Translations under genes and position numbers: made by a program
The notes under the pieces: model-generated
Databases searched by the model: none
Told to the model about the DNA's origin: nothing
Seen by the model: the letters and a program-made list of their open reading frames with translations, nothing else
NCBI GenBank assembly: GCA_019119775.1
Contig: DWWL01000076.1
Location: 13,240-77,239 of the forward strand
Direction of reading: 5' to 3'
Length of the DNA: 64,000 nt
Source of the DNA: Candidatus Lachnoclostridium pullistercoris
GTDB taxonomy: Bacteria > Bacillota > Clostridia > Lachnospirales > Lachnospiraceae
Shown here: in pieces, positions 1 to 64,000 of the stretch
Layout: each line of letters begins with the position of its first letter
Position numbering within the stretch: the stretch's first letter is position 1

Positions 1-25
1 GGAAATAGAAAGATCCGCACAAAAA

Positions 26-66
26 AGGAGCGGCTTCAGCAAAAAAAGAATGGCTGAAGCCGCTCC
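26..66 (-). terminator. Intrinsic terminator of DUF1846 gene
   Basis: AGGAGCGGCTTCAGC / GCTGAAGCCGCTCCT inverted repeat followed by a T-run on the minus strand. Confidence 0.75.
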
Positions 67-161
67 TGTGCTGTCTGACGGGAGATTTTTCTTCTGTAAA
101 AAACGTTCCGCGGGGATTACACTGCGGCCTTTCCCCGTCCGGCCGTCAAACCAGGCAGGTA

Positions 162-1640
162 TCAGTGATAAATTTTCCGCTCCTCATAAACCGGCTCGGA
201 AGTCAGGCCCACGCCCAGCTTTTTGAAAATATTGATATCCACGTCTGAAAGCATGACGGAGGTGTGCACCTGGCAGCCCTTTAATTTGGACAGCTGGTTT
301 AACGCGATCTGGGCGTTCTCATCGGTAGCCGCGCACATGGACAGAGCGATGAGCACCTCGTCGGTGTGGAGCCTGGGGTTTTTGCTGCCCAGATAGTTGA
401 CCTTCAGCTTCTGGATCGGCTCAATGGCAGAGGGGGCGATCAGATGGATCTCGTGGTCGATATGCCCCAGAGCCTTCACCGCATTTAAGAGAAGAGCGGC
501 GGAAGCGCCTAACAGGTTGGAAGTCTTTCCGGTGACGATGGTTCCGTCCGGCAGCTCCATGGCGGCGGCGGGGGCGCCGGTGGCTTCTGCCAGGTCATTT
601 GCGGCCTTCACAGTGCTCCTCATGTCGGGGGAGATCTTCGCCTGCTTCATCAGAAGCTCGATCTTGTAGACCTCATCCCGGCTGCCCTGCTCTTTTGCCA
701 TGCGGTTGAGGGCCTGATAGTAGCGGCGGATGATCTCCTGGCAGGAAGCCTCCCTGCACGCCTCGTCGTCGATGATGCAGTTGCCGGCCATATTTACGCC
801 CATGTCCGTGGGGGACTTGTAGGGGCTGGAGCCGTAGATGCCCTCGAAGATGGCGTTGAGCACGGGGAAGATCTCCACGTCCCGGTTGTAGTTTACGGTG
901 GTGACGCCGTAAGCCTCCAGATGGAAGGGGTCGATCATGTTGACGTCGTTTAAGTCGGCGGTAGCCGCCTCGTAGGCCAGGTTGACCGGATGCTTTAACG
1001 GAATATTCCAGATGGGGAAGGTTTCAAATTTTGCGTATCCGGCCTTGATGCCGCGGATGTTCTCGTGGTAGAGCTGGGAGAGGCAGGTGGCCATTTTTCC
1101 GCTGCCCGGTCCGGGAGCAGTGATGATGACTAAGGGCTTGGTGGTCTCGATATAGTCATTTTTCCCGTAGCCTTCCGGGCTGACGATGAGGGAGATGTTG
1201 TTGGGATAGCCGTCGATCACGTAGTGACGGTACACCCGGATGCCCATGTGCTCCAGCTTGCTCTTAAACAGATCGGCCGCCGGCTGTCCGCTGTACTGGG
1301 TGATGACCACGCTGCCCACGTAAAGCCCCTTGTCGGTAAACGCCTGGATCAGCCGCAGCACGTCTACGTCGTAGGTGATGCCCAGATCGTAGCGCACTTT
1401 GTTCTTCTCGATATCCGCCGCGTTGATGGCGATGACGATCTCCGCCTGGTCCGCCAGCTGGAGAAGCATCCGCAGCTTGCTGTCGGGAGCAAATCCGGGA
1501 AGTACCCGCGACGCGTGGTAGTCGTCAAACAGTTTCCCGCCGAATTCCAGATAGAGCTTGTCTCCAAACTGGCTGATCCGCTCCCGGATGTGTTCCGACT
1601 GCATTTTCAGATATTTTTCATTATCAAATCCAATTCGCAT
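162..1640 (-). CDS. DUF1846 (UPF0371) family protein
   Basis: Typical N-terminus GFDNEKYLKMQSEHIRERI..LYLEFGGKLFDDYHASRVLPGF; GPGSGK P-loop-like motif; GGAGG RBS. Confidence 0.9.
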   Translation of the reverse strand: MRIGFDNEKYLKMQSEHIRERISQFGDKLYLEFGGKLFDDYHASRVLPGFAPDSKLRMLLQLADQAEIVIAINAADIEKNKVRYDLGITYDVDVLRLIQAFTDKGLYVGSVVITQYSGQPAADLFKSKLEHMGIRVYRHYVIDGYPNNISLIVSPEGYGKNDYIETTKPLVIITAPGPGSGKMATCLSQLYHENIRGIKAGYAKFETFPIWNIPLKHPVNLAYEAATADLNDVNMIDPFHLEAYGVTTVNYNRDVEIFPVLNAIFEGIYGSSPYKSPTDMGVNMAGNCIIDDEACREASCQEIIRRYYQALNRMAKEQGSRDEVYKIELLMKQAKISPDMRSTVKAANDLAEATGAPAAAMELPDGTIVTGKTSNLLGASAALLLNAVKALGHIDHEIHLIAPSAIEPIQKLKVNYLGSKNPRLHTDEVLIALSMCAATDENAQIALNQLSKLKGCQVHTSVMLSDVDINIFKKLGVGLTSEPVYEERKIYH

Positions 1641-1776
1641 ATCCTGCCTCCGTCTGTGATAAATTATAATTGCTCATAAAGTAATAATATAGCATAATTT
1701 GTCGGCCGGGGGCAATGAAAATTTGAAATATGAAGAAAATATGTTATAATTGGCGGTAGTATGCAAAGGAGAAGAT

Positions 1777-2493
1777 ATGGAACAGATAAGAGAACGGCTG
1801 CAGGAGCTGGCGGACCCGGAATACCGGAAATTTCACAGCGGGCTCCTGCCTGGGACGGAAAACATCCTGGGAGTGAGAATCCCGGATCTGAGGCGCCTGG
1901 CAAAGGAGATTCTGGCGGGAGACTGGCGGGAATTTCTGGAGACAGTTTCCGATGATACTTATGAGGAAAAGCAGCTGCAGGGCCTGGTGACGGCGGGAGC
2001 CTGGAAAAAGATGGAGGCGGAGGAGCTGTTTGAGCGGACAGCCCGCTTTGTGCCGAAGATCGACAACTGGGCGGTGTGCGACGTATTCTGCGGAGATTAC
2101 CGGGCGGCAGACGGAAAGCTGCGCCGGGAGGTGTGGGAGTTTGTGCGCCCGTATTTCCGGAAAGAGGGAGAGTATGAACTGCGGTTTGCGGCAGTGATGG
2201 CCCTCTCCCACTACTGTGATGAGGAGCACGTCCGGGAAGCATTTCATTTTTTTGACGGGATCCACAGTGAAGCCTACTACGTGCGCATGGCCGTGGCCTG
2301 GGCAGTGTCCGTTTACTATGTGAAGCTGCCGGAAATCACCATGGAATATTTAAAAAACTGCGCTCTGGATGACTGGACCTACAACAAGGCTCTGCAGAAG
2401 ATCACAGAGTCCAGGCGCGTGGACCGGGACACAAAGGAAATGGTCCGGAAAATGAAGAGAACAGTGAAAAAAGGAGAGACGAGATCATTATGA
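1777..2493 (+). CDS. DNA alkylation repair protein (AlkD-like, HEAT repeat)
   Basis: ILGVRIPDLRRLAK, IDNWAVCD, YYVRMAVAW motifs; AGGAG RBS before ATG 1777. Confidence 0.85.
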   Translation: MEQIRERLQELADPEYRKFHSGLLPGTENILGVRIPDLRRLAKEILAGDWREFLETVSDDTYEEKQLQGLVTAGAWKKMEAEELFERTARFVPKIDNWAVCDVFCGDYRAADGKLRREVWEFVRPYFRKEGEYELRFAAVMALSHYCDEEHVREAFHFFDGIHSEAYYVRMAVAWAVSVYYVKLPEITMEYLKNCALDDWTYNKALQKITESRRVDRDTKEMVRKMKRTVKKGETRSL

Positions 2494-3242
2494 AACCAAT
2501 TATCAAAACGCCGGAGCAGATTGAGAAGATCCGTCGGGCGGGAGAAGTAAACAATCAGGTGCTGGACGCGGTGGACGCCATGATCCGGGCGGGGATCTCC
2601 ACGGAGGATATTAACCGGGCGGTCCATGAAAAGACTCTGGAGCTGGGGGGAATCCCGGCGCCCCTGAACTTTGAGGGATTTCCCAAGAGCGTGTGCACGT
2701 CCCTAAACGACGTTGTCTGCCACGGGATCCCGTCGGAGGATGTGATCCTGATGGACGGGGACATCATCAATGTGGATGTGACCACTATTGTGGACGGCTA
2801 TTACGCCGACGCGTCCCGGATGTACTGCATCGGAGAGGTGACGCCCCAGGCGAAAAAACTGGTGGATGTGACGAAGGAGTGTCTGGATCTGAGCCTGAAA
2901 GCGGTGCGTCCCGGAGGATATCTGAATGAGATTGGAGCCATTATTGAAGCACATGCGGAGAGAAATGGATTTTCTGTGGTGCCGGACATCTGCGGCCACG
3001 GCGTGGGACTGGATTTTCACGAAAATCCGCTGGTGTTCCATGTGAGAAGAAGGGGAAAAGGGCCGAAGCTGGAGCCGGGAATGATCTTTACCATCGAACC
3101 CATGATCAACGCGGGGGAGAGCGACTGGTTTGTGGATGCGGATGATGACTGGACGGTCTGGACGGAGGACGGAAGTCTGTCTGCCCAGTGGGAGTACACG
3201 GTGCTGGTGACGGAGACGGGGTACGAGATCCTGGCCAGATAG
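2490..3242 (+). CDS. map: Type I methionine aminopeptidase
   Basis: SVCTSLNDVVCHGIP, DGDIINVDVT, GHGVG, FTIEPMIN, SAQWEYT motifs. Confidence 0.95.
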   Translation: MKPIIKTPEQIEKIRRAGEVNNQVLDAVDAMIRAGISTEDINRAVHEKTLELGGIPAPLNFEGFPKSVCTSLNDVVCHGIPSEDVILMDGDIINVDVTTIVDGYYADASRMYCIGEVTPQAKKLVDVTKECLDLSLKAVRPGGYLNEIGAIIEAHAERNGFSVVPDICGHGVGLDFHENPLVFHVRRRGKGPKLEPGMIFTIEPMINAGESDWFVDADDDWTVWTEDGSLSAQWEYTVLVTETGYEILAR

Positions 3243-3284
3243 TTTTTTAAGCGCCCTTCGGGAGAAAACGGAAAGGTGGATAAC

Positions 3285-5120
3285 ATGAAAAAGTGGCTTT
3301 TGGCGGGACTCTGCGCGCTGCTCTTAAGCGGATGCAGCCGCTATGAGGCACCGGAGGATATCACTTCACCTCCGGAGGAGACGAGAGAGGAGACAGCGGC
3401 CGCCGATGAGGCAGCTGCAGAACCGGAGACAGAGGCGGAGACGGAAGCCGTTCTGCCGCAGCGGGAACCGGTGAAGGCGAAAGGAATCTATCTTTCGGCC
3501 CCGGCAGCGGGGAACGGGGAGATGCTGGAGGGGATCCTTTCCAGCCTGGCCGGGACGGAGATCAACGCGGTGGTCATAGATCTGAAGGATGACAGCGGCC
3601 GCGTCACCTGCGCTATGGACTCTCCCCTGGTGACGGAGACGGAGGCCAGCCTGGCTTACGTGCCGGATATGCCGGGGCTGATCCGGAGGCTGAAAGAGGA
3701 TTACGGGCTGTATGTAATCGCCAGAGTGGTGGCCTTCCGAGACCCGTGGCTGGCGGAGGAAAAGCCGGAATGGTGTCTGAAGCTGCCGGACGGAAGCGTG
3801 TTCCGGGACCGGTCCGGCCTGGCCTGGATCAATCCCTACAAGGAGGAAGTCTGGGATTACCTGGTGGAGATCGGCACTCAGGCGGCAGAGATGGGATTTG
3901 ACGAGGTTCAGTTTGACTATATTCGCTTCTGCACGGAAAAAGGTGTGAGCGGCGTGGTCTTTGATGAGGCGGACACGAGGGGACGGTCCAAGACGGATGT
4001 GATCACGGAATTCACCGCTTACGCCGGGGAACGCCTGTCTGAGGCGGGACTTTTTGTGTCGGCGGATGTGTTCGGCGCGATCATCGGCAGTGAGGTGGAC
4101 GCCCAGTCAGTGGGACAGATTTACGAGGACATGGCCGCCAATCTGGATTATATCTGCCCTATGATTTATCCCTCCCACTACGGAGACGGAAATTTTGGGA
4201 TCGAACATCCGGATACAGAGCCGTACCGGACCATTCTGGCGGCTCTTCAGGGCTCTTCCAGCGTGCTGGCCGCTGCCGGGCAGAACGGGGAGAAGATGGC
4301 GGAGGTCCGCCCCTGGCTTCAGGATTTTACGGCCTCCTATCTGGACCACTATATTGAGTACGGGCCGGCTCAGATCCGGGCCCAGATCCAGGCCACCTAC
4401 GATGCCGGATATGATGAATGGCTCCTGTGGTCGGCAGCCTGCCGCTATACCTGGGACGGGCTGAAGACGAAGGAGGAGGCGGCAGCTGAGGCGGAGGCGA
4501 TCGCCCAGTCGCGGGCGGCCCAGGCGGAAACGGCAGCGGGAGAGACTGAGCCCGGGGCCAGACCGGAGACAGACGCCGCCGGCCCAGCCGCGGCGGGGGA
4601 CGGATCTGCGGAAGGGACAGGAAATGCAGAAGGAACCGGAAATGCAGAGGAAACGGGAAACACAGAAGACAGCGGAAATCCGGCGGCAGCCGAGGAGACC
4701 GCTTTGGAGGAAACGGCAGAGTCAGCGGGAGATAACGCCGCGGGGACAGCAGAAGGAACCGGAGCAGATGCTATGACAGAGAAAAGGGCGGCGTTTGCCG
4801 GCCAGGATGTTCCGGCTGAGGCCGGAGCGGCAGAAGCCGGTTTTTCGGCGGAGAGCGAGGCCGGAGCGGCAGAAACCGGTTCTTCGGCGGAAACCGGGGC
4901 AGGAGCGGAAATGAACGCCGCAGCCCGGGAACGGGCGGATTCCGGAGAGAACAGCCCGGCAGCAGAACCGGCGGCACCCTCTGCCGGCACGGAGATAGAG
5001 GAGGAGGTTCCTCCCCTGGAGCCGCTCCCCCAGCTGCCGGGACGGATTTCTCCCGCCGGGGAAACCCCGGCGGATTCCGGAGAAGCTGCCACGGTGATCC
5101 CGCAGATGCAGATGGATTGA
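3285..5120 (+). CDS. Putative glycoside hydrolase lipoprotein (DUF4015-like TIM barrel) with long acidic Ala/Glu/Gly-rich tail
   Basis: Lipobox LLSGC; [38 protein letters not shown] motifs. Confidence 0.8.
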
Positions 5121-5794
5121 CGGAGGAAGAGACATTGAGTGAAGCGCGAAAAATACCGGCGCCGGGAGAATTTTACCGGCACTTTAAGAATAAACTCTAT
5201 CAGGTGATAGCTGTGGCGGAGCACACGGAGACGGGAGAGCAGCTGGTGGTCTATCAGGCTCTCTATGGAGATTTCCGGGTGTTTGCCCGGCCGCTGTCTA
5301 TGTTTTTAAGCCCTGTGGACCGGGAAAAATATCCGGACGCTCCCCAGAAGTTCCGGTTTGAGCTGACGGACCAGCCGTCTCCTGCCGGCAGGGCAGGGGA
5401 CGGCCGTCCGCTCTCAGAGGAAGGAAGATCTGCTGGTTTGGAGGCAGAAGAGCAGGACGTCCGGAGAGAACAAAACGCCCAGGGAGAGCAGAGCTCCAGT
5501 CGGGAGCAGCCCTGGGACCGCGGCTCATCCGCCCCAGGCGGACAGGCCCGTGAGGAGGAGATCCCGGCGGGGGAGAGCTTTATCCTTCGCTTCTTCGACG
5601 AGGAGAGCTGCGAGGGGAAACTGCGCCTTCTGGAGCGGGAGGGGGACAGGCTGTCCCGGAAAACGCTGGAGATCATCTGCGGGGGAATGGAGATTGCCGG
5701 GATCGGCGGGGAGGACGCGGAGGAACTGCTGTACGGTCTGAAGCGATATCTGGAAACTCAGCTGAAATTTGAGGGGAACCGGTTCAGGAGGTAG
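5117..5794 (+). CDS. DUF1653 domain protein
   Basis: [44 protein letters not shown]. Confidence 0.85.
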
Positions 5795-5797
5795 TTC

Positions 5798-7654
5798 ATG
5801 TTCAACATAGAAGAAGAGTTAAAGAAACTCCCGGCCCAGCCGGGAGTTTACCTGATGCACGACGCCAAAGACGAGATCATCTACGTGGGAAAGGCAGTGA
5901 GCCTGAAAAACCGGGTGCGCCAGTATTTTCAGAGCAGCCGCAGCAAGACGGCGAAGATCGAGCAGATGGTGTCCCGGATCGCCCGCTTTGAGTACATCAT
6001 CACCGATTCAGAGCTGGAGGCGCTGGTGCTGGAGTGCAATCTGATCAAGGAGTACCGCCCCAGGTACAACACCATGCTGAAGGACGACAAAACCTACCCC
6101 TACATCAAGGTGACGGTGGGGGAGCCGTTTCCCCGGGTGCTGTTTTCCAGGCAGATGAAAAAGGATAAGAGCCGGTATTTCGGCCCCTACACCAGCGCGG
6201 GAGCAGTGAAGGACACCATTGACCTGATCCACAAGCTGTACAGAATCCGCACCTGCAGCCGCTCCCTGCCGAAAGATATCGGAAAAGAGAGGCCGTGCCT
6301 GAATTATCACATCAAGCAGTGCGACGCTCCCTGCCAGGGATACATCAGTGAGGCGGAGTACCGGGAGCGGATCGACCAGGTGGTGGAGTTCCTGAGCGGA
6401 AAATACGACACCATTTTAAAGAGGCTGGAGAAAAATATGATGGAAGCCTCAGAAGCGATGGATTATGAGAAGGCCATCGAGTACAGGGACCTTTTAAACA
6501 GCGTCCGGCAGGTGGCCCAGAAACAGAAGATCACCAGCAGCTCCATGGACGACCGGGACATTATCGCCATGGCGAGGGACGATCAGGACGCGGTGGTGCA
6601 GGTGTTTTTCGTGCGGGAGGGAAAACTCATCGGCCGGGAACATTTCCACCTGCGGACGGCTGTGGAGGAGGACGAGGCCCAGGTGCTCACCTGCTTTGTA
6701 AAACAGTTCTACTCCGGGACGCCCTTTGTCCCCAGAGAGCTCTGGACCCAGGAAAAGCTGGAGGATGAGGACACCATCAGCCAGTGGCTGACCATGAAAA
6801 AGGGGCAGAAAGTGCGGCTGGTGGTGCCCCAGAAGGGGCAGAAGGAAAGGCTGGTGGAGCTGGCCCAGAAAAACGCGGCCATGGTCCTGGAACAGGACAA
6901 GGAAAAGATCAAACGGGAAGAACTGCGCACCATCGGGGCCATGAACCAGATCGGGGACTGGCTGGGACTGAAATGGGTGCGCCGCATCGAAGCCTACGAT
7001 ATTTCCAATATCAGCGGATTTGACTCGGTGGGATCCATGGTGGTCTACGAGGATGGAAGGCCGAAGCGCAACGACTACCGGAAATTCAGGATCAAATGGG
7101 TCAAGGGAGCCAACGACTACGCTTCCATGCGGGAGGTGCTGACCCGCCGCTTTTCCCACGGGCTTGAGGAACATGAGCTCTTAAAGGAGAAAGGCGTGGG
7201 GGAAGAGTACGGCAGTTTTACCCGCTTTCCGGACCTGATCATGATGGACGGCGGAAAAGGCCAGGTGAACGTGGCTTTAGAGGTGCTGGACGAGCTGGGG
7301 CTGGAGATCCCCGTGTGCGGCATGGTGAAGGATGACAATCACCGCACCAGGGGGCTTTACTATCAGAATGTGGAGATCCCCATCGACCGCCATTCCGAGG
7401 GCTTTAAGCTCATCACCAGGATCCAGGATGAAGCCCACCGCTTCGCCATCGAGTACCACCGCAGCCTGCGCAGCAAAGGGCAGGTGCGCTCTGTGCTGGA
7501 TGACATTGAGGGGATCGGCGAGACGAGAAGAAAGGCGCTCATGCGCTATTTTAAATCCATAGAGGCAGTGAAGGACGCGGATGTGGAAACCCTCAGCCAG
7601 GTTCCCGGGATGAACCGGAGAGCGGCGGAGAGCGTTTACAATTTTTTCCACTGA
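5798..7654 (+). CDS. uvrC: Excinuclease ABC subunit C
   Basis: GIY-YIG (PGVYLM..IIYVGKA), [15 protein letters not shown]-terminal HhH. Confidence 0.97.
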
Positions 7655-7731
7655 CGGTTCTGTGTAATGACAAGCGGCGGAATTTATGGTAGGATAGGAC
7701 AAAAGAAGGAAGGAAAAGGAGGATGCCTTTT

Positions 7732-8658
7732 ATGCACGGAGTAGCGATTACGGAGCTGATAGAAAAATTCCAGCTGAAGAATATAACGCCGGATATTGAC
7801 GCGGGGAAGATTGTGCTGACCCATCCGGAGGTAAACCGCCCGGCGCTCCAGCTTGCCGGCTTTTTTGACCATTTTGACAACGAGAGAGTACAGATCATCG
7901 GAAATGTGGAGCAGGCGTATATTTCTGCCATGGCCCATGAGATGAAAGTGAAAAGGTACGAGCAGCTGGTTTCCAGCAAGATTCCCTGCGTGCTGTTCAG
8001 CCGCGGCATCACGCCGGACGAGGAGCTGATCACAGTCTGCAATTACTACGGGGTTCCCTGTCTGGTGTCGGAAAAATCCACCTCTGATCTGATGGCGGAG
8101 GTGATCCGCTGGCTGAACGTGAAGCTGGCTCCCATGATCAGCATCCACGGAGTTTTAGTGGATGTGTTCGGTGAGGGAGTTCTGATCATGGGCGAGAGCG
8201 GCATCGGAAAGAGCGAGGCGGCTCTGGAGCTGATCAAGAGAGGCCACCGTCTGGTGACGGACGATGTGGTGGAGATCCGCAAGGTCAGCGACGATACTCT
8301 GGTGGGCAGCGCTCCTGACATCACCAAGCACCTGATCGAGCTGCGGGGCGTGGGAATCATCGACGTGAAGGCCCTGTTCGGCGTGGAGAGCGTGAAGGAC
8401 AGCCAGCAGATCGACATGGTGATCAAGCTGGAGGAGTGGGACAAGGACAAGGAGTACGACCGCCTGGGGCTGGAGGACCAGTACACAGAATTCCTTGGAA
8501 ATAAGGTGGTCTGCCACTCCATTCCCATCCGCCCCGGACGCAACCTGGCGGTCATCACCGAGACGGCGGCAGTCAACTACCGGCAGAAGAAGATGGGCTA
8601 CAACGCGGCTCAGGAGCTGTACCGCAGGGTGCAGGCCAACTTTGCCCACACGGATTAA
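7732..8658 (+). CDS. hprK: HPr(Ser) kinase/phosphorylase
   Basis: HGVLVDVFGEGVLIMGESGIGKSE, LVTDD, ELRGVGIID. Confidence 0.97.
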   Translation: MHGVAITELIEKFQLKNITPDIDAGKIVLTHPEVNRPALQLAGFFDHFDNERVQIIGNVEQAYISAMAHEMKVKRYEQLVSSKIPCVLFSRGITPDEELITVCNYYGVPCLVSEKSTSDLMAEVIRWLNVKLAPMISIHGVLVDVFGEGVLIMGESGIGKSEAALELIKRGHRLVTDDVVEIRKVSDDTLVGSAPDITKHLIELRGVGIIDVKALFGVESVKDSQQIDMVIKLEEWDKDKEYDRLGLEDQYTEFLGNKVVCHSIPIRPGRNLAVITETAAVNYRQKKMGYNAAQELYRRVQANFAHTD

Positions 8659-8676
8659 GGCCGAAAACGGAGGAAA

Positions 8677-9615
8677 ATGATGGAAGAAATTCTGGAGCAG
8701 CTGATCCTGGCGGCGGGAAAAGACAGGGTGAAGACCATGGAGCCCATGGGCCCTCACGTCACCTTCCGGGCCGGAGGAAAGGCGGACTATTTTGTGACTC
8801 CTGAAAATGAGAGCGGCCTGGCCGGCGTGCTGAAGGTCTGCAGCCGGCACGGCCTGCCCTTTTACCTGATGGGAAACGGGAGCAACCTCCTGGTGGGGGA
8901 CCTGGGATATCACGGGGTGATCATCCAGATGGGAGACGCCTGGGGCGGCTGCCGTTTTCAGGGAAATACTGCGGAGGCAGGAGCCGGCATCCTTCTCTCC
9001 CGCCTGGCGAAGGAGGCATGCCGCCAGGGACTGACCGGGCTTGAGGCGGCCGGGGGCATTCCCGGAACTCTTGGCGGGGCGCTGGTGATGAACGCCGGCG
9101 CCTACGGGTTTGAGATGAAAGATGTGGTCCGCTCTGCCAGACTGATGACGGAGAGCGGAGAGATCCTGGAGCTTTCGGCAGAAGAGCTGCAGCTGGGATA
9201 CCGCACCAGCTGCATCCCGGCAAGGCACCTGATCGTGCTGGGAGCCAGGCTGGAGCTTGCGCCGGGAAACCGGGAGGAGATCCGGGCCAGAATGGAAGAA
9301 TTAACGGCCAGGCGGAAGGAAAAGCAGCCGTTAGAATACCCCAGCGCCGGCAGCACGTTCAAGCGGCCGGAAGGCTATTTTGCCGGAAAGCTGATCGAGG
9401 ACGCCGGCTTAAGAGGCTACCGGGTGGGAGGAGCCCAGGTGTCGGAAAAGCACTGCGGGTTTGTGATCAACCGGGGCGGGGCCACCGCCGGCGACATTAT
9501 GAAGCTGTGCCGTGATGTGCAGCGGACTGTAAAAGAGAAATTCGGCGTGACCCTGGAGATGGAAGTGCGGACTCTGGGGGAATTTGAGGAGCCGGAGGAA
9601 GGAATACCGCGATGA
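8677..9615 (+). CDS. murB: UDP-N-acetylenolpyruvoylglucosamine reductase
   Basis: GNGSNLL, IPGTLGGALVMNAGAYG, QPLEYPSAGSTFKRP. Confidence 0.97.
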   Translation: MMEEILEQLILAAGKDRVKTMEPMGPHVTFRAGGKADYFVTPENESGLAGVLKVCSRHGLPFYLMGNGSNLLVGDLGYHGVIIQMGDAWGGCRFQGNTAEAGAGILLSRLAKEACRQGLTGLEAAGGIPGTLGGALVMNAGAYGFEMKDVVRSARLMTESGEILELSAEELQLGYRTSCIPARHLIVLGARLELAPGNREEIRARMEELTARRKEKQPLEYPSAGSTFKRPEGYFAGKLIEDAGLRGYRVGGAQVSEKHCGFVINRGGATAGDIMKLCRDVQRTVKEKFGVTLEMEVRTLGEFEEPEEGIPR

Positions 9616-10487
9616 AACTGGTGATCGTGACGGGAATGTCGGGGGCCGGAAAGACCGTAGCCCTGAAAATGTTTGAGGATCTGGGCTTTTACTGCGTGGA
9701 CAACATGCCGGTGCTGCTGATGGAAAAATTTGTGGATCTTCTGAGAGAGCATGACGGGGAGCCGGAAAATGTGGCCATGGGAGTGGACATCCGCAGCGGC
9801 GGCGAGCTCTCCCAGCTGCAGGAGGTCCTGGATAAGTGGAGGATGAGAAAGATCCCCTGCCAGATCCTGTTTCTGGATGCCTCTGACCAGGTGCTCATCA
9901 AGCGCTACAAGGAGACCAGGCGCAGCCACCCGCTGGCGGGAAACGGCAGGCTGGACAGAGGGATTGCCAGGGAGCGGGAGAAAGTGGCATTTTTAAAACG
10001 GCAGGCAGACTACATTCTGGACACCAGCAGCCTGCTCACCAGGGAGCTGAGGGAGGAGCTGGCCAGGATCTTTTCCGGGGGCCAGCCCTACGAGAACCTG
10101 TTTGTCACCATCCTCTCCTTCGGCTTCAAGTATGGGATCCCGGCGGACGCCGATCTGGTGTTCGACGTGCGCTTTCTGCCCAACCCCTATTATGTGGAGG
10201 AGTTAAAGTATCATACGGGGGAAGAGGCCGGAGTGCAGGACTACGTGATGCAGGGCGGGACCTGTGAGACCTTTCTGGGAAAACTGTTTGACCTGATGGA
10301 ATTTCTGATTCCCAATTACATTAAAGAGGGGAAAAATCAGCTGGTCATCGCTGTGGGATGCACCGGAGGCAGGCACCGTTCCGTGACGGTGGCGCGGGCC
10401 CTCTATCAGAAACTGAAAGAGAAGAAGGAACTGGGAGTGAAGCTGGAGCACCGGGACATTGACAAGGATAACAAGCGGAGGAGCTGA
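9612..10487 (+). CDS. rapZ: RNase adapter RapZ / YvcJ family P-loop protein
   Basis: VTGMSGAGKT, SFGFKYGIP, FDVRFLPNPYY, GCTGGRHRSV. Confidence 0.95.
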   Translation: MKLVIVTGMSGAGKTVALKMFEDLGFYCVDNMPVLLMEKFVDLLREHDGEPENVAMGVDIRSGGELSQLQEVLDKWRMRKIPCQILFLDASDQVLIKRYKETRRSHPLAGNGRLDRGIAREREKVAFLKRQADYILDTSSLLTRELREELARIFSGGQPYENLFVTILSFGFKYGIPADADLVFDVRFLPNPYYVEELKYHTGEEAGVQDYVMQGGTCETFLGKLFDLMEFLIPNYIKEGKNQLVIAVGCTGGRHRSVTVARALYQKLKEKKELGVKLEHRDIDKDNKRRS

Positions 10488-10494
10488 AGGTAAG

Positions 10495-11469
10495 ATGTCA
10501 TTTTCTTCCAGAGTAAAAGAGGAGCTGTCGAGGCAGATCAGTCCGGCCAGGCACTGCCGGATCGCGGAGATCGCCGCGATTTTAAGCCTCTGCGGCCGGA
10601 TCCAGATATCTGCCGATGACCGCTACTGCATCAGGATCCACACGGAAAATGTGGCAGTTGCAAGAAAGTACTTTACATTATTGAAAAAAACATTTAATAT
10701 AGTTACGGATGTGACGATACGTCGTAATGTTCAGCTGCGGAAGAACCATGTCTACACAGTCACGGTAGGAAGGCACGAAGATGCCTGTCGGGTCCTTCAC
10801 GCGGCGAAGCTCATTGGACCGGACGGGGAGATCCGCGAAAATCTTTCCGTGATCCGGAATGTGGTGACTCAGCAGGCGTGCTGCAGGCGTGCATTTATCC
10901 GCGGCGCGTTTTTGGCCGCCGGTTCCATCAGCGATCCGGAAAAATTTTATCATTTCGAGATCGTCTGCGTCACGGAGGCGAAAGCGGAGCAGCTGAGGGA
11001 GATCATGAGCACCTTCGGGCTGGACGCCAAGATCGTGAAGCGCAAGAAGTACTATGTGGTGTATATTAAGGAAGGCAGTCAGATCGTGGACGTCCTGAAC
11101 GTGATGGAAGCGCCGGTGTCCCTGATGGAGCTGGAGAACATCCGGATACTGAAAGAAATGAGGAACAGTGTGAACCGTCAGGTCAACTGTGAGACTGCCA
11201 ATATCAACAAGACGGTAGCTGCTTCCGTAAAGCAGATAAGGGATATTGAGTATATCCGTGATACAATTGGCTTTGAGAGTCTTCCGGAAAATCTGGAACA
11301 GATGGCCCAGGCAAGGCTGTTGAAGCCGGATGCAACACTAAAGGAGCTTGGGGAAGCTCTTGAACCGCCTGTGGGGAAGTCGGGGGTCAACCACCGGCTC
11401 CGCCGACTCAGTGAGATTGCCGAAGGCTTAAGGGAACAGGCGCCGGAAACGGATGTTTCCAAGGAATGA
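10495..11469 (+). CDS. whiA: DNA-binding protein WhiA
   Basis: MSFSSRVKEEL, FIRGAFLAAGSISDPEKFYHFE, NCETANINKT, KSGVNHRLR. Confidence 0.95.
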   Translation: MSFSSRVKEELSRQISPARHCRIAEIAAILSLCGRIQISADDRYCIRIHTENVAVARKYFTLLKKTFNIVTDVTIRRNVQLRKNHVYTVTVGRHEDACRVLHAAKLIGPDGEIRENLSVIRNVVTQQACCRRAFIRGAFLAAGSISDPEKFYHFEIVCVTEAKAEQLREIMSTFGLDAKIVKRKKYYVVYIKEGSQIVDVLNVMEAPVSLMELENIRILKEMRNSVNRQVNCETANINKTVAASVKQIRDIEYIRDTIGFESLPENLEQMAQARLLKPDATLKELGEALEPPVGKSGVNHRLRRLSEIAEGLREQAPETDVSKE

Positions 11470-11480
11470 GGAGGATTATT

Positions 11481-11735
11481 ATGACAAAAAAGACAATCAG
11501 GATTGAACTCGCATCAGGACTCGAAGCAAGACCGGTAGCGATGCTGGTACAGATCGCCAGCCAGTTTGACAGCAGCATCTATGTGGAGAACGGCGACGCC
11601 CGTTTCAATGCGAAGAGCATCATGGGAATGATGACCCTTGGTCTTTCCAGCGGTGAGGAGATCACTGTAAGCGCAGACGGAAAGGACGAGGAAGCGGCAA
11701 TCCGTGAGATTGAAAAGTATCTGAGCACAAAATAA
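11481..11735 (+). CDS. HPr-family (Crh-like) protein, His15 replaced by Glu
   Basis: GLEARP (canonical GLHARP), NAKSIMG with Ser46. Confidence 0.9.
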   Translation: MTKKTIRIELASGLEARPVAMLVQIASQFDSSIYVENGDARFNAKSIMGMMTLGLSSGEEITVSADGKDEEAAIREIEKYLSTK

Positions 11736-11822
11736 GAGGAAAAATCAGCCTGATCCGGTTGGAAAAGAAAAAAGTGGAAATGTTCTGGAGACAGCAGATG
11801 CGCTGTCTCCTTTTTATATGTT

Positions 11823-12521
11823 TTATATGTCTGAGGCTTTGAGCTGGTAGCCGATGCCCCGTATGGTTTTTAAATATTTCGGGTGGTTGGGATCCTCCTC
11901 GATCTTCATGCGCAGCCGGCGGATGTGGACCATGATTGTGTTGTCATCGACCATGCTGTCGTTCCAGACGTGGGTGTAGATCTGTTCCTTCGTCAGGATC
12001 CGGTTGACGTTATTCATAAAATACTTCATGAGGAGAGCTTCTTTGCTGGAGAGGGGAATCTCCTCCCCGTTCTTATAAAGTTTCATCTCGTCGCAGACAT
12101 ACTGAAATTCTCCGGCAGTGAGGATCGTGTGTCCGCTCGGAGCGGACAAAGAGATGCGCCGCAGACATGCCTTTACCTTTGCGCACAGAACCATGGTGCT
12201 GAAGGGCTTGGTGATATAGTCATCAGCGCCGATTCCCAGGGCCAGCACCTTGTCTGTCTCCGCCTGACGTCCGCTGAGGACGAAGACGGGGGTCAGGATC
12301 CCATGGGTGCGCAGATAATTGATCACCTGAAATCCATCCATATCTTCCATGATCAGATCCAGGATGATCAGAGAATAGGAGCGCTGTTCTGCCATATGTA
12401 CGGCTTCGATGCCGCCAGGGGCTTCTTCCGTGGAAAAGCCTTCCGCGCCCAGGACCCGGCAGATAATGCGCCGAATGGCCGGGTCATCATCGACTACCAA
12501 TATATTCTGATGTTCTGCCAT
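11823..12521 (-). CDS. OmpR/PhoB family response regulator
   Basis: REC (VVDDD, LDLIM, KPF) plus winged helix (VHIRRLRMKIE, TIRGIGY). Confidence 0.93.
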   Translation of the reverse strand: MAEHQNILVVDDDPAIRRIICRVLGAEGFSTEEAPGGIEAVHMAEQRSYSLIILDLIMEDMDGFQVINYLRTHGILTPVFVLSGRQAETDKVLALGIGADDYITKPFSTMVLCAKVKACLRRISLSAPSGHTILTAGEFQYVCDEMKLYKNGEEIPLSSKEALLMKYFMNNVNRILTKEQIYTHVWNDSMVDDNTIMVHIRRLRMKIEEDPNHPKYLKTIRGIGYQLKASDI

Positions 12522-12597
12522 AGTGGAGCTCCTTTCCGAACGTTTTGTCCCACTAGTATAGCATGAACGCAGGGGAAAATCAGTAACGCATGTTTAC

Positions 12598-12651
12598 CTT
12601 ACAAAAATTTAAGGTAACATAGACACTGAGTTAAGATGCACATAGTATAAT
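12598..12651 (+). promoter_or_regulatory. Putative response-regulator box and -10 element of the TTT operon
   Basis: CTTACA-AAAA-TTTAAG near-palindrome (12598-12613), TTAAG repeated at 12631, TATAAT at 12646 with no clear -35. Confidence 0.5.
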
Positions 12652-12704
12652 TCTTTCAACAGGAAAAATTGTGCAAAAAGCACAAAAGAAAGAGAGGGAA
12701 TGTG

Positions 12705-13769
12705 ATGAAGAAACGGATGATGAAGGCAGCGGCTCTGTTCATGTCAGCGGTGATGACCCTGTCTCTGGCAGCGTGCGGAGGCGGCTCCGGCAGTGGGACG
12801 ACCCAGGCGGCCGGCGCAGATGGGGAAGCAGCGGACGCGGCTGACTGGAAGTGGGAGAGAAAAGTGACGATCGTATGCCCCTGGGGCGTAGGCGGCGGAG
12901 CAGACGGAACGTTAAGACCGCTGCAGCCCGCTCTGGAGGAGGAACTGGGAGTTCCGGTAGAGATCGTGAACGTAGAGGGAGCCGGCGGCGCCAACGGCGT
13001 AAATTATGCGTACAAGCAGCCGGCCGACGGATATACCTATATGCTGGGAACCCAGTCCCTGATCATGCTGGATCTGCAGAAGATCCTTCCCATGGATTTC
13101 AAGGCAGAATTTATCCCGGTTTCCAAGCTGGTTCACTCCATCCTGATCGTGGGATCCTCCGCGAAGGCGATGGAAGGCAAATACACCAACTTTGATGAAT
13201 TTATTGAATACGCGAAGAATCATCCCCAGGAGCTGAGCTGCGGCATGCTGACCGCTACGGGAGCTGACTCCGTGGCCATGAAGCAGACCCTGGCCGGCGG
13301 CCTTGGATGCGACGTGACGGAAGTGGAAGATTACGTGAAGATCGTCAGCTACTCCAGCGGTTCTGAGATGAGCTCCGCTATGGCAGGCGGCCACATCCAC
13401 ATCAGCATCAGCGGTATTGACGAGGTAAAAGGTCTGGTTGAGTCCGGCGATATCGTTCCGCTCATCTCTCTGTCCGAGGAGAGAATGTCCACCTACCCGG
13501 AGATCGAGTGCACCGGTGAGAAGGGCATCGATTCCTATATCGGAACCTGGCGCGGAATCTTCTGCCGCACGGACACTCCGGCAGCTGCAGTGGCGGCTAT
13601 GGACGAGGCGATCAAGAAAGCCTGGGACAGCCCCGATTATCAGGAGTTTTTAAAGAATGCCGTATATCTGGACCGTGAAGGCTATCAGACGGGAGCCGAT
13701 TTCCAGGGGCTGATCGATCAGGAATATACGACTTTTGAAGAGTATCTGAAGGGCGCAGGACTGATGTAA
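12705..13769 (+). CDS. TTT substrate-binding lipoprotein (TctC/Bug)
   Basis: Lipobox LAAC; PWGVGGGADGTLR, VNVEGAGG, ADGYT, WRGIF. Confidence 0.9.
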   Translation: MKKRMMKAAALFMSAVMTLSLAACGGGSGSGTTQAAGADGEAADAADWKWERKVTIVCPWGVGGGADGTLRPLQPALEEELGVPVEIVNVEGAGGANGVNYAYKQPADGYTYMLGTQSLIMLDLQKILPMDFKAEFIPVSKLVHSILIVGSSAKAMEGKYTNFDEFIEYAKNHPQELSCGMLTATGADSVAMKQTLAGGLGCDVTEVEDYVKIVSYSSGSEMSSAMAGGHIHISISGIDEVKGLVESGDIVPLISLSEERMSTYPEIECTGEKGIDSYIGTWRGIFCRTDTPAAAVAAMDEAIKKAWDSPDYQEFLKNAVYLDREGYQTGADFQGLIDQEYTTFEEYLKGAGLM

Positions 13770-13796
13770 GGACCTGTTTTAGATAAGGGGATAAGT

Positions 13797-14318
13797 ATGG
13801 TAATAGAATTAATCGTAAACGTATTGCTGCTTGGCTTTTGTATTTTCTGCTTTGGTTATGTAGGCGCGACAATGCCTGTGTCAGCGGTCAACGAGCTGGG
13901 GGCAGAGCAGTGGCCCCAGGGCATCCTGATCCTGCTGATCCTGGCGATTCTGTGGAATATTTTCAAATTTTTCCGGGTTCACAAGCCGGCGGAGATCTCA
14001 GAAGCGTTCCGGGCCTTTCCGGGAGACGTGGTAGGATTTTTTAAGAGCAAACTGTTTTTCGGCATGGTGCTGGTGGTGGTCATGGCCATGGCCTATGAGC
14101 CGGTGGGCTTTATGGTGACCTGTTTTGTATTCCTGATGGCTTACGGACTGCTTCTGGGCCAGAGAAATATTGCCCTCTTGGTGGGAACTTCTCTGCTGAT
14201 CACCGTGATTCTGTATGTAGGCTTCTCCGTGTTTCTGGGCGTGCTTCTTCCCAGAGGAAATATTTCCTTCCTGAGAGACTTTGCGCTGTTTGTGGAATCT
14301 CTTGTTCCGTCATTCTAA
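13797..14318 (+). CDS. TTT small membrane subunit (TctB)
   Basis: 4-5 hydrophobic helices, C-terminal LGVLLPRG, position between tctC and tctA. Confidence 0.85.
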   Translation: MVIELIVNVLLLGFCIFCFGYVGATMPVSAVNELGAEQWPQGILILLILAILWNIFKFFRVHKPAEISEAFRAFPGDVVGFFKSKLFFGMVLVVVMAMAYEPVGFMVTCFVFLMAYGLLLGQRNIALLVGTSLLITVILYVGFSVFLGVLLPRGNISFLRDFALFVESLVPSF

Positions 14319-14330
14319 GGGAGGTAGCAT

Positions 14331-15836
14331 ATGGAATTATTGACAAGTGGATTATCGGTTGTATTTCAGCCTGCAATGTTTCTGCTGATTATCTTCGCCG
14401 TGTTTCTCGGCACTCTGTTCGGGGCTCTTCCCGGAGTGTCCGCGACCATGGCCGTGACGCTGGGAATCCCGTTCACCTACAAGATGGACGCGGTGAGCGC
14501 CATAGCGTTTCTGGTAGCCATCTACTGCGCCTCAATCACCGGAGGCGGCATGACGGCTATCCTGTTTAAGATCCCGGGCGTGCCTTCCAGTGCCCCCACC
14601 ACCTACGACGGCTATCCCATGGCCCAGAGAGGTGAGGCCGGAAAGGCACTGGGAATGCAGCTGGTCTGCTCCGCCATCGGCGGAATGTTCGCGGCAGTCT
14701 GCATGCTGCTCTTAAGCCCACAGCTGACTCAGGCGGCCCTGAGTTTCGGCCCTTCTGAGCTGTTTGCCATCTCCTTTATGGGCCTGTCGATTCTGACCAG
14801 CCTGGAGACGGACAATATCTGCCGCACTATTATTTCCGGTCTTTTGGGACTGCTGCTGGCCTGCATCGGCCTGGATCCCCTGCTGGGAGTTCCCAGACTG
14901 ACCTTCGGCACGCGTTTCCTCACCTCCGGAATTGAGATGATCCCGGTGATGATCGGATTCTTCGCCGTGACTGAGGTGCTGAAGCAGACGGCTAAGCCTT
15001 CCAAGCTGACGGCGGTGGGAGGAAACAGCAGCATGTCTGCCAAGATGCCCAGCCTGAAGGAGTTTCTCTCCGTAAAATGGATCGTTGCCAGATGTTCCGT
15101 GGTGGGAACCATCATCGGCATCCTTCCCGGAGCGGGAGCCACCATCGCTTCTTTCATGTGCTACTCCATGGAGCAGAAGCTCTCCAAGCATCCTGAGAAA
15201 TTCGGAACCGGATGTCTGGACGGAATCGCAGCTCCTGAGACGGGCAACAACGCCGCTACCGGCGGAGCCATGGTGCCTCTTCTGTCATTGGGTATCCCCG
15301 GCGGAAACGCCGCGGCGATCATGATGTCCGCCCTGGTATTAAAGGGAGTGACGATGGGGCCGCTGCTGCTGATCGATCAGCCCCAGTTTCTGTCCGCCAC
15401 CTTCGCGTCCATGTTCGTGTCCAACATCGTAATGGTGTTGGCCGCGATCCTCATCGCAAAGGTGTTCGTGCAGATCCTGAAGGTGCCCTACAGCATCCTG
15501 GGGCCGACCATCATCATGATGGCGACCATCGGTGCCTACGCTACGAAGAACACGGCAGTGGACGTGATCCTGATGGCAGTGGCCGGACTGGCCGGATTCC
15601 TGCTGGTAAAGTGCAAATTCAACAGCTCTGCAATGATCCTTGGCCTTGTGCTGGGAACGATCTGTGAGTCCAACCTGCGCCGCGCCGTGACCATCATCCA
15701 GGGCGACACTCTGACTGAGGCGTTCATCAATCTGCTGAAGCGCCCCGTGACCGGAGTTGTCATGCTGGTATGTATGGTGGTCCTGCTGTGGCCGGTGGTG
15801 AAGCCTCTGGTTGCAAAAAAAGCAAAGGCACAGTAA
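14331..15836 (+). CDS. TTT large permease (TctA)
   Basis: GALPGVSATMA, IPGVPSSAPTTYDGYPMAQRG, PETGNNA, LGIPG. Confidence 0.93.
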   Translation: MELLTSGLSVVFQPAMFLLIIFAVFLGTLFGALPGVSATMAVTLGIPFTYKMDAVSAIAFLVAIYCASITGGGMTAILFKIPGVPSSAPTTYDGYPMAQRGEAGKALGMQLVCSAIGGMFAAVCMLLLSPQLTQAALSFGPSELFAISFMGLSILTSLETDNICRTIISGLLGLLLACIGLDPLLGVPRLTFGTRFLTSGIEMIPVMIGFFAVTEVLKQTAKPSKLTAVGGNSSMSAKMPSLKEFLSVKWIVARCSVVGTIIGILPGAGATIASFMCYSMEQKLSKHPEKFGTGCLDGIAAPETGNNAATGGAMVPLLSLGIPGGNAAAIMMSALVLKGVTMGPLLLIDQPQFLSATFASMFVSNIVMVLAAILIAKVFVQILKVPYSILGPTIIMMATIGAYATKNTAVDVILMAVAGLAGFLLVKCKFNSSAMILGLVLGTICESNLRRAVTIIQGDTLTEAFINLLKRPVTGVVMLVCMVVLLWPVVKPLVAKKAKAQ

Positions 15837-15853
15837 AATCTGCAGTGTAGAAA

Positions 15854-15918
15854 AAAGAGAGGATGCTGCGGAACCGGGCAGTTTAGACAGCTGCCTGGTT
15901 TCACAGCACCCTCTTTTG
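15854..15918 (+). terminator. Long stem-loop terminator after tctA
   Basis: AAAGAGAGGATGCTGCGGAACCGGGCAG / CTGCCTGGTTTCACAGCACCCTCTTTT. Confidence 0.65.
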
Positions 15919-15937
15919 GAGTGAAAGGGGACAGACT

Positions 15938-16195
15938 GTGAATCGGAAGAAATTTCAGATAAAAATGGAACTGGCGATGGTAAAGCCGGTATGCATCGGC
16001 GCCGTATTTCTGGGAATTTTCTTTTTTGCGGCGGGAAGGTGGGCGGCAGCCCTGTGCATGCTTTTAGGCTCTTATCTGCTGGAGAAATCCATGTACCGCT
16101 GTCCGGCCTGCAAAAAGAAGCTGGACATGAAATATCCTCTGCCGAAGGGGGCCCGCTGTCCGTTCTGCGGGGCCGTACTGAGGGAGAAAAAATAG
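15938..16195 (+). CDS. Small two-TM membrane protein with C-terminal zinc ribbon
   Basis: Two hydrophobic segments then CPAC..CPFC; AAGGGG RBS before GTG. Confidence 0.7.
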   Translation: MNRKKFQIKMELAMVKPVCIGAVFLGIFFFAAGRWAAALCMLLGSYLLEKSMYRCPACKKKLDMKYPLPKGARCPFCGAVLREKK

Positions 16196-16228
16196 AGACT
16201 GGCGCAGGGGACAGGAGGAGAAAAGAGG

Positions 16229-18583
16229 ATGAACTGCCTGAAGAAAAGTACAAAAAAACTGGTCATGCCCCTGATCGGGCTTCTGATCTTTCTGATGACG
16301 TATCTTATGAGCGTGACTTATTCCGCCTATATGGACGTGGTGAGGGAAGAACGGCAGGAAAATCTTCTCCTGATCTCCCGGGCAGTCTCCCGCAATCTTC
16401 AGAATTTTTTCACCGAGCAGATCCGCAAGGTGGATATCCTCACCCAGACTCCCGGCTTTCAGGAGGGATTTGAAGATTTCTATGAAAACGGGGACGACCA
16501 GGGGATGAAGGAGTACATCTTTTCCTATATGCAGTCCCATCAGCAGGGACTTGCCAGCATCTATGTGCTGGACCAGGACGGAGAGCCGATCTTCCACTAC
16601 GATCAGTATCCGTTTGTGGGCCTGCTGGACGGCATTGATCTGGATCTGCACCAGTATGCCGGCGGGAAAAAGAGCGGGATCGGCGAGCTGGTGGGCCTGC
16701 TGGACGGTCAGTACGGAGTGACGCTGGTGAACAATATTTACGGCGGCAGCGGCTATCTGGGCACTGTGGTCTGTGTGCTGGATATGGAGGAGATCAGCCG
16801 GCAGTACATCGAGATTCTCAGCCCGGAAAACGGCGGATATATCACAGTGAAGGATGAAAATGGAACGGTGATCATCCATCCGGAGGAGCGGATGGTGAGA
16901 TTTAACTACAGAAGGGACCTGGAAGGCTTTGATGAGTACGCCAGGTACGATTCTCTCCGGAACATGCTGGAAAAACAGTACAGCGTGGAGGAGGGGAGCA
17001 GTGTATATGTGGAATATTCCAACAATATTCTGCCGCCGACACAGCTGATGGCGTCATTTTCCCGCATGAACTTAAACGGGATCTCCTGGTACGTGTCCGC
17101 GGTCATGCCTTACCGGGCGGCCATGCAGACGGAGACGTCCGGGATGCGCCATCTGGGGCTGCTGGCGGTGGTGATCTGCGCTCTGATTCTGACAGGCGGC
17201 GCCATTATTCACCATCAGCGGCGGGAAAGACAGAAGCTGAAGATGGAGACGAAATATCTGAGGGATATGAACCGCACTCTGGAGGAGCTGCACAGGAGCC
17301 AGGAGCAGATCCGCCATTACCAGAAGCTGACGACCATCGGGATGCTGGCCGGCGGGATCGTCCATGAGTTCAACAATCTGCTCACCCCTGTCATTGGGTA
17401 CGCGGAGTTTCTCATGGAGCAGATGGGAAAAAAGAGCGAGTACTACGGAGATCTGAAGGAGATCTACAAGGCGGGAATGAGAGGAAAGGAGATTGTGGAG
17501 CAGATCCTGCCCTTCAGCAGAAAAGAGATGGAGACGGGACTGTTTGCCCCGGTGAGCATTGACGCGGTGGCGGATGAGGCCCTGCGGGCGATGGAGCTGC
17601 TGAAGCCGTCCAGCGTACAGATTGAGAAAAAGCTGGGGGCGGCCGGCGTCAACGTGTACGGGAGCGCCACCCAGATCTACCAGGTGCTCTTGAATCTGTA
17701 CTCCAACGGCTGTCAGGCCATGGAAAAGAACGGAGGCGTGCTGACCGTGGAGAGCCGCCGGATCGGCAGAGACCAGGTTCCGGAGGAATACCGGGAGGTC
17801 GCGGACATCGACTACGTGGAGATCGTCATCTCCGACACGGGATGCGGGATCGAAAAAGAGATGCTGAAGCAGATTTTTGACCCCTTCTTCACGACGAAGC
17901 GGAAGGGGACGGGCCTGGGACTTTCTGTGGTGAAAAACATCATGGTCAATCACAGCGGATTTATTCTGGCGGAGAGCGAGGCCGGAAAAGGGAGTCAGTT
18001 TCACCTGTATTTCCCGGCGACCCAGCTGCCGGTGGAGGAGACGGAAGCGGACCGGCAGACAGAGCGGGAAGGAAAGAGGATCCCGGTCCTTCTGGTGGAT
18101 GACGACGAGCAGATCGTGAAATATCTGAAGAGAAGGCTGATGCTTAAGGGATACCAGACAGAAGCCTATACGGACGCCCAGAGGGCGATGGAAGTGCTGG
18201 GCAGGGGCGACAGAAACTGGCGCATCCTGATCGTGGATGACACGATGCCTAAGTACAGAGGAACTGCCCTGGCCAGAAAGGCCAAGCAGAGGAAAGGTTT
18301 AAAGGTGATCCTGCTCACCGGCCTGGTGGGACGGGATGCCGTTCTCATGAAGGAGCAGGGGATCGTGGACGAGATTCTGCTGAAACCGGTCCGGTTTAAA
18401 GCTTTGCTGGAGACGATGGAACGGATGATGAAAAATAAGGATGGGGGAGATCATGGGAGGGAAGGTTTTCGCAAAGAGGAGGAAAATGCTGCTCATCATG
18501 GCGGCGGTGGCCCTGATGACAGCATTTCTGATGAGCTGTACAGTGAAGGAGACGGAGATGGCGGCAGAGGACGTCTATCCTAG
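16229..18583 (+). CDS. Hybrid sensor histidine kinase (extracellular sensor, HisKA, HATPase, REC)
   Basis: H-box AGGIVHEFNNLL, DTGCGI, DPFFTTK, GTGLGL, REC VDDDE..DDTMP..KP; last ~48 aa probably read-through (see findings). Confidence 0.9.
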   Translation: MNCLKKSTKKLVMPLIGLLIFLMTYLMSVTYSAYMDVVREERQENLLLISRAVSRNLQNFFTEQIRKVDILTQTPGFQEGFEDFYENGDDQGMKEYIFSYMQSHQQGLASIYVLDQDGEPIFHYDQYPFVGLLDGIDLDLHQYAGGKKSGIGELVGLLDGQYGVTLVNNIYGGSGYLGTVVCVLDMEEISRQYIEILSPENGGYITVKDENGTVIIHPEERMVRFNYRRDLEGFDEYARYDSLRNMLEKQYSVEEGSSVYVEYSNNILPPTQLMASFSRMNLNGISWYVSAVMPYRAAMQTETSGMRHLGLLAVVICALILTGGAIIHHQRRERQKLKMETKYLRDMNRTLEELHRSQEQIRHYQKLTTIGMLAGGIVHEFNNLLTPVIGYAEFLMEQMGKKSEYYGDLKEIYKAGMRGKEIVEQILPFSRKEMETGLFAPVSIDAVADEALRAMELLKPSSVQIEKKLGAAGVNVYGSATQIYQVLLNLYSNGCQAMEKNGGVLTVESRRIGRDQVPEEYREVADIDYVEIVISDTGCGIEKEMLKQIFDPFFTTKRKGTGLGLSVVKNIMVNHSGFILAESEAGKGSQFHLYFPATQLPVEETEADRQTEREGKRIPVLLVDDDEQIVKYLKRRLMLKGYQTEAYTDAQRAMEVLGRGDRNWRILIVDDTMPKYRGTALARKAKQRKGLKVILLTGLVGRDAVLMKEQGIVDEILLKPVRFKALLETMERMMKNKDGGDHGREGFRKEEENAAHHGGGGPDDSISDELYSEGDGDGGRGRLS

Positions 18584-19496
18584 GGAGGCAGTGGAGATGA
18601 TCGCGCCGGCGGGGCCGGGGAGCGGCTTTGATCTGACGATCCGGGCCGTTTCCCAGTGTCTGATCGGCTCCGGCCTGGTTCTGGTCCCTCTCCCGGTGAC
18701 GAACAAGCCGGGAAAGGGAGGCAGCGCGGCGCTGGAATATCTGGCGGGAAAGCGGGGAGAGGACAACGTGCTCTCCATATTTTCGCCGCCGATCTGCCTG
18801 GTTCATTTAAACGGAACCACATCGTATAATTATAAGGAAAACACCACGCCGGTGGCGAAGCTCCTGGTGGATTACGGGTGCTTTGCGGTGAGATGTGATT
18901 CGCCCTATGAGAGTATCGGGGATGTGATGGATGCGCTGAGAGAAGATCCGGGAAGTCTGACCGTGGGCGGGACCTCCTCAGTCTGGTCCATGGATCACAT
19001 ACAGTTCCTGTCGGTGGCCAGGGCAGCGGGAGTGGACGGTCTGGACCAGATCGTGTACGAGGGATATGAAAACGGCGGAGCGGTGTCCAGCCTGATGGGA
19101 GGCCGCATCGACGTGCTTTCCGCCGGCATCAGCGACGTAGTGGGCCTGATGGAGAGCGGAGATCTGCGGGTATTGGCGGTGACGGCCGGAGAGCGGCTGG
19201 AAAATGAAAAAATGGCGGAGGTCCCCACCTGCAGAGAGGAAGGGATCGACGTGGAATTTTCCAACTGGCGGGGGTTGTTCGGGCCGGCGGATATGCCGGA
19301 TTATGCCCTGGAGTACTGGGAGCGCACCTTAAAGGAGATGTCGGAGACAGATGGGTGGAGGGAAACCTGCAGCCGTTACGGCTGGACAGAGGATTTTGAA
19401 GGTCATGAGGAGTTCGGAAAGTTTCTGGACGGGATCAACGAGGAATATCAGGAACTTTTGGACGAGGTAAAAGGGCTGGAGCCTGCACTCCAGTGA
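18453..19496 (+). CDS. Second TTT substrate-binding lipoprotein (TctC)
   Basis: Lipobox LMSC; PAGPGSGFDLTIR, NKPGKGG, NWRGLFGP. Confidence 0.88.
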   Translation: MGGKVFAKRRKMLLIMAAVALMTAFLMSCTVKETEMAAEDVYPREAVEMIAPAGPGSGFDLTIRAVSQCLIGSGLVLVPLPVTNKPGKGGSAALEYLAGKRGEDNVLSIFSPPICLVHLNGTTSYNYKENTTPVAKLLVDYGCFAVRCDSPYESIGDVMDALREDPGSLTVGGTSSVWSMDHIQFLSVARAAGVDGLDQIVYEGYENGGAVSSLMGGRIDVLSAGISDVVGLMESGDLRVLAVTAGERLENEKMAEVPTCREEGIDVEFSNWRGLFGPADMPDYALEYWERTLKEMSETDGWRETCSRYGWTEDFEGHEEFGKFLDGINEEYQELLDEVKGLEPALQ

Positions 19497-19683
19497 GATG
19501 AGGCCGGCGCGGAGAGGGGATTCCGCTGCCGGCCTTCTGCAGTTTTTTCCGGCTCTTTTTCTTCAGATTTTTCCGAGCCTTCTTCAGATTTCTCCGGCCC
19601 TTTTGCCGTTGAAGGAACGGCTCCGGTGTGGTAAGATGAAAGGGAATGAGTGACGGAATCTGACAACGGAAGGGAGAAGGACG

Positions 19684-22600
19684 ATGGCATTTACACATCT
19701 GCACGTCCACACGGAATACAGCCTGCTGGACGGCTCCAGCAAAATCGAGGAGCTGGTGGCCAGGGCGAAGGAGCTGGGCATGGACAGCCTGGCAATCACA
19801 GACCACGGCGTCATGTACGGCGCGGTGGCATTTTATAAAGCGGCGAAAGCGGCCGGGATCAAGCCCATACTGGGAAGCGAGGTCTATGTGGCGCCCGGTT
19901 CCCGGTTTGACAGAGAGCCGGGGGGAGGCCAGGACCGGTATTACCACCTGGTGCTTCTGGCAGAAAATGATACAGGTTATCATAATCTGATGAAGATCGT
20001 GTCGAAGGGCTTTGTGGACGGCTTCTATTATAAGCCTAGAGTGGATTATGAAATTCTGGAGCAGTACCACGAGGGGGTGATCGCCCTGAGCGCCTGTCTG
20101 GCTGGGGAAGTGCCCAGGTATCTGGAGAGGGGACTTTATGACCAGGCAAAAGAGGCGGCTCTCAGGTATGAGAACATATTCGGAAAGGGCAACTTTTTTC
20201 TGGAGCTGCAGGACCACGGGATCCCGGCCCAGAAGATGGTCAACCAGGGGCTGCTGCGGCTGAGCAGGGAGTTGGGCATCGACCTGGTGGCGACCAACGA
20301 CATCCACTACACCTACGACACAGATGTGGAGGCCCACGACATCTTGCTGTGCATCCAGACAGGGAAAAAGGTGGCGGACGAGAACCGGATGCGGTATGAG
20401 GGCGGCCAGTACTACTGCAAGTCGGAGGAGGAGATGCGGCGCCTGTTTCCCTACGCCCAGGATGCCATTGACAACACGCAGAAGATCGCAGACCGCTGCA
20501 ACGTGGAAATCGAGTTCGGCGTGACGAAGCTGCCGCGGTACGAGGTGCCGGAAGGCTACGATTCCTGGAGCTACCTGAACTACCTCTGCGACGAGGGCAT
20601 GAAAAAGCGCTATCCAGAGGACGACGGGACACTGAGAAAACGGCTGGATTATGAGCTGGACGTGATCCATACCATGGGATATGTGGATTATTTCCTGATC
20701 GTATGGGATTTCATCCATTTTGCAAAGTCCAACGGCATTAGCGTGGGGCCGGGAAGAGGCTCGGCGGCGGGCAGCATCGTCTCCTACTGTCTGGAGATCA
20801 CAGACATTGACCCGATCCGCTACAATCTGCTCTTTGAGCGTTTCCTGAACCCGGAGCGCGTGTCCATGCCGGATATTGATGTGGACTTCTGCTTCGAGAG
20901 ACGGCAGGAAGTGATCGATTACGTGGTGCAGAAATATGGAAAGGACCAGGTGGTGCAGATCGTCACCTTCGGTACCTTTGCCGCCAGAGGCGTGGTCCGG
21001 GACGTGGGCCGCGTGCTGGATATGCCCTACGCTAAATGCGACTCCATTGCCAAGATGATCCCAAAGGATCTGGGGATCACGCTGGACAAGGCGCTAAAGA
21101 GCAGCCCGGACCTTAGGAATGCCTATCAGACGGACGATGAAGTGCGGTATCTCATCGACATGTCGAAGCGTCTGGAGGGGCTTCCCCGCCACACCTCCAT
21201 GCACGCCGCCGGAGTGGTGATTAGCCGGACCAATGTGGACGAGTACGTGCCTCTCTCCAGAGGAGCGGACGGAACCATCACCACCCAGTTTACCATGACG
21301 GAGCTGGAGGAGCTGGGCCTTCTGAAAATGGATTTCCTGGGCCTGCGGACTCTGACGGTGATCCAGAACGCGGTGGAGCAGGCGGAGAAAAACCACAATG
21401 TGAAAATCGACCTGCTGAAGATCGACTACAACGACCCGGCGGTCATGGACATGATCGGCAGCGGAAAGGACGAGGGCGTGTTCCAGCTGGAGAGCGGGGG
21501 AATGAAGAGCTTTATGAAGGAGCTGAAGCCCCGCACTCTGGAGGACATTATCGCCGGGATCTCCCTCTACCGCCCGGGTCCCATGGATTTTATCCCTAAA
21601 TATCTGAAGGGGAAAAATGACCCCTCCGCCATCACCTACGACTGCCCCCAGATGGAACCCATTCTGGAGCCCACCTACGGCTGCATTGTCTACCAGGAGC
21701 AGGTGATGCAGATCGTGCGGGATCTGGCGGGATACACTATGGGCCGCAGCGATCTGGTGCGGAGAGCCATGTCAAAGAAAAAGGCGTCGGTGATGGAGAA
21801 GGAGCGCCAGAATTTCGTTTACGGCAATGAGGCGGAGGGCGTAAAGGGCTGCATCGCCAACGGTATTGACGAGAAGACGGCAAACCATATTTACGACGAG
21901 ATGATCGACTTCGCAAAGTACGCCTTCAACAAGTCCCACGCGGCCTGCTACGCGGTGGTTTCCTACCAGACGGCCTACCTGAAATACTACTATCCGCAGG
22001 AATTTATGGCGGCTCTGCTGACCTCTGTGCTGGACAATGTGACGAAGATCTCGGAGTACATTCTGACCTGCCGGCAGATGGGCATAAACATCCTCCCGCC
22101 GGACATCAACGAGGGAGTGAGCGGTTTCTCCGTCTCCGGAAACAACATCCGCTACGGTCTTTCCGCCATCAAGAGCATCGGGCGGAACGTGGTGGAGGCC
22201 ATTGTGCGGGAGAGAGAGCTGGCCGGCCCGTTCACTTCGCTGGATGACTTCGTCAGCCGCATGAGCGGGAAGGAAGTGAACAAAAAGACGGTGGAAAACT
22301 TCATCAAAGCGGGAGCCATGGACAGCCTGCCGGGAAACAGAAGGCAGAAGCTGATGGTGGTGCCGGAGATGATGGACCAGAAGAGCAGAGAGCGGAAAAC
22401 TTCCATGGAAGGCCAGCTGAGCCTGTTTGACTTTGCCGCCGAGGAAGACCGGGAGAACTTCCAGATCACCATGCCGAAGGTGGACGAATTCCCCAGGGAG
22501 GAAATGCTGGCCATGGAAAAAGAGGTGCTGGGCGTGTATGTCACCGGCCATCCCCTGGAAGAATATGAGGAAGGATGGAGAAAGAACATCACCGCCATGA

Positions 22601-23166
22601 CCACGGATTTTATCGTGGATGAGGACACGGACGAGGCGAAGGTCTCCGACGGACAGATGGTGACGGTGGGCGGCATGGTGAGCGACCGGGTGATCAAGAT
22701 CACCAAAACGGGAAAGAACATGGCGTTTGTCACTCTGGAGGACCTGGTGGGATCGGTGGAAGTGCTGGTGTTTCCGAAGGATTTCGAGGCGAACCGGGAG
22801 CTTTTAAATGAAGACGCGAAGCTGTTTATCCGGGGGCGTGTGTCTCTGGGGGATGAACCGGTGGGGAAACTGATCTGCGAGCAGGTGATTCCGTTTTCCG
22901 GGATTCCGAAGGAGTTGTGGCTGCAGTTTGCGGACAAGGAGTCGTACATGGAAGCGGAGAAGGGGCTGATGGACGTGCTGCGCCTGTCAGACGGAAACGA
23001 CCGGGTGATCATCTACCTGAAGAAGGAGAAGGCGAAGAAAATCCTGCCGCCGGGCTGGAATGTGGAGGCGGACCGGGAACTTTTGGGGAAATTGACGGAA
23101 TTGTATGGTGAAAAAAATGTCAAGGTTGTAGAAAAAACTATTGAAAAGATAAGAAAAATGAATTAG
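19684..23166 (+). CDS. dnaE: DNA polymerase III alpha subunit
   Basis: PHP HLHVHTEYSLLDG, GPGRGSAAGS, MPDIDVDF, YAFNKSH. Confidence 0.98.
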   Translation: MAFTHLHVHTEYSLLDGSSKIEELVARAKELGMDSLAITDHGVMYGAVAFYKAAKAAGIKPILGSEVYVAPGSRFDREPGGGQDRYYHLVLLAENDTGYHNLMKIVSKGFVDGFYYKPRVDYEILEQYHEGVIALSACLAGEVPRYLERGLYDQAKEAALRYENIFGKGNFFLELQDHGIPAQKMVNQGLLRLSRELGIDLVATNDIHYTYDTDVEAHDILLCIQTGKKVADENRMRYEGGQYYCKSEEEMRRLFPYAQDAIDNTQKIADRCNVEIEFGVTKLPRYEVPEGYDSWSYLNYLCDEGMKKRYPEDDGTLRKRLDYELDVIHTMGYVDYFLIVWDFIHFAKSNGISVGPGRGSAAGSIVSYCLEITDIDPIRYNLLFERFLNPERVSMPDIDVDFCFERRQEVIDYVVQKYGKDQVVQIVTFGTFAARGVVRDVGRVLDMPYAKCDSIAKMIPKDLGITLDKALKSSPDLRNAYQTDDEVRYLIDMSKRLEGLPRHTSMHAAGVVISRTNVDEYVPLSRGADGTITTQFTMTELEELGLLKMDFLGLRTLTVIQNAVEQAEKNHNVKIDLLKIDYNDPAVMDMIGSGKDEGVFQLESGGMKSFMKELKPRTLEDIIAGISLYRPGPMDFIPKYLKGKNDPSAITYDCPQMEPILEPTYGCIVYQEQVMQIVRDLAGYTMGRSDLVRRAMSKKKASVMEKERQNFVYGNEAEGVKGCIANGIDEKTANHIYDEMIDFAKYAFNKSHAACYAVVSYQTAYLKYYYPQEFMAALLTSVLDNVTKISEYILTCRQMGINILPPDINEGVSGFSVSGNNIRYGLSAIKSIGRNVVEAIVRERELAGPFTSLDDFVSRMSGKEVNKKTVENFIKAGAMDSLPGNRRQKLMVVPEMMDQKSRERKTSMEGQLSLFDFAAEEDRENFQITMPKVDEFPREEMLAMEKEVLGVYVTGHPLEEYEEGWRKNITAMTTDFIVDEDTDEAKVSDGQMVTVGGMVSDRVIKITKTGKNMAFVTLEDLVGSVEVLVFPKDFEANRELLNEDAKLFIRGRVSLGDEPVGKLICEQVIPFSGIPKELWLQFADKESYMEAEKGLMDVLRLSDGNDRVIIYLKKEKAKKILPPGWNVEADRELLGKLTELYGEKNVKVVEKTIEKIRKMN

Positions 23167-23217
23167 AATAACTTTTGATTGATGTATATAAATAAGAACA
23201 ATATGGAGGGATTGACT

Positions 23218-24192
23218 ATGGCGAAAGAAGTGAAAACGATTGGTGTATTGACAAGCGGCGGTGATGCACCGGGCATGAATGCAGCAATCCGGGCAGTAGT
23301 CAGAACCGCAATTCATAAAGGATTAAAGGTTAAAGGAATCATGAGAGGCTATGCCGGCCTGCTTCAGGAAGAGATCGTGGACATGGACGGCCTGAGCGTA
23401 GCGGATATTATCAACCGCGGCGGCACCATCCTGTACACGGCCAGATGCCAGGAGTTCACCACTCCCGAGGGACAGCAGAAGGGCGCGGAGATCTGCCGCA
23501 AGCACGGAATTGACGGAATCGTAGTCATCGGCGGCGACGGCTCTTTCCAGGGCGCGGGAAAACTGTCCGCTCTGGGCATCAATACCATCGGACTTCCGGG
23601 CACCATCGACCTGGACATCGCATGTACCGATTACACCATCGGCTTCGACACGGCTGTGAACACGGCTATGGAGGCCATTGACCGGATCCGCGACACCTCC
23701 ACTTCCCACGAGCGCTGCAGCATCGTAGAGGTTATGGGCCGCAACGCCGGATATATCGCTCTCTGGTGCGGAATTGCCAACGGCGCGGAGGACATCCTGC
23801 TTCCGGAGAAGTACGACGGAGACGAGCAGATGCTGATCAACCGCATCATCGACAACCGCAAGAGAGGCAAAAAACATCATATTATCATCAACGCAGAGGG
23901 AATCGGACACTCCGCATCCATGGCCAAGAGGATTGAGGCTGCTACCGGCATTGAGACGAGAGCCACCATCCTGGGACACATGCAGAGAGGCGGCACGCCC
24001 ACCTGCAAGGACAGAATGTACGCTTCCATCATGGGAGCCAAGGCAGTGGACCTGCTGGCAGAGGGAAAGAGCAACCGCGTGGTAGCCTACAAGGGCGGAG
24101 CGTTTGTAGACTTTGACATCCAGGAAGCTCTGGCCATGAAGAAGGACATCCCGGAGGACGAGTACGAGATCAGCAGGATCCTGGTGAGATAA
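23218..24192 (+). CDS. pfkA: 6-phosphofructokinase
   Basis: TSGGDAPGMNAAIRAVV, GGDGS, PGTIDLD, EVMGR. Confidence 0.98.
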   Translation: MAKEVKTIGVLTSGGDAPGMNAAIRAVVRTAIHKGLKVKGIMRGYAGLLQEEIVDMDGLSVADIINRGGTILYTARCQEFTTPEGQQKGAEICRKHGIDGIVVIGGDGSFQGAGKLSALGINTIGLPGTIDLDIACTDYTIGFDTAVNTAMEAIDRIRDTSTSHERCSIVEVMGRNAGYIALWCGIANGAEDILLPEKYDGDEQMLINRIIDNRKRGKKHHIIINAEGIGHSASMAKRIEAATGIETRATILGHMQRGGTPTCKDRMYASIMGAKAVDLLAEGKSNRVVAYKGGAFVDFDIQEALAMKKDIPEDEYEISRILVR

Positions 24193-24420
24193 TCAGACTG
24201 TAAGAAAGAATCCCGCTGTTATATGAAGAAAGCGGACAGGGGAGGATTCTCTTCCTCTGTCCTCTGTGTTTTCCCGGTCAGCCCGCAGCGGTGTTTCCGG
24301 CTATCCGGGATCCGGCACACGGCTGCCCGCAAGGATGGCGGCCGTCTGCCGGGCTCAGCACACAAAAAGCACACAAAAGCGCCTTTCAGGGCAGCTCCGC
24401 CCTGGAAGGCGCTTTTTGCC

Positions 24421-24449
24421 TTGCATAATAGAAATGGGAATGGTATAAT
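24421..24449 (+). promoter_or_regulatory. Sigma-A promoter of the nusB operon
   Basis: TTGCAT-17 bp-TATAAT with TG extension. Confidence 0.7.
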
Positions 24450-24669
24450 ATGAGCGCAAGTGGGCCTGCGGGAGCTGTCATAGTCCTGCCAGCCGGCAAA
24501 AAGACCAAATGCAAATTGACACCGCATGTTTTCACAGTCTGGTGCCAACTTGCATTTGACCTTTTTCATTTCACCCGAAAGTCCGCCTATGGCGGACACT
24601 TTTAACCATAGGGCAGAAACCGCAGAGGCGGGGACTGTATACGCATACTTAAACTCAGGAGGAGAAAAC

Positions 24670-25113
24670 ATGACCAGAAGAGAACTGAGGGAGCACTGTT
24701 TTAAAATGCTTTTCAGCGCTAATTTTTATGATACCGAAGAGGCAGAGCAGCAGCTGGACCGCTATTTTGACGCTCCCGAGGAGGACGAGACGGACGCGGA
24801 CGGAAAGACGGAGGTGCTCCATCAGGTCGGCCTTGGGGAAAAAGACAGAGAATATCTTCACAGCCGTGTGGAACATATAATAGAAGCGATCCCGGAGCTG
24901 GACGCCAGCCTTAACCAGGTGGCGGAAGGCTGGAAGACCCGCCGCATGGGAAAGGTGGAGCTGACGATCCTGCGCCTGGCGCTTTATGAGATGAAGAAAG
25001 ATGATTCCATACCGGAGAAGGTGGCGATCAATGAGGCGGTGGAGCTGGCCAAAAAGTTCGGCGGAAATGATTCCCCGGCATTTGTAAACGGAATTCTGGC
25101 AAAGCTGGTGTAG
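24670..25113 (+). CDS. nusB: Transcription antitermination factor NusB
   Basis: [36 protein letters not shown]. Confidence 0.95.
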
Positions 25114-25116
25114 CCT

Positions 25117-26337
25117 ATGGCCAGCGTGTATTCCGTATCCCAGGTAAACGCCTATATCAAGAACATGTTTCTGCAGGATTTTGCCCTCAGCCGGATCTCC
25201 GTGAGGGGAGAGGTTTCCAACTGCAAATACCACACATCAGGACACATCTATTTCACCCTAAAAGACGGAAACAGCGCCATTCCCGCCGTGATGTTCGCGG
25301 GAAACAGAGGCGGCCTCTCGTTTGAACTGCGGGAGGGGCAGCAGGTGGTGGCGGCCGGCTCCATCGACGTGTATGAGAGAGACGGACGCTATCAGCTCTA
25401 TGCCAAAAAGATCACTCTGGACGGAACGGGAGATCTGTTTCTCCGGTTTCAGAAGCTGAGAGACGAGCTGGAGGAGATGGGCATGTTTGCCAGAGAGTAC
25501 AAGCAGCCCATTCCCAGATACGCGAGGACGGTGGGCATTGTCACCGCCAGCACCGGGGCGGCGATCCGGGATATTATGAACATTGCAAAGCGGAGAAATC
25601 CTTATGTGCAGCTGGTCCTCTGCCCGGCCCTGGTCCAGGGAGAGCAGGCCAAGTACAGCATTGTAAGAGGGATCGAGACGCTGGATCAGCTGGGCCTGGA
25701 TGTGATGATCGTGGGCCGCGGAGGCGGTTCCATCGAGGATCTGTGGGCGTTTAACGAAGAAATGGTGGCGAGAGCCATTTTCAACTGCCGGACTCCGGTG
25801 ATCTCAGCGGTGGGACATGAGACGGATGTGACGATCGCCGATTATGTGGCCGATCTGCGGGCCCCCACGCCCTCCGCGGCGGCAGAGCTGGCGATTTTTG
25901 ACTATCAGCAGTTTGAGGAGCAGGTCCGGTTCGGGCGGGAGCGCCTGGAGCGGGCCATGGCCAGGACTCTGGAGCAGAAGAAATTTCAGACCAGAGATCT
26001 GGAGTACCGGCTGAAACTGCGCCATCCGGAGCGGCAGCTCAATGAAAAGAGGCAGTTTCTGGCGGATGCCCAGGACCGTCTGGAGACTCTTATGGAAACG
26101 CGGCTGGAACGCAGCCGCCACCGCCTGGCGCTGCTGGCGGGCAGGCTCTCCGGCCTGTCGCCTCTGGAGAAATTAAAAAGCGGCTACGGATTTGTGACGG
26201 ACGGGGACGGCAGACGGCTGAAGTCTGTATTCCAGGTGAAGAAGGGGGATCCGTTTCATGTGTATCTGGCGGACGGAAAACTGACCGGAACGGTGACAGA
26301 GCTGACGCCGGGCGGGGCAGGAGCGGAGGAAGGCTGA
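25117..26337 (+). CDS. xseA: Exodeoxyribonuclease VII large subunit
   Basis: GEVSNCKYHTSGHIYFTLKD, GRGGGSIEDLWAFNEE, GHETD. Confidence 0.97.
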   Translation: MASVYSVSQVNAYIKNMFLQDFALSRISVRGEVSNCKYHTSGHIYFTLKDGNSAIPAVMFAGNRGGLSFELREGQQVVAAGSIDVYERDGRYQLYAKKITLDGTGDLFLRFQKLRDELEEMGMFAREYKQPIPRYARTVGIVTASTGAAIRDIMNIAKRRNPYVQLVLCPALVQGEQAKYSIVRGIETLDQLGLDVMIVGRGGGSIEDLWAFNEEMVARAIFNCRTPVISAVGHETDVTIADYVADLRAPTPSAAAELAIFDYQQFEEQVRFGRERLERAMARTLEQKKFQTRDLEYRLKLRHPERQLNEKRQFLADAQDRLETLMETRLERSRHRLALLAGRLSGLSPLEKLKSGYGFVTDGDGRRLKSVFQVKKGDPFHVYLADGKLTGTVTELTPGGAGAEEG

Positions 26338-26451
26338 GCCGGCCGGAGAATGGCGTCGGAAGAGCAGCTGATCCGGCCGGGAGTCCGGAAACACAGACAG
26401 AAAACAGGGGCCGGCCGGCAGGGCCGGGGCCGATGACAGGAGGAAAAGACC

Positions 26452-26676
26452 ATGTCGCCGAAGAAAAAAGAAGAACAGGAGCAGGAGCTGTCCATCGAGG
26501 AAACCTTTGCCAGGCTGGAGGAGGTCTTAAAGAAGATGGAGGAAGGGGAGTGCTCCCTGGAAGAATCCTTCCGCTGCTATGAGGAGGGAATGAAACTGGT
26601 GAAATCATGTCATGATAAGATAGACCGGGTAGAGAAGCGGATTCAGGTACTCGGAGGGGAAGGAGAAGAAGAATGA
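26452..26676 (+). CDS. xseB: Exodeoxyribonuclease VII small subunit
   Basis: LEEVLKKMEEGECSLEESFRCYEEGMKL; synteny. Confidence 0.93.
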   Translation: MSPKKKEEQEQELSIEETFARLEEVLKKMEEGECSLEESFRCYEEGMKLVKSCHDKIDRVEKRIQVLGGEGEEE

Positions 26677-27560
26677 CGGGAAAGGAGAAACTGGCTGAGC
26701 GGACAGCTCAGGCGGAGGAGATCATAAAGAAATATCTTCCTCCCGCGGAGGGATTTCAGAAAACGGTGCTGGACGCCATGGATTACAGCGTAAATGCGGG
26801 GGGAAAGAGACTGCGTCCGGTGATGATGAGAGAAAGCTACCGGATGTTCGGCGGAAGCGGAGAGGAGATCGAGCCGTTTATGGCGGCCATCGAGATGATA
26901 CATACCTCGTCCCTGATCCACGACGACCTGCCCTGCATGGACAACGACACGCTGAGGCGGGGAAAGCCTACGGCCTGGGTCAAGTACGGCTACGACATGG
27001 CAGTGCTGGCCGGGGATGGGCTGATGATCTACGCCTTTGAGACGGCGGCCAAGGCCCTGGCCATGGGGGCAGACCCGGAGCGGACGGCCCGGTGCATGGG
27101 GATCCTGGCGGAGAAGACTGGCATTTACGGGATGATCGGCGGCCAGACGGTGGATGTGGAGCTGACCAATCAGCCGATTCCGAGAGAGAAGCTGGATTTT
27201 ATCTACCGCCTGAAGACGGGGGCTCTGCTGGAGGCGTCCATGATGATCGGGGCGGTCCTGGCGGGAGCGTCTGAGGAGGAAGTGAAGACGGTGGAGAAGA
27301 TCGCCTCCCTGGTGGGAGTGGCGTTCCAGATCCAGGATGATATTCTGGATGTGACCAGCAGCGCGGAGGTGCTGGGAAAACCGGTGCTCAGCGATGAGAA
27401 AAACAACAAGACCACATACGTGACTCTGGAGGGCCTTGAGAAGGCGAAGGCGGACGAAAAGGAATTTTCCGCTCAGGCGGCAGAACTGCTCCGCTCCCTC
27501 CGCGGAGATCACGAATTTTTGGAAGAACTGATCAATATGCTGACCGACCGGAAACACTGA
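26673..27560 (+). CDS. ispA: Polyprenyl (farnesyl) diphosphate synthase
   Basis: GGKRLRP, HDDLPCMDNDTLRRGKPT, FQIQDDILD. Confidence 0.95.
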   Translation: MTGKEKLAERTAQAEEIIKKYLPPAEGFQKTVLDAMDYSVNAGGKRLRPVMMRESYRMFGGSGEEIEPFMAAIEMIHTSSLIHDDLPCMDNDTLRRGKPTAWVKYGYDMAVLAGDGLMIYAFETAAKALAMGADPERTARCMGILAEKTGIYGMIGGQTVDVELTNQPIPREKLDFIYRLKTGALLEASMMIGAVLAGASEEEVKTVEKIASLVGVAFQIQDDILDVTSSAEVLGKPVLSDEKNNKTTYVTLEGLEKAKADEKEFSAQAAELLRSLRGDHEFLEELINMLTDRKH

Positions 27561-27584
27561 TCCGGGCGTTCAGGGAAAAGGTAC

Positions 27585-29474
27585 ATGGATATGATACTGG
27601 AACAGATACAGAATCCGGATGATATAAAAAAGTTAAACAGTGAAGAGTTGAAAATGCTGGCCCAGGAGATCAGGGAGTTCCTGATCGAAAAGATCAGCGT
27701 CACCGGCGGGCATCTGGCTTCCAATCTGGGAGTGGTGGAGCTGACCATTGCCCTGTTTCTGAGCTTTCAGCTGCCGGAGGACAAGATCGTCTGGGACGTG
27801 GGCCATCAGGCCTATACCCACAAGATCTTAAGCGGCAGGCGGGAAATGTTTGACGATCTGCGCCAGTACGGCGGGATCAGCGGTTTCCCAAAGAGGAAGG
27901 AAAGCCCTTACGACGCCTTTGACACCGGGCACAGCTCGACTTCCATCTCCGCCGGACTGGGCCTGGCCCAGGGGAGGGATATCCTGGGACAGGACCACTA
28001 TGTGGTGTCCGTCATCGGGGACGGCGCCTTAACCGGCGGCATGGCCTACGAGGCGTTAAACAATGCGGCCAGGATGAATCGGAATTTCATCATCGTGCTG
28101 AATGACAACAAGATGTCCATCTCGGAAAATGTGGGAGGCATGTCCCGCTATTTAAACGGGATCCGCACCGGGGAAGGCTACAACGGGCTGAAGCGGATGG
28201 TCAACAGCGGCCTGGAAAAGCTGCCGGTGGTGGGGAAGCCCCTGATCGACAAGATCACCCGGACCAAAAACGGCATCAAACAGCTGCTGATCCCGGGAAT
28301 GCTCTTTGAAAATATGGGGATCACCTATCTGGGGCCGGTCAACGGCCACGATATCCGGGCGCTGCAGAAAGTGTTCCGGGAGGCGAAAAAACTGGACCAT
28401 GCGGTGCTGGTCCATGTGCTCACAAAGAAAGGAAAGGGCTACGCCCCGGCGGAGAAAAATCCCGCCCGCTTTCACGGCGTCAGTCCCTTTGACATAAAGA
28501 CGGGAAAGCTGAAGTCAAAGAAGGTGTATCCGGATTATACGGATATTTTTGCGAAAAAAATCTGCGAGCTGGCGGAAAAAGACCAGAGGATCGTGGCGGT
28601 GACGGCCGCCATGCCGGACGGAACGGGCCTGAAGGCATTTTCCAGGCGTTTTCCAGGCCGATTCTTCGATGTGGGGATCGCCGAGGAGCACGCGGTGACG
28701 TCGGCGGCCGGAATGGCGGCCGCGGGGCTGAGGCCGGTGGTGGCTGTGTACTCTTCTTTTCTCCAGAGAGGCTACGACCAGGTGGTCCACGACGTGTGCC
28801 TCCAGGACCTGCCGGTCTTATTCTGCATCGACCGGGCAGGGCTTGTGGGAAGCGACGGGGAAACCCACCAGGGGATTTTTGACTATTCCTATCTGACTTC
28901 TGTGCCGAACATGACGGTGATGGCTCCGAAAAATCTGTGGGAGCTGCGGGATATGCTGGATTTTGCCATGACCTACGACCGGCCGCTGGCCATCCGCTAC
29001 CCTAGAGGACAGGCCTACCGGGGGCTGAAGGAATTTCAGGCGCCGGTGGTGTACGGAAAGGGTGAAATGCTCTTTGAGGAGAAGGATTACGCCCTGCTGG
29101 CGGTGGGCAGCATGGTGAGCACGGCGGAGCATGTGCGGGAAAAATGGAAGGAAGCCGGATTTTCCTGCACTCTGGCCAACGGGCGCTTTGTGAAGCCCAT
29201 AGACACAGAGCTTCTGGACCGCCTGGCAGAGCGCCACAGCCGTCTGGTCACACTGGAGGAAAACGTTCTCCAGGGCGGCTATGGGCTGGCGGTGACGGCG
29301 TACATTCACGAGCATTACCCCTGGATCAGGGTGTTAAACATCGCGCTGCCGGACGCTTATGTGGAACACGGAAATGTTTCCCGATTAAGAGAGTGTCTGG
29401 GCATTGACAGCGATTCTGTGATCCGCAGGATGAAGGAATTTTTCCTGGAGGAAGAGACGAGGAGAGACGAATGA
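27585..29474 (+). CDS. dxs: 1-deoxy-D-xylulose-5-phosphate synthase
   Basis: GGHLASNLGVVELT, DVGHQAY, GDGALTGG, DVGIAEEHAV. Confidence 0.97.
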   Translation: MDMILEQIQNPDDIKKLNSEELKMLAQEIREFLIEKISVTGGHLASNLGVVELTIALFLSFQLPEDKIVWDVGHQAYTHKILSGRREMFDDLRQYGGISGFPKRKESPYDAFDTGHSSTSISAGLGLAQGRDILGQDHYVVSVIGDGALTGGMAYEALNNAARMNRNFIIVLNDNKMSISENVGGMSRYLNGIRTGEGYNGLKRMVNSGLEKLPVVGKPLIDKITRTKNGIKQLLIPGMLFENMGITYLGPVNGHDIRALQKVFREAKKLDHAVLVHVLTKKGKGYAPAEKNPARFHGVSPFDIKTGKLKSKKVYPDYTDIFAKKICELAEKDQRIVAVTAAMPDGTGLKAFSRRFPGRFFDVGIAEEHAVTSAAGMAAAGLRPVVAVYSSFLQRGYDQVVHDVCLQDLPVLFCIDRAGLVGSDGETHQGIFDYSYLTSVPNMTVMAPKNLWELRDMLDFAMTYDRPLAIRYPRGQAYRGLKEFQAPVVYGKGEMLFEEKDYALLAVGSMVSTAEHVREKWKEAGFSCTLANGRFVKPIDTELLDRLAERHSRLVTLEENVLQGGYGLAVTAYIHEHYPWIRVLNIALPDAYVEHGNVSRLRECLGIDSDSVIRRMKEFFLEEETRRDE

Positions 29475-30277
29475 AGGAACGGTTAGACGTTTTGCTGGTA
29501 AACAGGGGTCTGGCCCAGTCCAGAGAGAAGGCGAAGGCCATTATCATGTCCGGCATCGTGTATGTGGACGGACAGAAAGAGGACAAGGCGGGCAGCTCCT
29601 TTGAAAATACCGTACAGATCGAGGTGAGAGGCCATACCCTGGCCTATGTGAGCCGGGGAGGCTTAAAACTGGAAAAGGCGATGACTCATTTCGGAGTCCG
29701 CCTGGATGGAAAGGTGTGCATGGACGTGGGAGCCTCCACCGGGGGCTTTACGGACTGTATGCTGCAGAACGGAGCGGTAAAGGTGTATTCGGTGGACGTG
29801 GGGCACGGACAGCTGGACTGGAAACTGAGAAATGACCCCAGGGTCATCTGCATGGAAAAGACCAATATCCGCTATGTGAAGCCGGAGGACATTGAGGACC
29901 GGCTGGATTTTGCGTCCATCGACGTGTCTTTCATTTCCCTGACAAAAGTCCTGGGACCGGTAAAGGCGCTCTTAAAAGAGGACGGGCAGGTGGTCTGCCT
30001 GATCAAGCCTCAGTTTGAGGCCGGCCGGGAAAAGGTGGGAAAGAAAGGCGTGGTGCGGGAGAAGAGCACCCATCTGGAGGTGATCCGCATGGTCATGGAT
30101 TTTGCGGAGAGCATTGGATTTGAAGTGCTGAATCTGGAGTATTCTCCCATCAAGGGACCGGAAGGAAACATCGAGTACCTGCTGTACCTTCAGAATCACG
30201 GAGAAGGCTGGAGCCGGGAGCAGCCCCGGACTGCGGCGCCGGAACCGGTGGTGGAAGAGGCGCACAGGAGCTTATAG
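29471..30277 (+). CDS. tlyA: TlyA family rRNA methyltransferase
   Basis: S4 RLDVLL, YVSRGGLKL, DVGASTGGFTD, IKPQFE. Confidence 0.95.
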   Translation: MKERLDVLLVNRGLAQSREKAKAIIMSGIVYVDGQKEDKAGSSFENTVQIEVRGHTLAYVSRGGLKLEKAMTHFGVRLDGKVCMDVGASTGGFTDCMLQNGAVKVYSVDVGHGQLDWKLRNDPRVICMEKTNIRYVKPEDIEDRLDFASIDVSFISLTKVLGPVKALLKEDGQVVCLIKPQFEAGREKVGKKGVVREKSTHLEVIRMVMDFAESIGFEVLNLEYSPIKGPEGNIEYLLYLQNHGEGWSREQPRTAAPEPVVEEAHRSL

Positions 30278-30284
30278 GAGACAG

Positions 30285-31151
30285 ATGAAGAAATTTTACA
30301 TTATAGCAAACGAAGACAAACAGAACACAAAGCGGACGTTAAAACGGATCGGGGAGTATCTCGCGCTGAAAGGAGCTTCCTGGAACGTTCATGAAAGCCG
30401 GGAAGAGGAGGAAGGCCGGAGGCCGGATCTGGGGTTTAAATATACGGATCCCAGGAATGTTCCGCCGGATACGGACTGCGTCATCACCCTGGGGGGAGAC
30501 GGCACGCTGATCCAGGCGGCGAGGGACCTGGCGGGGCTCAATATTCCCATTCTGGGGATCAATCTGGGCACCCTGGGCTACCTGACCCAGGGAAACGGGC
30601 AGAATGTGCCGGAGATTCTGGACGCTCTGCTGAGGGACCATTACGTGCTGGAGCGGAGGCTGATGCTGGAAGGCAGGATGAGCGGAAAAAGCGGAGCCAG
30701 TTTTCGGGATGTGGCCCTCAACGAGATCGTAGTGACCAGAAAGGATTCCATGAAGGTGACGAAGCTCTCCATCAGCGTGAACGGCCGCTTTTTCACCAGC
30801 TACACGGCAAACGGCGTGATTCTGTCCACTCCCACCGGCTCCACCGCCTACAATCTGTCGGCGGGAGGGCCCATCGCGGCGCCCAACTGCCAGATCATGA
30901 TTCTGACGTCCATCTGTTCCCACACACTCAACATGCGCAGCATCGTGCTCAGCTCTGACGATACGGTGAGAATCGAGATCGTAAACGGAGGAGAGGGAGA
31001 GCAGACGGCGGTGTTTGACGGGGACACGGCGGTGGACATGTCAAAGGGAGATGTGATCGAGATCAGTCGTTCATCGCTGGAGACGACGATGGTGAAGCTG
31101 AATGAGGATTCTTTTCTGGACAATGTGAGAAATAAGATGGCAGGAATATAG
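30285..31151 (+). CDS. nadK: NAD kinase
   Basis: LGGDGT, GINLGTLGYL, LNE, STPTGSTAYNLSAGG. Confidence 0.95.
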   Translation: MKKFYIIANEDKQNTKRTLKRIGEYLALKGASWNVHESREEEEGRRPDLGFKYTDPRNVPPDTDCVITLGGDGTLIQAARDLAGLNIPILGINLGTLGYLTQGNGQNVPEILDALLRDHYVLERRLMLEGRMSGKSGASFRDVALNEIVVTRKDSMKVTKLSISVNGRFFTSYTANGVILSTPTGSTAYNLSAGGPIAAPNCQIMILTSICSHTLNMRSIVLSSDDTVRIEIVNGGEGEQTAVFDGDTAVDMSKGDVIEISRSSLETTMVKLNEDSFLDNVRNKMAGI

Positions 31152-31195
31152 AAAAGACTTCTGAAAAAAGACAAAAGCAGACGAGGGAGGATAAG

Positions 31196-31645
31196 ATGAA
31201 GCTGGAGAGACACAGCAAGATTGTGGAGCTGATCGGAAAGTATGAGATCGAGACGCAGGAGGAGCTGGCAGAATATCTGAACAAAGAGGGATTCAACGTG
31301 ACCCAGGCCACGGTTTCCAGAGATATCAGGGAACTGAAGCTCTCCAAAATACAGACAGACAACGGAAAACAGCGGTATGTGGTGCTTCAGAGTCAGGATT
31401 CCTTCAGTGACAAATATATCAGGATCCTGAGGGACAGCTTTATGTCCATGGACATGGCTCAGAACATTCTGGTCATCAAGACGGTGGAGGGAATGGCCAT
31501 GGCTGCCGCCGCTGCCCTGGACGCCGTGCATTTTCATGAGATCGTGGGCTGCGTGGCCGGCGACAATACTATTTTCTGCGCGGTGAGAACGGTGGATGAC
31601 ACCATTATTCTGATGGACAAGCTGAAAAAGCTGCTGGCGGGTTAA
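31196..31645 (+). CDS. argR: Arginine repressor
   Basis: TQEEL, TQATVSRDIREL, GCVAGDNTIF. Confidence 0.95.
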   Translation: MKLERHSKIVELIGKYEIETQEELAEYLNKEGFNVTQATVSRDIRELKLSKIQTDNGKQRYVVLQSQDSFSDKYIRILRDSFMSMDMAQNILVIKTVEGMAMAAAAALDAVHFHEIVGCVAGDNTIFCAVRTVDDTIILMDKLKKLLAG

Positions 31646-31661
31646 GAAATACGGAGGAAAT

Positions 31662-33335
31662 ATGCTGTTAGAGCTGCATGTTCGCAATCTGGCCCTGATC
31701 GAACGGGCGGATGTGGAGTTTGGCGAGGGCTTAAACATCCTCACCGGAGAGACTGGCTCCGGCAAGTCGATTTTTATGGGCTCCGTCAACATGGCTCTGG
31801 GCGGGAAGGTGCCCAGAGATATGGTGAGAAAAGGCGCCGAGTACGCCTATATTGAACTGATCTTTTCCGTGGACGAGGAGAAGGGAAAAGTGCTGCGGGA
31901 GATGGGGGTCAGCCCGGACGGGGACGGGATCCTGATCATTTCCAGAAAGATCATGCCTTCCCGCAGCGTGAGCCGGATCAATGACGAGACAGTCACCCTG
32001 GGACGGCTGCGGGAGATCACCGGGCTTCTGCTGGACATTCACGGCCAGCACGAGCACCAGTCCCTCCTCTACAAATCAAAGCATCTGGAGATTCTGGACT
32101 GCTTCGCAGGCGCAGACAGGCTGAAAAAGCAGCTGGCGGAAGAGTACCGGCGCTACTGCAGCCTGGCGGAGGCGGCAGAACAGTTCCGCACAGATGAGGA
32201 GACCAGAAGGCGGGAAGCGGATTTCCTGCGTTTTGAGGTGGATGAGATCGAGGCGGCCGCCTTAAAGCCCGGGGAGGAAGAGGAGTTGAGCCGCGCCTAC
32301 CGCCGCTTTATGGGCAGCCGGAAGATCGTGGAGGCTCTGTCTGCCGCCTATGCCGCGGTGACGGCGGTGGACGTGGGCGAGGCCAGAAAGGGCGTCGAGC
32401 GGGCTGCCGAGTATGAGGAAGAGCTGGAGAAACTGAAAGATCAGCTCTTTGACGCCGAGGCGATCTTAAGCGACGTGGCCCATGAAATCAATTCCTACCT
32501 GGACAATATGGTATTTGACGAGGAGGAATTCCACCGGGTGGAGGAGCGGCTGGACCTGATCCACGGCCTGGAGGCAAAGTACGGGGCTGGGACGGAGGCG
32601 GTTCTTCAGGCTCTGGAGGAGAAGAAAGAGCGGCTGAACGAACTGGAAAACTATGACGCGCTGAAGCAGAAGGCGGAGCAGGAGCTGGAGGCCAGCAGGA
32701 AACAGCTGGATGAGCTGTGCGGGGAACTCTCCGGACTGCGCCGGAAGGCTGCGTCAGGACTGGCGGAGCGGATCAAAAAGAGTCTGCTGGATCTGAATTT
32801 TCTGGATGTGGAGTTTGAGATCGCGTTTCGGAAACTGGACAGATACACGGCTCACGGCTATGACGAGGTGGAGTTTCTCATTTCCACCAATCCGGGGGAG
32901 AGCGTGAAGCCTCTGGGAATGGTGGCCTCCGGAGGAGAGCTGTCCAGAATCATGCTGGCTATCAAGACAGTGCTGGCGGACACGGACGATGTCCCCACTC
33001 TGATCTTTGACGAGATCGACACAGGAATCAGCGGGCGGACGGCCCAGAAAGTGTCGGAGAAGCTGGCGGTGATCTCCGGAAGCCGCCAGGTCATCTGCAT
33101 CACCCATCTGCCTCAGATCGCGGCGATGGCGGACTGCCATTTTGAGATGGCGAAGGAGCCGAAGGACGCGAAGACGGTCACCACCATCCGGCGCTTAAGC
33201 GGCGAGCAGGAGACGGTGGAGTTAGCGAGGCTTTTGGGTGGAGCGGAGATCACGGGAGCTGTGCTGCAGAATGCCCGTGAGATGAAGGAGCTGGCGGAGC
33301 AGACGAAAGCGCAGGTCAGGAAAAATGCAGAATGA
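31662..33335 (+). CDS. recN: DNA repair protein RecN
   Basis: TGETGSGKS, HGQHEHQ, ASGGELSR, FDEIDTG, ITHLPQIAA. Confidence 0.97.
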   Translation: MLLELHVRNLALIERADVEFGEGLNILTGETGSGKSIFMGSVNMALGGKVPRDMVRKGAEYAYIELIFSVDEEKGKVLREMGVSPDGDGILIISRKIMPSRSVSRINDETVTLGRLREITGLLLDIHGQHEHQSLLYKSKHLEILDCFAGADRLKKQLAEEYRRYCSLAEAAEQFRTDEETRRREADFLRFEVDEIEAAALKPGEEEELSRAYRRFMGSRKIVEALSAAYAAVTAVDVGEARKGVERAAEYEEELEKLKDQLFDAEAILSDVAHEINSYLDNMVFDEEEFHRVEERLDLIHGLEAKYGAGTEAVLQALEEKKERLNELENYDALKQKAEQELEASRKQLDELCGELSGLRRKAASGLAERIKKSLLDLNFLDVEFEIAFRKLDRYTAHGYDEVEFLISTNPGESVKPLGMVASGGELSRIMLAIKTVLADTDDVPTLIFDEIDTGISGRTAQKVSEKLAVISGSRQVICITHLPQIAAMADCHFEMAKEPKDAKTVTTIRRLSGEQETVELARLLGGAEITGAVLQNAREMKELAEQTKAQVRKNAE

Positions 33336-33345
33336 AACGGCAAAA

Positions 33346-33384
33346 GGGGCGCAGGCCCGGGAGAATTCCCGGGACCTGCGCCCC
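33346..33384. terminator. Stem-loop between convergent recN and Cys-rich gene
   Basis: GGGGCGCAGGCCCGGGA / TCCCGGGACCTGCGCCCC. Confidence 0.65.
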
Positions 33385-33416
33385 GCCTGTTTTTGGCAGA
33401 AAACGCGGCTGGCAGA

Positions 33417-33653
33417 TCAGTTTCCGCAGCATCCGCATCCGCCGGAATCAGATCCGGAGGAGAGGGGCATGGGAGTTCCGGCGCAGACGTCCAGTCCTCT
33501 CTGGTATCCCTCATTGAAGCCATTGTTGAAGCCGTCGTTCCAGCCGCGGCTGTAGCCGGCGTTGAAGCCTCTCTGATAGTCGGATAAGGTATTGTTATTA
33601 TTATTGTTGTTATTGCAGCAGCATCTGCGGCAGCATCGATTGCAGCACCACAT
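33417..33653 (-). CDS. Small Cys-rich protein, probable spore coat/exosporium component
   Basis: AAAGGAG RBS; MWCCNRCCRRCCC, poly-Asn, G(F/Y/W)xx repeats, GCGCC end; divergent from cotJ. Confidence 0.7.
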   Translation of the reverse strand: MWCCNRCCRRCCCNNNNNNNNTLSDYQRGFNAGYSRGWNDGFNNGFNEGYQRGLDVCAGTPMPLSSGSDSGGCGCCGN

Positions 33654-33689
33654 ATTTGGTTCTCCTTTTCATTTTCATGTTTGTACTAT

Positions 33690-33752
33690 ATCTTATGTGG
33701 ACAGGGGAGAAATGGTTCTTCCTGTCACCTCTCTGCCCCTTTCTCATAAACT
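33690..33752. promoter_or_regulatory. Divergent mother-cell (sigmaK/sigmaE-like) promoters
   Basis: Minus: AACC-16-CATAAGAT; plus: CACC-15-CATAAACT. Confidence 0.45.
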
Positions 33753-33792
33753 GGTATTAGAAATTTCCCTGAAAGGAAAGGAGTATCCTCTT

Positions 33793-34011
33793 ATGGATCG
33801 ATATATGCCCCAGATGGCTCCTGCGCCGTTTCTCAGGCAGACAGCCATGCCCGTATACGGGCAGCAGACAGACATCTCCTCATTTCCCGTAGGCATGACT
33901 TATGTGCCGATGCAGAAGTGGCAGCAGACCTACGACCTCGGTCTGGGTTTTTCCCGCGGCACGATTTTCCCGGATTTAGATTTTCCGTTTGTGATGGGGA
34001 GGTGTCAGTAA
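33793..34011 (+). CDS. cotJA: Spore coat associated protein CotJA
   Basis: VGMTYVPMQKW..GTIFPDLDFPF; AAGGAG RBS. Confidence 0.9.
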   Translation: MDRYMPQMAPAPFLRQTAMPVYGQQTDISSFPVGMTYVPMQKWQQTYDLGLGFSRGTIFPDLDFPFVMGRCQ

Positions 34012-34347
34012 ATGAACTATATGAACATGCCCCGCAGTTTTTCGCCCATGGCAGCCGCCGTGCAGGGACAGAGCGGGACGGCTTCCATGCCTGTCTCTGA
34101 CGCGGCCCAGATCCTTCAGGTTCTGGACCAGGCCAGCTTCGCCGTGGATGACGTCCTGCTGTATCTGGACACTCACCCGAATGACACGGAGGCGCTGGCG
34201 TATTATCAGTATGTAAAAAGTCTCCGCGATCAGGCGATGAACGCTTACACGGATCAGTACGGCCCGCTGATGAAGGATCAGGAGCGGTCCACCACCAGCT
34301 GGACCTGGGTAAACGGTCCCTGGCCATGGGAAGGAGGAAGAAACTGA
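34012..34347 (+). CDS. cotJB: Spore coat protein CotJB
   Basis: FAVDDVLLYLDTHP, YGPL, WTWVNGPWPWE. Confidence 0.92.
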   Translation: MNYMNMPRSFSPMAAAVQGQSGTASMPVSDAAQILQVLDQASFAVDDVLLYLDTHPNDTEALAYYQYVKSLRDQAMNAYTDQYGPLMKDQERSTTSWTWVNGPWPWEGGRN

Positions 34348-35567
34348 TGTGGGTATATGAAAAACGGCTGCAGTATCCGGTGAACATCAAGAATCCGGAT
34401 CCGAAGATGGCACAGTTTATTATGAGTCAGTACGGCGGGCCGGACGGCGAAATTGGTGCCTCCATGCGCTATCTCTCCCAGCGGTATGCCATGCCCTACG
34501 ACGCCTGCAAGGCAGTCCTGACAGACATCGGAACGGAGGAGCTGGCCCATATGGAGATCATAGCGGCGATCATCCACCAGCTGACGAAAAATCTCACCCC
34601 GGAGCAGATCGTGGAATCGGGATTTGGCCCGTATTACATTGACCACACCACAGGGATCTGGCCGCAGGCGGCGGGCGGAGTGCCGTTCAACGCCTGCGAA
34701 TTCCAGTCGAAGGGGGACGTGATCACGGATCTGACGGAGGATATGGCGGCGGAACAGAAGGCACGGACGACCTACGACAATATTCTGCGGGTGGTGAAGG
34801 ACCCGGATGTGTGTGATCCCATCCGCTATTTGAGAGAGCGGGAGATCGTTCATTTCCAGAGGTTCGGTGAAGCGCTGAGGATCACGCAGGATCACCTGGA
34901 TTCCAGGAATTTCTATGCCTTTAATCCGGCATTTGACCGGGCGGGAGGTGTGCTCCCGGGAACCGGAAACGGAACCGGCGGCGGGGGGAATCCTGGAAAC
35001 GGAATGAGCGGGATGAATGGAATGAACGGCGCCGGTGCTGGAACCATAACCGGAAACGGAATGGGGACAGCCGCAGGTGCAGGAGTGGGAACAGCTATCG
35101 GAACGGGAGCGGGCTCCGGGACAGCCGCAGGAACGGGGACAGGAGCTGCTGGGATGACGCCGGACGTGATCGCGCCGCCGGCGGGAAGTGCCGGTTCCGG
35201 GATGCAGACGGGAAACGGGCAGACGGGAAATGTTCAGGCTGGAAATATGTCATCTGGAAATACGCCGGCGGGAAACACCCAGATGGGAAATATCCAGACG
35301 GGAAGTGTGCGCAGTCAGAACGGGAGCCGGGCCGGAATGGCCTCCGCCGGAGGAATGCAGAGCACAGGCCAGGGCACAGGCGTGCAGAGCGGGATGCGGG
35401 CCGGAACAGCCGCGGGGATGAGCGCAGGAAATGTTTCCGGCGGACCGGGACCTGTGATTCCTCCGGGAAACAGCTCCGCGAACAGACAGACGGTGCAGAT
35501 GCCCGGCTGCTGCGAGACTGGCGGGACGGCGGGAAACGGCGCAGTTATGCGGCGTGGCTGCTGTTAG
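34347..35567 (+). CDS. cotJC: Manganese catalase family CotJC with long Gly-rich C-terminal extension
   Basis: MWVYEKRLQYPV, QYGGPDGE, DIGTEELAH, REREIVHFQRF. Confidence 0.92.
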   Translation: MWVYEKRLQYPVNIKNPDPKMAQFIMSQYGGPDGEIGASMRYLSQRYAMPYDACKAVLTDIGTEELAHMEIIAAIIHQLTKNLTPEQIVESGFGPYYIDHTTGIWPQAAGGVPFNACEFQSKGDVITDLTEDMAAEQKARTTYDNILRVVKDPDVCDPIRYLREREIVHFQRFGEALRITQDHLDSRNFYAFNPAFDRAGGVLPGTGNGTGGGGNPGNGMSGMNGMNGAGAGTITGNGMGTAAGAGVGTAIGTGAGSGTAAGTGTGAAGMTPDVIAPPAGSAGSGMQTGNGQTGNVQAGNMSSGNTPAGNTQMGNIQTGSVRSQNGSRAGMASAGGMQSTGQGTGVQSGMRAGTAAGMSAGNVSGGPGPVIPPGNSSANRQTVQMPGCCETGGTAGNGAVMRRGCC

Positions 35568-35721
35568 CCGCTCTGGCCGGGGGGATGAGATGCCCGGAAG
35601 GATGAGATGCCCGAGAAGGTGAGATGAAAAAAGCGAGCACAAAAAAGCGGGCGGCCGAAAGGCCGCCCGCGGCGAGGGGTGGCACAGCCACCCCTCAGGC
35701 TGTTTGCCCGGCAAACAGCCT

Positions 35722-36324
35722 TTAACAATTCTTGGTATCATTTTTGATGTCATCCCCGTCTCCCGGAAGAAGGGGCGCTGATGGGGAGTCTTCGTCGTGA
35801 AGCTCCTGCTTTTTGCTGCGGATCAGGTGGATTCCCAGCATGATGATGAAGATGGAAAACAGAGCCCGCAGGGAGAAGGTTCCAAACATGCGGAACGCGG
35901 CGTACAGCCGGCGGGAGAAGGAAAACATCCCCAGAACCATATACAGGAAATCCATCAGATAGTTCCACAGAAGAATGACGCCGAGAAGGATCAGGACTGC
36001 GGCTGCAGCTTTCCGGTTGCGGTCAAGCCATTCCCGGTCCAGGAAGGGGAAACTGCTGCGGTGGAATAAAAAATCGTCCTCAATGGCATAAAATTCCTCG
36101 TCCGGCAGGGAACTTAAGTTGTGCACGTGAAAGAAACTGTAAAACCAGATGACCGGTTCCACAAAGAGCAGGGCGGCCAGGTTGAGAATGCCGCTGACGG
36201 CCCAGACTAGGAAGAACAGACCCATGAGGCTGACTCCCTGCTTCATGAAGCCTAAGTACATTTCTCCCGCTCCCGGCAGCAGAGAGCAGCAGAATGTCAG
36301 AAATTTATTCTTTTTCCTTGTCAT
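35722..36324 (-). CDS. Membrane protein in ECF sigma operon
   Basis: SLLPGAGEMYLG motif, four TM segments, overlaps upstream gene. Confidence 0.75.
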   Translation of the reverse strand: MTRKKNKFLTFCCSLLPGAGEMYLGFMKQGVSLMGLFFLVWAVSGILNLAALLFVEPVIWFYSFFHVHNLSSLPDEEFYAIEDDFLFHRSSFPFLDREWLDRNRKAAAAVLILLGVILLWNYLMDFLYMVLGMFSFSRRLYAAFRMFGTFSLRALFSIFIIMLGIHLIRSKKQELHDEDSPSAPLLPGDGDDIKNDTKNC

Positions 36325-36715
36325 ATAAGTAAACCTCCCAATTGGATAATTCGTAAGACATTCGATTCAGACCGTCGGTGATCTGCCGGGCTTTCTGGTA
36401 GAAGGGCACGGAGAAACGGACGTCCGGTCCGGACGGCAGAGAAGGCGGAAGGAGGGCCAGCATCAGAACGCTGAAAGCGACGGCGGCCCCCACCTTAAGG
36501 CTGTACAGAAGAAGCCGCGTGCGGCGGGAAAGGGCTCTGGCGCCGGCGGAAAGCTGCACGTCCGGCTGGCTGCAGCGCTTTATCACCGATTCTTTCAAAT
36601 CCCGCGGGGCAGTGATGAGAAAGTCCTGTTCCACGCGGCGGGCAAATTCCTCCGCTGCCAGATCGTCATTTCTGATTTGTTCCAGATCTTCCCAGGACAG
36701 ATCCCTGTTTTCCAT
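36305..36715 (-). CDS. Putative anti-sigma factor (single TM)
   Basis: Directly downstream of ECF sigma; APRDLKESVI then a TM helix. Confidence 0.65.
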   Translation of the reverse strand: MENRDLSWEDLEQIRNDDLAAEEFARRVEQDFLITAPRDLKESVIKRCSQPDVQLSAGARALSRRTRLLLYSLKVGAAVAFSVLMLALLPPSLPSGPDVRFSVPFYQKARQITDGLNRMSYELSNWEVYLYDKEKE

Positions 36716-37223
36716 GAGCAGTTTCCTCCTTCCGATAAAGTTTTCGTATCATCGCTTTGGCGCGGTAAACCTGCGTCTGAAGCGTTTTTATGTTGCGGCC
36801 GGTTTTGGCGGCCAGCTCACTGATTGACAGTTCATAGTAAAAATAATCGACAGCCACGTCGCGGTAGGGCTGGTTCAAAGCCAGGCAGCAGCGCAGCAGT
36901 TCTTCGCGGACGGCGCGGTCCAGGGCAGTGTTTTCCGGAGAGCCGCCGTCTGCCGGGACGGTGACAAAAAAGCTGTCTTCCGTGGGAACAGAGCGTCTTC
37001 CAGCCCGCTTTAAGTAGTCGATGCACTTGTTGGTGGCGATGCGGCAGAGCCAGGCCCGTTCATTCTTTCCGTCAAAGGCGGACAGATTTTTGTAGGCGGA
37101 CAGGAACGTGTCCTGCGCCAGGTCTTCCGCCTCAAAGTAGTCTCCTGTGAGGCGGTAGCAGATGGAATAGATCAGATTCTGATACTGATCGATCATCTGC
37201 TCCAGCTGTTCATTTGCATTAAT
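36666..37223 (-). CDS. ECF (sigma-70 family) RNA polymerase sigma factor; probable ATT start
   Basis: AEDLAQDTFL, AWLCRIATNKCID, region 4 TLQTQVYRAK; RBS placed for in-frame ATT at 37223. Confidence 0.9.
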   Translation of the reverse strand: MNANEQLEQMIDQYQNLIYSICYRLTGDYFEAEDLAQDTFLSAYKNLSAFDGKNERAWLCRIATNKCIDYLKRAGRRSVPTEDSFFVTVPADGGSPENTALDRAVREELLRCCLALNQPYRDVAVDYFYYELSISELAAKTGRNIKTLQTQVYRAKAMIRKLYRKEETAHGKQGSVLGRSGTNQK

Positions 37224-37393
37224 GTTCCCGCCTCCTTTCCGTCCTGTCTATTATAACGGAGCAGCCCTGGGAAAATCTTCAAAAAAATAAAATTTCTGTT
37301 AAAAAATATTGCATTTTCTGCCGGGGCACGTTTATAATATAGTATAAACAAAGGAAAAATATAAAGTACAAAAGCGAAGAGGAGATAAACCCC

Positions 37394-37651
37394 ATGACAA
37401 AAACAGAGATTGTTTTCTGGAATATGGATTCCATCATGCAGTTTATGGAGATTATCGGCCGTCACGATTACGAAGCGGAGCTGGTGTGCGGCGGCAGAAC
37501 AGTCAATGCGAAGGCACTTCTCGATGTGATTTCTCTTCACGCCTTTCAGGCGTCGGAGCTTCGGATCTTCAGCGATTCCTGTGAGGATCTTTTGAAGGAT
37601 CTGGATTTGTATATGGATCAGTACCGGCTGGAGCGGGCAGCCGCCTGCTAG
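37394..37651 (+). CDS. Degenerate HPr-fold protein
   Basis: GGRTVNAKALLDVISL resembles HPr (VDAKSI); GAGGAG RBS; upstream TTGCAT-17-TATAAT. Confidence 0.7.
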   Translation: MTKTEIVFWNMDSIMQFMEIIGRHDYEAELVCGGRTVNAKALLDVISLHAFQASELRIFSDSCEDLLKDLDLYMDQYRLERAAAC

Positions 37652-37702
37652 AGCAGCTTTTCCGGGATGGAAAATGTAACCGGCAAAGGAAAGAAAAGCA
37701 GC

Positions 37703-37731
37703 TTGAAAAAACAGAGGAACTGTTGTATAAT
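37703..37731 (+). promoter_or_regulatory. Sigma-A promoter of 6S RNA
   Basis: TTGAAA-17-TATAAT. Confidence 0.75.
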
Positions 37732-37751
37732 GGGTTACAGTTTAAAAAACA

Positions 37752-37940
37752 GTTTGTAATTCCTGGGGTGTTCGACCCTCTTACTTCATTTGAACCTACA
37801 GTATGACGTAAGGGATTCCAATATTTTCAGGTGGATGTCAGGCCTCCATTATGAGTGGAAGGCAGAAGCCTGAGTGAGGTTGCCCACCTAGCTTGGCTAG
37901 GAGTCAAACAGTAAGAGACGGCATTTTGGGATTACGAAAG
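37752..37940 (+). ncRNA. ssrS: 6S RNA
   Basis: ~190 nt, no ORF, own promoter and terminator; closing stem GTAATTCCTGGGGTG / CATTTTGGGATTAC, CTCTTACT / AGTAAGAG, TTGAACC motif, central bubble. Confidence 0.85.
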
Positions 37941-37943
37941 AGA

Positions 37944-37977
37944 AAAGCGGCGAGCAATCGCCGCTTTATCTTTTTTT
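37944..37977 (+). terminator. Terminator of 6S RNA
   Basis: AAAGCGGCGA-GCAA-TCGCCGCTTT then T-rich tail. Confidence 0.85.
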
Positions 37978-38011
37978 AAAAGTATGCTAGACTAAAAGAA
38001 AAAAGCAGATA

Positions 38012-39301
38012 ATGGAGAATACTATGAAGAACCGGAAATTTACGACTTATTTATACTGGGGCATCACCGCTTTTTTAGTGATTTCCGCCTGCATCCTGCT
38101 GGTTTTTGTGATGATCCATATGGAAAAGGTAAAGAGGCTGGCAGGTTTTCTGACGGAGATCCTGATGCCGGTGATCTACGGAGGAGTTCTGGCCTATCTT
38201 TTGACCCCCATTTACAACCGGGTGGCTAAGGGGACAGAACGTTTTTTAAAGAAATATGTAAAACAGGCAAAGCGGGCCAGGATGCTGGGGAAAGGAACGG
38301 CCACGGCAGTGAGCCTGGCTGTTTTGTTTGCAGTGGTCAGCGGCCTGCTGGCGATCCTGATCCCTCAGCTGATCAGCAGCATAAGAGGAATCATCAATTC
38401 TCTTCCAAGCAATCTGAACAATCTGGAACAGTGGCTCCTCCATCTTCTGGATGACAATCCCGAACTGGCTTCGGAGGTGACGGCGCTGTTTAACGCCACC
38501 GGTCTGGAACTTCAGGGCTGGATCAATCAGAACATCGTTCCCAGTCTGTCCAACTTAAATGAAAATTTCCTGCAGAATCTGTGGGATGTGGTTTCCACTG
38601 TGTCCAGCAGTGTGATGGACGTGGTGACTGTGCTGAAGAATGTGTTTATCGGCGTCATCGTCACTGCCTACATGCTGAACATCAAGGACTCTTTCTGTGC
38701 CCACGGGAAAAAAGCAGTGTACGGTCTTCTTCCCCTGAGGTTTGCCAACCGGTTTGTGAAGGAGGTCCGGTTTATCCACGAGGTGTTCGGCGGGTTTATT
38801 ATCGGAAAGCTGCTGGATTCCCTGATCATCGGCATTCTCTGCTTCTGCGGGATGAGCCTGATGAAGCTGCCGTATGTCATGCTGGTGAGCGTGATCGTGG
38901 GAGTGACCAATGTGATTCCGTTTTTCGGACCGTTCATCGGAGCCATACCCAGCGCCTTTTTCATTCTGCTGGTAAATCCGCTGCAGTGTCTGTATTTCCT
39001 TATTTTCGTGCTGCTGCTTCAGCAGTTTGACGGAAACATTCTGGGGCCGAAGATCCTGGGAGATTCCACAGGCATATCCAGTTTCGGCGTGCTCTTTTCC
39101 ATTCTGCTGTTCGGGGGCCTGTTTGGATTTGTGGGAATGATCATCGGAGTTCCCACTTTTGCAGTGCTTTACAATCTGGGGAAAGACGGGGTGGAACATT
39201 TCCTGAGGAAAAAGGACTTATCCTGTAATACCGAAGACTATGCGGAACTAGACTATATAGAGAATGACCAGAAAACGTACGTCAGAAAGCAAGAGGATTA
39301 G
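38012..39301 (+). CDS. AI-2E family transporter
   Basis: NVIPFFGPFIGAIP, QQFDGNILGPKILG, GGLFGFVGMIIGVP. Confidence 0.92.
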   Translation: MENTMKNRKFTTYLYWGITAFLVISACILLVFVMIHMEKVKRLAGFLTEILMPVIYGGVLAYLLTPIYNRVAKGTERFLKKYVKQAKRARMLGKGTATAVSLAVLFAVVSGLLAILIPQLISSIRGIINSLPSNLNNLEQWLLHLLDDNPELASEVTALFNATGLELQGWINQNIVPSLSNLNENFLQNLWDVVSTVSSSVMDVVTVLKNVFIGVIVTAYMLNIKDSFCAHGKKAVYGLLPLRFANRFVKEVRFIHEVFGGFIIGKLLDSLIIGILCFCGMSLMKLPYVMLVSVIVGVTNVIPFFGPFIGAIPSAFFILLVNPLQCLYFLIFVLLLQQFDGNILGPKILGDSTGISSFGVLFSILLFGGLFGFVGMIIGVPTFAVLYNLGKDGVEHFLRKKDLSCNTEDYAELDYIENDQKTYVRKQED

Positions 39302-41548
39302 ATGAAGGATTGGAAACCCATCTGCTGGATCATCGGCATTCCTGTGCTGATTGTGCTGCTGATGATCGGCATCGTGATTTATGAACCCATACAGAACGGA
39401 ATTTCCAGAGGAGAGGCCGCGAGGGCGGCAGTCCTGGCCATGGTGTCGCGGGAGGAATGCGAGAGTTTTCTCGAGGATAAGGTGTCCCGCTTCAAGGCCG
39501 GGGATACAGATGAGTGGTATGTGAAATACATGGACTATCTGTATGAAAACGGATACTTAGACGAGGAGAGGACGCCGGCTGACCCGGAGAGCGCGGAGGG
39601 CTACATCACCTACGGGGAAGTGGAGGCTCTGGCCGGGCATATCTCCGGATCTCTGAAAAATAAGGCCAGGGCGACGGTAAACAACCGGGATGACGCCATG
39701 CCCCAGGACGAGTGGTGGCTGTTTTATGACTCCATGCTGAACGCAGTGGACGGGGGCAGCCAGGTGAGAGATGAGGAGATCACCATTTATCAGGTGGGCA
39801 GCGGGGAGGAAGATCCCTGGACTGTCTATACCAGCGCCGGCACTCTGGACTGCGAGGGGCTGACTTTAAAGCGGTATGAGGACCGGAAGAGCCGGGCCCT
39901 TTACCGGGGGACCAGCCTGATCCTTTTTGAGGAGCCGGAGTCAGACCAGGTGGTCTATGAAAATGTCTGGATTGCGGAAGGAGACGGCGGGGACTGTCTG
40001 GTCTATGTGGGCGGCATCACCAAGACCATGAAGACCGGCTTTGACGATAAGGAAAAGGAAGAGCTTTACAATAACATTGTGGACCTCTACCTGGAAAACG
40101 GCCGCGTGCGGCGCGCGGTGGTGAAAAAGGAGCGGCTGTCCGGCCGGGTTCTGGCGGTTGACCAGGATTCCATCGAGATTGAGGGCTACGGAGAACTGCC
40201 TTTGAGTCCTACGTTCCAGGTATTCCAGACTTACGGCACCTTTGCGCGGAAACAGGTGAAGGACATTCTGGTGGGATATGACAACCAGGAGTTTGTGGTT
40301 TCAGACGGTCAGGTGTGTGCAGCTCTGATCGTGAGGGCATTCGACGCGGATACGATCCGGGTGCTTCTGATGGACACGGGCTTTCACTCCCTGTTCCATC
40401 CGTCAGTCACCCTGAAAAGCGGCGGAGATATGACTCTCACCTGGGCGGACGGCGGCACGGAGACGGTGAAGGCCGGGGAAGAATTTACGGTGTCCGCGGA
40501 GGAGTCCAGGTTAAAGAGCGGCCGTCTGATCATACAGCCGGCGGACGGGAAGGAGATTTCCGTGACTTCCATTGAGAGGAGTCAGGGGACGCCGTCTTAC
40601 GAGGGGCGGCTGGAGATCTCTGCGGAGCAGGACGGCCTGGCCCTGGTAAATGAATTGTATCTGGAAGATTACCTAAAGCGGGTGGTGCCCAGCGAGATGC
40701 CGGCCAGCTATGAAAAGGAAGCGCTGAAGGCCCAGGCGGTCTGCGCCCGCACCTACGCCTACCGCCAGATCCAGGCCAACGGCTACAGCCAGTACGGCGC
40801 CCATGTGGACGACAGCACCACGTATCAGGTGTACAATAATATTTCCACCAACAGCCGGACGGACGCGGCTGTGGATGAGACGTACGGACAGATCCTCACT
40901 TACGACGGGGCACCGGTGGAGGCATTTTATTTTTCCACCTCCTGCGGCGCGACGGCGGACGGCAGCATCTGGGGAGGCGATCCGGACGCGGTTCCTTATT
41001 TAAAGAGTAAAATGCTGGGCTCAAACCCCAACGGCTACGATCTTCGGAATAATGTGGATTTCTACAATTTTATCCGCGATAAGAGCTACCAGGCATATGA
41101 TTCGGACTACGCCATGTTCCGCTGGCAGACTACCACCACCAGCGAGATCCTGGAGCAGAAGGTGACAGGAATCGGCACGGTGGAAAATATCACGGTCAAA
41201 TCCCGGGGCGCCGGCGGCGTGGTGCGGGAGCTGGAGATCACCGGATCTGAGGGAGTCAAGGTGCTTAACGGTCAGAGCCAGGTCCGCTCGATTTTAGGCA
41301 GCAGCTCCTTAAAGATCCGCAGGAAAGACGGCACTACCATGACTGGCCAGGAGACACTTCCCAGCGCCTTTATCGCCATTGAGAAAGACGGGGACGTGTT
41401 CCGCATTTACGGCGGCGGCTACGGTCACGGAGCTGGAATGAGCCAGAACGGCGCCCAGGGCATGGCAAAGAAAGGGAGCGATTACGAGGAGATCCTCGCA
41501 TTTTTCTACGACGGCACAGAGCTTGCCGATGTGGAAGGAAAAGATTAG
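39302..41548 (+). CDS. SpoIID/LytB domain protein, membrane anchored
   Basis: LEDYLKRVVPSEMP, ALKAQAVCARTYA, GYGHGAGMSQNGA. Confidence 0.92.
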   Translation: MKDWKPICWIIGIPVLIVLLMIGIVIYEPIQNGISRGEAARAAVLAMVSREECESFLEDKVSRFKAGDTDEWYVKYMDYLYENGYLDEERTPADPESAEGYITYGEVEALAGHISGSLKNKARATVNNRDDAMPQDEWWLFYDSMLNAVDGGSQVRDEEITIYQVGSGEEDPWTVYTSAGTLDCEGLTLKRYEDRKSRALYRGTSLILFEEPESDQVVYENVWIAEGDGGDCLVYVGGITKTMKTGFDDKEKEELYNNIVDLYLENGRVRRAVVKKERLSGRVLAVDQDSIEIEGYGELPLSPTFQVFQTYGTFARKQVKDILVGYDNQEFVVSDGQVCAALIVRAFDADTIRVLLMDTGFHSLFHPSVTLKSGGDMTLTWADGGTETVKAGEEFTVSAEESRLKSGRLIIQPADGKEISVTSIERSQGTPSYEGRLEISAEQDGLALVNELYLEDYLKRVVPSEMPASYEKEALKAQAVCARTYAYRQIQANGYSQYGAHVDDSTTYQVYNNISTNSRTDAAVDETYGQILTYDGAPVEAFYFSTSCGATADGSIWGGDPDAVPYLKSKMLGSNPNGYDLRNNVDFYNFIRDKSYQAYDSDYAMFRWQTTTTSEILEQKVTGIGTVENITVKSRGAGGVVRELEITGSEGVKVLNGQSQVRSILGSSSLKIRRKDGTTMTGQETLPSAFIAIEKDGDVFRIYGGGYGHGAGMSQNGAQGMAKKGSDYEEILAFFYDGTELADVEGKD

Positions 41549-41889
41549 ATTTCCGGCCAGGGAGGCAGTTTCCCATGCCGTCTCCCGAAACGGAAAAATT
41601 TTTCAAAAAAATGGCGGTTTCCTGAATATATTTCCGAAAACCGCCAATACTACTAACAGTTACAAAAGAGGAAATGAATACTTATCCTCCCCTTTTTTAT
41701 ACCTCGCTTGTTCGCTGAGTGCAGCAGGCGGGGTATTTTTTGAGTTTTCCTTGATTTTTCAGGGGAAATGGGCGTTTCTGTTTTTTAGAACTGCGCCGGC
41801 AAAACATCAAACACCTGTTCTGACACCAATTTGACACCACCTTGTCCATTTCTGCATCCAGTCTTCTTCTGTTATTTGGGACATTTCTT

Positions 41890-42186
41890 TCATTTTATTG
41901 TATTTAAAAAAGTCAGCAGAGATTCTCTTTGTTCTTTGTTCAGCTGGTAAATGGCATTGATCAGAGGATCAGATATCAGCTTTTTCTCAGTTTCGTCATC
42001 AAAAAATTCCGACAATGAGATGCCAAGGGCATCGCAGACATAGGAAAGCACCTCAACGGTAGGATTTTTGTTTCCCAGCTCCACATCGCGGAGGTAACTC
42101 TGGGAGATGCCGGCGAGAGTGGCGAGCTTATTAACAGTATAGTGTTTTGCGGTTCTGAGGCTGGTAATCCTTGCACCTACATCCAT
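41890..42186 (-). CDS. XRE family HTH regulator
   Basis: LATLAGISQSYLRDVELGNKNPT..ALGISLSEFF. Confidence 0.9.
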   Translation of the reverse strand: MDVGARITSLRTAKHYTVNKLATLAGISQSYLRDVELGNKNPTVEVLSYVCDALGISLSEFFDDETEKKLISDPLINAIYQLNKEQRESLLTFLNTIK

Positions 42187-42243
42187 GATTGAGACTCCTT
42201 TCGATGATGGATTAAGGATAACAAAATTTAAGAAGAGAAATTA

Positions 42244-42284
42244 CATCTATAGAGATTGAAAGATATCTTTATAAATGCTATAAT
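42244..42284 (+). promoter_or_regulatory. Sigma-A promoter with flanking inverted operator
   Basis: TTGAAA-17-TATAAT; CATCTATAGAGAT (42244) and ATCTTTATAAATG (42265) form an imperfect inverted repeat around the -35. Confidence 0.6.
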
Positions 42285-42435
42285 GGCTGTGAATTATAGA
42301 AGTTTATTCCAAAAATCGCAGAAATACACAGGTAAGGAACAAAGTAATATGTGTTCAAATTAACGGAGCTCACGATGCCTGTTCTATTTGAAAGTATTAT
42401 TTATATCGAGAGGAGTGAAGTGGAAGAGGAATAAT

Positions 42436-42714
42436 ATGATAGCGATATTTGTTACATTATTGATATTGATCATATGCTGGTATGCCCCATTTCCAATAAT
42501 GGTTGCTATAGTTGTCGCAGATTGGATTTTTCCTGACCCGATTGCAGTTTTAGATGAGATTGGTCTTTTATTGATATTTTTTTCTCGATTGAAGAAAGTA
42601 TTGTTTATATGGAATTTTACTCATAAGCATAAAGTACTCACAGTTTTATTGCTTTTTACAGTGATATTTTTTACAGTTTGTCTTGTTCGATATATTTTAG
42701 GAATGTCCATATAG
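42436..42714 (+). CDS. Small membrane protein (DUF1232-like PDPI..LDE motif)
   Basis: Hydrophobic, DWIFPDPIAVLDE; AT-rich. Confidence 0.6.
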   Translation: MIAIFVTLLILIICWYAPFPIMVAIVVADWIFPDPIAVLDEIGLLLIFFSRLKKVLFIWNFTHKHKVLTVLLLFTVIFFTVCLVRYILGMSI

Positions 42715-42855
42715 GTAGAGAGTTGTTTAATGAATTACAGGAAAAATGTAGTTGCTTTTATATCAGTTTTTTAATCGGTATGGAACATCCATAAAATAAA
42801 AAGATCAATATAATTATGGCAAAAGTATATTTTTTTAAGAAGTGAGGAGAAAGAT

Positions 42856-43800
42856 ATGGGAAAACGTGAACGAAAAAGAGAAATTATTCAAAAATATTTG
42901 CCTAATTGCAGTACATGGTCGGTGTATACTTATGGCAATATCCCCAAAAGCAGGATTGATGGTGCATGTAAGTCTTACGCAGGCAGTGTGGATTATAATG
43001 AAGTGTTAGGCTTAATTGATGAAACTGTCTTTGGAAGTGGAAAAAAAGGTTTTTTATTTACTGTTGATGGATTCTATACTGATGGCAATAATAAATTTCT
43101 CAGATATTCAGATGGAATATCGTATAAATCGTTAGGCGCTGGTTATAATTTAACAGCTATGAATGAGATGCTTGATAAGCTGTATCAAATTGAATCGGAA
43201 CCAAGTGGATGGGATATAGCCGGAGCACTTTTGGGAGGAGCGTTTGATTTCCTGCAAGCATGGTCAGATAATTCAGATACATCAGAAAATATGGATACGG
43301 CAAAAGACGGATTTATTGAAAGTGAGGTAATTGAACCAGATGAAATAGTTGATGAAAGTAATTTCATTGATGTTGAAAACGATGATGATTGGAATAACAA
43401 AACAAGATGGGATTTAATTATTACATATCTGAAGTCTAGAAGTACGATGCTTCAATTTTCTTTGCTGCAAACGGATTGGCTGCAAGATTCATCGGAAATG
43501 ATAGACATACTTCATAGTTTGCAAAATGAAGATCTATCTATTGAAGAGTCCTGTGATGAAATAATTAAATCAGCAGATGAAGAAAAGGGGATAATAAAGG
43601 CGGAGTCAGCATATTCTTTTGAAAAAAATTCGCGCAGGTTTCAAAATAAACTTAAATATTATATATCGGAATTGAATATGTGCGATGAGGATGAAAAAAA
43701 GGATATACTAGAAGACTGTAAAACAGAAATTTCAGGATATCAAAAAATATTAGAACGCGAGATTTCTCAATTGAAACAAATTCGTTCTGTGATGGAATAG
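42856..43800 (+). CDS. Hypothetical protein, AT-rich, acidic helical C-terminus
   Basis: GAGGAG RBS; N-terminal NIPKSRI..DETVFGSGKKGFLFT motif. Confidence 0.75.
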   Translation: MGKRERKREIIQKYLPNCSTWSVYTYGNIPKSRIDGACKSYAGSVDYNEVLGLIDETVFGSGKKGFLFTVDGFYTDGNNKFLRYSDGISYKSLGAGYNLTAMNEMLDKLYQIESEPSGWDIAGALLGGAFDFLQAWSDNSDTSENMDTAKDGFIESEVIEPDEIVDESNFIDVENDDDWNNKTRWDLIITYLKSRSTMLQFSLLQTDWLQDSSEMIDILHSLQNEDLSIEESCDEIIKSADEEKGIIKAESAYSFEKNSRRFQNKLKYYISELNMCDEDEKKDILEDCKTEISGYQKILEREISQLKQIRSVME

Positions 43801-44023
43801 AATGGGAATGGCTGAGAAACTGGTATATTAAGAAATTGCACCCTGATGGAACAAATCCAGCGGGGTGCTTTTTTGTTTCCTGCTTTTCAGAGATGAAAGC
43901 TGCTTTCCTCTGCGGAAAGGAGGTGCAGAGGAAAATGCAGGGAGAAGTGGCTGGAAAGCTCGAAAAAGCGGAGGATGGAATTTAGCTGACATGGAGACAA
44001 GAGAAAAATAAGAGGAGGACAGA

Positions 44024-44320
44024 ATGAAAACGAAAGACTTTTTTGATATGGTGGTTGAGGAACGGATTGCTATGATATTGGGACAGAAGGAGATGGTCCG
44101 CGAAGTTGAGTGGATCGCCCAGGCAGAAGAGATGATGAAGAATGTTGATGCGAAACAGAAAAATTCTCTGCTGGCGTATATTAACCGGCTGATCGATGAA
44201 GTGGCTGTTTCGGAGAGAAAATTATACCTGGACGGAGTGAAAGATGGGATCTGGATAGCCGGGCTGGTGCTCCAATATCTGAAGCTGCCCCAGAACGCAG
44301 ACCCAGAGCACATTCTGTGA
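44024..44320 (+). CDS. Small hypothetical helical protein
   Basis: GGAGG RBS; LYLDGVKDG motif common in small clostridial proteins. Confidence 0.6.
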   Translation: MKTKDFFDMVVEERIAMILGQKEMVREVEWIAQAEEMMKNVDAKQKNSLLAYINRLIDEVAVSERKLYLDGVKDGIWIAGLVLQYLKLPQNADPEHIL

Positions 44321-44509
44321 CATTCTGGGATCAGAAGATTTTGAAATCAACATTTTCCCCGACGGCTTGCCTAGGCGTTCCTTGCGATCTGCCCTGGCTA
44401 TCCCAGCTCAGCTTCCTATTTTAGACTCTGCCTCTGTCCCCGCAAATTGACATAAAATTCCAGATAGGTTATACTACGGAAAGATCTAAGCAGAAAAGAG
44501 GAGCGCAGG

Positions 44510-44920
44510 ATGAATCTGATTATTTGCATCGAGGACCGCTTCGGCATGGCCTTCAATAACCGCCGGCTGAGCATGGACAAAGCGGTCCGGGAGAAAATTC
44601 TGGAGGCAGCGGCGGGAAAAACGCTGTGGATGAGCAGCTACAGCAGAAAACAGTTTGAGGAGGAAGGAGAGGCGTCTGTCCGCACAGACGACCAATTCCT
44701 GGAAAAAGCGGGAGACGGGGAGTACTGTTTTGCGGAGCTGGAGGACGTAACTCCTTATAAGGACCGCTTAGAGGGGATCGTGCTGTTTCGGTGGAACCGG
44801 AGATATCCGGCGGATCTGTATTTCGACCCGGAGCTGCTGAAGCCGTTTCAGCTGGTAAAGACAGAGGAGTTTCCGGGAAGTTCCCATGAGAAGATCACCA
44901 TGGAGGTGTATTCGCTATGA
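44510..44920 (+). CDS. Conserved hypothetical protein, DHFR-like outline
   Basis: GMAFNNRRLSMD, FRWNRRYPADLYF, EFPGSSHEKIT. Confidence 0.7.
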   Translation: MNLIICIEDRFGMAFNNRRLSMDKAVREKILEAAAGKTLWMSSYSRKQFEEEGEASVRTDDQFLEKAGDGEYCFAELEDVTPYKDRLEGIVLFRWNRRYPADLYFDPELLKPFQLVKTEEFPGSSHEKITMEVYSL

Positions 44921-45963
44921 GACGGGAGCGTGAGCCGGAAAGCAGGGCGGAAGGCCGGGAAGCGGCTTCAGTGAGAAAAAGAAGGGGCTTTTGGGCTGAA
45001 TGGCGCGCGGCAGCGGCCGTGGCGGCGGCAGCCCTTGTCCTGGCAGGCTGCGGCGGAGGGTTTTCGGCGGACGGGCTTTCCTGGCCGGAAGGAAATGTCC
45101 AGGAAAATACCGGTGCAGGTTCCGGAGTGCAGGCGGATGACTTTTCCGGCACGCCCTATGAGACTGTCAACGGAAACGTTCCTTATTTCACAGAAGAGGA
45201 GCTGGCGGGCGGAACGGAGTCCTTCGAGAGCTACAGCGAGCTGGACCGTCTGGGGCGGTGCGGCCAGGCATTTGCCAGTGTGGGGCAGGACCTGATGCCG
45301 ACGGAGGAACGGGAGAGCATCAGTCAGGTGAAGCCTTCCGGATGGCAGACGGCCCGCTACGACATTGTGGACGGGGGATATCTGTACAACCGCTGTCATC
45401 TGATCGGATATCAGCTTTCCGGAGAGAATGCCAATGAGAAAAATCTCATCACAGGGACCAGATACATGAATGTGGAAGGAATGCTGCCATTTGAAAATAT
45501 GACGGCCGACTATGTGAAGGAGACGGGGAACCATGTGCTTTACCGGGTCACGCCGGAATTTGCGGGAGATGAGCTGGTGGCCCGGGGCGTGCTGATGGAG
45601 GCCCAGTCGGTGGAAGATGAAGGCGAGGGCATCCAGTTCTGCGTCTATGTCTACAATGTGCAGCCGGGGATTGAGATCGACTATGCCACCGGGGACAGCC
45701 GGCTGGCTGTGGAAAATGACGGCGGCCGGGAGACAGACGGCAAAGCAGGGGCATCAGACGGCGGGACAGAGGACGGAATTTCTCAGTCAGGCGCGGAGTC
45801 AGAGGAAAAAGAGTATGTGCTCAACACCGGGACAAAGCGGTTTCACAGGCCGGACTGCAGCAGCGTAAAGGATATGAAGGAGGAAAACCGGGAGGACTAT
45901 TTCGGAACCAGAGAGGAGCTTTTGGCGGAGGGATATGAGCCCTGCGGACGGTGCAGACCGTAA
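44917..45963 (+). CDS. DNA/RNA non-specific endonuclease lipoprotein with C-terminal Ada-like metal-binding domain
   Basis: LAGC lipobox; LYNRCHLIG, NLITGTRYMN; FHRPDC..PCGRCRP. Confidence 0.88.
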   Translation: MRREREPESRAEGREAASVRKRRGFWAEWRAAAAVAAAALVLAGCGGGFSADGLSWPEGNVQENTGAGSGVQADDFSGTPYETVNGNVPYFTEEELAGGTESFESYSELDRLGRCGQAFASVGQDLMPTEERESISQVKPSGWQTARYDIVDGGYLYNRCHLIGYQLSGENANEKNLITGTRYMNVEGMLPFENMTADYVKETGNHVLYRVTPEFAGDELVARGVLMEAQSVEDEGEGIQFCVYVYNVQPGIEIDYATGDSRLAVENDGGRETDGKAGASDGGTEDGISQSGAESEEKEYVLNTGTKRFHRPDCSSVKDMKEENREDYFGTREELLAEGYEPCGRCRP

Positions 45964-46167
45964 AAACAGGGGGAAAACGGCTTCGGAAGGGGAAAAAGAC
46001 GCGGAGGCAGCCTGGCAAAAACCTCGTATTTATGCGGGTTTCTGGGAAAACGTGTCAATTGAATAAAAAAAATTACACAATTTTGAAAAAAACATTTGCA
46101 AAATCCGGAGTTTTGTATTATACTATCTCACGTAGTCCTCGAGAGAACAAAAAGGATGGTTACAAAG

Positions 46168-46683
46168 ATGGCAACGATGTTGGAAACATGGAGAGGTCTT
46201 GCATACGGAGACGGGCTGGCGAAGAAGCAGCAGGAAGAACTCTGGAGCAGATACTTCCAGATTGAAAAAGGTATTTACGAGCAGATCCTTGCAGATCCCA
46301 CGCAGGTGATCGAGGGAACGGTAAAGGAACTTGCTGATAAATATAATACAGACACTTTGATCATGACCGGTTTTCTGGACGGCATCAATGAGAGCCTGAA
46401 GGGATATGAGAACCCGATCGATACCATGGATGAGAATACTCAGGTAAAGATCGAGATCGATCCGGAAAAGCTTTACTACAACATGGTCGAGGCGAAAGCC
46501 AACTGGCTTTATGAACTTCCTCAGTGGGACAGCATTCTGAGTGAGGAGAGACGGAAAGAACTTTACAAGGAGCAGAAAGCTTCCGGAACTGTTCGCCGTC
46601 AGACGAAGAAAGTATATCCCAATGATCCCTGTCCCTGTGGCAGCGGCAAGAAGTACAAAAAGTGCTGTGGAAAAAATTTATAA
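46168..46683 (+). CDS. SEC-C metal-binding domain protein
   Basis: [17 protein letters not shown]. Confidence 0.92.
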
Positions 46684-46719
46684 TTGATTCATCGCGGCTG
46701 GAAACAGCCGCAGATATGA

Positions 46720-46793
46720 CGGGGTATGGCGTAGCTTGGTAGCGCGCTCGGCTGGGGGCCGAGAGGTCGCAGGTTCAAATCCTGTTGCCCCGA
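46720..46793 (+). tRNA. tRNA-Pro(GGG)
   Basis: Cloverleaf; anticodon arm CTCGG-CTGGGGG-CCGAG; T-loop GGTTCAAATCC; CCA not encoded. Confidence 0.95.
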
Positions 46794-46835
46794 TGAATGA
46801 AAGTGCTGGGTGCCTGAAAACAGGTTTCCGGCACT

Positions 46836-46945
46836 TTTTGCATAACGGGAAATTTCGTTTCCGGCTGTGCGAAAAAACGCTCCGAGGAGACCCTGCTGGG
46901 GCGGAAAGAAAAGTGGTCCTTTCGCGGCCTGCCGCAGAGGGAGAA
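46836..46945 (+). repeat. Intergenic ~100-bp repeat, copy 1
   Basis: AAAAACGCTCCG..GCGGAAAGAAAA..CTTTCGCGGCCTGCCGCAG. Confidence 0.7.
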
Positions 46946-47048
46946 GCCTGTGGAGCAGAATTCTTTTTGTACGGTAAGCCCGGCAGGCAGCTGCCGGACT
47001 GTACAGACATGAGAGATAAGTAGGCCGCGAAAGGCGGAAGGAGGAACG

Positions 47049-47843
47049 GTGAAGATGCCGAAAAAGAGGATTGCCAGTTTTGACGTGGATCAGACTCTGC
47101 TGGATCATGCAACGTACCGGATCCCGGACAGTGCCCTGAAAGCGCTGGATGAGCTGCGGGATGACTGTTACATTGTGCTTTCCACCGGGCGGGATATGGA
47201 CAATTATTACAGCAAGCAGTATCGGGACGCGGTGCAGCCTGATGCGGTGATCCATTTAAACGGGACAAAGATCACAGTTGGGGATGAGCTGATCTATGAG
47301 CACGAGATGGATAAGACTCTGCTGAAGAATATATTTGAGTATGCCGATCAGGCCGGCTACGGGCTGGGCGTCACCATCGGGGATGAGGATTATTACCTTC
47401 ATCCGGAGGCGGTGAAGGAGATGGACCTGGCGCGCTGGGGAAGATGCGAGCGCCGGTTCAAGGATCCGTGGGTCCTGCTGGAGAAAGGCGTGAGGACTCT
47501 GGCCTATGTGGGCCGTGAGGAGGGCGCCATGGATATGGAAAAGCATTTTCCGGAGCTGAAGTTCCTTATGTTCGCCGGCCGGATGGGGGCGGATGTGGTG
47601 GAGCGCGAGGCGTCCAAGGCGCAGGGTCTTCTGCGGCTCTGCCAGTATTACGGGCTGTCAGCCCAGGACGCGGTGGCGTTCGGGGACAGCATGAATGATT
47701 TTGAGATCCTACAGACGGCTGGTCTGGGCATTGCCATGGGAAATGCCATGGATGAGTTAAAGCAGGTGGCAGATTATGTCACGGCCCCCGTGGGAGAAGA
47801 CGGAATCTGGAAAGCCTGCGAGCATTTCCATTTTTTCAGATAG
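47049..47843 (+). CDS. Cof-type HAD hydrolase
   Basis: FDVDQTLL, STGR, SKAQG, FGDSMND. Confidence 0.9.
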   Translation: MKMPKKRIASFDVDQTLLDHATYRIPDSALKALDELRDDCYIVLSTGRDMDNYYSKQYRDAVQPDAVIHLNGTKITVGDELIYEHEMDKTLLKNIFEYADQAGYGLGVTIGDEDYYLHPEAVKEMDLARWGRCERRFKDPWVLLEKGVRTLAYVGREEGAMDMEKHFPELKFLMFAGRMGADVVEREASKAQGLLRLCQYYGLSAQDAVAFGDSMNDFEILQTAGLGIAMGNAMDELKQVADYVTAPVGEDGIWKACEHFHFFR

Positions 47844-47898
47844 ACGGGATTTTTTCAGTATAGAAGGAATTTTTGCAGATAGGAAGGAGAGAAGGACT

Positions 47899-49680
47899 GT
47901 GAACGAGCATTTGGAAAAGCTGAGGGAAAAAATGAGAGAGAGAGGCATTGACATGTATGTGGTGCCCACCTCTGATTTCCACGAGTCTGAGTATGTGGGA
48001 GAGCATTTTGCCTGCCGGAAATATATCACCGGTTTTACCGGTTCCGCGGGAACGGCGGTGGTGACTATGGACGAGGCCGGATTGTGGACGGACGGCCGGT
48101 ATTTTGTCCAGGCGTCAAAACAGCTGGAGGGAAGCGGCGTGACACTCCGTAAAATGGGAGTGGAGGGCGTGCCGACCATTCTGGAATACATCAGAGATGC
48201 TTTCCCGGAAGGCGGAAAGCTGGGCTTTGACGGCCGCGTAATCAATGAACTTCTGGGAGAGGAGCTGGAAACCGCCGTGTCCGGAAAGCACGGGACAGTG
48301 GAGTACGGAGAAGATCTGGTGGGAATGATCTGGGAAGACCGGCCGCCGCTTTCCAGGGAGCCGGTGTGGATCCTAGATGAAAAGTACTGCGGAAAGTCTG
48401 CCGCAGAGAAGATTTCCAACCTCCGTCATGCTATGAGAGAGGCGGGGGCGGACGTCCATGTGCTCACGGCTCTGGACGATATTGTCTGGCTGTTAAACAT
48501 CCGTGGAAATGACGTTCCCTGCAACCCGGTAGTCCTTTCCTATCTGGCAGTGACGGACAGCCAGGTGCTGTTCTTCGTGCAGGAGGAAGTGCTGAATGAT
48601 GAGGTGAAGGCTTACCTTGCAGAGCTTGATGTGACGGTGATGCCTTACGACAGCATTTACGAGTACGTGAAAACCTTCCGGAACCAGATGGTGATGGTGG
48701 AGAAGAGCCGCATCAACTACGCTCTCTGCCACAATCTGGATTCCAGCTGCTCCATCATTGACCGGATGAATCCCACGGCGGTGAAGGCGGTAAAGAATGA
48801 GACGGAGATGGAAAATATCCGCCGCGCCCACATCAAAGACGGCGTTGCGGTGACAAAGTATATTTACTGGCTGAAGAAAAATATCGGAAAGATTCCCATG
48901 GACGAGATGAGTGTGGCGGACCGGCTGGAAGAGTTCAGAAAAGAGCAGGAAGGCTATCTGGGGCCCAGCTTCAGCACCATTTCCGCCTACGGGCCGAACG
49001 CGGCTATGTGCCATTATTCTGCCACGGAGGAGAGCAAGGCGGTTCTGGAGCCGAGGGGACTTTACCTGATCGATTCCGGCGGACAGTATTATGAGGGCAC
49101 CACGGATATTACCAGGACCATCGTTTTGGGTGAACTGACGGCGGAGGAGAAGGAGCATTTCACCCTGACGGTGATGAGCATGCTCCGTCTGGGAAATGTG
49201 AAGTTTCTCCACGGCTGCCGCGGCCTGAACCTGGACTATGTGGCCAGGGAGGTATTCTGGCAGAGGGGCCTGAATTTTGACCACGGCACCGGTCACGGCG
49301 TGGGATATCTGCTGAACGTTCACGAGCGTCCCAACGGCATCCGCTGGAAGATCGTTCCGGAGAGACAGGACAGCGGAGTGCTGGAGGAGGGAATGCTCAC
49401 CTCCGACGAGCCTGGCATCTATATTGAGAGCAGCCACGGCATCCGCACGGAGAATCTGATTCTGTGCCGGAAAGCGGAGAAGACGGAGTACGGCCAGTTT
49501 ATGAGGTTTGAGTTCGTGACCTTTGTGCCCATCGATCTGGACGCCATCGACAAATCTGTCATGCGCCAGGAAGATGTGGACATGTTAAACGCCTACCACA
49601 AAGAGGTGTACGAGAAGATTTCTCCTTATCTGACGAAGGAGGAGGCTGACTGGTTGAAGGAGTACACGAGAGCCATCTGA
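47899..49680 (+). CDS. Aminopeptidase P family (M24B)
   Basis: DFHESEY, DSGGQYYEGTTDITRT, HGTGHGVG, EPGIY, GIRTEN. Confidence 0.93.
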   Translation: MNEHLEKLREKMRERGIDMYVVPTSDFHESEYVGEHFACRKYITGFTGSAGTAVVTMDEAGLWTDGRYFVQASKQLEGSGVTLRKMGVEGVPTILEYIRDAFPEGGKLGFDGRVINELLGEELETAVSGKHGTVEYGEDLVGMIWEDRPPLSREPVWILDEKYCGKSAAEKISNLRHAMREAGADVHVLTALDDIVWLLNIRGNDVPCNPVVLSYLAVTDSQVLFFVQEEVLNDEVKAYLAELDVTVMPYDSIYEYVKTFRNQMVMVEKSRINYALCHNLDSSCSIIDRMNPTAVKAVKNETEMENIRRAHIKDGVAVTKYIYWLKKNIGKIPMDEMSVADRLEEFRKEQEGYLGPSFSTISAYGPNAAMCHYSATEESKAVLEPRGLYLIDSGGQYYEGTTDITRTIVLGELTAEEKEHFTLTVMSMLRLGNVKFLHGCRGLNLDYVAREVFWQRGLNFDHGTGHGVGYLLNVHERPNGIRWKIVPERQDSGVLEEGMLTSDEPGIYIESSHGIRTENLILCRKAEKTEYGQFMRFEFVTFVPIDLDAIDKSVMRQEDVDMLNAYHKEVYEKISPYLTKEEADWLKEYTRAI

Positions 49681-49804
49681 GCGGAAGACAGATGAAAAAT
49701 CAGACAAGAAGAGTGAGACAGTCAGATCAGAAAAAATAAAGGCAGAAGGACAGCTTGCACGGCGGGACCTGGAAAGGTTCTGATATGCCGCGGGGGCTGT
49801 CCTT

Positions 49805-49904
49805 TTTTTGTATAGCGAAACTTCGTTCCGGTTATATAAAAACGCTCCGCAGGGACCGCACTGCGCCGAAAAGGAAACTGCCGCTTTCGCGGCCCGCCGC
49901 AGGC
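49805..49904 (+). repeat. Intergenic ~100-bp repeat, copy 2
   Basis: AAAAACGCTCCG..CGCACTGCGCCGAAAAGGAAA..CTTTCGCGGCCCGCCGCAGG. Confidence 0.7.
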
Positions 49905-49931
49905 ATAAGAAGGGAGATGAAAGGGATAAAA

Positions 49932-50000
49932 ATGAAATAAAATTACATAAAAAATATTTTTACAAAATATGTTGTAATTTCGTTTCATATGTGCTATTAT
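49932..50000 (+). promoter_or_regulatory. PTS-murQ operon promoter with two inverted operator boxes
   Basis: ATGAAATAAAATTACA (49932) and TGTAATTTCGTTTCAT (49973); TTGTAA-17-TATTAT overlaps box 2. Confidence 0.65.
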
Positions 50001-50105
50001 ACCCACATAAGCGCTTATGTAGGAAGAAAAATTAGGTAAAATGCCGTTTTTAAACGGCAGAAACCGACAAGAAAAATGTAAGAATTGTCTTTAAGGAGGG
50101 CGAGT

Positions 50106-50918
50106 ATGCAGGAGATTTCTGTACTATTTGTCGTGTTGGTGGTTCTGTACACCATTGTTGCGGTGGCAGACCAGATTTCTATTCAGTGCGGGATCTACAC
50201 CCCGCTGTTTGCAGCTACGTTTGTGGGATTCCTTTTAGGAGATATGCAGACCGGTCTGATCATCGGAGCAACGCTTCAGCTGATGACGCTGGGCGTAGCT
50301 ACCTACGGAGGAGCAACGGTTCCGGATTATCTGTCCGGAGCAATCATGGGAACGACTTACGCCATTATTTCCGGCGAGGGCGCAGAGTACGGCATTGCGC
50401 TGGCGATCCCGATCGGACTTTTGCTGACCCAGATGGATATTCTGGGAAGAATGTGCAACTCTTTCTTCCAGCACTACGCTGACCGCTGTGCGGAGAAGGG
50501 AGATTACAAGGGCGTTGAGAGAGCAAACCTGTTAGGTTTCCTTCCCTGGGCTCTGTCCCGTGTGATCCCGGTTATGGTGGGCCTGATCTTCGGAGAGGCT
50601 GTGGTAAACAGCATCAACGCGTTCATCCCCGCATGGTTTATGACCGGCCTTAAGACGGCGGGCGCCATCCTCCCGGCTATGGGTATGGCGATCCTGATGC
50701 GCTACCTGCCGTTAAAGAAATACTATGCTTACTTTATTATCGGATTTGTGATGCTGGCTTACGCAGGCTCCATGTTCAGCGTGATGGCCGCAGCTCTTCT
50801 GGGACTGGCCCTGGCTGCGATCCACTACTCCAGAACGAAGGACCGCGGGGCAGTGGCTGCTGTATCTGAAAACGGCATGGTGAGAATCGACGATGAGGAG
50901 GTAGAGATTAATGGCTAA
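50106..50918 (+). CDS. PTS mannose/fructose/sorbose family IIC
   Basis: GDMQTGLIIGATLQLMTLG..GGATVPD, LPAMGMAIL. Confidence 0.93.
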   Translation: MQEISVLFVVLVVLYTIVAVADQISIQCGIYTPLFAATFVGFLLGDMQTGLIIGATLQLMTLGVATYGGATVPDYLSGAIMGTTYAIISGEGAEYGIALAIPIGLLLTQMDILGRMCNSFFQHYADRCAEKGDYKGVERANLLGFLPWALSRVIPVMVGLIFGEAVVNSINAFIPAWFMTGLKTAGAILPAMGMAILMRYLPLKKYYAYFIIGFVMLAYAGSMFSVMAAALLGLALAAIHYSRTKDRGAVAAVSENGMVRIDDEEVEING

Positions 50919-51744
50919 TCAGACGGAGAGTACCAAGCTGACAAAGCAGGACATTAAAAAAGTCTATATCAGAAATCTGTTTGCATTCCAGTTCGGATGG
51001 AACTACGAAAAAATGCAGGGTCTGGGTTACGCCTACGTGATCATGCCGGTGTTGAAGCGCCTGTACAAAAATGATCCGGAGAAGATGAAAAAAGCCCTGA
51101 AAATGCAGCTTTCCTACTTCAACACCACTCCCGCCATGGCTCATCTGATCGCCGGCGCGGACATGGCTCTGGAGGAAGAGCTGGGCGTGGAGTCCGAGGA
51201 GACGGTAATGGCAGTAAAGACCGGCCTCATGGGACCGTTGGCAGGTGTGGGCGATACGCTGTTCATCGCCATCTACCGCGCCATCGTATTTTCCATCGCG
51301 GCTTACATTGCCATGCAGGGCAATCCGGTGGGACTGATCATCCCGTTGATCACCTGCGCGGCTGTGCTCTGGGTGAGATATAAATTTACCTGGATCGGCT
51401 ACAATTCCGGCCGTAAGCTGGCCACCAGCTTCGCCGACAGACTGGCTCCCATCACAGAGGCGGCCAGCATCCTGGGCCTGACCGTGGTCGGCGCCCTGAT
51501 CCCGTCCGTTATTTCCTACAAGACGGATCTGACCTTCATTATGGGAGAGGTAACCTTCTCCGTACAGGAAATGCTGGATAAGATCCTTCCCTGCATGCTG
51601 CCGTTAGGCATCGTAATGCTGTCCTACTGGCTGTTGGGCAAAAAGAACATCAACTCCACCAAGCTGATCTTTATCCTGATCGCTCTGGGAATGGTTCTCG
51701 GAAACCTGCAGACGATGCTGACCTTCGCGGCCGGATTGTTTTAA
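50911..51744 (+). CDS. PTS mannose family IID
   Basis: WNYEKMQGLG, FNTTP, KTGLMGPLAGVGD. Confidence 0.95.
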   Translation: MANQTESTKLTKQDIKKVYIRNLFAFQFGWNYEKMQGLGYAYVIMPVLKRLYKNDPEKMKKALKMQLSYFNTTPAMAHLIAGADMALEEELGVESEETVMAVKTGLMGPLAGVGDTLFIAIYRAIVFSIAAYIAMQGNPVGLIIPLITCAAVLWVRYKFTWIGYNSGRKLATSFADRLAPITEAASILGLTVVGALIPSVISYKTDLTFIMGEVTFSVQEMLDKILPCMLPLGIVMLSYWLLGKKNINSTKLIFILIALGMVLGNLQTMLTFAAGLF

Positions 51745-51759
51745 GTTCGGAGGTGTGGT

Positions 51760-52710
51760 ATGATAGGATTAATTGTGACTGGGCATGGAAATTTTGCCAC
51801 TGGGATCACCAGCAGCCTGCGGCTGATCGTGGGGGAAATCTTCGACTATGAGGCGGTGGATTTCCTTCCGGAGGATTCCATTGAGATGCTGACGGAAAAG
51901 CTGAAAAATGCGGCCGCCAGACTGGAAGGCTGCAGCAGCATCCTGGTGCTGACAGACCTGGCCGGCGGTTCCCCCTACAATGTGGCTTCCAAGCTGCGCA
52001 TGGAGCGCAAAGATACTATGGAAGTGATCGCCGGCATCAACCTGGCGGCTCTCATCGAGGCCGGAATGGGCAGAGAGAGCGCCGCGGACGCGAAAGAACT
52101 GGTTCAGACGGTGCAGGAGACTGCAAAAGAGCAGGTGATCCGCTTCCTGACGGACGAGGAGCAGGCGGCTGCGGCTGCGGCGAAGCCTGCCAAAAAGGCG
52201 GCGGTGCGCCGGGCAAACCCCGACGGACCGAAGGGAACGATCGTTCACGCCAGAGTGGATGAGCGTCTGATCCACGGCCAGGTGGCCATGGTGTGGACCA
52301 ACACGGTGGGCGCCAGCCGGATCGTTGTGGTAAACGACGATGTACTGAAGGATGACATGGCTCTGGCAGGACTGAAGATGGCAAAGCCGGCCGGCGTGAA
52401 GCTGTCCATCATGACAGTGAAGCGGGCTGTGCAGCGCCTGAAGGAGAACTCCTATCCGGGAGATCGGATCTTTGTGATCACGAAGAATATTTCCGACATG
52501 GCAGAGCTGATCCGCCAGGGCGTGGGGATCGAGAAGGTGAACGTTGGAAACGTGGCCAAGAGAGAGGGATCCAGAAATATCAAGAAATCTGTAAATCTGA
52601 CGGATAAGGATATTGCGGATATCCACGAGATGATCGATTCCGGACACGCAGTGACGGCTCAGATGATTCCCAATGAATCAGACCAGTCCATATTAAATTA
52701 TCTGCAGTAA
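51760..52710 (+). CDS. PTS mannose family IIA-IIB fusion
   Basis: VTGHG, DLAGGSP; Ala/Pro/Lys linker; RVDERLIHGQV. Confidence 0.93.
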   Translation: MIGLIVTGHGNFATGITSSLRLIVGEIFDYEAVDFLPEDSIEMLTEKLKNAAARLEGCSSILVLTDLAGGSPYNVASKLRMERKDTMEVIAGINLAALIEAGMGRESAADAKELVQTVQETAKEQVIRFLTDEEQAAAAAAKPAKKAAVRRANPDGPKGTIVHARVDERLIHGQVAMVWTNTVGASRIVVVNDDVLKDDMALAGLKMAKPAGVKLSIMTVKRAVQRLKENSYPGDRIFVITKNISDMAELIRQGVGIEKVNVGNVAKREGSRNIKKSVNLTDKDIADIHEMIDSGHAVTAQMIPNESDQSILNYLQ

Positions 52711-52734
52711 GACAGTGACAGGGAGGAAATCGCC

Positions 52735-53619
52735 GTGGACCATATTATGCTGAAAATTCGGGAACGTTACAACCAGATGAGCAAGGGGGATAAAAGAATT
52801 TCAGATTTTATCCTGGAAAATCACGACCGGCTCCTGGGGATGACGGCGGCGGATATTGCACAGGCCAGCGGGGTTTCCTCCGCGTCTGTGATCCGGTATG
52901 TGAAAAAAATGGGGGCGGACGGCCTGGACGGCTTTAAGTTGGAGCTGGCCTCTGTCCGGGAAAAGCCGGAGAGCGGAGGAGAGTGGAGGATGGCGGATCC
53001 CATCCTCTCTGATGAAGATAATCTGGACACCATCTGTTCCAAAGTCAAGGCCAGGACGGACAATGCGGTCCGGGACTTTTTCTATCAGCTGGACAAAGAG
53101 GAGCTGAAAAAAGGGGTGGAGGCAGTCAAAAAGGCGAGGAAGATCTATCTCCTGGGCCTGGGCGCCTCCTACGCCTCGGCGTACGATCTGTTTCACAAGC
53201 TGCGCCGGGCGGGCTTTGACGCAAACTGCTACCAGGATATCAACATGGTGACTGAGTTTTTCAGCTATCTGGACCACCGGGATGTGGTGCTGGCCTTTTC
53301 CTACAGCGGCCAGTCAAAAGAGATCCTGTACAGCTGCGGGAAAGCCCATGAGAGAAAGGCGAAGGTGATCGCCGTCACCAGACGGGGAAACACCCCTTTA
53401 AGGAAACTGGCGGATATCTGCCTGTGCGTTCCTGATCTGGAGGATGTGCGCCGGGTCGGCGCGTTTGAGTCCCTGCAGACCTCCCTGATCATGGGATGGC
53501 TGATCTATCTGGGCGCTATCCGCGAGGACTTTAAGCGGATCGAGATCGAGCTGGTGAAGACCAGAAAGATGGTGGAAGGTCTGAAAGAGAAGATAGAGAG
53601 TGAGGAAAGAACATGGTAA
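52735..53619 (+). CDS. MurR/RpiR family regulator
   Basis: HTH GVSSASVIRY plus SIS GLGAS, FSYSGQS. Confidence 0.9.
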   Translation: MDHIMLKIRERYNQMSKGDKRISDFILENHDRLLGMTAADIAQASGVSSASVIRYVKKMGADGLDGFKLELASVREKPESGGEWRMADPILSDEDNLDTICSKVKARTDNAVRDFFYQLDKEELKKGVEAVKKARKIYLLGLGASYASAYDLFHKLRRAGFDANCYQDINMVTEFFSYLDHRDVVLAFSYSGQSKEILYSCGKAHERKAKVIAVTRRGNTPLRKLADICLCVPDLEDVRRVGAFESLQTSLIMGWLIYLGAIREDFKRIEIELVKTRKMVEGLKEKIESEERTW

Positions 53620-54518
53620 ATATAGACGGGCTGACGACAGAGACAGTGAACGAAGCCACAAAACATATTGACGAGATGGATGCCCTGGGCATTGTCACCC
53701 TGATCAATCAGGAGGACAAAAAGGTGGCAGAGGCGATTGAGAAAGAGCTGCCCAACGTGGCGAAGGCGGTGGACGCTGTGGCCGAGCGCTTTAAAAAGGG
53801 CGGCCGGATCATTTACTGCGGAGCAGGTACCTCCGGAAGAATGGGAACTCTGGACGCGGTGGAGCTGACGCCTACCTACAGTGTTTCTCCGGACCGTGCC
53901 TTCGGCCTTCTGGCCGGCGGCGAGCAGGCGATGTACAAGGCCGTGGAGGGCGCTGAGGACTCCGCGGAGCTGGCAGTGGCCGATTTAAAGAAAGTGGGCC
54001 TGACGGCTGACGACTGTGTGATCGGAGTGGCGGCCAGCGGCAGAACGCCCTACACTCTGGCAGCGATCAAATATGCCAATGAGGTTGGAGCGCTGAGTGT
54101 GTCCGTGACCTGCAACGGCAACAGCGAGATGGCCGGGGAGGCGCAGATCTCCATCGCCCCCATCGTAGGACCGGAGGTGATCAGCGGTTCCACCAGAATG
54201 AAGGCGGGAACGGCTCAGAAGATGGTGCTCAACATGATTTCCACCGGCGTGATGGTGCGTGTGGGAAAAGTTTACCAGAACTACATGGTTCATGTGCAGC
54301 CCACCAACGAAAAGCTGGTGGTGAGAGCGGAGAGAATGATCTCTGAGATCACCGGAGCAGACCGTGACAAGGCGGCAGAGGCGTTAAAGGAGTCTAAAAT
54401 GGCGGTGCCGGAGGCGATCGTTATGGTGTCTGCCGGATGCGGACTGGACAGGGCAAAAGAGGTTCTGGACCAGACAGACGGACGCGTGCGGGAGGCTATT
54501 AAGCTGGCAAAACAGTGA
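53613..54518 (+). CDS. murQ: N-acetylmuramic acid 6-phosphate etherase
   Basis: GAGTSGRMG, AVEGAED, AASGRTPY, GPEVISGSTRMKAGTAQK. Confidence 0.96.
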   Translation: MVNIDGLTTETVNEATKHIDEMDALGIVTLINQEDKKVAEAIEKELPNVAKAVDAVAERFKKGGRIIYCGAGTSGRMGTLDAVELTPTYSVSPDRAFGLLAGGEQAMYKAVEGAEDSAELAVADLKKVGLTADDCVIGVAASGRTPYTLAAIKYANEVGALSVSVTCNGNSEMAGEAQISIAPIVGPEVISGSTRMKAGTAQKMVLNMISTGVMVRVGKVYQNYMVHVQPTNEKLVVRAERMISEITGADRDKAAEALKESKMAVPEAIVMVSAGCGLDRAKEVLDQTDGRVREAIKLAKQ

Positions 54519-54544
54519 CATCAGGCAGAGAGCGGGGAGTGGAT

Positions 54545-55531
54545 ATGAAAGACTGGGAGAGCGTACACAGACAGATCAGGGATCTGATCCAGGAAAAAGT
54601 GATCTGGGGAGCGTCCTACGGCTTTGTGCGGGAAGGAAAACTGTACCCCTTTTATGAGGGGGTGCAGGGAGCCGTGGAGCCGTGGTCCGAAAGAAAGCTG
54701 GAGCCGGGAATGTTTTATGATCTGGCTTCTCTGACAAAGGTGACGGGAACGTCCACCAGGATCCTGCAGCTGATCGGAGAGGGAAAACTGGATTTTTCCA
54801 CCCCGGTGCAGGCAGTGCTGGAGCGGTTTTCCTGTCCGGAGACGACGGTGGGAAACCTGCTGCTTCATGACAGCGGCCTGCCGGCGGAGATCCCGGACAA
54901 GGCGTCGCTGACGGCTGACAACATCAGGGAACGCCTGTTTGAGACGAAGCCGGAGGCAGCTCCCGGGGAGAGATACTGCTATTCCGATCCCGGATTTATG
55001 CTGCTGGGAATGATCGTGGAGGAATCAGACGGAGTCAGCCTGGATGAGAGCTATCGGGAACACATTTTTGAGCCTCTGGGGCTTAAAAATACTTCCTACC
55101 ATCCGAAAGGGGAAATCGGACGGTTTATTCCCGAGGAGCACAGCCAGAGCAGGGGCTGGATCTGCGGAGAGGTTCATGACTCCAAAGCCTATCTCATGGG
55201 AGAGAGCGGCAGCGCGGGACTTTTTTCCACTCTGGACGACATGCTGCATTATGTAAAAGCCTGGCTGGAGCGGGACGAGAGGCTGCTTCGCCGGGAGTTA
55301 TTTGAAAAAGTGGAACACACCTGCCATTTTGACAGGACCTATGGCTGGGGAACGGAGTACGGGGCGGGAACCCTGTACCATTCCGGATTTACGGGAACGT
55401 CCATTCTCATGGACATGAAGGCGGGAGAGGGATTTGTTCTTCTCACCAACCGGATCCATCCCAGCCGGGACAATACGGAATTTCTGGAACGAAGGAAACA
55501 GATCAACAGGCTGTGGCTGGGAAGTGAATGA
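54545..55531 (+). CDS. Beta-lactamase-family serine hydrolase, no signal peptide
   Basis: DLASLTK (SxxK), LLLHDSG, YSD, GEVHD, HSGFTG, LTNRIHP. Confidence 0.88.
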   Translation: MKDWESVHRQIRDLIQEKVIWGASYGFVREGKLYPFYEGVQGAVEPWSERKLEPGMFYDLASLTKVTGTSTRILQLIGEGKLDFSTPVQAVLERFSCPETTVGNLLLHDSGLPAEIPDKASLTADNIRERLFETKPEAAPGERYCYSDPGFMLLGMIVEESDGVSLDESYREHIFEPLGLKNTSYHPKGEIGRFIPEEHSQSRGWICGEVHDSKAYLMGESGSAGLFSTLDDMLHYVKAWLERDERLLRRELFEKVEHTCHFDRTYGWGTEYGAGTLYHSGFTGTSILMDMKAGEGFVLLTNRIHPSRDNTEFLERRKQINRLWLGSE

Positions 55532-55586
55532 AGGGGACAGCCGCAGCTTAAAATGGAAAAGGAATACGAGAACGGGAGAGTGTGAT

Positions 55587-57620
55587 ATGAAAAAATGGCG
55601 TGCAGCAGCGGCAGGATGTGCTGTGGGCCTGGCAGCGATCAGCTTATTTGGCTGCCAGAGCTCAGGGGACAGCACCACTGCAGCTGAGGAAACAACGGTG
55701 AGTGAGGCGGAGAGCACAGAGGAGACGGCTGAGTCCGCAGAGGAGAGCCAGGAAAATATGACCATGCGCGTGGCTACCTGGAACGTGGACTCCAAGGCTC
55801 ATCCGGACATTAAGAAAATGTCGGACATTATCAAGGAAAACGGCGTGGAGATCATGGGATTCCAGGAGATCGACGTGAACAACACGAGAAATGATTACGA
55901 CATGGTCCAGGATTTTGTCAATGACAATTATCCTTATGTTCACTTCGCAAAGGGAAGAGATTTCGCCAACGGCGGATTCGGAGTGGGCGTTACCTCCCAG
56001 TATGAACTGAAAGAGGTCAGCTCCATCCCCATCGAGAGCACCGGCAGCAAGGCCACCAAAGTTCTGGAGCGCACAGTGTTTGAGAAAGACGGACGGGAGA
56101 TTGCTTTCTACGTGACGCATACCAGCTGGGAGAACACGGATCTGAGACGGCGTCAGTTCGCGGAGATCATTGAGCGTGTGAAACAGGATCCGGTGGAGTA
56201 CAAGATCATGGTGGCGGACTGGAACGCAGACCAGAGCCTCTATGAGTTCACCATGTTTGAGGACGCGTTCAACATTGCCAACGGCAAGGACGGAAAATGG
56301 TTTGATACCTTTAACGGCACCGACGATTCCATGAAGGTGATGACTGTGGACAACATCATCACCACCAAGAACATCCGCATCACAGATGTGGGAACGGTGC
56401 ACAGTGATATGGCGGATCACGACATGCTCTGGGCAGATCTGGAATTCTTAGATAAGGCGGAAGGAGAGCCGGCGACGGACAACCGCGCTCTGGGTCAGGA
56501 AGTGACAGCCTCCTCCACGGCAGAGGACAGCGATCCCTACATGCTGAATGATTACGATATGGACACCTGCTGGACGGCAGCGGAAGGCGGCGAGCAGAGC
56601 GTTGTGCTGGAGCTGGACCGCGTGTATGACGGCAGCCAGGCAGAAATCTACTGGGGAGACGCAAAGCCGGAGAGCTGCACGGTGGCAGTTTCCACGGACG
56701 GAACCAACTACACGGAGGTTTCTGCTGCGGAGGCAGACGGCCGCACAGAGGCTGCGCTGGACGGCGGTGTGAAATTTATCCGTCTGGAAATGAGCGGAAA
56801 TGAGCCGGCCCAGATCCGGGAACTGCAGGTGTTCGGCGACTTTATCGTGCCGGAGAGCGTTCCGGAGGACAATCTGCTGGCAAATGGAGACATGGAGACA
56901 GAAGATGGCTGGGAGCTTGCGGACATCACTGCGCCGGCAGAGGATGGCGATGCAGCAGAGGAAGGCGAGGCAGCTTCTTATGAGTTTGGCTATACGGAGG
57001 ATGCCCACAGCGGCAGCCAGGCGGCGGTGATCACCAAGAGCGGAAAAGACGCGGCCGGAGACGGAGTGATCCGTCAGACCATTTCCATCGAGCCCAACAA
57101 GCGCTATCAGCTGAGTTTCTGGCACAAGACGGATACTCTGGATTCCGCTTCCTTCACCTATGAGATCAACCAGAAGGATAAGGACGGAAACACTATTTCC
57201 ACCCATCTGGCCAGCTTAAACGACAACCTGAACATGAGCCAGGAGTACAGGGAGTTTGATTATAACTTTATCACTTCTCCCTATGCGGTGTCGGCAGATA
57301 TCGCTCTTCACGTTGTGGCGGGCGAGGGCAGCCTGTATGTGGACGACATGGCAGTGCGGGAAGTGATCCCCACAGAGGTCATCTTTGTGAAAGCGGAGAA
57401 TGACGAGCTGGCAGTGGGAGACACCACGAAAGTGACAGCCCAGATCCTTCCGGAAAATGCCAATGACCTGACCTTCCACTGGACCAGCAGCGACGAGAGC
57501 GTGATCACGGTGGCTGAGGACGGAACGGTTACTGCCGTAGGTGCGGGAAGTGCTTACGCCCAGTACGTAAATTCCGGAGATCTGACGGCAGAGTCTTCTG
57601 TGCTGATCACCGTAAAATAA
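55587..57620 (+). CDS. Lipoprotein: endonuclease/exonuclease/phosphatase domain + F5/8 + CBM4/9-like + Ig-like (Big_2)
   Basis: LFGC lipobox; ATWNV, FQEID, ADWN, VDNI, ADHD; NLLANGDME; WTSSDESVITV..GTVTAV. Confidence 0.82.
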   Translation: MKKWRAAAAGCAVGLAAISLFGCQSSGDSTTAAEETTVSEAESTEETAESAEESQENMTMRVATWNVDSKAHPDIKKMSDIIKENGVEIMGFQEIDVNNTRNDYDMVQDFVNDNYPYVHFAKGRDFANGGFGVGVTSQYELKEVSSIPIESTGSKATKVLERTVFEKDGREIAFYVTHTSWENTDLRRRQFAEIIERVKQDPVEYKIMVADWNADQSLYEFTMFEDAFNIANGKDGKWFDTFNGTDDSMKVMTVDNIITTKNIRITDVGTVHSDMADHDMLWADLEFLDKAEGEPATDNRALGQEVTASSTAEDSDPYMLNDYDMDTCWTAAEGGEQSVVLELDRVYDGSQAEIYWGDAKPESCTVAVSTDGTNYTEVSAAEADGRTEAALDGGVKFIRLEMSGNEPAQIRELQVFGDFIVPESVPEDNLLANGDMETEDGWELADITAPAEDGDAAEEGEAASYEFGYTEDAHSGSQAAVITKSGKDAAGDGVIRQTISIEPNKRYQLSFWHKTDTLDSASFTYEINQKDKDGNTISTHLASLNDNLNMSQEYREFDYNFITSPYAVSADIALHVVAGEGSLYVDDMAVREVIPTEVIFVKAENDELAVGDTTKVTAQILPENANDLTFHWTSSDESVITVAEDGTVTAVGAGSAYAQYVNSGDLTAESSVLITVK

Positions 57621-57735
57621 CCGGGATACGGGAAATGAGTATGAATTGAGAGAATAAAAAAGGCACGGCCTTCTTCGCGGAGTATGCGAGAGAGGGCCGT
57701 GCTTATTTTTGGCGGTGCGGCAGACCGTGCACGGT

Positions 57736-57862
57736 GCGCTGCGGAGATCGCACTGCGGCGGAAAGGAAAACGCCGCTATTGGCCTGGCTGTCAAAATCTA
57801 CAGCCAGAACCTTCGCGGCCCGCCGCAGAGGGAAAATGCCGCTTTCGCGGCCCGCCGCAGGC
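57736..57862 (+). repeat. Intergenic repeat, copy 3, with duplicated core
   Basis: CGCACTGCGGCGGAAAGGAAAA and two TTCGCGGCCCGCCGCAG cores. Confidence 0.65.
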
Positions 57863-57939
57863 GGAGAATCCTGCGGAGCGGGATTCTTGGAGCAGGACTC
57901 TTTTAAAGAATCAGGTCCGGCAGGAAATGGCCTGTGAGG

Positions 57940-58509
57940 TTATTCTGCCCAGGGAAGGTCCACCTCAATGTAGTCGTGATGAACGGCGGGCAGGAATTTC
58001 TCCAGCACATCGTCCCGCTTCAGCCGCAGGCTGGAGGTGTTGATGCAGGGATGACAGCCGATCAGCTCATGGGTGAGAACGTCTTTGTCGATCAGCAGCT
58101 GGACGCGGTTCTCATGATCGTTCATCAGCCCCATGATGGAGACGGATCCGGGAGTCAGGTCCAGAAACTCTTCCATAAATTCCGGTCCGGCAAAGGACAG
58201 GCGGGCAGAGTGGATCTGCTTGGACAAAACGGCGGTTTTGAATTTTTTCGTTCCCGGCATCATCAGCAGGTAAAATTTCGTTTTCTGCGCGTTGCAGAGA
58301 AAGAGGTTTTTGCAGATTTCAATGCCTAAGAGCCGGTCGATATCGTGGCAGCCCTCGATGGTCCCTACTGCGTCGTGGTCCAGCCGGTCATAGGGGATCT
58401 TCAGCTGATCCAGCAGATCGTAGGTGCGCACCTCCTTCGGGAGACGCCCGGAACAGTCGCCGGGGCGGCCGTGATGCAGGGTCCGGTCTATGTAAAATGC
58501 TTCGCTCAT
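57940..58509 (-). CDS. Prolyl-tRNA editing protein (YbaK/ProX family)
   Basis: CKNLFL, RLSFA, PGSVSIMGLMND, HPCINTSS. Confidence 0.9.
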   Translation of the reverse strand: MSEAFYIDRTLHHGRPGDCSGRLPKEVRTYDLLDQLKIPYDRLDHDAVGTIEGCHDIDRLLGIEICKNLFLCNAQKTKFYLLMMPGTKKFKTAVLSKQIHSARLSFAGPEFMEEFLDLTPGSVSIMGLMNDHENRVQLLIDKDVLTHELIGCHPCINTSSLRLKRDDVLEKFLPAVHHDYIEVDLPWAE

Positions 58510-58742
58510 GTGATTTCCTTCTTTCTGCAGTTTTTAAAGACGTCATTTAGCCTGGACCGCCCCATGATGGCAGCGGTTACGTCTATTATAGCCGGATGGG
58601 GAGAAAATGCAAGAGGGGGACATGCGGCTGAATCTGCCGAATTATGAGCGAATGACCGAACGGATGCGGAATGGGAGCGGGAAGATTTTTGCACCGTTTT
58701 TGCGCTGAATGGAGGATTTTTCTGCAGGAACGGGAGGAGATA

Positions 58743-58836
58743 TGGTATAATATGAGCACTTGACGAGGTATTTCACGAGTCTAGTGCGAATATATGCCTG
58801 GGCGCTTAGCGAGGTATTTCACGAGCTTAGCGGCCA
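58743..58836 (+). ncRNA. Candidate structured leader RNA with twin hairpins upstream of rlmD
   Basis: TGGTATAAT then two hairpins sharing loop GAGGTATTTCACGA with covarying stems. Confidence 0.6.
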
Positions 58837-59004
58837 TGGTATAATGGGCGAAAGCGAGGCTGCGCGGCGGGATCCAGCAAAGCCGGAGGAGAAAGAGAAC
58901 CCCGCGGGTTCTGCCTGGGGATCGGCTGTCTGACGGATGAATCCCGGGCCGGCGGCGCAGGAGAGCAGTTCGGCGGAAAATGATGAAGAAAAAGGAGAAT
59001 ATTG

Positions 59005-60150
59005 ATGAAACAGTGTCCTGTTTTTAAAAAATGCGGCGGATGCCAGTATCTGAATCTGACTTATGAGGAGCAGCTGGAAAAGAAGAAAAAGGAGCTTCAG
59101 CGGCTGCTAAAGGGAACCTGCCCCATTCACGAGGTGATAGGGATGGAAAATCCCTGGCATTACCGCAACAAGGTGCATGCGGTGTTTTCCCATGACCGGA
59201 AGGGAAATCCCATTTCCGGAGTTTATCAGGAAAACAGCCATATTGTGCTGCCGGTGGAGAGCTGCCTGATTGAGGATGAAAAGGCGGATGAGATCATCGG
59301 TACGATCCGCGGGATGTTAAAATCCTTCAAGATCAGGACGTACGACGAGGATACGGGATATGGCCTGCTGCGCCATGTGCTGGTGAAACGGGGATTTGCC
59401 ACGGGAGAGATCATGGTGGTGCTGGTGACGGCCTCCCCCGTTTTTCCTTCGCGGAATAATTTTGTGAAGGCGCTGCGGCAGAAGCACCCGGAGATCACCA
59501 CGGTGATCCAGAATATCAACGGGAGAGACACCAGCATGGTGCTGGGCGACCGGGAACAGGTTCTGTACGGAAAAGGGTATATTGAGGATATTCTCTGCGG
59601 CTGCCGTTTCCGGATCTCTGCGCGCTCATTTTACCAGGTCAACCCGGTGCAGACGGAGGTGCTGTACGCTAAAGCTATGGAATATGCGGGGCTTACGGGG
59701 AAGGAGACGGTGATAGACGCCTACTGCGGGATCGGGACGATCGGGATTGTGGCCAGCAGAAGGGCGAAGCAGGTGACTGGCGTGGAGTTAAATCCTGATG
59801 CTGTCCGGGACGCCGTCAGAAATGCCAGAGCGAATAAGGCGGACAATATCCGCTTTTTCCAGGGCGACGCCGGCGATTTCCTCCAGAAAATGGCGGCGAA
59901 TGGGGAAAAAGCCGATGTGGTCTTCATGGACCCGCCCAGAAGCGGCAGCACGGAGCGCTTCATGGCCGCGGCCGCGGCCATGGGGCCGGAGCGGATCGTG
60001 TATGTCTCCTGCGGCCCTGACACACTGGCCCGAGATCTGAAGTACCTGAGGAAGAAAGGGTATAGAGTGGAGAAGGGAGTGGGAGTGGATTTGTTTCCGT
60101 GGACGGGACATGTGGAGACTGTCGCTCTGCTCACACGATATATTGTATAA
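59005..60150 (+). CDS. rlmD: 23S rRNA (uracil-C5)-methyltransferase, RlmD family (no TRAM domain)
   Basis: CPVFKKCGGC Fe-S motif, SFYQVN, DAYCGIG, DPPRSG, YVSC, HVETV. Confidence 0.92.
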   Translation: MKQCPVFKKCGGCQYLNLTYEEQLEKKKKELQRLLKGTCPIHEVIGMENPWHYRNKVHAVFSHDRKGNPISGVYQENSHIVLPVESCLIEDEKADEIIGTIRGMLKSFKIRTYDEDTGYGLLRHVLVKRGFATGEIMVVLVTASPVFPSRNNFVKALRQKHPEITTVIQNINGRDTSMVLGDREQVLYGKGYIEDILCGCRFRISARSFYQVNPVQTEVLYAKAMEYAGLTGKETVIDAYCGIGTIGIVASRRAKQVTGVELNPDAVRDAVRNARANKADNIRFFQGDAGDFLQKMAANGEKADVVFMDPPRSGSTERFMAAAAAMGPERIVYVSCGPDTLARDLKYLRKKGYRVEKGVGVDLFPWTGHVETVALLTRYIV

Positions 60151-60672
60151 ATGCAATATAAAAAGATATAAATAACACAAGATATAGTTGCTTGCGGAAA
60201 CATATTTTTGGGCAAAAGTAAGGGCAAAATGCCCGTAAATAAGGGAAAATAGTGAAGATGGGGTGTGGATAAGCATCCCATTTTTGCTGTTTTATAGGTG
60301 GATATTTTGGCCGGAATAAAGGTATGCTTAGAGATTTTCAGAATGGATATGTTGGGAATGTGGTGTGTTTCTTTATTTTACGGAATGTATATCAGTTTCC
60401 ACAGAGTGAAGAGGGGTAAGAAATAATGGCAGGATAACGGACTTATGCGAAAATGTTTTCTTTTGCTAGAAAGTATTGAATAATCTGAAAAAAGTATTTA
60501 TTTGTTTTGAAAGTGAAGATAAAGGAATTCTTACTCTCAGAGGATTAAAACAAAAGGGGGATATTGCTGCAAATGAAAGCTTCCCTATTCGGATATTGCT
60601 TATCTATAATCATATTTTTCAATCAAGATCAGTAATTTCAGATTGCCAGCCAAAATAGACACCAGTGCCATC

Positions 60673-60895
60673 TTAGGCGGACAGTGCAGGACAAATTATC
60701 CGACCAGACACAAACCATTATTCCACGATGTTTTGTCATGAGTCTATATCGTACATGATTACCTGGCAAAACAGGTAAACACTCGCCAGTGGCAGATTTG
60801 TCTAGGTAGATGATACTATTATGTGTTATTCATGTAAAGAATCTTTCGCAGCATAATGGTTTGTGTTCAGGTATGTTTCCTCGCTGTCCGCTTAA
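60673..60895 (+). other. ~220-nt rod-like imperfect hairpin (ncRNA or ssDNA origin/promoter)
   Basis: Four nested inverted-repeat pairs; non-Watson-Crick pairs in the stems are G-U/G-T on the + strand. Confidence 0.7.
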
Positions 60896-61044
60896 TACGG
60901 CCTGCTGTCCGCAAAAACGCTTGCTAAATTCTATGTGGTGAGTTTATTTCTATAAATGTATAGAAATTACTTAACATCCGCACCTGCAATTAATTACAAC
61001 TGTACATATCAATCAAATCTGGTATAATATATTTTGGAGGGATA

Positions 61045-61308
61045 ATGCTTATGAACAATAATTTTGATTATGGACATTTTGATATTGTCCTTGCCGATTA
61101 TTTAAGAGAAAAAGGGATAAGCAAGAATCAACTTTCAGGCAAAGCAAATTTACAACGAACGCAATTGAATTCATATTGTAAAAATAACATTAAAAGGCCG
61201 GATCTTGACGTTCTTGCTCGTATATGCTATGCGCTGGACTGCGATTTATCGGATATAATCCGTTACGTTCACCCTAAGAATAGAAATGGAGAGAATAATA
61301 ATGACTGA
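61045..61308 (+). CDS. XRE/Cro HTH regulator (possible RM controller)
   Basis: KGISKNQLSGKANLQRTQLNSYC..LARICYALDC; GGAGG RBS; overlaps next gene. Confidence 0.88.
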   Translation: MLMNNNFDYGHFDIVLADYLREKGISKNQLSGKANLQRTQLNSYCKNNIKRPDLDVLARICYALDCDLSDIIRYVHPKNRNGENNND

Positions 61309-63322
61309 TACAAAAGTAATTGTTATACCGGATGGAAAGATCTGTGATTATATTGATGGTAAGTTCAGAAATGATACCCCTGAAGAATATGTTAGGCAGA
61401 CTATTGAAAAACGTCTTGTAAACGAACACAAGTATTTACCTTCGCAAATAAGGATTGAATATACATTGCAAGTTGGTTCCAATAAACCAAGAGCTGATAT
61501 TGTAATTTGGGATAAGGATGTTACTGAGCAGACGCAGGGTACTATTAAATTAATTATTGAATGTAAGAAAGAGACTGTAGATGCACGGAATGCTAAAGAT
61601 GGAATTGCGCAGTTACAGTCTTATATGTCTGTTTGTCCAAATTGTGAATGGGGAATGTGGACTAATAGTATTCAAAAGTATGTATTCCGTAAATATTTGG
61701 ATGAGAATGGTAATATTTGCTTTATGGAATATAATGATATTCCTTCTGCAGATGGTAATCTTGACGAAGTCAATAGACCAAGTAGAAAGAGTCTGAAAAA
61801 TGCTTCAGATGATAATCTTCTATTTGTATTTAAGACTTGTCATAACCATATTTACGTTAATGATGGTATGCAGAAACAACCTGCATTTTTTGAATTACTT
61901 AAAGTGATTTTTTGCAAAATAGAGGATGAGCGTAATATACCTAATCCATTGGAATTCTATACTACATCTGAAGAACGTTCAAATCCGGATGGTCAATTAA
62001 CAGTTCAGAAGCGTATTTCTAAGATTTTTGAAAAGGTTAAAAAGCGTCATGGAAAAATATTTGATACTAATGATGAAATAAAGCTAACTCCACGTAGCCT
62101 TGCTTATATTGTTAGCGAATTACAGAGATATAGTTTGTTAAATACAAACATTGATATTAAGGGTAAAGCATATGAGGAAATTGTAGGCGCAAATTTGCGT
62201 GGGGATCGAGGCGAGTTTTTTACACCTCGAAATGTTATGAAGATGGTCGTTGAGATGATCAACCCTAAAATAGATGAACGAGTGTTGGATAGTTCGTGTG
62301 GAACTGGTGGCTTTTTAGTAACCGCAATGACACATGTAATTAATCAATTGGAGAAAAGTTTTTCGGAACAGATAGGTTCGTCAAAACAGGAATGGGATGC
62401 TGATTCTATAAGAACATTTCAAGATAAAATCTCGGAAATGGCTTCCACCAATTTCTTTGGATTTGATATTAATCCAGATCTTGTTAAAGCTACTAAGATG
62501 AATATGGTTATGAATAATGATGGAAGTGGGAATATACTCCAGACAAATTCCCTTTTACCACCTCATGAATGGACGGATGAGTTTAAAACACGGTTAGCAG
62601 ATGCGTTAGGTATCAAAAAGAGTGATATTCGAAACCATAACACTATTTCATATTTTAACGTTATTGTTACGAATCCGCCTTTTGGTAGTAAGATTCCAAT
62701 TAAAGATAAGGCAATTCTTGAACAGTTTGAATTAGCTCATATTTGGGAGAATGATAAGACGACTGGTACTTGGAAAATGACAGATCGTTTGCAATCATCA
62801 GTTCCGCCGGAAATACTTTTTATTGAGCGTTGTACACAATTCCTAGTTCCTGGTGGGAGAATGGGGATTGTATTGCCAGATTCTATTCTTGGGGCTCCTG
62901 GTCTGGGGTATATACGGGAGTGGATAATTAAAAATCATAGAATTATTGCAAGCATTGATTTACACGCAGATACTTTCCAGCCAGGAAATGGGACACAAAC
63001 CTCTGTATTGTTTTTACAAAAAAAGACAAAAGAGCAGAAAGACGCTGAAGAAAAAACAGGTGCTATGGCGGATTATAATATTTTTATGGCAATGATTGAA
63101 AAGGTCGGCCATGATAAACGTGGAAATCCTATTTTTAAGCATGATAAAGAAGGAAATGAGATTTTAGTTCCCGATACAAATAGTGTATTAGTTTTGGGTG
63201 AAACTGGTGAAGGCTCTCGAACTATAGCACATCAACAAAAAAAGAAAATTGAAGATGACCAGACTCCAGATGTTCCCCCAATTTTTTCCGAATGGAAAGT
63301 GCAGGAGGGATTGTCATGGTAA
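61301..63322 (+). CDS. Fused HsdR_N-type nuclease + N6-adenine methyltransferase (Type IIB/IIG-like RM)
   Basis: TPEEYVRQ, RADIVIW..IIECKK (PD-(D/E)xK); GEFFTPR, DSSCGTGGFL, NPPF. Confidence 0.88.
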   Translation: MTDTKVIVIPDGKICDYIDGKFRNDTPEEYVRQTIEKRLVNEHKYLPSQIRIEYTLQVGSNKPRADIVIWDKDVTEQTQGTIKLIIECKKETVDARNAKDGIAQLQSYMSVCPNCEWGMWTNSIQKYVFRKYLDENGNICFMEYNDIPSADGNLDEVNRPSRKSLKNASDDNLLFVFKTCHNHIYVNDGMQKQPAFFELLKVIFCKIEDERNIPNPLEFYTTSEERSNPDGQLTVQKRISKIFEKVKKRHGKIFDTNDEIKLTPRSLAYIVSELQRYSLLNTNIDIKGKAYEEIVGANLRGDRGEFFTPRNVMKMVVEMINPKIDERVLDSSCGTGGFLVTAMTHVINQLEKSFSEQIGSSKQEWDADSIRTFQDKISEMASTNFFGFDINPDLVKATKMNMVMNNDGSGNILQTNSLLPPHEWTDEFKTRLADALGIKKSDIRNHNTISYFNVIVTNPPFGSKIPIKDKAILEQFELAHIWENDKTTGTWKMTDRLQSSVPPEILFIERCTQFLVPGGRMGIVLPDSILGAPGLGYIREWIIKNHRIIASIDLHADTFQPGNGTQTSVLFLQKKTKEQKDAEEKTGAMADYNIFMAMIEKVGHDKRGNPIFKHDKEGNEILVPDTNSVLVLGETGEGSRTIAHQQKKKIEDDQTPDVPPIFSEWKVQEGLSW

Positions 63323-64000
63323 ATAATAATCTTGCATTACAGACACATATTTCTAAACCTGAAATAGAAATTCAGGAATCTCCAGTAAAATGGTGTTCTG
63401 TTTCATTAGGTGATGTGGTATCACGAGGTAAAAGGTTAGAAGCAAGTGTATATGACACTGAATCAAAACGAGCATATCAACTAATTAAAAACGGAAAGTT
63501 TTCTACAGTAAATTTGATTGGAGAAGATGGATTTGTAGAAAAGGCACATTACGGTGGAAGACTTAAACGGAATTACGTTGACAGAACACATGAAAATGTA
63601 GTGGGATTTATTGGAAGTTCAGAAATGCTAGATATTAACCCGCGTCCTGTAAAGTATATGGTAGATTCAGAACGAGTTAAAGACTTGCATGTAAAAGAAA
63701 ATACCGTCTTAATTTCACGTTCTGGAACAATTGGAAACATGTCATTTGTAAATAAGACTTTATCAAAGTTTTTAATCAGTGAACATGCAATGAGATTAGA
63801 ATGTCGTTATGCTCCAGGATATGTGTATGCTTTCCTTAAAACTAAAACGGGACAAGCTATGATACGTTCTAATATTTATGGGGCTGTAATTTCACAAGTT
63901 GAACCAGAACATTTGGCAACAATACCTATCCCTAAGGCGACAGATAATATTATTAACAAAATTAATGATTTGATTTTGGACTCATACAAATTAAGGGACG
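63316..64000 (+). CDS. RM specificity (HsdS-like) subunit, partial
   Basis: ORF not in track, open to window end: MVNNNLAL..RLEASVY..VLISRSGTIG..YGAVISQVEPEHLATIPIP; GGAGG RBS. Confidence 0.88.
   Translation, partial: MVNNNLALQTHISKPEIEIQESPVKWCSVSLGDVVSRGKRLEASVYDTESKRAYQLIKNGKFSTVNLIGEDGFVEKAHYGGRLKRNYVDRTHENVVGFIGSSEMLDINPRPVKYMVDSERVKDLHVKENTVLISRSGTIGNMSFVNKTLSKFLISEHAMRLECRYAPGYVYAFLKTKTGQAMIRSNIYGAVISQVEPEHLATIPIPKATDNIINKINDLILDSYKLRD

Follow-up and report, generated by a model that had tools for sequence, protein, structure and literature searches.

Two hairpins between extended −10 boxes upstream of rlmD in Candidatus Lachnoclostridium pullistercoris: probably one copy of a dispersed, promoter-carrying repeat

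The window, i.e., the whole 64,000-nt stretch of DNA analyzed here, carries on its plus strand an rlmD/trmA-type gene that is preceded by a compact block delimited by two identical extended −10 boxes; a second gene, for an aminoacyl-tRNA editing domain, points in the opposite direction. The features of the locus are as follows:

57940–58509, minus strand: gene for a YbaK-type aminoacyl-tRNA editing domain (PF04073, E = 7.2e-22), divergent from rlmD
58743–58751, plus strand: left extended −10 box TGGTATAAT (P1), left boundary of the repeat unit, at the rlmD locus without a good −35
58753–58790, plus strand: hairpin module 1, GAG + CACT-T-GAC[GAGGTATTTCACGA]GTC-T-AGTG + CGA
58788–58802, plus strand: middle linker CGAATATATGCCTGG, in the alignment resembling a degenerate copy of the box region
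58793–58843, plus strand: extended hairpin 2, with upper stem and loop at 58803–58832
58818–58823, plus strand: −35-like hexamer TTCACG within the loop of hairpin 2, 16 nt 5' of the second TATAAT
58837–58845, plus strand: right extended −10 box TGGTATAAT (P2), right boundary of the unit, common to the next unit in tandem arrays
58846–58864, plus strand: truncated start of a family B unit, GGGCGAAAGCGAGGCTGCG
58865–59004, plus strand: remaining rlmD leader, unique to this genome, with the RBS GGAG at 58994–58997
59005–60150, plus strand: rlmD/trmA-type RNA uracil-5 methyltransferase gene (PF05958, E = 1.9e-21), downstream of the block

Re-reading of the sequence confirmed what the first-pass annotation had described, namely two hairpins with a T·T mismatch at the same stem position and with identical loops, as well as two TGGTATAAT boxes that look like real extended −10 elements. 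The stem proper of hairpin 1, GCACT-T-GAC[GAGGTATTTCACGA]GTC-T-AGTGC (58756–58787), contains the invariant T·T mismatch and possibly tandem G·A pairs at the base of the loop; the upper part of hairpin 2 (58803–58832) presents the same 14 nt between CGCT-T-AGC and GCT-T-AGCG. Absent from the earlier description was a lower stem of hairpin 2 (58793–58801 paired with 58835–58843), whose 5' arm is the 3' part of the middle linker and which takes in TGGTA of the second −10 box. The two loops start 46 nt apart, and the loop 14-mer occurs exactly twice in the window; with up to two mismatches allowed, three matches were observed, as many as in none of 100 shuffles (mean 0.35), so that its recurrence is not due to chance. 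No gathering-score match to the block was obtained in an Rfam 15 covariance-model scan of the window, none at E ≤ 10 in a permissive scan of 58450–59100 save chance snoRNA matches further downstream, and nothing relevant at 15 loci with other carriers of the hairpin; RF01699 is among the families without a match. The first-pass annotation had not matched the block to an Rfam family either. The only Rfam matches in the window are 6S RNA (37757–37936, 66.7 bits) and a tRNA gene (46720–46793). Coding potential of the block was rejected on the grounds that it contains only the 3-codon ATG-AGC-ACT-TGA, which is lost in variant copies, and a terminator function of hairpin 2 was rejected as well, since the hairpin is devoid of a U-tract and was not called by the terminator scan. 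The further GC stems that had been noted 3' of the second box do exist, but the segment 58846–59004 is unique to this genome (missing in 11 of the 11 congeners searched), leaving its stems without comparative support; a conserved structure in this segment was therefore rejected. The hairpin AGAACCC-cgc-GGGTTCT (58896–58912), which lies in the same genome-specific segment, is followed on the minus strand by a T-rich run and has a terminator-like score.

Read as RNA, the plus strand of 58752–58848 folds with −37.2 kcal/mol (z = −3.8; 0/200 shuffles as good), the minus strand with only −23.5 kcal/mol, and the plus strand folds far better than shuffles and minus strand under RNA and DNA parameters alike; extended hairpin 2 has −24.9 kcal/mol (z = −4.2). 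An alignment of 33 copies has 97.8% of its cells paired and both-side changes at 12 of 23 pairs, a level reached by none of 500 shuffles; slid controls gave at most three both-side-changed pairs. Selection on structure rather than plain duplication, as originally surmised, is thus borne out: the structure of the block is constrained, and on one strand. In the lower stem of hairpin 2 (alignment columns 58–64 paired with 98–105), 15 copies have G-C and another 15 have U-A at column 64/98, and 14 have G-U at column 59/104. Among the 123 distinct hairpins of a wide set assembled from all DNA fetched, the three pairs adjoining the loop are mixtures of A-T/G-C, G-C/A-T, and C-G/T-A, giving variable loop-adjacent stem triplets (AGC, GGC, AAC, GAT, and others), whereas the T·T mismatch is retained in 114; G·T wobbles outnumber A·C mismatches by 25 to 9, and the loop follows the consensus GAGGTnTTTcACGA. 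Where the loop is swapped for a longer helix, as in some copies, GAG...CGA is still kept, which would be compatible with tandem G·A pairs plus one G-C pair. These details also bear on the notion of a double-stranded operator pair for a transcription factor that defines a regulon. Each hairpin is an inverted repeat overlapping a promoter, and hairpin 2 covers the −35 region of P2; yet the arms vary freely and stay complementary while the asymmetric spacer is conserved, the opposite of what characterizes a dimer-binding site, and the strand-asymmetric folding with G·T and T·T features, together with the presence of the same module far from promoters, renders an operator very improbable. Resemblances to the single-strand-origin motif CS-6 (TAGCGA) and to parS half-sites were dropped, as they involve variable positions or are too short.

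With respect to the boxes, a consensus scan identified TTCACG, a spacing of 16 nt, and TG-TATAAT at P2, corresponding to 10/12 matches plus the TG extension, with 0.3 promoter-like sites expected in shuffles. P1 at rlmD consists of the extended −10 only, while the equivalent box at zapA keeps the native −35 seen in congeners. Both may be regarded as putative promoters, P2 as one of σA type. The loop of hairpin 2 supplies the −35-like hexamer for the second box, by which the promoter would be regenerated, and since P1 keeps the native upstream region and P2 forms a second promoter, acquisition of the block would not cut the gene off from its promoter.

The block is dispersed. The 14-mer pair with its 46-nt spacing recurs at C23, C42, and C55 of the window's own genome (G000), on two other contigs, and the whole block (~105 nt, box to box) is there 100% identical upstream of a MerR gene, 98% identical upstream of zapA, and 91% identical upstream of an AAA_18 (kinase-like) gene. 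BLAST against 61 related genomes detected the block in 7 of the 11 congeners and partially in three other genera of the family; the further 24 families of the order included in the sample gave no match. We aligned 36 distinct full copies, a lower bound on their number, from G000, G003 (Candidatus Lachnoclostridium avicola), G006 (Lachnoclostridium sp. An14), G007 (Candidatus Lachnoclostridium stercoravium), G010 (Candidatus Lachnoclostridium stercorigallinarum), and G013, of which G003, G007, and G010 are from chicken gut. Similarity among the copies ends at the two boxes, beyond which the flanks are unrelated, and in tandem arrays (L048, L040) adjacent units use one common box, resulting in a period of ~93 nt; this repeat unit is referred to as unit A in the following. 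With essentially all of the 36 copies, the gene that follows is co-oriented, its start lying 4–340 nt beyond the right box, and the upstream neighbor is divergent or in tandem; none of the 36 lies between convergent genes. The right box has decayed in five G010 copies that keep a co-oriented gene 34–120 nt away, indicating that P2 is not always retained. At one G010 locus (L045, G010:C187:3600-9000), three A units spaced ~1.1–1.2 kb apart each precede one of three successive co-oriented genes, two of which encode signal-peptide-like N termini; the right box is decayed in all three units.

It is this distribution that decides on the earlier proposal of a ligand- or protein-binding tandem RNA of the rlmD leader, that is, an rlmD-specific cis-regulatory RNA acting as a tandem riboswitch or through substrate-mimic autoregulation by RlmD. 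The block does sit in the rlmD leader and its structure is stable and covarying, but the genes downstream of its copies are functionally unrelated and encode, apart from RlmD, MerR, ZapA, AAA_18, galactokinase, phosphoribosyltransferase, and polysaccharide deacetylase proteins. Conservation at rlmD homologues, chosen beforehand as a test, was not observed: 7 of 8 orthologue leaders are free of the block (G006, G002, G001, G008, G007, G004, and G009), which besides G000 occurs upstream of rlmD only in G003, and the remaining leader is not conserved. As to substrate mimicry, UAGCGA, the stretch common to 23S rRNA, falls in three covarying stem positions and hence is not conserved. Going by where the block is found, the rlmD-specific reading is already contradicted, and we give it next to no credence. 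A false riboswitch lead is thereby removed, and annotators should not take the block for an rlmD regulator.

Filled and empty sites could be compared at four loci (zapA, rlmD, G003:C7, and G007:C55). The zapA promoter of G000 is composed, in this order, of the native −35 region, TGGTATAAT, unit A, ATGGTATAAT, one family B unit, TATAAT, and the native leader, whereas 9/9 congeners shown (ZapA identity up to 94%) have the same flanks and a single TG(G/A)TAT-type box with no insert. The rlmD promoter of G009 contains a lone TGTGGTATAAT ~45 nt before the start codon, that of G006 TGATATGAT and no unit; the other two loci are filled only in G003 and G007, respectively. These are recent gains, and the comparisons place the unit exactly on the −10 element. 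Several details of the junctions deserve consideration. The left box is of the same type as the unit's own right box, unit A being found after TGG and unit B mostly after TGA, and neither of them follows any of the 61 TGCTATAAT or 24 TGTTATAAT boxes in the genome. At G003:C7, the native box of the relatives is TG(C/T)TATAGT but the left box of the filled site is TGGTATAAT, so that simple insertion after the native box does not fit and box conversion has to be assumed. The right junction is variable: in G000, the MerR copy ends with the bare box, the rlmD copy continues after the box with 19 nt of B, and the zapA copy with a full B unit; in G003, the box is followed by 12–25 nt of a further A unit. 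The match of left-box type and the variable right junction would argue against simple cut-and-paste transposition with target duplication. Instead, a left junction fixed at the box combined with a variable right end points to tracts of gene conversion or template switching, in line with what has been proposed for the PeSL cassettes considered below. A galactokinase gene (L217, G001:C6:2875987-2880270) is preceded by TGGTATAAT and then AAGAGCACTTG (left border of unit A) with no hairpin; this border may be the scar of a deletion, or it may go back to an ancestral leader.

Identity between units amounts to 0.83–0.95 within genomes versus 0.67–0.84 between genomes, and between the G000 and G003 units at rlmD it is no more than 0.835, even though RlmD itself is 96% identical. 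This speaks for either homogenization inside each genome or repeated re-seeding. Older copies and turnover are indicated by two sites in G000 (C53:13129-13186 and C67:1077-1183) with decayed relatives of unit A, in which boxes and linker are recognizable and hairpin 1 is replaced or partly deleted.

Unit A is not the only module laid out from box to box. Family B, for which we obtained no Rfam match, has at least 18 unit copies at ~14 loci in G000 (window 58846–58864, C20:5425-5515, C53:67083-67251, C35:18189-18331, C33:50928-51071, and ~10 more). Its unit of ~81 nt, often in tandem, consists of TG(A/G)TATAAT followed by GAGCGAAAGCGAGCCTGCGGGAGC...GCGAGGCGAGCGGCGAAT... and a hairpin; it starts with GAGCGAAAGCGAG directly after the box, has a GCGAAAGC mini-hairpin at the start, and ends in the hairpin TCACAGGC-tgt-GCCTGTGA that runs into TATAAT. 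Module C (ATCGACAGATATTATACYTGCGCCGG...CATGTCCGAGGGACATGGTATAAT) at L208 (G007:C55:8198-12484) has the same layout and is combined with A units, and module D at L210 (G008:C7:33034-37320) is laid out likewise. Each of the modules A, B, and C has at its end a hairpin that runs into TG-N-TATAAT, and A and B are joined at a common box at zapA. The flanking direct repeat is the 9–10-nt box in the genus, 11–13 nt long at L139 and L153, and 18 nt, TGG(T/C)ATAATAAGGAAACG, for module D. Single hairpins showed no excess of flanking direct repeats (mean longest common word 4.7 versus 4.6 for mismatched flanks), and target-site duplications around them were rejected on this basis.

We also considered that the unit might be a non-autonomous element moved by a single-strand HUH (Y1) transposase in a PATE- or REP/RAYT-like manner, with the hairpins as binding sites and TATAAT as the target or cleavage sequence. 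Two similar imperfect hairpins on the same strand near both ends, the lack of terminal inverted repeats, the fixed position beside a short specific sequence, the conserved mismatch and loop, and the strand-specific folding would all suit such an element. Its transposase, however, failed to appear in the expected company: in a search of 10 genomes, PF01797 (Y1) was not found in G000, G007, and G010, which harbor 4 to 13 copies each and are metagenome-assembled genomes of 81–94% completeness, nor in G109 with its 9 hairpins and 100% completeness, and none of 11 inspected Y1 genes has a hairpin or box motif within 1.5 kb. A Y1/RAYT transposase link was rejected, there being no association over the 10 genomes. 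All hairpins of five genus genomes lie in short units, meaning that no autonomous form was seen among them, and the unrelated families B, C, and D with their same boundaries as well as the variable right junction also speak against such an element. The hairpin had no match in 2.9 million viral contigs (IMG/VR) or in the plasmids of PLSDB either, which led us to reject a phage or plasmid origin. Taken together, we judge movement by an HUH enzyme to be unlikely.

The hairpin module itself extends well beyond unit A. An exact-pattern scan of one genome per species yielded at least 119 stretches, and among the matches listed all informative taxon names are Lachnospiraceae-type, including [Clostridium] symbiosum, Lacrimispora, Hungatella, Bariatricus, Faecalicatena, Mediterraneibacter, Dorea, Roseburia, Butyrivibrio, and others. 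Among 301 genus representatives that sample the Lachnospiraceae evenly, 30 contain the hairpin at up to two mismatches, the copy number reaching 44; with the reversed pattern as a control, 0/301 matched. The settings of 88 hairpins in 80 loci are diverse: ~22 are of the box type, 25 cap long rod palindromes that vary in their outer stems from copy to copy, with complementarity kept, and 38 are found elsewhere, e.g., 15–70 nt upstream of 16S rRNA (antisense), directly after stop codons or terminators, or in 95-nt tandem units antisense to the next gene. The rods (L074, L076, L080, L123, L126, and L149, from a [Clostridium] symbiosum MAG; L085, L093, L087, and L105) measure ~110–120 nt, with an outer stem of 20–24 bp and a GAGCG(A/C)(A/G)AGCG mini-hairpin in the 3' arm. 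Hairpins upstream of 16S rRNA were seen in several genera (L077, L140, L150, L096, L132); at L096, the hairpin occupies 3230–3259 and the 16S gene 1628–3160 on the minus strand. In the wide set, the hairpin (HP) is arranged relative to its neighboring genes as + HP + in 19 cases, − HP + in 18, − HP − in 13, and + HP − in 1–2. Given these mixed arrangements, the module alone is not tied to sense transcription; the box-type unit is.

This distinction matters for the most serious alternative, according to which the block is a domesticated multi-copy leader RNA within the P1 transcript, either protecting the 5' end from 5'-to-3' decay or being bound by a global RNA-binding protein, with DNA mobility merely delivering it. 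Throughout the genus copies, it is the strand sense to the downstream gene that folds, P1 transcription is predicted to start at the foot of hairpin 1, and the five G010 copies devoid of P2 keep P1 and the hairpins. The preponderance of G·U over A·C (25 versus 9), the G-U at column 59/104 in 14 copies, and the display of a conserved GAGGU by the loop would likewise be in line with a function at the RNA level. Against this stands that the hairpin is equally kept where it is antisense, i.e., upstream of 16S rRNA and at 13 of ~80 loci that have both neighbors on the other strand, that P2 bypasses the hairpins, and that the same gene occurs with or without the unit in very close relatives, the downstream genes having no common function. 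Antisense hairpins in other carriers, as well as turnover among close relatives, weigh against a purely RNA-level regulatory role, and we consider a domesticated leader RNA possible, albeit rather doubtful. A 5'-terminal stabilizing hairpin on P1 transcripts as a host-level effect, an idea prompted by the predicted P1 start at the foot of hairpin 1, is speculative.

The reading that we favor on balance is that the block is one copy of a ~93-nt non-coding, promoter-carrying dispersed repeat (family A) that has spread by copying between −10 boxes; we regard it as probable, with a good measure of reserve. Unit A would have been copied onto promoters of unrelated genes within the Lachnoclostridium-like genus. 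The anatomy of the junctions suggests that it spreads as DNA, through ectopic copying or recombination from one −10 box to another, and its copies would be homogenized, or re-seeded, inside each genome. The unit would survive because it regenerates a promoter, P1 transcripts would carry both hairpins in their 5' leader, and the strand-specific hairpin module may represent a portable unit common to other Lachnospiraceae repeat carriers. Retention of the hairpin probably reflects a reader of that strand, in the form of single-stranded DNA or of RNA, and not the sensing of an rlmD ligand. The invariance of the loop over ~10% of the Lachnospiraceae genera would be hard to explain by recombination alone and, with a one-strand hairpin in several carriers, points to a specific reader.

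One may go a step further and tentatively envisage a previously unrecognized class of promoter-homing non-coding cassettes in gut Lachnospiraceae, although here our doubts outweigh our confidence. Two-box modules would be copied exactly onto the −10 element of σA promoters and regenerate the promoter, the unrelated families A, B, C, and D would use one and the same route, and the hairpin with its T·T mismatch, GAG...CGA, and 14-nt loop would be the handle of a host or selfish factor, common to the rod-palindrome and rRNA-leader carriers. If the box-to-box reading is true, promoters and 5' leaders could be rewired quickly without insertion sequences, by cassettes that land on and restore the −10 element, and tandem promoter arrays of variable length could give rise to strain-level expression differences in abundant gut Lachnospiraceae. 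Since cultured carriers exist, these ideas are testable.

Word searches of the literature returned no description of this repeat, which is weak evidence of absence. The nearest small bacterial repeats are REP/BIME, BOX, and Correia elements, whose defining features the block does not share. REP/BIME sequences are known, together with RAYT transposases, from Enterobacteria and Pseudomonas. Like REPs and REPINs (PMC8049555), the module is an imperfect palindrome of ~30–40 nt in many dispersed intergenic copies, sometimes in arrays, with lineage-specific near-identical populations. It differs from them in that it has GAR...NGA flanks instead of a GTAG/CGTC tag, in that the hairpin pairs are direct (46 nt apart) rather than inverted, in that the copies are found at gene 5' ends on promoters rather than at 3' ends, and in that no cognate Y1/RAYT gene flanked by the repeats was found. 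BOX elements of Streptococcus pneumoniae have the composition boxA-boxB(n)-boxC. They, too, are modular hairpin-forming repeats of a Firmicute, intergenic, with a ~45-nt subunit in variable tandem number, and can affect neighboring expression, but there is no sequence similarity, and BOX elements are neither bounded by −10 boxes nor fixed in orientation to the gene. Correia elements and MITEs carry terminal inverted repeats and are flanked by a fixed target duplication (TA), whereas the element described here has no terminal inverted repeats or fixed-length target duplication and ends in −10 boxes. PATEs, which derive from IS200/IS605, have subterminal one-strand hairpins, no inverted repeats, and a location beside a short specific sequence. 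One-strand hairpins at both ends, the absence of inverted repeats, and a start directly after TATAAT are found in our unit as well; it departs from PATEs in that no TnpA partner with matching ends was found, in its variable right junction, and in the occurrence of several unrelated module families with the same boundaries.

Correia, ERIC, and REPIN elements have been discussed as mobile elements harboring functional promoters (PMC3575422), and what characterizes a putative mobile promoter in the sense of Nijveen, Matus-Garcia, and van Passel, a near-identical upstream sequence bearing a (here predicted) promoter before non-homologous genes, is seen with unit A. This ‘mobile promoter’ idea together with the PeSL (promoter-early stem-loop) composite terminator/promoter cassette of T4-type phages (PMC2839356, PMC4122927) appears to be the nearest concept in the literature, by analogy. 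In the hyperplastic regions of the phages, the sequences flanked by PeSLs are small protein-coding genes, whereas the modules considered here do not code for proteins, belong to bacterial chromosomes, and reside in the promoters of housekeeping genes; the two are unrelated in sequence, and recombination is what we infer in our case. Shared by both is a short conserved stem-loop joined to a promoter and repeated between unrelated sequences, the modules here ending in a hairpin whose 3' arm runs into the −10 box. For PeSLs, it has been proposed that homologous exchange takes place at these stem-loops and shifts the modules lying between them, and if copying from box to box is indeed how unit A spreads, the cassettes of Lachnospiraceae would represent a chromosomal counterpart of this phage idea.

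Follow-up and report, generated by a model that had tools for sequence, protein, structure and literature searches.

At positions 60673-60912 of a stretch of 64,000 nucleotides from Candidatus Lachnoclostridium pullistercoris (hereafter the window) a rod-like hairpin of ~220 nt is found in a low-GC island, upstream of an XRE-RM operon. What is this hairpin, and does it serve the genes next to it? The first-pass annotation of the window postulated that one strand has been selected to fold, and offered two readings: an RNA-polymerase-primed single-strand origin (sso) or ssDNA promoter of a mobilisable element, or a 6S-like or switchable non-coding RNA linked to expression of the RM genes. Single-strand origins limit the host range and the establishment of rolling-circle plasmids and of conjugative elements, and to our knowledge very few of them are known outside Bacilli. 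The single-strand origins of ICEs are not findable by BLAST alone (PMC4595007).

We consider it probable that the rod is a MITE of ~294 bp with the ends of an IS21 element and a conserved centre of 139 bp of the ssoA/palA type, and that the copy in the window is a decayed passenger and no regulator of the RM operon. The coordinates of the features are collected in Table 1.

Table 1. Features of the rod hairpin and of the element which contains it (positions in the window).
Feature	Position	Strand	Remarks
Whole non-autonomous IS21-type element (MITE)	60637..60930	.	~294 bp; ends approximate, both tips decayed
Left IS21-type terminal inverted repeat	60637..60717	+	Subterminal repeats, in the order degenerate TAGACACCAG, GCGGACAG, CCGACCAG
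Core, putative single-strand origin of ssoA/palA type	60718..60856	- (inferred active strand)	139 nt; from BLAST, models R1 and R2, and covariation
3' RSB partner, base of stem	60718..60727	-	CGTGGAATAA in the window, having TGGAATAA in common with ssoA
-35-like box	60733..60738	+	TTGTCA in the window, TTGACA in 36/38 relatives
Apical helix GGCAAA / TTTGTC around variable tip	60765..60802	.	Helix 5 of the counted structure
RSB-like box	60843..60856	-	TTATGCTGCGAAAG in the window, TTATGCCGCGAAAG in the family consensus
Right IS21-type terminal inverted repeat	60857..60930	+	CTGTCCGC at 60884-60891 and 60905-60912; from alignment with L052/L066 and G177

A hairpin which folds on both strands

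The four nested arm pairs listed in the first-pass annotation are all present in the sequence where it placed them, and a repeat search returned an outer pair (60667-60684 with 60884-60901) and an inner pair (60708-60728 with 60846-60866; 21 nt, 86%) which contains the 14-bp perfect pair. Folded as RNA, the + strand of 60660-60925 gives -93.7 kcal/mol (z -6.12), and 0 of 200 shuffles were as good; the - strand gives -84.6 kcal/mol (z -4.17), a value which no shuffle reached. The long hairpin is real and its fold is well beyond chance. The fold had been described as specific for one strand, which it is not, because as RNA both the + and the - strand fold strongly. Using DNA parameters the - strand of the window core comes out at -23.6 versus -22.1 for the + strand, and the - strand, which is the one with the RSB box in its sense orientation (see below), is the more stable one in 33 of 38 family members.

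The argument for a selected + strand was that the substitutions leave wobbles on this strand only. As a count this holds, there being six G.T and no A.C at the consensus pairs of the window copy; as a sign of selection to fold it does not. All six G.T pairs are C>T changes on the + strand from consensus G-C pairs, and C>T on the + strand accounts for 8 of the 15 substitutions by which the window copy differs from the family consensus at conserved columns. No family-wide preference for the + strand is seen in the wobble counts, which are 28 G.T versus 45 A.C in the 38 members. The G.T pairs of the window are explained better by a drift from C to T on the + strand, or by decay of this copy, than by selection of the + strand for folding. 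The rod is made up of two parts, IS21-type ends on the outside and a separate conserved hairpin in the centre.

The outer arms are IS21-type ends

When relatives were searched, only 60640-60709 was matched, in G011, directly 5' of an ORF with an HTH-like N-terminus. A family-wide search found the same stretch in G177 as well, here as the left end of an IS21 element which codes for a 537-aa IstA (Mu-transpos_C_2) and a 245-aa IstB_IS21 and which has the repeats of its right end mirrored relative to those of its left end. Ends of the G177 type open with TGCA and have three or four CGGCCA/CGGACA repeats spaced ~22 nt apart, and the same layout is present on both flanks of the window rod. The window element is collinear with the Bariatricus/Lachnospiraceae MITEs L052 and L066 and with the left ends of the full IS21 elements G177 and G011, the collinearity beginning at (T)GCAGATTGCCAGCC; along 52-75 nt its left end shares ~80% identity with those of these two IstA/IstB-encoding elements. 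The right boundary was set 19 nt beyond the last CGGACA repeat, the distance which is found in G177.

The ends of the window copy have suffered. Its left tip is TTCAG where the relatives have TGCAG, and its right end is short of one repeat unit (~20-25 nt) relative to L052/L066 and has diverged over its final 12 nt, where the terminal CA is absent. No target-site duplication was found at the window copy, and the TG..CA tips are absent as well (TT on the left, diverged on the right). The element has no transposase gene; only chance ORFs of 43 aa overlap it. The second CCTGCTGTCCGC (60901-60912), which had been taken for an alternative partner of the 5' arm, belongs instead to the IS21-type right end, of which it is the outer subterminal repeat.

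The first-pass annotation had named a MITE, with equal folding on both strands and with target-site duplications, as the finding which would speak against its proposals. Both strands do fold and sister copies do have target-site duplications, whereas none is found at the window copy. The outer third of the rod is made up of the inverted ends of the MITE and not of origin sequence, and the descriptions as MITE and as origin are both true at once.

Sister elements and their IS21 partners

In ~28 of 37 full copies inverted repeats extend 75-100 nt out from the core. At least five families of terminal inverted repeats (TIR) flank the same core at the same core boundaries and with TG..CA tips, and conservation across lineages is higher in the core than in the transposon ends. 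The sister MITEs are bordered by target-site duplications of 4-7 bp (TACAT, TTTATT, GCAGT, GTTTG, AATGG, CTGTT, GAAAG, GTATT, CGCAGAT and CTTTC), and near-identical copies of MITEs are found in Mediterraneibacter, Catenibacillus, Claveliimonas and Lacrimispora. The window copy is nearest to the end family of L052, L066 and L081.

One locus shows a MITE together with an element which encodes the transposition proteins: in L049 (4472-7290) a MITE with matching ends begins 2 bp (TC) after the end of a complete IS21 (IstA of 529 aa, IstB of 258 aa). This arrangement resembles the known tandem junction of IS21. The genome of the window has a partial IstA at the end of contig C49 (55892-56671), 96% identical to the IstA of G177, and hence an IS21 of the family whose left end resembles that of the window MITE is present in this genome in unassembled form.

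The neighbours of the MITE-type copies are ordinary and heterogeneous, mostly chromosomal genes, and the orientation of the copies shows no bias relative to the local GC skew (16:10, p 0.33). It follows that an origin function would pay off only in the minority of copies which land on replicons with a ssDNA phase. Most copies of the family travel on IS21-type MITEs, and transposons appear to carry this signal around among gut Clostridia.

The conserved core is under selection as a folded strand

By BLAST, 60708-60866 matches sequences in other genera at 70-79% with flanks which are different each time; for the core itself the identity to cores of other genera is 70-76%, and the E values of the window core to family members are between 1e-18 and 1e-23. 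With a degenerate pattern of 24 nt made from the right arm, 81 stretches were picked up among species-representative genomes, many of them at contig ends; the hosts are Lachnospiraceae, Oscillospiraceae, Christensenellaceae, Erysipelotrichaceae and others. One genome (G181) has five matches. The hairpin is not prevalent: of 150 genera sampled in the family, 5 have it. No match was found when IMG/VR viral contigs were scanned with a pattern, so that the element is not phage-borne, and a BLAST of a consensus-like core against 72,556 PLSDB plasmids also gave no match.

An alignment of 38 sequences has 92% of its cells paired, a figure which drops to 37-47% in slid controls. Compensatory changes in homologues, the absence of which had been put forward as an argument against a folded function, are found at 22 of 44 pairs; compensatory cells number 157 against 50 in column shuffles, and none of 500 shuffles gave a number as high. 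Covariation of this kind across four helices indicates that selection acts on a folded single strand and not on the sequence of the duplex. Close to the base of the stem the TTGTCA box pairs with TGTAAA (60833-60838; TTTACA on the - strand) with one conserved mismatch.

The core resembles ssoA/palA origins

The RSB box of ssoA is 5'-TTATGCCGAGAAAATTT (PMC4598088). Its sequence TTATGCCGAGAAA is matched at 12 of 14 positions by the window and at 13 of 14 by the family consensus, in which TTATGCCGCGAAAG is the reverse complement of the invariant right end of the core. We found the RSB in pE194 at 642-654, and it is invariant in seven known ssoA sequences. At the other side of the stem base the partner box AATTGGAATAA is invariant in the same seven, and TTATTCCACG is nearly invariant in the 38 members of the Clostridial family. 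The pE194 hairpin is closed by TTGGAATAAA, like the Clostridial core, and TTGAC..TGAGCCTC is common to pC194 and the Clostridial family at the same place. A promoter TTCATG-17-CATAAT had been suggested within the paired stems of the rod; it is not conserved as a promoter, and its CATAA is the complement of the RSB box.

Two covariance models were searched reciprocally. R1 was built from the Clostridial alignment, with the window copy in the seed. Its best full-length matches are palA of pT181 (28.9 bits), pE194 (25.4 bits) and pC194 (22.4 bits), with E values from 3e-7 to 2e-5; the next match scores 10.8 bits, the opposite strands less than 8 bits, and pUB110 gives no match. R2 was made with ssoA sequences of staphylococci and Bacillus alone, seven in number. 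It recovers 13 of 13 Clostridial cores, each being the top match of its locus, at 21-40 bits (E 1e-7 to 4e-3) and always on the RSB-sense strand, the background being at most 15 bits. The degenerate window copy gets only 7.5 bits (E 7.5) with R2, at the correct place and on the correct strand, so that its assignment to ssoA rests on its membership of the Clostridial family.

The top R2 matches in the window are short AT-rich hairpins with E ~0.04. The first of these, at 60431-60503 (16.8 bits, E 0.04), has RSB-like ends (TTATGCGAAAA ... TTGAATAA) and could be either what remains of a deleted sso or an AT-rich hairpin which arose by chance.

The likeness to ssoA has a limit at the tip. The terminal loop of ssoA has the CS-6 hexamer TAGCGA/T, which is the primer-stop box. 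An exact CS-6 is found in the tips of none of the 38 family members, on either strand; the tip of the window - strand reads TGGCGA (complement of 60783-60788), which matches TAGCGA at five of six positions. Judged from its sequence, the Clostridial core is an RSB-bearing subtype related to ssoA rather than a canonical ssoA. The original proposal of an RNA-polymerase-primed single-strand origin is supported for the central 139 nt, by the reciprocal models and by the RSB and TGGAATAA boxes, and given up for the outer third, which consists of the MITE ends.

The active strand and a possible mechanism of priming

In the pC194 record one and the same strand has the RSB sense and the nick-site sequence CTTGATA (PMC10378824). 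Since the nicked strand of pC194 is thus the one with the RSB sense, the RSB-sense strand should be the displaced and active one, which in the window corresponds to the minus strand. We therefore infer that the active strand of the window core is the minus strand, and the orientation of the RSB thus points away from the plus strand, which had been thought to be selected to fold. It should be noted that the six G.T pairs of the window are mismatches on the minus strand, and this counts against the explanation which we prefer.

The mechanism we propose is based on the established behaviour of ssoA (PMC5703833; PMC8860593; PMC4595007), the position of the primer on ssoA being taken from secondary sources. 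As duplex DNA the element would be inert. If the MITE jumps into a plasmid, an ICE or an IME, rolling-circle replication or conjugative transfer would expose the minus-strand sequence, and the centre could then fold. The base of the stem would present the RSB (TTATGCYGCGAAAG opposite CGTGGAATAA) beside the -35-like heteroduplex TTTACA/TTGACA; the host RNA polymerase would bind in this RSB/-35 region and make a short primer towards the tip, which DNA polymerase would extend until the duplex is restored. IstA and IstB acting in trans would move the cassette, and the MITE could in this way spread the module to any replicon which it enters.

The window copy and the RM island

In the window the gene for a rlmD/TrmA-like methyltransferase ends at 60150, after which the GC content goes from ~55% to ~35%. 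Homology to genomes of the same genus stops at ~60111, and the closest relative (L117 2250-3810) has different DNA at this site, its first ORF being DUF262-like by eye and not by a profile match; the DNA 3' of the rlmD-like gene is thus a variable island, which suggests that the site is a hot spot for defence islands. The last 23 nt of the XRE (HTH_26) gene at 61045-61308 are shared with the start of the next gene (61286-63322), whose 678-aa product has HsdR_N_2 and N6_Mtase domains and which is followed by a gene for a specificity subunit. The layout looks like a controller protein with a fused RM enzyme, Type I-like. Since the contig breaks off ~1.1 kb beyond the window, the right boundary of the island is not visible; the ~4 kb of island which are assembled have no rep, relaxase, integrase or oriT. 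A second low-GC stretch of the window, 41500-44500 (33-41% versus ~55%), suggests another inserted segment.

Is the rod, then, a working single-strand origin or ssDNA promoter in the service of this XRE-RM island, as part of a mobilisable element with a single-stranded stage? The ssoA-like core, the position of the low-GC foreign DNA directly after the rlmD-like gene and the fact that TIR-less relatives of the core sit at the edges of integrative elements (see below) would agree with this. We nevertheless regard it as quite unlikely: the core is enclosed in IS21-type ends and must have arrived by transposition, the window copy is degenerate, the assembled island is without rep, relaxase and integrase, and the genes around the other MITE copies are unrelated.

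A structured small RNA, 6S-like or a switch, in control of the RM operon is very improbable. It could be imagined from the internal loops of the rod, from the better fold as + strand RNA and from the distance of 115 nt between the end of the element and the XRE gene. This gene has its own TATAAT outside the element, and the MITE-type copies elsewhere have unrelated neighbours, and we found no link to the XRE-RM operon; nor do homologues track with RM cargo, the relatives not being associated with RM genes. Rfam cmscan gave no relevant family in the window region at E <=10 or in 14 related loci at gathering thresholds, all matches together being tRNA, tmRNA, glmS and chance snoRNA. What was taken for an alternative arm is an end repeat of the transposon, and the + strand wobbles trace to C>T from the consensus.

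The preferred reading, a MITE with an ssoA-like centre, makes the window copy an incidental resident. It scores 129 bits with R1 compared to 150-165 for its relatives, and neither BLAST nor the covariance model found further copies in the 2.84-Mb draft genome. It is probably a decayed relic which arrived together with the low-GC island, and probably an immobile, inert passenger in this defence island.

Relatives without inverted repeats

Some cores have no TIR. Three of these (L072 2724-2920, L100 4514-4710 and L102 1683-1879) directly adjoin the 3' end of a serine recombinase gene (~500 aa). Next to L072 there is a tmRNA gene and next to L100 a tRNA gene, so that both of these copies seem to be located at the edge of integrated elements. 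In Christensenellaceae-type loci the two halves of the core have changed places about a short loop, and a gene for a REP_ORF2-G2P Rep of ~325 aa follows 20-40 nt downstream (L043, L084 at 6420-6480, L088, L091, L107 and similar loci). This permuted module has the form TGTAAAG-NNN-CTTTCGCGGCATAA, short loop, TTATTCCACGGTG-NNN-CTTGACA, in which the two NNN covary, and its RSB and TTTACA occupy the expected position of the Rep promoter. Among the neighbours of TIR-less and permuted copies a REP_ORF2-G2P rolling-circle Rep is found in 11 of 87; others are IS30-type rve/HTH_38 transposases and serine and tyrosine recombinases. It had been asked whether homologues go together with relaxase or integrase elements: the TIR-less copies are found beside Rep and recombinase genes, whereas the MITE-type copies have ordinary neighbours.

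The permuted loci bring up another possibility, which is that the centre of the MITE is conserved for a reason other than priming and that its likeness to ssoA reflects a shared module for binding of RNA polymerase. It might be a portable RNA-polymerase-binding or promoter cassette, a terminator or insulator hairpin, or a site for a host factor which aids IS21-type transposition; even taken jointly, we find these options unlikely. The nearly invariant TTGACA, the RSB and TTTACA at the place of the Rep promoter in the permuted Christensenellaceae module, and the chromosomal copies with no obvious ssDNA phase are what one would expect from such a cassette. Compensatory covariation in four helices, however, is a mark of selection on the folded single strand, and the full-length reciprocal matches with ssoA take in both boxes at the base and the overall geometry. 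The G.T and A.C counts show no RNA-like strand asymmetry, and a MITE which inserts at random has no consistent upstream promoter for its transcription.

A tentative general model

Returning to the reading of the core as an origin, we suggest a wider model which may be true, though we lean slightly against it. It hypothesizes that in gut Clostridia IS21-mobilised MITEs carry a working sso which is kept under purifying selection in at least five end lineages; that they have spread it into plasmids, ICEs and IMEs, where it would make second-strand synthesis efficient; and that the RSB/-35 module has been reused in permuted form before Rep genes. A full-text literature search found no description of a MITE or an IS element, IS21 derivatives included, which bears an sso.

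The covariance model and the alignment are a resource for the Clostridial ssoA-like family. If the proposed function is confirmed, it would explain how mobile elements of gut anaerobes acquire lagging-strand origins, and the core would be a part for vectors in gut bacteria which are hard to engineer. For the window the consequence is that a supposed regulator of the RM operon is removed.

Comparison with known systems

The outer part of the element is at home in the IS21 (IstA/IstB) family. The element family shares with it the long ends, the subterminal repeats ~22 nt apart, the TG..CA tips and the duplications of 4-7 bp; its ends are directly homologous to those of IstA/IstB elements, and it has the 2-bp tandem junction between IS and MITE. 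It differs in that the MITE codes for no transposase and that its interior is a conserved foreign module and not IS21 sequence; the window copy, in addition, is without tips and target duplication.

Hairpins of the Frpo and ssi type, from the leading regions of conjugative plasmids, are similar by description, being hairpins which recreate an ssDNA promoter for the host RNA polymerase. In the assembled part of the island, however, no oriT or leading-region context is visible, and the window element is not placed so as to drive a gene.

Closer are sso1 of ICEBs1 and the plasmid-like sso of other ICEs, which are examples of plasmid-type single-strand origins carried by integrated mobile elements and which have their role once the element has excised or been transferred (Wright, Johnson and Grossman, 2015, PMC4595007). 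The ICEBs1 sso1 is a fixed part of its ICE, whereas the candidate origin described here is on a small transposable cassette.

The closest likeness in sequence and structure is that to the ssoA/palA origins of pT181, pE194, pC194 and pSELNU1. Both are imperfect palindromes of ~140-180 nt, within the ~130-200 nt asked of an ssoA, with an RSB at the 5' base, a TGGAATAA partner at the 3' base and a -35-like box just inside, and each is found by the covariance model of the other. Unlike ssoA, the Clostridial tips are without a conserved CS-6, the hosts are Clostridia rather than Bacilli, and most copies are in transposon ends or at the edges of integrative elements and not on small Rep plasmids.
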